Part shown: positions 1-12,904 of the stretch, in pieces
How the letters are laid out: every line of letters begins with the position of its first letter
How positions within the stretch are numbered: the first letter of the stretch is position 1
Source of the DNA: Candidatus Bathyarchaeota archaeon
Lineage (GTDB): Archaea; Thermoproteota; Bathyarchaeia; Hecatellales; Hecatellaceae
Assembly (NCBI GenBank): GCA_052246995.1
Contig: JBQPWD010000009.1
Location: 1-12,904 of the forward strand
Length of the DNA stretch: 12,904 nucleotides
Direction: 5' to 3'
Notes under the pieces: model-generated
Database searches by the model: none
What the model was told of the DNA's origin: nothing
The model's input: only the letters and a program-made list of their open reading frames with translations
Program-made: the position numbers and the translations under genes

Positions 1-170
1 AATCTACGCATACGTTGTTTATCTGTAAACCTGTAAAGTTCACAGTCAAACTCTAAACGCCTCAAATCAACATTCTTGTCAGAACGATTACGCAACAATT
101 CAAGCATGTATTCACGCTCTTTCTGAGTAAGCTTTTTCAATTCACTGATGGTTTTTCTAAACTCGCTCAT
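1..170 (-). CDS. Partial CDS (5' end only, runs off left edge): soluble, charged, probably helical hypothetical protein
   Basis: Not in the ORF track. ATG at 170 opens a stop-free frame to base 1: MSEFRKTISELKKLTQKEREYMLELLRNRSDKNVDLRRLEFDCELYRFTDKQRMRR... It is preceded by GGTG (174-177) and a BRE/TATA promoter. No signal peptide, unlike the upstream genes. Confidence 0.75.
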   Translation of the reverse strand, partial: MSEFRKTISELKKLTQKEREYMLELLRNRSDKNVDLRRLEFDCELYRFTDKQRMRR

Positions 171-203
171 CTACACCACAAACAACTTTATTGCTGTTAA
201 AAG

Positions 204-217
204 TATATAAAATTTTC
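204..217 (-). promoter_or_regulatory. Archaeal promoter (BRE + TATA box) for the gene starting at 170
   Basis: The minus strand reads GAAAA-T-TTTATATA: a purine-rich BRE followed by a near-consensus TATA (204-211), ending about 34 nt upstream of the ATG at 170. It overlaps the stop codon of the 191-aa gene. Confidence 0.7.
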
Positions 218-792
218 TATACAACACTTCTTCTTTTACGACCCCAATACAGTATAAATATTATTAGTAAAACAAACACCATGAATATTAACGGCATGGC
301 TGGATGAACACCGCTTGAAACACAATAGTTTTCATATGCACTATATAATGCTTTATGAGTGTTGAACAAGCCTAAGCCTAAAGCAACTAGACAAATGTAA
401 GCAATTAAAGGTGCATAATAATATTTTATTTTCCATTTAGCACAGAACATTATGCTTAAATGTAGAAAAGCAATAAAACTTACAGCAAGCATCACAGCAC
501 TTATGTAAGCTATTTCAGTGCCTGCACATGCACCTAAAAGAGTGTCCCAAACATAAGGAAACAATATTAAACCGAAACCCTTAACTGGAACAGTAGACTG
601 AACATTTACAACACTAGATAATACAGCAGAAGGAACCCATGAAACAATTAAAAGCAAACTCTGAACAACCAAGCCTTTAGCAATCTTCAATATGCCTAGA
701 AAAACAAGAATCAAAACAAGTATAACAGCTAGACTTGAAACACCTAGTCCACCGATAAGCCATTGAACAAGATTACCTATGTCAATTTCCAT
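217..792 (-). CDS. Polytopic integral membrane protein (about 5-6 TM helices), function unknown
   Basis: 191 aa, almost entirely hydrophobic segments, with a basic C-tail (GRKRRSVV). Its start overlaps the upstream stop as TAATG (790-794), indicating translational coupling to the giant protein. Confidence 0.85.
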   Translation of the reverse strand: MEIDIGNLVQWLIGGLGVSSLAVILVLILVFLGILKIAKGLVVQSLLLIVSWVPSAVLSSVVNVQSTVPVKGFGLILFPYVWDTLLGACAGTEIAYISAVMLAVSFIAFLHLSIMFCAKWKIKYYYAPLIAYICLVALGLGLFNTHKALYSAYENYCVSSGVHPAMPLIFMVFVLLIIFILYWGRKRRSVV

Positions 793-3700
793 TATCTAAC
801 TCTTCTCCTAACAGTTCTAGGTTTATATGTAGGCTTTCTATGTGTAATATAATATATTGAAGAAAACATTACAGCAAAACATGCAACAATCAAAACAGCA
901 TTTTCGAAGCTTAAACTTAGAAAGCTTAAGTCTAAACTTAAAGACGGTAAACTAACACTTGGAAGCTTCAACAGTTCATCGAAGCTTGGAACAGTAAACA
1001 AAGGTGGAGTCCTATGCGTTATTACTAGAACAGCATGTAGCAAACTGCCAACAGTAAACAAGCCTAACAGAACAGCTATAAAAGTGTAGCCTCTACGTTC
1101 AATAACGACGGAGCCAATAGCACCTAACAAAGCAAAAAACATCCACAAAACACTATACGAGTCTAAAACTACAGTTATAGGCGTAACAGTTAAAGATGGC
1201 AGACTAAACGTTTTAGTTATCGGTTCATTTGAAATTGTAACAGTTTCAGTTAATACTGTGTCGTCATACTTTACTGTTACGTTGTATGTTCCGGGTCCAA
1301 GCTGTACAATAACTGTTCCCCAAGCATCTGTTTTTCCACTGTAAACAGTAGCATTATAAATGTCTATAATAGTGACTGAAGCCCCTGAAACATACAAGCC
1401 TTTGCTGTCTCTAACTATAACAGTCAACGGATAAGTGTAAACTATACTGCCAACAGCTCCTCCTGCTTCTTTCTTTTTAACAATAAAATACGGTGTTTCA
1501 ACACTTCCCAGCAAAACATCGCTTCCACGAATGTAAAATGTCATGTTAAGTTTGTAACTGCCCTCGCTTAAAGCACATGGAAAACTGAGTGTTTTAGTTT
1601 CATAATCATTTGCGAAAGTTCCATTATATAACGGAAAATTGAAGAACCCGTAATATTTGTCTCCCGCATATATTAAAGCTTTCCAGTAAACATTACTTAA
1701 AGGCACATAAGTGTCGTTAATCTTTGCTTTAGGCAAATACTTCATTATAATAGTCATGTAGTTGCCACTGTAAACTATAACAGGGTCCATGCTGAAAACC
1801 TCAATGTCCAACACTTTAACACTAACATCGAAACTGTAACTGTAACTGTCAATTTCATAGTCAATTCTTGAACAGTTAAACGTTAAAGTGCAGTTTCCAT
1901 AAATGTTTTTTGTTGATTGAACGCTTAAATAGCCAGATGAATTTGTTATTGCTTCAATCTCCTGCCATAAACTATTGTTTAAATATATTCTAAGTTTAAC
2001 AGTTTTATTGATTAAAGGACCATCATATAAACTGTTAACTTTAACAGTTAAATTGAAAATTGTTCCTGAAGAAAACTTGAAATCCACAATCTCATTATAG
2101 TCCCAGATAACGCTTGGATAAGGTGCTACATGATTAACAACTGTTATTCCATGTATGTTACCTGAAACTGAACTAACATAATAAGAATGTTTGACTACAC
2201 TGTTTTCACACACGTTTATTTCCCATCTACCATGATCAGAGTTATAGTTCGCGAATGAACTATTAACAAGAACAAAACCGTCGTTCACTAGCATGTTGTC
2301 ATACTCATATTTCAAAACAAAATAAACAGTAACAGCTACTCCAATATTAACTCGCTCTTTTGTTACACCAGAATTTTCAACTTTAATTCTATCCCATACA
2401 ACAGTTACAGATTTGCCATTTTGATTTACAACATTCAAACCATACATAGACTCTGAACCCGAAACATCATTATATGTTTCTGATGTAACAGTTGAACATG
2501 ACCTCATTATTCTATAAACACCTGAACCCATATAAACAGCAGGATAACCATTGATGTTGATTGTTCCTGTTGTAACAGCATTCCCATCGTATTCATATTC
2601 TAACGTTACATTAACATCAACGTTTTCATTTATGTTCACTCTGTACTTTGAAACACTATAAGAAACAACCATGATTCTGTCTACAATTACATTTACAGTT
2701 TGATTTTGTACAGTGTTCTGGTCAGTGACAGCATAAACAGTATAGCTATACAATCCAACACTTGATTCACCAGTAAAAGATATAGAAAACAAACCGTTCC
2801 TATCAATTACCGTTGTTGAACCCTTGTTTATGTTTCCTAAATCAACCTTAACAGTTATCCCGCTGGCATCCTCTGGCGGAATAGTTGTCCCCTCGTAATA
2901 CAACGTTCCAGTTATCGTTATAAGCTGGTTTGGGTTGATTCTTCCGTCATCTACGTTGGTGTCAGCCACTATTAAGTCGTCTTCAAAAACAAAAAGATTA
3001 ACATGTGAACTTGAACCATAACATCCATTTCTGTCAAAAACCTTAGTGTTTTCTGAAACAATCGAAACATAACCTTCAGGATAATTCCATGAAAGTTTTA
3101 TCCTCCATGAAAGCATGTATGCTGTACTGTTTAAACTAGTTTTGAAGCTATTTGAACTATCTAAAGTACAATAATTGTAAGGATCATAGTGTTTAGAGAA
3201 ACTTGAAGTGTTTTCCCATTTCAATATAACATTATTGGAGAATTCAACGGTCACATTTACAAGATCGTTCACTCCATCTAAATCGTTAACAGTAACGTTA
3301 AACAAAAAGAACTTGTTAGCGTAAACAATCACTGGAGAAGCGAACTCACCAATAGATGGAGGATTGCTTACAGTAATGGTTAGAAAAGCGTATTTGATAT
3401 AGTAGGGGCTGGTTGCCCCTTTCAAATATTCTAAACCAATATAATAGGTTGAGGTTGAACCTGAGCTACGATAGAAACATGTCAACACATCATTAGCAGT
3501 AATATCTACTTCTGAAAACCAAGCCGTGGGTTCAGTGTCCCAATAACCATTTATGCAACGTTTATAGTAAAGAACTCCGCTTACAGTCCAGAAACAGTAA
3601 AGTGTCCCAGATTCGTCAACACTTAAAACAGGAGCGGAAGAGCTTGATACTGTAGCTTGAACGGTAAACGTTGGAGACCAACTGTTTGTTGAATAGCTAT

Positions 3701-6164
3701 AGTTAATATATTCAATATCATAGTAGCTGTATTCAAGAAAAACAACATGTACAACATCATTATAAGCAACAGCACTCACATAAGCAAAATTCTGCATACG
3801 TAAACCTGTAGAAACTTCGTTAAGCCATGCTGTACCATTAAATGCTCTCCCATAAATGTAACTGCTTCCATAAAGAACAAACATTTTTAGATTAGATAAA
3901 GGCACGACTATAGAATTTATTGCGCCTAGAGAAGTGAAACTACTAATTCGAACGGGATAACCATAAGCTGTATTCCATGATCCATTATTGCTGTAAGATT
4001 TAGTCACATTCAAGTATGAGCCACCAACATGATATGAAATGTATGGACAACCATTAGAGTCCACGGCTATGTTACAAACTCTATAAACACCAGAAAAGCC
4101 TTCTACAGCTATAAACTCATCATAAAAATCAATTGTTCCGTCGCTTCTTGGAACTCCACATCTGTACAAAATATGTACATTACCGCACAACAATGCACCT
4201 CTTGCTATAGCAATATGCAAATGTGTTCCATTAAAGAATGAAGACAGTTGATAACCGTAAATAGGTATAGGATCAATTTGAAAGTTCTCTATTCTACTGT
4301 TGTATTCACTGCTTCCAAAATAGAACCTAACCTCACTATTAGAAAAGTAAGTGTAATAATATACAGTCCAAGTTGAATTAACCAAGCCAGTACACTCCAA
4401 ACGTTTAGTAGTGAAAGTTGCAAGTTCATACCATGAACCCGTTAGAGAAGGAATTCTAACATAAACTCTTACAACAAGACTATCTGTTCCAACAAAACTA
4501 ACACTACTAGAAGCAGTCCATGAACTACTTTGATAGCCTTCACCACTCTGATTTCTTGTAACAATCATTTTATACCCACTAGCTTCATCTATTTCAACTT
4601 CTGTTCCATCTTTCGATCTCCGCCAGAGTCTTATACCCCAATCAGCTGATGTAGGAGTATAAGTAGCTCTAATAAAACATGCATCAACATATATTGTTCC
4701 GCTTGAAACATAAGATAAAACATACATTTTCGCATTATTAAGTTCAGTCCAAGTCCAAGAGTTCGGAATATTTGTTATGTCACGATAATACCAAATGAAA
4801 AAAGTATAAGTGACATTGCAGGCGAAAAAGATATCAGACCAAGTTACTCCATCATATACAGCACAATACAAACCAACAACATCACTTTCAGATCCTTTTC
4901 TCGCACAGAAACCTATCTCGACTCGGGATATTTGTCCACTTCCAGTAAAATTGGAGAAACCGAAGTTTCCATGCTTTAAATTGTTCGTGCTAGTATAAAT
5001 ATAGCTTTCGTCATTAATGTTATTTAAATAAGGAGAAATTCCATAAGTGTTCCATTGTAGATAAGTATCGTCCAAAGAATCAACGTATTGGCTTTCATAT
5101 AAACTCGATAATGTTTTTCTGACATACATAGCAGATGTTCCCTGTTCTGTTGAAAGCCAATACCCTGACAAACCGTTAACAGTCTTAGAAACACTTGTGA
5201 AATACCTTACAGAAACACTTGCACCCATACTAGGCTCTTCACGAAGCGTTCTAGGTGGTTCCCAAGCAGAACCGTCAAGACTAGAAGAAAACAAATAATC
5301 TGTGCTACTTGTAAACAAAACCCAATGTCTACCATTAGCATAGAAATTTTTCCTTTGAGAAGCAAACTGAGTAGATGATGAAACCGACGTTTGAGCGACA
5401 ATACTTGGATCTATATCTTCATCGTTTAACTTAAATCTAACTTGAATAAAAGAACCCTTAAAGCCAAACAATTCATAATTCCCACTATAAACCTCAGCTT
5501 CACCATAATCGTCCCAAGTAGCCATACACCATGTCTTCCAGTTCATGGGGTTTTCGTCAACACCGAACTCAATATATTTCACTCTTTCTCTAAGAACCTT
5601 TAGAGTCGTAAACTCTTTAATGTCTTTAGCGTGTGTACTGTTCAACATTACATGTTGATGTGTTCTAGAGAAGATAAGCCAACAAATAGTAAAGTCTCCA
5701 AGGTTCCATTTTTCTGTCTTTGAAAGAGAAACAGAGATTTTAGGTTTGACATCTTTGAAGAACCTGTGTGTTATAGTTAATGTTGCAACCTTAAATGTAC
5801 GAACAACATCAACCCGCACTTGAAACACACTATCATTAGCAATTACAATGTTCTGATTTATTAAAATAGGAATCCCTAAACTTGTGTTAATGTAGAAGAA
5901 CGAGTTGCTAACAAGTTCAGAACCATCAAAGAAAGTGAAACTCATAATATAGCTTAACTTTTTGTCAAAAGAATAGTTTCCAAACGATGTGACATATATG
6001 TAGCTTTTGTCTGTAACAACCATGTAAGGTTCAAAAAAGCCTCTTTCATTATACACGTTGTTAGAAACAGCGTATGTTATCCGTTGCTCTTGTGCTGAAA
6101 AAACAGTAACCAAGACAGTTAATTGTAGAAAAAAGAGAACGATCAAGTACACAGCTCTTTTCAC
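792..6164 (-). CDS. Giant (~1790 aa) secreted, membrane-anchored multidomain surface protein (adhesin/spike-like)
   Basis: Sec signal (KRAVYLIVLFFLQLTVLVTVFSA|Q). An ~255-aa N-domain ends in DIDPS. An Asp-box-like propeller region follows (SSSLDGSAW, SYSNNGSW, FNGTAW), then three ~96-100-aa Ig-like repeats and a carboxypeptidase-regulatory-like domain (LTVIVRDSKG..VSGASV..GKTDAWG..LGPGTYNVTV). It ends in 3 TM helices and a basic tail. The ORF track starts at 6173; GTG at 6164 fits the GGTG RBS (6173-6176) better. Confidence 0.9.
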   Translation of the reverse strand: MKRAVYLIVLFFLQLTVLVTVFSAQEQRITYAVSNNVYNERGFFEPYMVVTDKSYIYVTSFGNYSFDKKLSYIMSFTFFDGSELVSNSFFYINTSLGIPILINQNIVIANDSVFQVRVDVVRTFKVATLTITHRFFKDVKPKISVSLSKTEKWNLGDFTICWLIFSRTHQHVMLNSTHAKDIKEFTTLKVLRERVKYIEFGVDENPMNWKTWCMATWDDYGEAEVYSGNYELFGFKGSFIQVRFKLNDEDIDPSIVAQTSVSSSTQFASQRKNFYANGRHWVLFTSSTDYLFSSSLDGSAWEPPRTLREEPSMGASVSVRYFTSVSKTVNGLSGYWLSTEQGTSAMYVRKTLSSLYESQYVDSLDDTYLQWNTYGISPYLNNINDESYIYTSTNNLKHGNFGFSNFTGSGQISRVEIGFCARKGSESDVVGLYCAVYDGVTWSDIFFACNVTYTFFIWYYRDITNIPNSWTWTELNNAKMYVLSYVSSGTIYVDACFIRATYTPTSADWGIRLWRRSKDGTEVEIDEASGYKMIVTRNQSGEGYQSSSWTASSSVSFVGTDSLVVRVYVRIPSLTGSWYELATFTTKRLECTGLVNSTWTVYYYTYFSNSEVRFYFGSSEYNSRIENFQIDPIPIYGYQLSSFFNGTHLHIAIARGALLCGNVHILYRCGVPRSDGTIDFYDEFIAVEGFSGVYRVCNIAVDSNGCPYISYHVGGSYLNVTKSYSNNGSWNTAYGYPVRISSFTSLGAINSIVVPLSNLKMFVLYGSSYIYGRAFNGTAWLNEVSTGLRMQNFAYVSAVAYNDVVHVVFLEYSYYDIEYINYSYSTNSWSPTFTVQATVSSSSAPVLSVDESGTLYCFWTVSGVLYYKRCINGYWDTEPTAWFSEVDITANDVLTCFYRSSGSTSTYYIGLEYLKGATSPYYIKYAFLTITVSNPPSIGEFASPVIVYANKFFLFNVTVNDLDGVNDLVNVTVEFSNNVILKWENTSSFSKHYDPYNYCTLDSSNSFKTSLNSTAYMLSWRIKLSWNYPEGYVSIVSENTKVFDRNGCYGSSSHVNLFVFEDDLIVADTNVDDGRINPNQLITITGTLYYEGTTIPPEDASGITVKVDLGNINKGSTTVIDRNGLFSISFTGESSVGLYSYTVYAVTDQNTVQNQTVNVIVDRIMVVSYSVSKYRVNINENVDVNVTLEYEYDGNAVTTGTININGYPAVYMGSGVYRIMRSCSTVTSETYNDVSGSESMYGLNVVNQNGKSVTVVWDRIKVENSGVTKERVNIGVAVTVYFVLKYEYDNMLVNDGFVLVNSSFANYNSDHGRWEINVCENSVVKHSYYVSSVSGNIHGITVVNHVAPYPSVIWDYNEIVDFKFSSGTIFNLTVKVNSLYDGPLINKTVKLRIYLNNSLWQEIEAITNSSGYLSVQSTKNIYGNCTLTFNCSRIDYEIDSYSYSFDVSVKVLDIEVFSMDPVIVYSGNYMTIIMKYLPKAKINDTYVPLSNVYWKALIYAGDKYYGFFNFPLYNGTFANDYETKTLSFPCALSEGSYKLNMTFYIRGSDVLLGSVETPYFIVKKKEAGGAVGSIVYTYPLTVIVRDSKGLYVSGASVTIIDIYNATVYSGKTDAWGTVIVQLGPGTYNVTVKYDDTVLTETVTISNEPITKTFSLPSLTVTPITVVLDSYSVLWMFFALLGAIGSVVIERRGYTFIAVLLGLFTVGSLLHAVLVITHRTPPLFTVPSFDELLKLPSVSLPSLSLDLSFLSLSFENAVLIVACFAVMFSSIYYITHRKPTYKPRTVRRRVR
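2103..2981 (-). repeat. Three tandem ~96-100-aa Ig-like protein repeats (D-R-I-x-V...R-V-N-I...L-x-Y-E-Y-D...V-[VI]-W-D)
   Basis: Boundary Asp codons start at 2981, 2681, 2393 and 2102 (spacings 300, 288 and 291 nt). Units 2 and 3 align clearly (RVNINENVDVNVTLEYEYD / RVNIGVAVTVYFVLKYEYD; YGLNVVN / HGITVVN). Unit 1 is more diverged (GRINPNQLITITGTLYYE). Confidence 0.75.
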
Positions 6165-6201
6165 GATCATCACACCAAATCTAACTGCATAGTGCTAGAT
6201 T

Positions 6202-7380
6202 TCAAATTGTTTTTCCGTATCCCAAAGCAACAGAAAACATGTCTCTGATGTCCACTTTACCATCACCCGTCACATCAGCTACAGGATTCCAATTGTTTGC
6301 CCACGGAGTAGAACCGTAAGCCAAAGCTACTGTCAAAATATCCTTAATATCAATCTTACCATCCAAGTTCACATCTATCTTGCCAAGAGTTCCAGTTTCC
6401 TTCATACCCACATACGCATCGCTTCCGTGACCACTAAACCAAACCATTTTTAAAACACCTACTGAAACTTCACACATGTAGTAGTTGTACGGAGACCTCG
6501 AGTTAAAAACAATGCCCCCCACTATTCCAAAGTGCCCCGAGTTGTCCGTGAACCACAAGTATCCGAAACTATCCTTGAGAACTTGATATGGACCCTCATA
6601 TGTCACAAGAGCTGTTTCAAGACGAAAGACGTTAGAATGGTTTTCCTTATCTATCACAGCAATAGTTCCCATTGGCAGACCTGCTTCATCCACTTTTTTT
6701 GCTTCAGCCACATAAACGTATTTGCTGTCAACCTCTAGTCCGAAAGGACGGTTAAAACCGTAGATAGTTTCCACAATACAGCCTAACGTAATGTCGAAAA
6801 CACTGACACTATTATTTTCTAAGTTTGAGATCCATATTAAATTCTTGTCTTCATGTATGCATCCTCTATAACTGCCAACGTAATAACTAATATATTCAAG
6901 CGTTGTAGTGTTGACTTTCAACAGAAAACTTCGAATAGGAGGACTTACCGCTAGTCCTCTAGCCCATATGAAACCATTATAATATGTTACTGAATAAAAT
7001 TCAACATACTCTTGAGTAACAATTGTAAAGCTTTTTGTTTTAATGTCAAATTTCATTAAATATTCTCCTGCTATCCAAACGTTGCCTTCCCCGTCAATAG
7101 TAACAGTTCTAATACTGTAACCTATGTCATACAAAGTATATGGATTAGACTCTTTAAGTATGACTTTGCTGACATTCACTTCAGCCAACTGTCTCGTTGC
7201 AAATAGAGCAATATAAACCATGAGGTTTTTGGGGTTAAATACTAGACCTAACGGTGTGCTATTGTAGGGTAAGTCCAAGTATTGAATATTGCCTGCATGA
7301 ACTATGAATGTGGAGTTGTTTACATATAAAGTGATGATCAACATAAGTGTTATCATGGTGAGCAATGGTTTCTTCAACAT
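6202..7380 (-). CDS. Secreted ~7-bladed beta-propeller (NHL/Vgb-like) protein with a C-terminal type I-like dockerin
   Basis: Signal peptide ends in VHA|G. Blade-like repeats include PLGLVFNPKNLMVYIA, TVTIDGEGNVWIA, PFGLEVDSKYVYVAE and PYQVLKDSFGYLWFTD. Duplicated Ca-binding loops DVNLDGKIDIKD and DVTGDGKVDIRD are linked by AYGS...NWNPVAD. No TM anchor. Confidence 0.88.
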   Translation of the reverse strand: MLKKPLLTMITLMLIITLYVNNSTFIVHAGNIQYLDLPYNSTPLGLVFNPKNLMVYIALFATRQLAEVNVSKVILKESNPYTLYDIGYSIRTVTIDGEGNVWIAGEYLMKFDIKTKSFTIVTQEYVEFYSVTYYNGFIWARGLAVSPPIRSFLLKVNTTTLEYISYYVGSYRGCIHEDKNLIWISNLENNSVSVFDITLGCIVETIYGFNRPFGLEVDSKYVYVAEAKKVDEAGLPMGTIAVIDKENHSNVFRLETALVTYEGPYQVLKDSFGYLWFTDNSGHFGIVGGIVFNSRSPYNYYMCEVSVGVLKMVWFSGHGSDAYVGMKETGTLGKIDVNLDGKIDIKDILTVALAYGSTPWANNWNPVADVTGDGKVDIRDMFSVALGYGKTI

Positions 7381-7385
7381 TTCAC

Positions 7386-7392
7386 CACCTCC
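7386..7392 (-). promoter_or_regulatory. Strong Shine-Dalgarno GGAGGTG
   Basis: GTGGAGGTGGTGAA-ATG; GGAGGTG lies 5 nt before the ATG at 7380. Confidence 0.8.
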
Positions 7393-7426
7393 ACTTTTTC
7401 TTCAATTTCAATTATTAAAGATGTGA

Positions 7427-7440
7427 CTATTAAACTTTTA
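7427..7440 (-). promoter_or_regulatory. Probable archaeal promoter (BRE + TATA) for the propeller-dockerin gene
   Basis: The minus strand reads TAAAAG-TTTAATAG directly after the upstream stop, in the largest (60 nt) intergenic gap. A second TTTAATAA lies 15 nt further downstream. The spacing would put the start site upstream of the SD. Confidence 0.55.
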
Positions 7441-7902
7441 TTAATAAACGGTGACCGTTACTGTTTGACTCTCACTTTTCTTTAAAAGATTATCTCCTTC
7501 AAAGACAGCTTTAAAGTCATAGGTTCCAGCTTTATAGAAAAAATATGAAAATACTGCTTCCCCATAGTTTGAAACGTAAAATGTGTTTTTAACAGACAGA
7601 ACAGTCCAATATTCTGTGTCATTAGTTTTAAACATTAAAGCTATTGGTTTATCTTTTAACACGTATGGACGTATCTGTTCTCCTATACTTGAAAGTTCAC
7701 TTGGAACATTAAAATCTAATTGTGCTTTAAAAGATACAGAGCTTCCAACTGAAAAAACTGTTGAACTTTCATTTAACGACAAAGTTAGAACAGTTGAAAA
7801 ACTATACACAGAAACATATGGTCGAACAAAGCTTTCACCGAAGTATCCGATTCCCACGCCTATAAGTACTCCTATAAGAAATATTATTATTTCTCTTCCC
7901 AT
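7441..7902 (-). CDS. Small N-terminally anchored protein with one Ig-like beta-sandwich domain
   Basis: 153 aa. N-terminal TM IIIFLIGVLIGVGIGYFG (GxxxGxxxG). Ig-like pattern VGSSVSFKAQL...GEAVFSY...AGTYDFKAVFEGD..L..SES..VTVTV. RBS AGGAG; 4 nt from the upstream stop. Confidence 0.85.
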   Translation of the reverse strand: MGREIIIFLIGVLIGVGIGYFGESFVRPYVSVYSFSTVLTLSLNESSTVFSVGSSVSFKAQLDFNVPSELSSIGEQIRPYVLKDKPIALMFKTNDTEYWTVLSVKNTFYVSNYGEAVFSYFFYKAGTYDFKAVFEGDNLLKKSESQTVTVTVY

Positions 7903-7906
7903 TCTT

Positions 7907-8902
7907 TCAGCTCCTTTTATGTTTTCTGTAATTATACAAAAGAATTATGAATATGCAAACAATTATGGATATAACAGTAAAATTGACAACAAAAGAATCC
8001 GCTTGTTTTAAATTTTCATATCCAGTGGGATCTGTTTGACCAATAAACGCTTGAGGATTATCTCCTTGCCCACTCTTAAACCATTCAACAGTACATTGAA
8101 TGGCTATATCAATATACTTGTTAGCATCTTCAGTACTCACAAAGTTTTTAATGAAATCTGAGAAAGCTTTATAAAAACTCCACCAGCCTCCCGCCTGTGG
8201 AATCACGAAACCTTCAGTATAGAATTTTCCTCCAGAAAGAATACCATTAAACAGAGATGCTTCATCTGAAAAACTGTTAGCAACTGTTCTTCCTAAAACT
8301 TTGTCTGCCCATTCAACAGGTGTTAACCATCCCCCTTTTTCAGAACTCCAGAAATAGTCGTTACCTTCAAAAGGAACATTCCACATTGCAAAGCTACTAT
8401 AAGACATTGCTTCAACAAGAGGATCTTCTGCTATAAGTCTAGCTTCAAGTAAACCCTCAACTAAAGGATGAATAATATTGTTTTGAACAAACGTGTTTCT
8501 TATTTTCTCTGGAATCCACATGTTATGTGACACAGCATCCTGTATCAAATGAACACCCACACCTAAAGCAAAAGCTTTTGCTCTGTCATCATTTGCTTCA
8601 CAAGCCTGTCTCCAAAGCTCTTTTTGAAATGTCCAAGCGTGTGTAGCAGAATAGCTTTTCCATTCACTATAATAGTAGATTACAGTAACGTCAGGATACA
8701 TCATTCCAGTCAAAAACCAGCTTTTCATACCGGGTTTCATTATAATGTTTGTTAAAGTAGTATTTCCTGCAAGCTTCAAAACTTTTTCAGTAAAGTATAT
8801 ATGCGTGCATGGACCCCAAGCATTTGCTTTTTCAACGTTCACCGTAAAAAATAACAGAGCAAACAGAATAAGAATTGAAAAAACTATCTTAAATTTCTTC
8901 AT
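7907..8902 (-). CDS. Membrane-anchored zinc-dependent phospholipase C family (PLC/S1-P1 nuclease fold) phosphodiesterase
   Basis: Signal cleavage ANA|W exposes the N-terminal Trp. Ligand set in the expected order: W29, H34, D71 (GMMYPD), H88, H118-xxx-D122-xxx-H126, H145-xxx-E149. C-terminal TM followed by RKHKRS. Confidence 0.88.
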   Translation of the reverse strand: MKKFKIVFSILILFALLFFTVNVEKANAWGPCTHIYFTEKVLKLAGNTTLTNIIMKPGMKSWFLTGMMYPDVTVIYYYSEWKSYSATHAWTFQKELWRQACEANDDRAKAFALGVGVHLIQDAVSHNMWIPEKIRNTFVQNNIIHPLVEGLLEARLIAEDPLVEAMSYSSFAMWNVPFEGNDYFWSSEKGGWLTPVEWADKVLGRTVANSFSDEASLFNGILSGGKFYTEGFVIPQAGGWWSFYKAFSDFIKNFVSTEDANKYIDIAIQCTVEWFKSGQGDNPQAFIGQTDPTGYENLKQADSFVVNFTVISIIVCIFIILLYNYRKHKRS

Positions 8903-10076
8903 GTTTTCTTATCATCCTTATTAACATTAATACTATTACAATAGACACTGGAACCAAAATGTATGGTGTAGTTATGAACTTCCAGATGTCAAATCCACTT
9001 GTAACAGTTGCAACTTTTAAACCGTTCTCAGTTAATGGAATAGGGTAAGTACCTACAAAAGCCTGTCCTATAAGTCTTATTTGATACCAAGACTCAACTA
9101 GGTGAAAGTATACTCTAATAGTGTTTGCAGTTAACTGTTCAACGTTTACATATCCATTTCTTCTGGAAAAAATCATTCCCGTAGGCGACTCTATTTCTAT
9201 GTCTATGTCTGCTACACGTATAGTAATTGGATTAAGACGTGCATCTGTAAATTCAATATCAAAATATCCACAGCCATACGCAACTTCTATACCTATGCCT
9301 GCATTTATTCCCGGAATAACCGTAATTGTTTCACCTGTTTGAAAAATATATTTTGTAGCAACAACAGGAGTCCTTAAATCTACAGTAAACTCAGACTCCA
9401 GAGATACGTATGACATGTAATATGCTTTAACAGTTATTGTATATGTTCCTGTGAAGTCATTATTGACGTTGAATGGAAACTCATATACGCCTGTTTCAAC
9501 TTGTATAGGTGTGAACTGTATCAAAGATGTTGAAGATGGAGCATTATATGGAACATTTATTCTAACTATTTCCCACTTTGTAGGAGAAAAAATAACAGAG
9601 TCTGCTTCAGTTTCTTTCGCCCTAAGCCTCAAAACAATATCTTTGTTTGTCAAAGGGTCAATAAACTGAACTTTGTCGTGTAAACCTTCAACAATAACAC
9701 CCGGAACACACTTAACATTAACAGTCAAAGAAGCAAACTCTCCAGACGGAGAACTGAACGTTATTTGCTCACTTTGTGAGCTTCTAGGTGGTTTAACAGA
9801 GAAATAAACCTTTCCAGTGTTGGGTTCTGAATAAAATGTCTTTGAAGAGTATTCCCATGAAACTTTAATTTCTACCTTTACATATGAGCTAGTGAACGTG
9901 CCGTCAATTTTCCTAATTGTTGCTGACAGTTTTGTTTCAACATTTACTGGAAGACATAGTCCATCTGAGAAGTCTGCTGTAATATAATATAAGTACTGGG
10001 CTGATACTTTGTTGATGTTTGACAAGAAAACCATTGAAAACATGAAAAATGTAAGTAAAAGATATGTTTTTCTCAT
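8889..10076 (-). CDS. Secreted type I membrane protein (~395 aa) with about three Ig-like domains; paralog of the C-terminal part of the upstream protein
   Basis: Likely start ATG 10076 (MRKTY...VSA|Q), 1 nt after the upstream TAA and preceded by AGGAGG; the ORF track start at 10115 is probably too long. Beta-rich ectodomain, then TTPY, a TM helix and RMIRKHEEI. Overlaps the PLC gene by 14 nt. Confidence 0.87.
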   Translation of the reverse strand: MRKTYLLLTFFMFSMVFLSNINKVSAQYLYYITADFSDGLCLPVNVETKLSATIRKIDGTFTSSYVKVEIKVSWEYSSKTFYSEPNTGKVYFSVKPPRSSQSEQITFSSPSGEFASLTVNVKCVPGVIVEGLHDKVQFIDPLTNKDIVLRLRAKETEADSVIFSPTKWEIVRINVPYNAPSSTSLIQFTPIQVETGVYEFPFNVNNDFTGTYTITVKAYYMSYVSLESEFTVDLRTPVVATKYIFQTGETITVIPGINAGIGIEVAYGCGYFDIEFTDARLNPITIRVADIDIEIESPTGMIFSRRNGYVNVEQLTANTIRVYFHLVESWYQIRLIGQAFVGTYPIPLTENGLKVATVTSGFDIWKFITTPYILVPVSIVIVLMLIRMIRKHEEI

Positions 10077-10077
10077 T

Positions 10078-12735
10078 TTAATGTTTTCTCCTCCTAAGTA
10101 ATATCGCCAAAACAATTAGTGCAACAAATCCTATGAAATACGGGTTAGTCAATAGTGGAGGTATGCTTGGAGTTTCATATGTTGATATGTTGAAAACTTG
10201 AGGTTCCTGATAGAATGGTAAACCAGAGTATTTAACGATAACTTTGTATGTTCCGATTTTATTGAAAGAGTAAACTATTGTAATGCTTTTGTCAGCATCA
10301 CTAAAAGTATATCTGTCTTTAAGTTCGTTTGCGGTCGTCATGGACACTCCATCTGGATCAGTAATTATAACCTCAATATTGTTTTCGGATATTCCTTTAT
10401 AGGGCTGGTTATACTTGTCTTTGAAAGCAATAATTATTTTGTTTGAACCAATAGGTATGCTAGTAGGACTAATAATAGCCACAACTGAAGGCGGTGTCAT
10501 TTTAGCTGTTGCTGTCAATTCAGTGCTGATCCAACCTGTCTTTTTAAATGTTATTTTCAAGGTTAAAGTATGCGTTTCGTAGTTAAAGCTTGGATTTATA
10601 GATTTATAGAAGTCGAAAACTTTGGCTTGCAATGTAAAACTGTTTCCTGAAGCTTGATATAAAATGTAATCGTTGCTCACCTGTACACCTTTTTCATCCG
10701 TTAACGAAATAGTAGAGGCAGAAACATATAACACAGGCTCATCAGTTTCTCTATTCACAATTGAACCTTTATATACAAAGTCGAAGTCACCCGGTTTATA
10801 TATTTGTTCAGTTGAAAAGCTTATCTGTTTAATAGCTAACTGAGGAAGAACTTTCAAAGAGAAACATTTAACAACTTTGTTTTCATATAATACTGTCATG
10901 TTATAGGGGCTATCCTGACTACGTGAAGGAGTTAAGATTGTTATCGTTGTTGTCCCATCTGAACCAGTGATACCTGACTTTGTAAACCCTGTATATGTGC
11001 CTTTTGGTTCAATAATTAAAGTTAACGATATACCACTTACAGTTTTGCCTGTAGCTACATCTTTTGCTAAAAGCTTAACATCAACGTTTGCACTTGGAGG
11101 AAACTCCAACAATGTAAGGCAATCAACAGTAATTTCATAAATAATAGTTATGCTTTTTGCAGTAGTGTCTGTACTTCTTCCATCAGTTACTGTTAACTTA
11201 ACGTTATATGTGTTAGCGCTTGTATATTTATGTGAAACAGATGGAGAATTTGTGTTAAGCGTAGAACCATCTCCAAAATCCCATGCATAGTTTGTAATAG
11301 AACCTTTACCCGTAAACATGAAAGTTATCAAACTATTAACTTTTAATTCGCCGGAATATGTGAAATCTGCTTTAATAGGTTCATTTACGACAACTGTTTT
11401 CGAAACCTCTGGACTTGTGTATGGAGTGCTATCTACAATGTACAATTTTACAGTATGAGAACCTGTTGTTCGAAAAGTATAAGTAAATATTGGAACAGTT
11501 GTAACAGTTGAGTAGCCGTCTATTGTCCAATGATATTCTTTTATGGTGGAGCCGGAGGAAGGCTTAGAAGTAGAAGCGTCAAAAGTAACTGTTTCATTTG
11601 CATATGGCACACTAGGTGTCCATGTGAAACTTGCATAACCATACTCGATCGGAGAAACGAATATTGTAATGCTTGCACTTCCAGAAGTGTTTTCATCGTC
11701 AATAACCGTTAATGTAATAGTATATGCACCAGCATTGTAATAAACATGAGTAACACTTACACCATTAGCAGTTGCTCCATCACCGAAATCCCAATAGTAG
11801 CTAATTATGGTGCCCCCGTCTGGGTCATACGAGCCGGATCCATCAAAATTAACAGTCAAAGGAGCATAACCACTTGTTTTGTCTACAGAAATTTTCGCCA
11901 CGACTGTAATAGCGTTCACATGTACAATTATTGATTTTGTGGCTGTTAATCCATAATCATCTGTGACAGTTAATGAAACAGTATTGTCTCCATAATTTTT
12001 AAAAACATATGTAAATGTTGCTCCAGTAACTGTTTTAACAGTAGTCCCATCGTATATTGTCCAGCTGTAGCTTACTATTGAGCCATCTAAGTCATATGAA
12101 TGGCTACCATCAAAAGTTACTGTTGCTCCAACAGTTGGAACTGTCGGATAATGGTCTATGATAGCTTCTGGAGGCTTGTTTTTCTCAACTGTAATGGTTC
12201 CTCCTGAACGCATATTGATGTTTGTTGTTCTATCAATTATTTCGGGTCTTTTAGAAACAGTTACAGTATAACATGGAACTTCATTTTGATGAATAATGTC
12301 GTAAAATTCTAAAATACATGAACCGTCAACATCTGTTACTCCGTAAGTCAAAGTATTTTCTAAAGTTAATCCACGATTTTGACTGATCCATGAAATATCT
12401 TTCACGTCAATTTTTCCATCTCCGTTCATGTCAGCCCAACGAACATTTACTTGTCCATAATATCCTTGCACATACATAACATCATAGTCATCTATCTTAA
12501 AGTCTAGCTCGGGTAGCATACTGACAGAGTTGAAAACATCACCTAGCAAATGAAATGTTCCTTCAGTTGCTATAGCACGAAGGGTTGCACCTGCAACAGC
12601 GGAACCATAATTGTCTACAACCTTTATTGTTCCACTTGGAATCGGAGTTAAAGTAAACGGTAATATTTTTACAAGCATAATTAAAATAGAAATGGCAACG
12701 ATAGCTAACAGTATTACAGCTACATGTTTCTTCAT
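10078..12735 (-). CDS. PKD-domain surface protein (~885 aa): N-terminal TM/signal, dockerin-containing domain, 4 PKD domains, Ig-like stalk, C-terminal TM
   Basis: Likely start ATG 12735 (MKKHV) after AGGTG. Ca-binding loop ADMNGDGKIDVKD. PKD signatures VTFDGSHSYDLDGSIVSYSW, YYWDFGDG, YHWTIDG and YAWDFGDG. Ends in TNPY, a TM helix and RRRKH. Confidence 0.92.
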   Translation of the reverse strand: MKKHVAVILLAIVAISILIMLVKILPFTLTPIPSGTIKVVDNYGSAVAGATLRAIATEGTFHLLGDVFNSVSMLPELDFKIDDYDVMYVQGYYGQVNVRWADMNGDGKIDVKDISWISQNRGLTLENTLTYGVTDVDGSCILEFYDIIHQNEVPCYTVTVSKRPEIIDRTTNINMRSGGTITVEKNKPPEAIIDHYPTVPTVGATVTFDGSHSYDLDGSIVSYSWTIYDGTTVKTVTGATFTYVFKNYGDNTVSLTVTDDYGLTATKSIIVHVNAITVVAKISVDKTSGYAPLTVNFDGSGSYDPDGGTIISYYWDFGDGATANGVSVTHVYYNAGAYTITLTVIDDENTSGSASITIFVSPIEYGYASFTWTPSVPYANETVTFDASTSKPSSGSTIKEYHWTIDGYSTVTTVPIFTYTFRTTGSHTVKLYIVDSTPYTSPEVSKTVVVNEPIKADFTYSGELKVNSLITFMFTGKGSITNYAWDFGDGSTLNTNSPSVSHKYTSANTYNVKLTVTDGRSTDTTAKSITIIYEITVDCLTLLEFPPSANVDVKLLAKDVATGKTVSGISLTLIIEPKGTYTGFTKSGITGSDGTTTITILTPSRSQDSPYNMTVLYENKVVKCFSLKVLPQLAIKQISFSTEQIYKPGDFDFVYKGSIVNRETDEPVLYVSASTISLTDEKGVQVSNDYILYQASGNSFTLQAKVFDFYKSINPSFNYETHTLTLKITFKKTGWISTELTATAKMTPPSVVAIISPTSIPIGSNKIIIAFKDKYNQPYKGISENNIEVIITDPDGVSMTTANELKDRYTFSDADKSITIVYSFNKIGTYKVIVKYSGLPFYQEPQVFNISTYETPSIPPLLTNPYFIGFVALIVLAILLRRRKH
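11142..12180 (-). repeat. Array of four PKD domains
   Basis: Four ~80-90-aa units, each with a T/N-F strand, a W-[DT]-[FI]-x-DG motif and a G-x-Y/H-T-V-x-L-T-V-x-D-like strand. Confidence 0.85.
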
Positions 12736-12760
12736 TTTTAGACACACCTGAGTTTTTCTT

Positions 12761-12904
12761 TTACCATTCTATTTCATCTTCCTTTTTAACCAGTAAGGTG
12801 ACTCCAGCACAAAACATGGATACACCTAACAGTAATAAAGCAAATTCTAAAGTAAATTTAAAGGCAGTAGATGGGAGAACTACTATAACTTGTAAACTGT
12901 TCAT
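12761..12904 (-). CDS. 3' end of an upstream gene encoding a C-terminally TM-anchored protein (probably truncated by the window edge)
   Basis: Not in the ORF track. The frame from 12904 reads MNSLQVIVVLPSTAFKFTLEFALLLLGVSMFCAGVTLLVKKEDEIEW*, with stop TAA at 12761-12763: a beta-strand, a TM helix and a charged tail, like the neighbouring genes. The ATG at the very edge may be internal. Confidence 0.7.
   Translation of the reverse strand: MNSLQVIVVLPSTAFKFTLEFALLLLGVSMFCAGVTLLVKKEDEIEW

Follow-up and report, generated by a model that had tools for sequence, protein, structure and literature searches.

A conserved archaeal gene array encoding surface proteins and a membrane-tethered zinc phosphodiesterase-fold enzyme: a candidate envelope module of a mobile element

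How viruses and other mobile elements of archaea find and penetrate the envelope of their hosts has been worked out in very few cases. In passages of a 2024 review, membrane fusion by an archaeal virus is described for pleolipoviruses alone, through the spike/fusion proteins of HRPV-2 and HRPV-6 (PMC10791045). For the class Bathyarchaeia, a virus survey proposes four families and makes no mention of phospholipase, dockerin, PKD, or CAAX (PMC10541130). The described systems closest to the locus analysed here are pleolipovirus spikes, fuselloviruses, zinc phospholipases C (PLCs) and S1/P1 nucleases, and cohesin-dockerin assemblies. The first-pass annotation of this DNA did not recognise its gene combination as a named system; we found none either, and no paper describing such a combination by title or abstract.

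The window, that is, the whole stretch of DNA that was analysed, is the entire contig C9 (12.9 kb), one of 17 contigs in an assembly of 1.53 Mb, and it is therefore without flanks of its own. Related metagenome loci show that it comes from the interior of a longer conserved array, in which about 20 genes run in one direction. All long open reading frames lie on the minus strand, with seven complete genes (g1-g7) and two truncated at the contig ends (Table 1). The co-oriented, tightly packed genes of the first-pass annotation are thus borne out, with junctions that overlap or leave gaps of 1-60 nt, and GGAGG/GGTG-like motifs precede gene starts. Long runs of this kind are also seen on the chromosome, where 8 of 465 same-strand runs reach at least 12.5 kb, one of them at least 20 kb. 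Eight consecutive exported or membrane proteins had also been claimed. This holds for g1-g7, which have hydrophobic N-terminal and/or C-terminal segments, and for the cut upstream gene, which has a TM segment and whose fragment (12904-12761) was probably the eighth gene meant; it does not hold for g8, which is soluble and basic. The TATA-box-like TTTTATATA, about 35 nt upstream of the g8 start, suggests that g8 has a promoter of its own. A search of the window for terminal repeats, direct and inverted, gave short pairs at chance level.

Table 1. Features of the window, with positions on the contig.
Feature	Positions	Strand	Basis
Upstream gene, 3' end (47 codons + stop)	12761..12904	-	Translation; cut by contig end
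g1, 889 aa	10078..12747	-	ORF, Pfam
g2, 408 aa	8889..10115	-	ORF, alignments, structure model
g3, 331 aa	7907..8902	-	ORF, Pfam PF00882, structure model
g4, 153 aa	7441..7902	-	ORF, alignment
g5, 392 aa	6202..7380	-	ORF, Pfam
g6, 1793 aa	792..6173	-	ORF, Pfam
g7, 191 aa	217..792	-	ORF, alignment
g8, first 56 codons of ~79-aa protein	3..170	-	ORF; cut by contig end
TTTTATATA, archaeal TATA-box-like element	204..212	-	By eye; ~35 nt upstream of g8 start

The order from g1 to g8 is kept, at 25-68% identity, in the metagenome loci that reach that far. A g1 homologue stands upstream of g2 in 15/15 testable loci, g2 and g3 are adjacent in 17/18, g4 follows g3 in 12/14, g6 is in place in 7/7, and g7 and g8 are each in place in 5/5. 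This recurrence is that of a conserved unit and not of the unconserved patchwork against which the prediction had been set beforehand. In loci L004 and L016 the array is co-directional over 20.9-21.0 kb, with further conserved genes upstream and small open reading frames downstream. Its conserved core consists of g2, g3, g4, g7, and g8, together with an Rce1-like protease, a 73-aa protein, and a 141-aa basic protein in related loci. Three positions are exchanged, namely a 340-aa dockerin protein, a 650-820-aa protein, and g5, and the exchange is wholesale between copies that are otherwise 86-98% identical (L004 and L006). The modules carried by these adhesin-like cassettes are PKD, Ig, propeller, CBM96, InlB-repeat, and dockerin-type Ca modules.

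The 141-aa basic protein was also followed through its distant relatives, which carry DUF5771 (PF19075). This family is present in 7/401 class genomes; some of its surroundings look element-like and others are ordinary chromosome, so that it does not discriminate between the two; no paper mentioning DUF5771 was found in the literature. Among sequencing runs, one DNA run labelled as a hot springs metagenome has 5% of the sampled words, with fragments 80-99% alike to the window and the best likeness over g7 and g8, none of which gives bridging information, while no RNA run with window-related pieces was found.

The one clear enzyme of the array is g3. It has a signal peptide ending in ANA, a zinc phosphodiesterase domain (residues 29-~282), a C-terminal TM anchor, and a basic tail. 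Pfam PF00882 (Zn_dep_PLPC) matches residues 33-159 at 44.1 bits (cut-off 26.8) and is carried by 29/29 g3 relatives, and W29, H34, D71, H88, H118, D122, H126, H145, and E149 are invariant in 24 sequences. W29 directly follows the ANA signal-peptide end and is thus the predicted first mature residue; in the structure model it aligns to residue 1 of both 1ah7 and 1olp. The model has the all-helical fold of the family (pLDDT 86.6), and VIA-align scores it against zinc PLCs at Z 9.0 (8cqm_B, rmsd 4.3, 156 aligned), 8.4 (1ah7_A), and 7.4 (1olp_A), against three S1/P1-type nucleases at Z 5.3-5.7, and against the next unrelated structure at 4.3. In a Foldseek search of the PDB, the full-length model drew spurious matches to helical membrane proteins, with no E value as low as 0.001, and the g3 profile matched no solved chain among PDB sequences. 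We take the invariant residues to correspond to the individual ligands of the trinuclear zinc site in the Bacillus cereus PLC and P1 structures.

These data show that g3 has the zinc PLC/P1-nuclease fold with a complete set of metal-ligand-type residues. The PLC-fold hydrolase of the first-pass annotation is therefore upheld in its fold, Pfam family, and invariant residues. As to the substrate class, the fold scores favour PLC over nuclease, but that g3 cuts lipid is not established, because the W-x4-H spacing at its N-terminus is P1-like, being presumably that of S1/P1 nucleases rather than of PLC.

The genes around g3 encode anchored ectodomains. The truncated upstream gene ends in a C-terminal TM helix and a KKEDEIEW tail. 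In related loci g1 is preceded by a ~340-aa dockerin/TM protein, whose C-terminus this end resembles. That protein carries Dockerin_1 at 35.1 bits in one locus (L004:5138-6160), with counterparts in others, and its dockerin has two Ca loops, as in g5. The true start of g1 is probably the ATG at 12735. From there, g1 runs through an N-terminal signal/anchor, a marginal dockerin-like Ca loop (residues ~82-122), four PKD stretches (Pfam, E 1.7e-53) that confirm the 4xPKD protein proposed earlier, and an Ig-like C-terminal region, to an end made of TNPY, a TM segment, and an RRRKH tail. Of the two dockerin-bearing proteins in the first-pass annotation, g5 stands, with Dockerin_1 at 27.7 bits (cut-off 22.9) and two canonical Ca loops in a C-terminal dockerin. 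The other, g1, is a marginal candidate, with one canonical loop and 17.8 bits in hmmscan, below the cut-off (22.9); its dockerin region reaches 22.8 bits in a six-frame search and 23.4 with its neighbours.

For g2 the probable start is M14 at 10076. The structure model (pLDDT 88.2) shows g2 as a predicted three-domain Ig-like stalk: a signal peptide is followed by three Ig/macroglobulin-like beta-sandwich domains (residues ~39-138, 138-250, and 251-372) and a C-terminal TM anchor. It has a conserved motif, KVATV..GF.IW.FIT, no Pfam match, and structural matches that are generic Ig-like. A word-index search returned 4 relatives, g2 itself included, and the family was read from the loci instead. 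The C-terminus of g1 and g2 had been called a paralogous stalk pair; their likeness in sequence covers the juxtamembrane and TM segment (BLASTP, E 0.03), and the pair is a tentative one.

Beginning 4 nt downstream of g3, g4 encodes an N-terminal TM anchor and one Ig-like domain (sub-threshold Big_3_5 match; 30.6 bits, cut-off 35.5). Besides its dockerin, g5 has a signal peptide and a central region that is a probable beta-propeller, judging by sub-threshold Reg_prop and NHL matches. It is 30-37% identical among loci at what is a variable cassette position, and L006 has a PSII_BNR propeller protein there instead. The giant protein g6 has a signal peptide, a large ectodomain with 31 N-x-S/T sites, and a C-terminus of three hydrophobic segments and an Arg-rich tail. 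It had been described as a propeller/Ig protein. The Ig part is retained through a sub-threshold CarboxypepD_reg/Ig-like match at residues 1583-1648, its sole Pfam match, and the propeller part is not, no Pfam match to one being found; Asp-box (BNR) motifs, considered as candidates in g6, were dropped when a regular expression found none. Neither PDB sequences nor the phage collection gave a match to g6, and residues 28-960 had no usable match in the Protein Atlas. The best-conserved protein of the array is g7, a polytopic membrane protein with 4 hydrophobic segments and invariant FPY.WD, LHLSI.FC, and G.HP.MP motifs, which matches no known family in Pfam and has no usable Protein Atlas match. 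Finally, g8 is helical as well as soluble and basic and is 35-68% identical in the 5/5 loci that reach it; its L004 homologue has a weak, sub-threshold match to DUF7339.

Hallmarks of viruses and mobile elements, which the first-pass annotation expected in the flanks, were searched for in the window and in fetched flanks of +/-10 kb, which are part of each source contig. Within this range no locus has a capsid/matrix protein, an FtsK/HerA/VirB4 ATPase, an integrase, a replication gene, or a cohesin by Pfam or PHROGs, and no tRNA that might serve as an attachment site was found in 15 sources. Spacer targeting, also raised earlier, found no support: 0/52 spacers of the source genome match the window or the loci, and the 401 class genomes hold no spacer-like DNA match (at least 30 nt at >=95% identity) outside the source genome itself. 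IMG/VR contains no relative of g3, g7, or the 141-aa basic protein, and deposited phage and archaeal-virus records contain none of g3, g7, or g6. Housekeeping genes are equally absent from the 10 kb on either side of the array in every locus. Pfam matches 4/17 flank open reading frames in L004 and 6/18 in L016, none of them housekeeping, and a PHROGs scan of 56 flank proteins was nearly blank, whereas in a control region around the chromosomal PLC paralogue of the source genome 15/16 open reading frames match Pfam, mostly as metabolic genes. What the flanks do contain are proteins like homing endonucleases (phrog_314, E 3.7e-6), along with small NUMOD-like, zinc-ribbon, and basic proteins that recur. 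The virus or mobile-element option thus survives in part, in that the context fits a mobile element better than a housekeeping region but shows no viral hallmark and no spacer match.

We propose that an archaeal mobile element not described before uses the array as its surface/envelope module for contact with a target, a reading to which we give an even chance. Viruses and agents resembling vesicles or plasmids all come into question as this element, whether it is integrated or free. In its favour we count the conserved order and its co-directional extension, the narrow distribution, the atypical composition, the flank content, the cassette swaps, the enzyme, and the tie to the fusellovirus-like contig C12. 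Against it count the missing hallmarks and spacer matches, the lack of virus-database relatives, the length of array contigs, the chromosomal building blocks, and the long same-strand runs of the chromosome. Its array proteins would sit together on one membrane, where the swapped adhesin-like cassettes would set target specificity and the tethered g3 phosphodiesterase would act in trans on the contacted cell. There, g3 may cut lipid head-groups and so destabilise the membrane, the cutting of nucleic acid being less likely, and the adjoining g4 may hold or regulate it. A more specific version we consider unlikely: here the envelope module would belong to large, membrane-bound archaeal elements of a new lineage, viruses or self-transferring vesicles, equipped with a dozen surface proteins of their own, an Rce1-type intramembrane protease, and a tethered PLC-fold enzyme that opens the membrane of the target cell.

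The main alternative, possible if doubtful, is that the array is a strain-variable surface island of the chromosome, whose adhesins and extracellular phosphodiesterase let the archaeon hold on to particles or partner cells and scavenge phosphate or lipid. PLC, dockerin, and InlB-repeat building blocks are typical of chromosomes of the class, and the PLC-fold enzyme is less exotic than the first-pass annotation assumed: Zn_dep_PLPC matches occur in 107/401 class genomes, 73 of them above the cut-off, another class genome encodes a PLC-cohesin-dockerin fusion (L054:1363-3216), and the chromosomal paralogue in the source genome is a TM-anchored protein of PLC and InlB repeats that lies amid housekeeping genes and ends, like g1, in a TM segment and a basic tail (RRRKHS). 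However, the PLC of the array is remote from these chromosomal proteins (hhalign probability 18.6%), and a vertically kept system should occur in close relatives, whereas the g3 family is found in 0/13 genomes of the same family as the source, in 1/401 genomes of the class (1/41 relatives), and, by pattern scan, like g7, in no species-representative genome of bacteria or archaea. The g7 family has 9 cluster representatives among 1.84 billion. Array contigs of 68-135 kb favour the island, the largest (134,833 bases) being large for a known archaeal virus and fitting a chromosome or an integrated copy. The lack of mobile-element hallmarks and spacer matches also speaks for it, while the homing-endonuclease-like genes and many tiny basic open reading frames of the flanks, and the want of any housekeeping gene within 10 kb where the control region has nearly all, speak against it. 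Cassette variation is expected of envelope islands too; exposed to viruses, such an island would be hypervariable and hence poorly assembled and rarely binned.

Composition, besides favouring the mobile element, bears on both the island and a further, improbable explanation, that C9 is mis-binned and the array belongs to another, unbinned community member, for example a small episymbiotic archaeon that would use it to attach to a host cell and tap it. In tetranucleotide usage C9 correlates with the chromosome at 0.826, a value that 107/108 equal-sized chromosomal chunks exceed, and with the related loci at 0.89-0.96. C9 is thus an outlier in its bin, as mis-binning would have it, the flank genes of the related loci have no counterpart elsewhere in the assembly, and the assembly scored 100% complete without C9. 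The amino-acid content of surface proteins could, though, account for the atypical composition, and C11, which is close to C9 in composition (r 0.93), ends in a topoisomerase gene, a point in favour of the island. Against mis-binning, the G+C content (35.3% vs 36%) and domain repertoire fit the lineage of the bin, contig C12 of the same bin has the g6 domain and a dockerin, and neither g3 nor g7 was found in any of the species-representative genomes, which cover bacteria as well as archaea. That unrelated surface genes came together here by chance, without forming a functional unit, is hardly credible: most of its proteins do show recognisable domains of a generic adhesion type only, but the gene order and junction style of the array are conserved across metagenome loci down to 25-45% identity.

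The array offers a defined, testable candidate set, with a conserved core, one clear enzyme, and cassette positions that resemble specificity determinants. Were it an envelope module with a PLC-fold enzyme, no lipid-cutting enzyme for entry would have been proposed for an archaeal element before g3, and host range would be set by the swapping of adhesin cassettes. As a cellular island, it would instead show that an uncultured class of archaea displays surface proteins through a modular system that varies between strains, with a family of membrane-tethered PLC/P1-fold enzymes that putatively act on ether-lipid membranes.

How does a mobile-element envelope module compare with described systems? 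Pleolipoviruses have one or two envelope proteins, compared with a dozen in the array. Their spikes, like the array proteins, are membrane-anchored ectodomains, and their part in attaching to the host surface and bringing about membrane breach is the one proposed for the array; they differ in having no lipase, the word "lipase" occurring 0 times in the 2024 review (PMC10791045).

The likeness to Fuselloviridae and their relatives comes through C12, a fusellovirus-like contig of the same bin with small two-helix capsid proteins and a DnaA-like AAA+ protein of fusellovirus type (phrog_5484, E 1e-32; 60 spindle-virus-type records). Dockerins in the source genome are confined to C9 and C12, and the dockerin protein of C12 (856 aa) shares a region of ~270 residues with g6 (residues 701-953; 32% identity, E 3e-16). 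One g2 domain also matches the SSV19 tail protein 7xdi_E (Z 9.6, rmsd 2.5, 88 aligned), among many Ig-like folds. Unlike fuselloviruses, the array has no DnaA-like, VP1/VP3-type capsid, or integrase gene on C9 or within 10 kb in any locus, and to our knowledge fusellovirus structural modules are all far smaller than it.

With the zinc PLCs (1ah7 of B. cereus, the Listeria PC-PLC 8cqm, and the clostridial alpha-toxin N-domain 1olp), g3 shares its Pfam family, fold, and invariant residues, and with the S1/P1 nucleases (such as 5fb9 and 3w52) its fold at the lower scores given above; it differs from both in ~120 extra residues and its C-terminal TM anchor.

Cohesin-dockerin (cellulosome-type) assemblies resemble the array in the two-loop dockerins of g5 and the 340-aa upstream protein and in the display of an enzyme and binding modules at the surface. 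Cohesin PF00963 has no match at E <=0.01 in the whole assembly, the window proteins included, and the 50 best structural matches of g2 include no cohesin, although g6 or another protein may have a divergent cohesin-like fold. A 227-aa protein of L016 resembled a cohesin by eye and was rejected, having no Pfam match even at E up to 5. The array differs from these assemblies in its single enzyme and, since its proteins each have their own membrane anchor, in needing no scaffoldin, unlike cellulosome-type systems.

The genes of this contig (C9) form a real and conserved array, one that, as far as our searches go, is undescribed in the literature. No title or abstract that was retrieved describes its gene combination; phospholipase, dockerin, PKD and CAAX were absent as terms from a survey of Bathyarchaeia viruses (PMC10541130), and phospholipase from two reviews of archaeal virus entry, one of which (PMC10791045) also lacks the word lipase and, in the passages searched, treats fusion for pleolipoviruses only.

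The window covers all 12,904 bases of C9, which belongs to an assembly of 1.53 Mb in 17 contigs (36% G+C). ORF calling placed every sizeable ORF on the minus strand (see the table), with junctions that are either overlaps or gaps of 1-60 nt and carry GGAGG/GGTG-like motifs, and a TATA-like TTTTATATA was seen by eye about 35 nt ahead of g8. In a hydropathy scan g1-g7 have N-terminal signal/anchor segments and/or C-terminal TM anchors, and g8 is basic and soluble; the eighth exported or membrane protein counted in the first-pass annotation is probably the TM-anchored fragment at the opposite contig end. The 4xPKD protein of that annotation is g1. Of its two dockerin-bearing proteins, g5 scores over the cut-off and g1 falls below it (17.8 bits, a single canonical Ca loop), and for its giant propeller/Ig protein, g6, the one Pfam match is Ig-like and sub-threshold. 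NCBIfam and PHROGs added nothing useful for the window proteins.

Features of the window, of related loci and of other contigs (own, the window's assembly)
Feature	Position	Strand	Length	Remarks
g1		minus	889 aa	four PKD domains (Pfam, E 1.7e-53)
g2		minus	408 aa	no Pfam match
g3		minus	331 aa	Zn_dep_PLPC 44.1 bits, cut-off 26.8 (Pfam)
g4		minus	153 aa	Ig-like Pfam match, sub-threshold
g5		minus	392 aa	dockerin 27.7 bits, over cut-off, two Ca loops; propeller repeats sub-threshold
g6		minus	1793 aa	sole Pfam match Ig-like/CarboxypepD_reg near residue 1583, sub-threshold
g7		minus	191 aa	no Pfam match
g8		minus	initial 56 codons	rest beyond contig end; no Pfam match
Upstream TM-anchored protein	12904-12761		final 47 codons	at contig end opposite g8
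Anchored protein	before g1	same	~319 aa	beta-rich
Anchored protein	before g1	same	~290 aa	N-x-S/T-rich
Very basic protein	before g1	same	141 aa	81-95% identity among four loci
Zinc-ribbon protein	before g1	same	75 aa
Rce1-like CPBP intramembrane protease	before g1	same		PF02517, E 6e-13; 82-98% identity between most loci
Membrane protein	before g1	same	133 or 355 aa	variable
Anchored protein	before g1	same	650-820 aa
Small protein	before g1	same	73 aa	83-96% identical
Dockerin protein	before g1	same	~340 aa	dockerin flanked by two TM segments
g1-like genes (L013/L014)	1270-3927, 3940-6672, 6654-8756		885, 910, 700 aa
DnaA-like AAA+ protein (own, C12 1-8338)	2935-3717		260 aa	phrog_5484, E 1e-32
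Dockerin protein (own, C12)	4247-6817		856 aa	after DnaA-like gene
Zot/pI-like P-loop ATPase (own, C13 1-7278)	1587-2156	minus	189 aa
Zn_dep_PLPC protein (own, L056 = C4 97001-115000)	8173-9606		477 aa	InlB B-repeat; TM/RRRKHS tail
Zn_dep_PLPC fusion (G363, L054)	1363-3216		617 aa	Zn_dep_PLPC 49.9, cohesin 36, dockerin 38.3 bits
PLC-like proteins (G325, L053; G113, L055)	1378-2247; 1132-2052		~290-306 aa	chromosomal
CRISPR arrays (own, C8; C14)	~18858-19738; ~62-2818			differing repeats

Gene order was followed through 20 metagenome loci, found by scanning contigs with a g3 alignment, by combining tblastn of the eight window proteins with ORF maps. Wherever there is room, g1 lies upstream of g2 (15/15 loci); g2 is directly upstream of g3 in 17/18, the exception (L020) having the most distant g3 (32% identity), and g4 directly downstream of g3 in 12/14, its place being taken by a 78-81-aa ORF in L016 and L017. 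Full-length g5 is present in 8/10 loci, the match at its position being limited to the dockerin part in L016 and replaced by an unrelated PSII_BNR propeller protein in L006, and g6, g7 and g8 are found in 7/7, 5/5 and 5/5 loci. The first-pass annotation had named two outcomes that would count against it: homologues never co-located elsewhere, or an unconserved patchwork of unrelated surface genes in ordinary housekeeping context. Since the order is retained in these loci at 25-68% identity to the window proteins, such a chance assembly is extremely improbable.

In the longer loci further genes stand ahead of g1, every one co-directional (see the table); the motifs of the Rce1-like protease (EExxxR, H, HxxxD) were recognised by eye. 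Past g8 there are numerous ORFs of 57-157 aa, several of them basic or zinc-finger-like, together with NUMOD/Vsr-like proteins, one of which, in L016, matches the homing-endonuclease family phrog_314 (E 3.7e-6). L004 and L006 share 86-98% identity in most genes and only 47% in the 340-aa protein; there is no relationship between their 649-aa and 821-aa proteins, and another protein stands in for g5. These differences are cassette swaps at fixed positions. At the g1 position L013 and L014 have three consecutive large g1-like genes that differ in their middle domains (PKD; InlB B-repeat plus Big_1), so that the adhesin position is locally expanded. The array would present exchangeable adhesin modules on a scaffold of conserved membrane proteins.

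A collection of 5.8 billion proteins contains 28 relatives of the array's enzyme, g3, at 33-67% identity, every one with PF00882 and of metagenome origin. In a 24-sequence alignment W29, H34, D71, H88, H118, D122, H126, H145 and E149 are invariant, W29 being immediately preceded by the ANA end of the signal peptide. Foldseek found no match with the g3 model (pLDDT 86.6) including its terminal helices. A VIA-align comparison with 48,161 chains ranked three zinc phospholipases C first, namely Listeria PC-PLC (Z 9.0, rmsd 4.3, 156 aligned), B. cereus PLC (Z 8.4) and a clostridial alpha-toxin N-domain (Z 7.4), followed by three S1/P1-type nucleases (Z 5.3-5.7) and, from Z 4.3, unrelated rows; chain residue 1 of 1ah7 and 1olp aligns with model residue 29. 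In solved structures of PLC and S1-P1 enzymes a free N-terminal Trp is a zinc ligand. Given this ranking, the alignment of residue 29 with residue 1 and the invariant residues, the PLC/S1-P1 nuclease fold and residues of zinc-ligating types are present in the modelled protein. Through a C-terminal TM helix with a basic tail the catalytic domain would be held on the outer side of the membrane, from where the phosphodiesterase might act on a contacted cell. The neighbouring stalk, g2, was modelled from a 15-sequence alignment (pLDDT 88.2) as three Ig/macroglobulin-like beta sandwiches and a C-terminal TM helix. Its structural matches are generic (S-layer SbsC/SbsB, invasin, filamin and macroglobulin domains, phage Ig-like tail proteins), a spindle-virus tail protein being one of many tied matches, and the paralogy proposed between g2 and the g1 C-terminus is weak (E 0.03, confined to the anchor region).

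In light of this conservation, to what might the array belong? One option, to which we give an even chance, is that an undescribed mobile element, either a virus or something vesicle- or plasmid-like and possibly integrated, uses it as its surface or target-contact module. The g3 family is found in one of 41 relatives and, within the organism's own taxonomic family, in none of 13 genomes; among 401 genomes of the class (219 at least 90% complete), it is found in the window's own only. Pattern scans of 185,579 species-representative genomes, a set that may lack the window's own, gave no relative of g3 or g7, and out of 1.84 billion cluster representatives 9 belong to the g7 family. The tetranucleotide correlation of C9 with the chromosome (0.826) is below that of 107 of 108 equal-sized chromosomal chunks, and with the related loci it is 0.89-0.96. 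Nowhere else in the window's assembly is there a counterpart of the genes that flank the loci; 4/17 flank ORFs in L004 and 6/18 in L016 have Pfam matches, none of them housekeeping. In a chromosomal control region of 18 kb, by comparison, 15/16 ORFs match Pfam families, for the most part as enzymes of redox metabolism or repair. Dockerins in this genome are confined to C9 and C12, the latter an 8.3-kb, one-strand, ORFan-rich, fusellovirus-like fragment whose dockerin protein matches g6 residues 701-953 (32% identity, E 3e-16; a common region of 270 residues). That C9 was mis-binned from another organism we regard as improbable. A composition like that of C9 is also a mark of accessory DNA of the chromosome, since C11 resembles C9 (r 0.93).

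The other serious reading, that the array is a strain-variable chromosomal surface island, strikes us as possible but the less probable, and it draws on what counts against a mobile element. Within 10 kb on either side of g3 the flanks hold none of the capsid, packaging ATPase, replication or integrase genes that the first-pass annotation had hoped for, and there is no tRNA in the array loci. The CRISPR check suggested there was likewise negative: none of the 52 spacers of the genome's two CRISPR arrays (C8, 37-nt repeat, 11 spacers; C14, 30-nt repeat, 41 spacers, the contig starting within the array) matches the window, the loci or the other DNA compared. A DNA search of the 401 class genomes yielded nothing beyond similarity in PKD-coding stretches and short matches at chance level, none of which reaches 30 nt at 95% identity. 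IMG/VR holds no relative of g3, g7 or the array's basic protein, and deposited phage and archaeal-virus records none of g3, g7 or g6. Contigs with family members reach 134,833 bases, and 8 of 465 chromosomal one-strand runs are at least 12.5 kb long, one of them at least 20 kb. Moreover, Zn_dep_PLPC occurs in 107 of the 401 class genomes at E <=0.001 (73 over the cut-off). The window's own chromosome has such a gene in housekeeping context, between peroxiredoxin, rubrerythrin, desulfoferrodoxin and Ogg genes, and from the PLC-cohesin-dockerin fusion of L054, cohesin-dockerin display of PLC-fold enzymes seems to exist in the class. The class's chromosomal PLC-like proteins are remote from g3 (hhalign probability 18.6%).

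Several side observations concern these neighbours. The own chromosomal PLC gene adjoins that of a matrixin-like peptidase, with a 643-aa Beta_propel protein nearby. The L053 and L055 proteins end in '..PEF..' followed by a run of hydrophobic residues and a tail of basic ones, an end that g3 lacks and that, by eye, we take to resemble a PEF-CTERM archaeosortase signal. C11 (L030, 1-9305) carries the 3' end of a type IA topoisomerase gene, ORFans and a 1103-aa STAND-like P-loop protein. DUF5658-like small membrane proteins lie downstream of the C12 dockerin gene; C13, a further ORFan contig, also encodes a DUF5658 protein, an uncharacterised protein of 509 aa and an ORF of 282 aa, part of which is similar to g6 residues 514-632. 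A small contig of another genome (L049; G356, C51, 1-6532) encodes an N6/N4 DNA methylase and two proteins that resemble members of the array: a dockerin protein of 138 aa (34-43% identity to the 340-aa family) and a basic protein with DUF5771 (37-45% to the 141-aa protein). This contig possibly represents a remote relative of this type of element.

Among known systems, the DnaA-like protein of C12 is of a type known from spindle-shaped viruses, with tblastn matches at 26-31% identity in 60 records of fusello-, gutta- and bicaudavirus type, SSV1 B251 and its relatives included. For g3, the fold scores favour the zinc PLCs over the S1/P1 nucleases, whereas its W-x4-H spacing, that of P1 nuclease, points to the latter; because the two disagree, we keep both lipid and nucleic acid as its candidate substrates.
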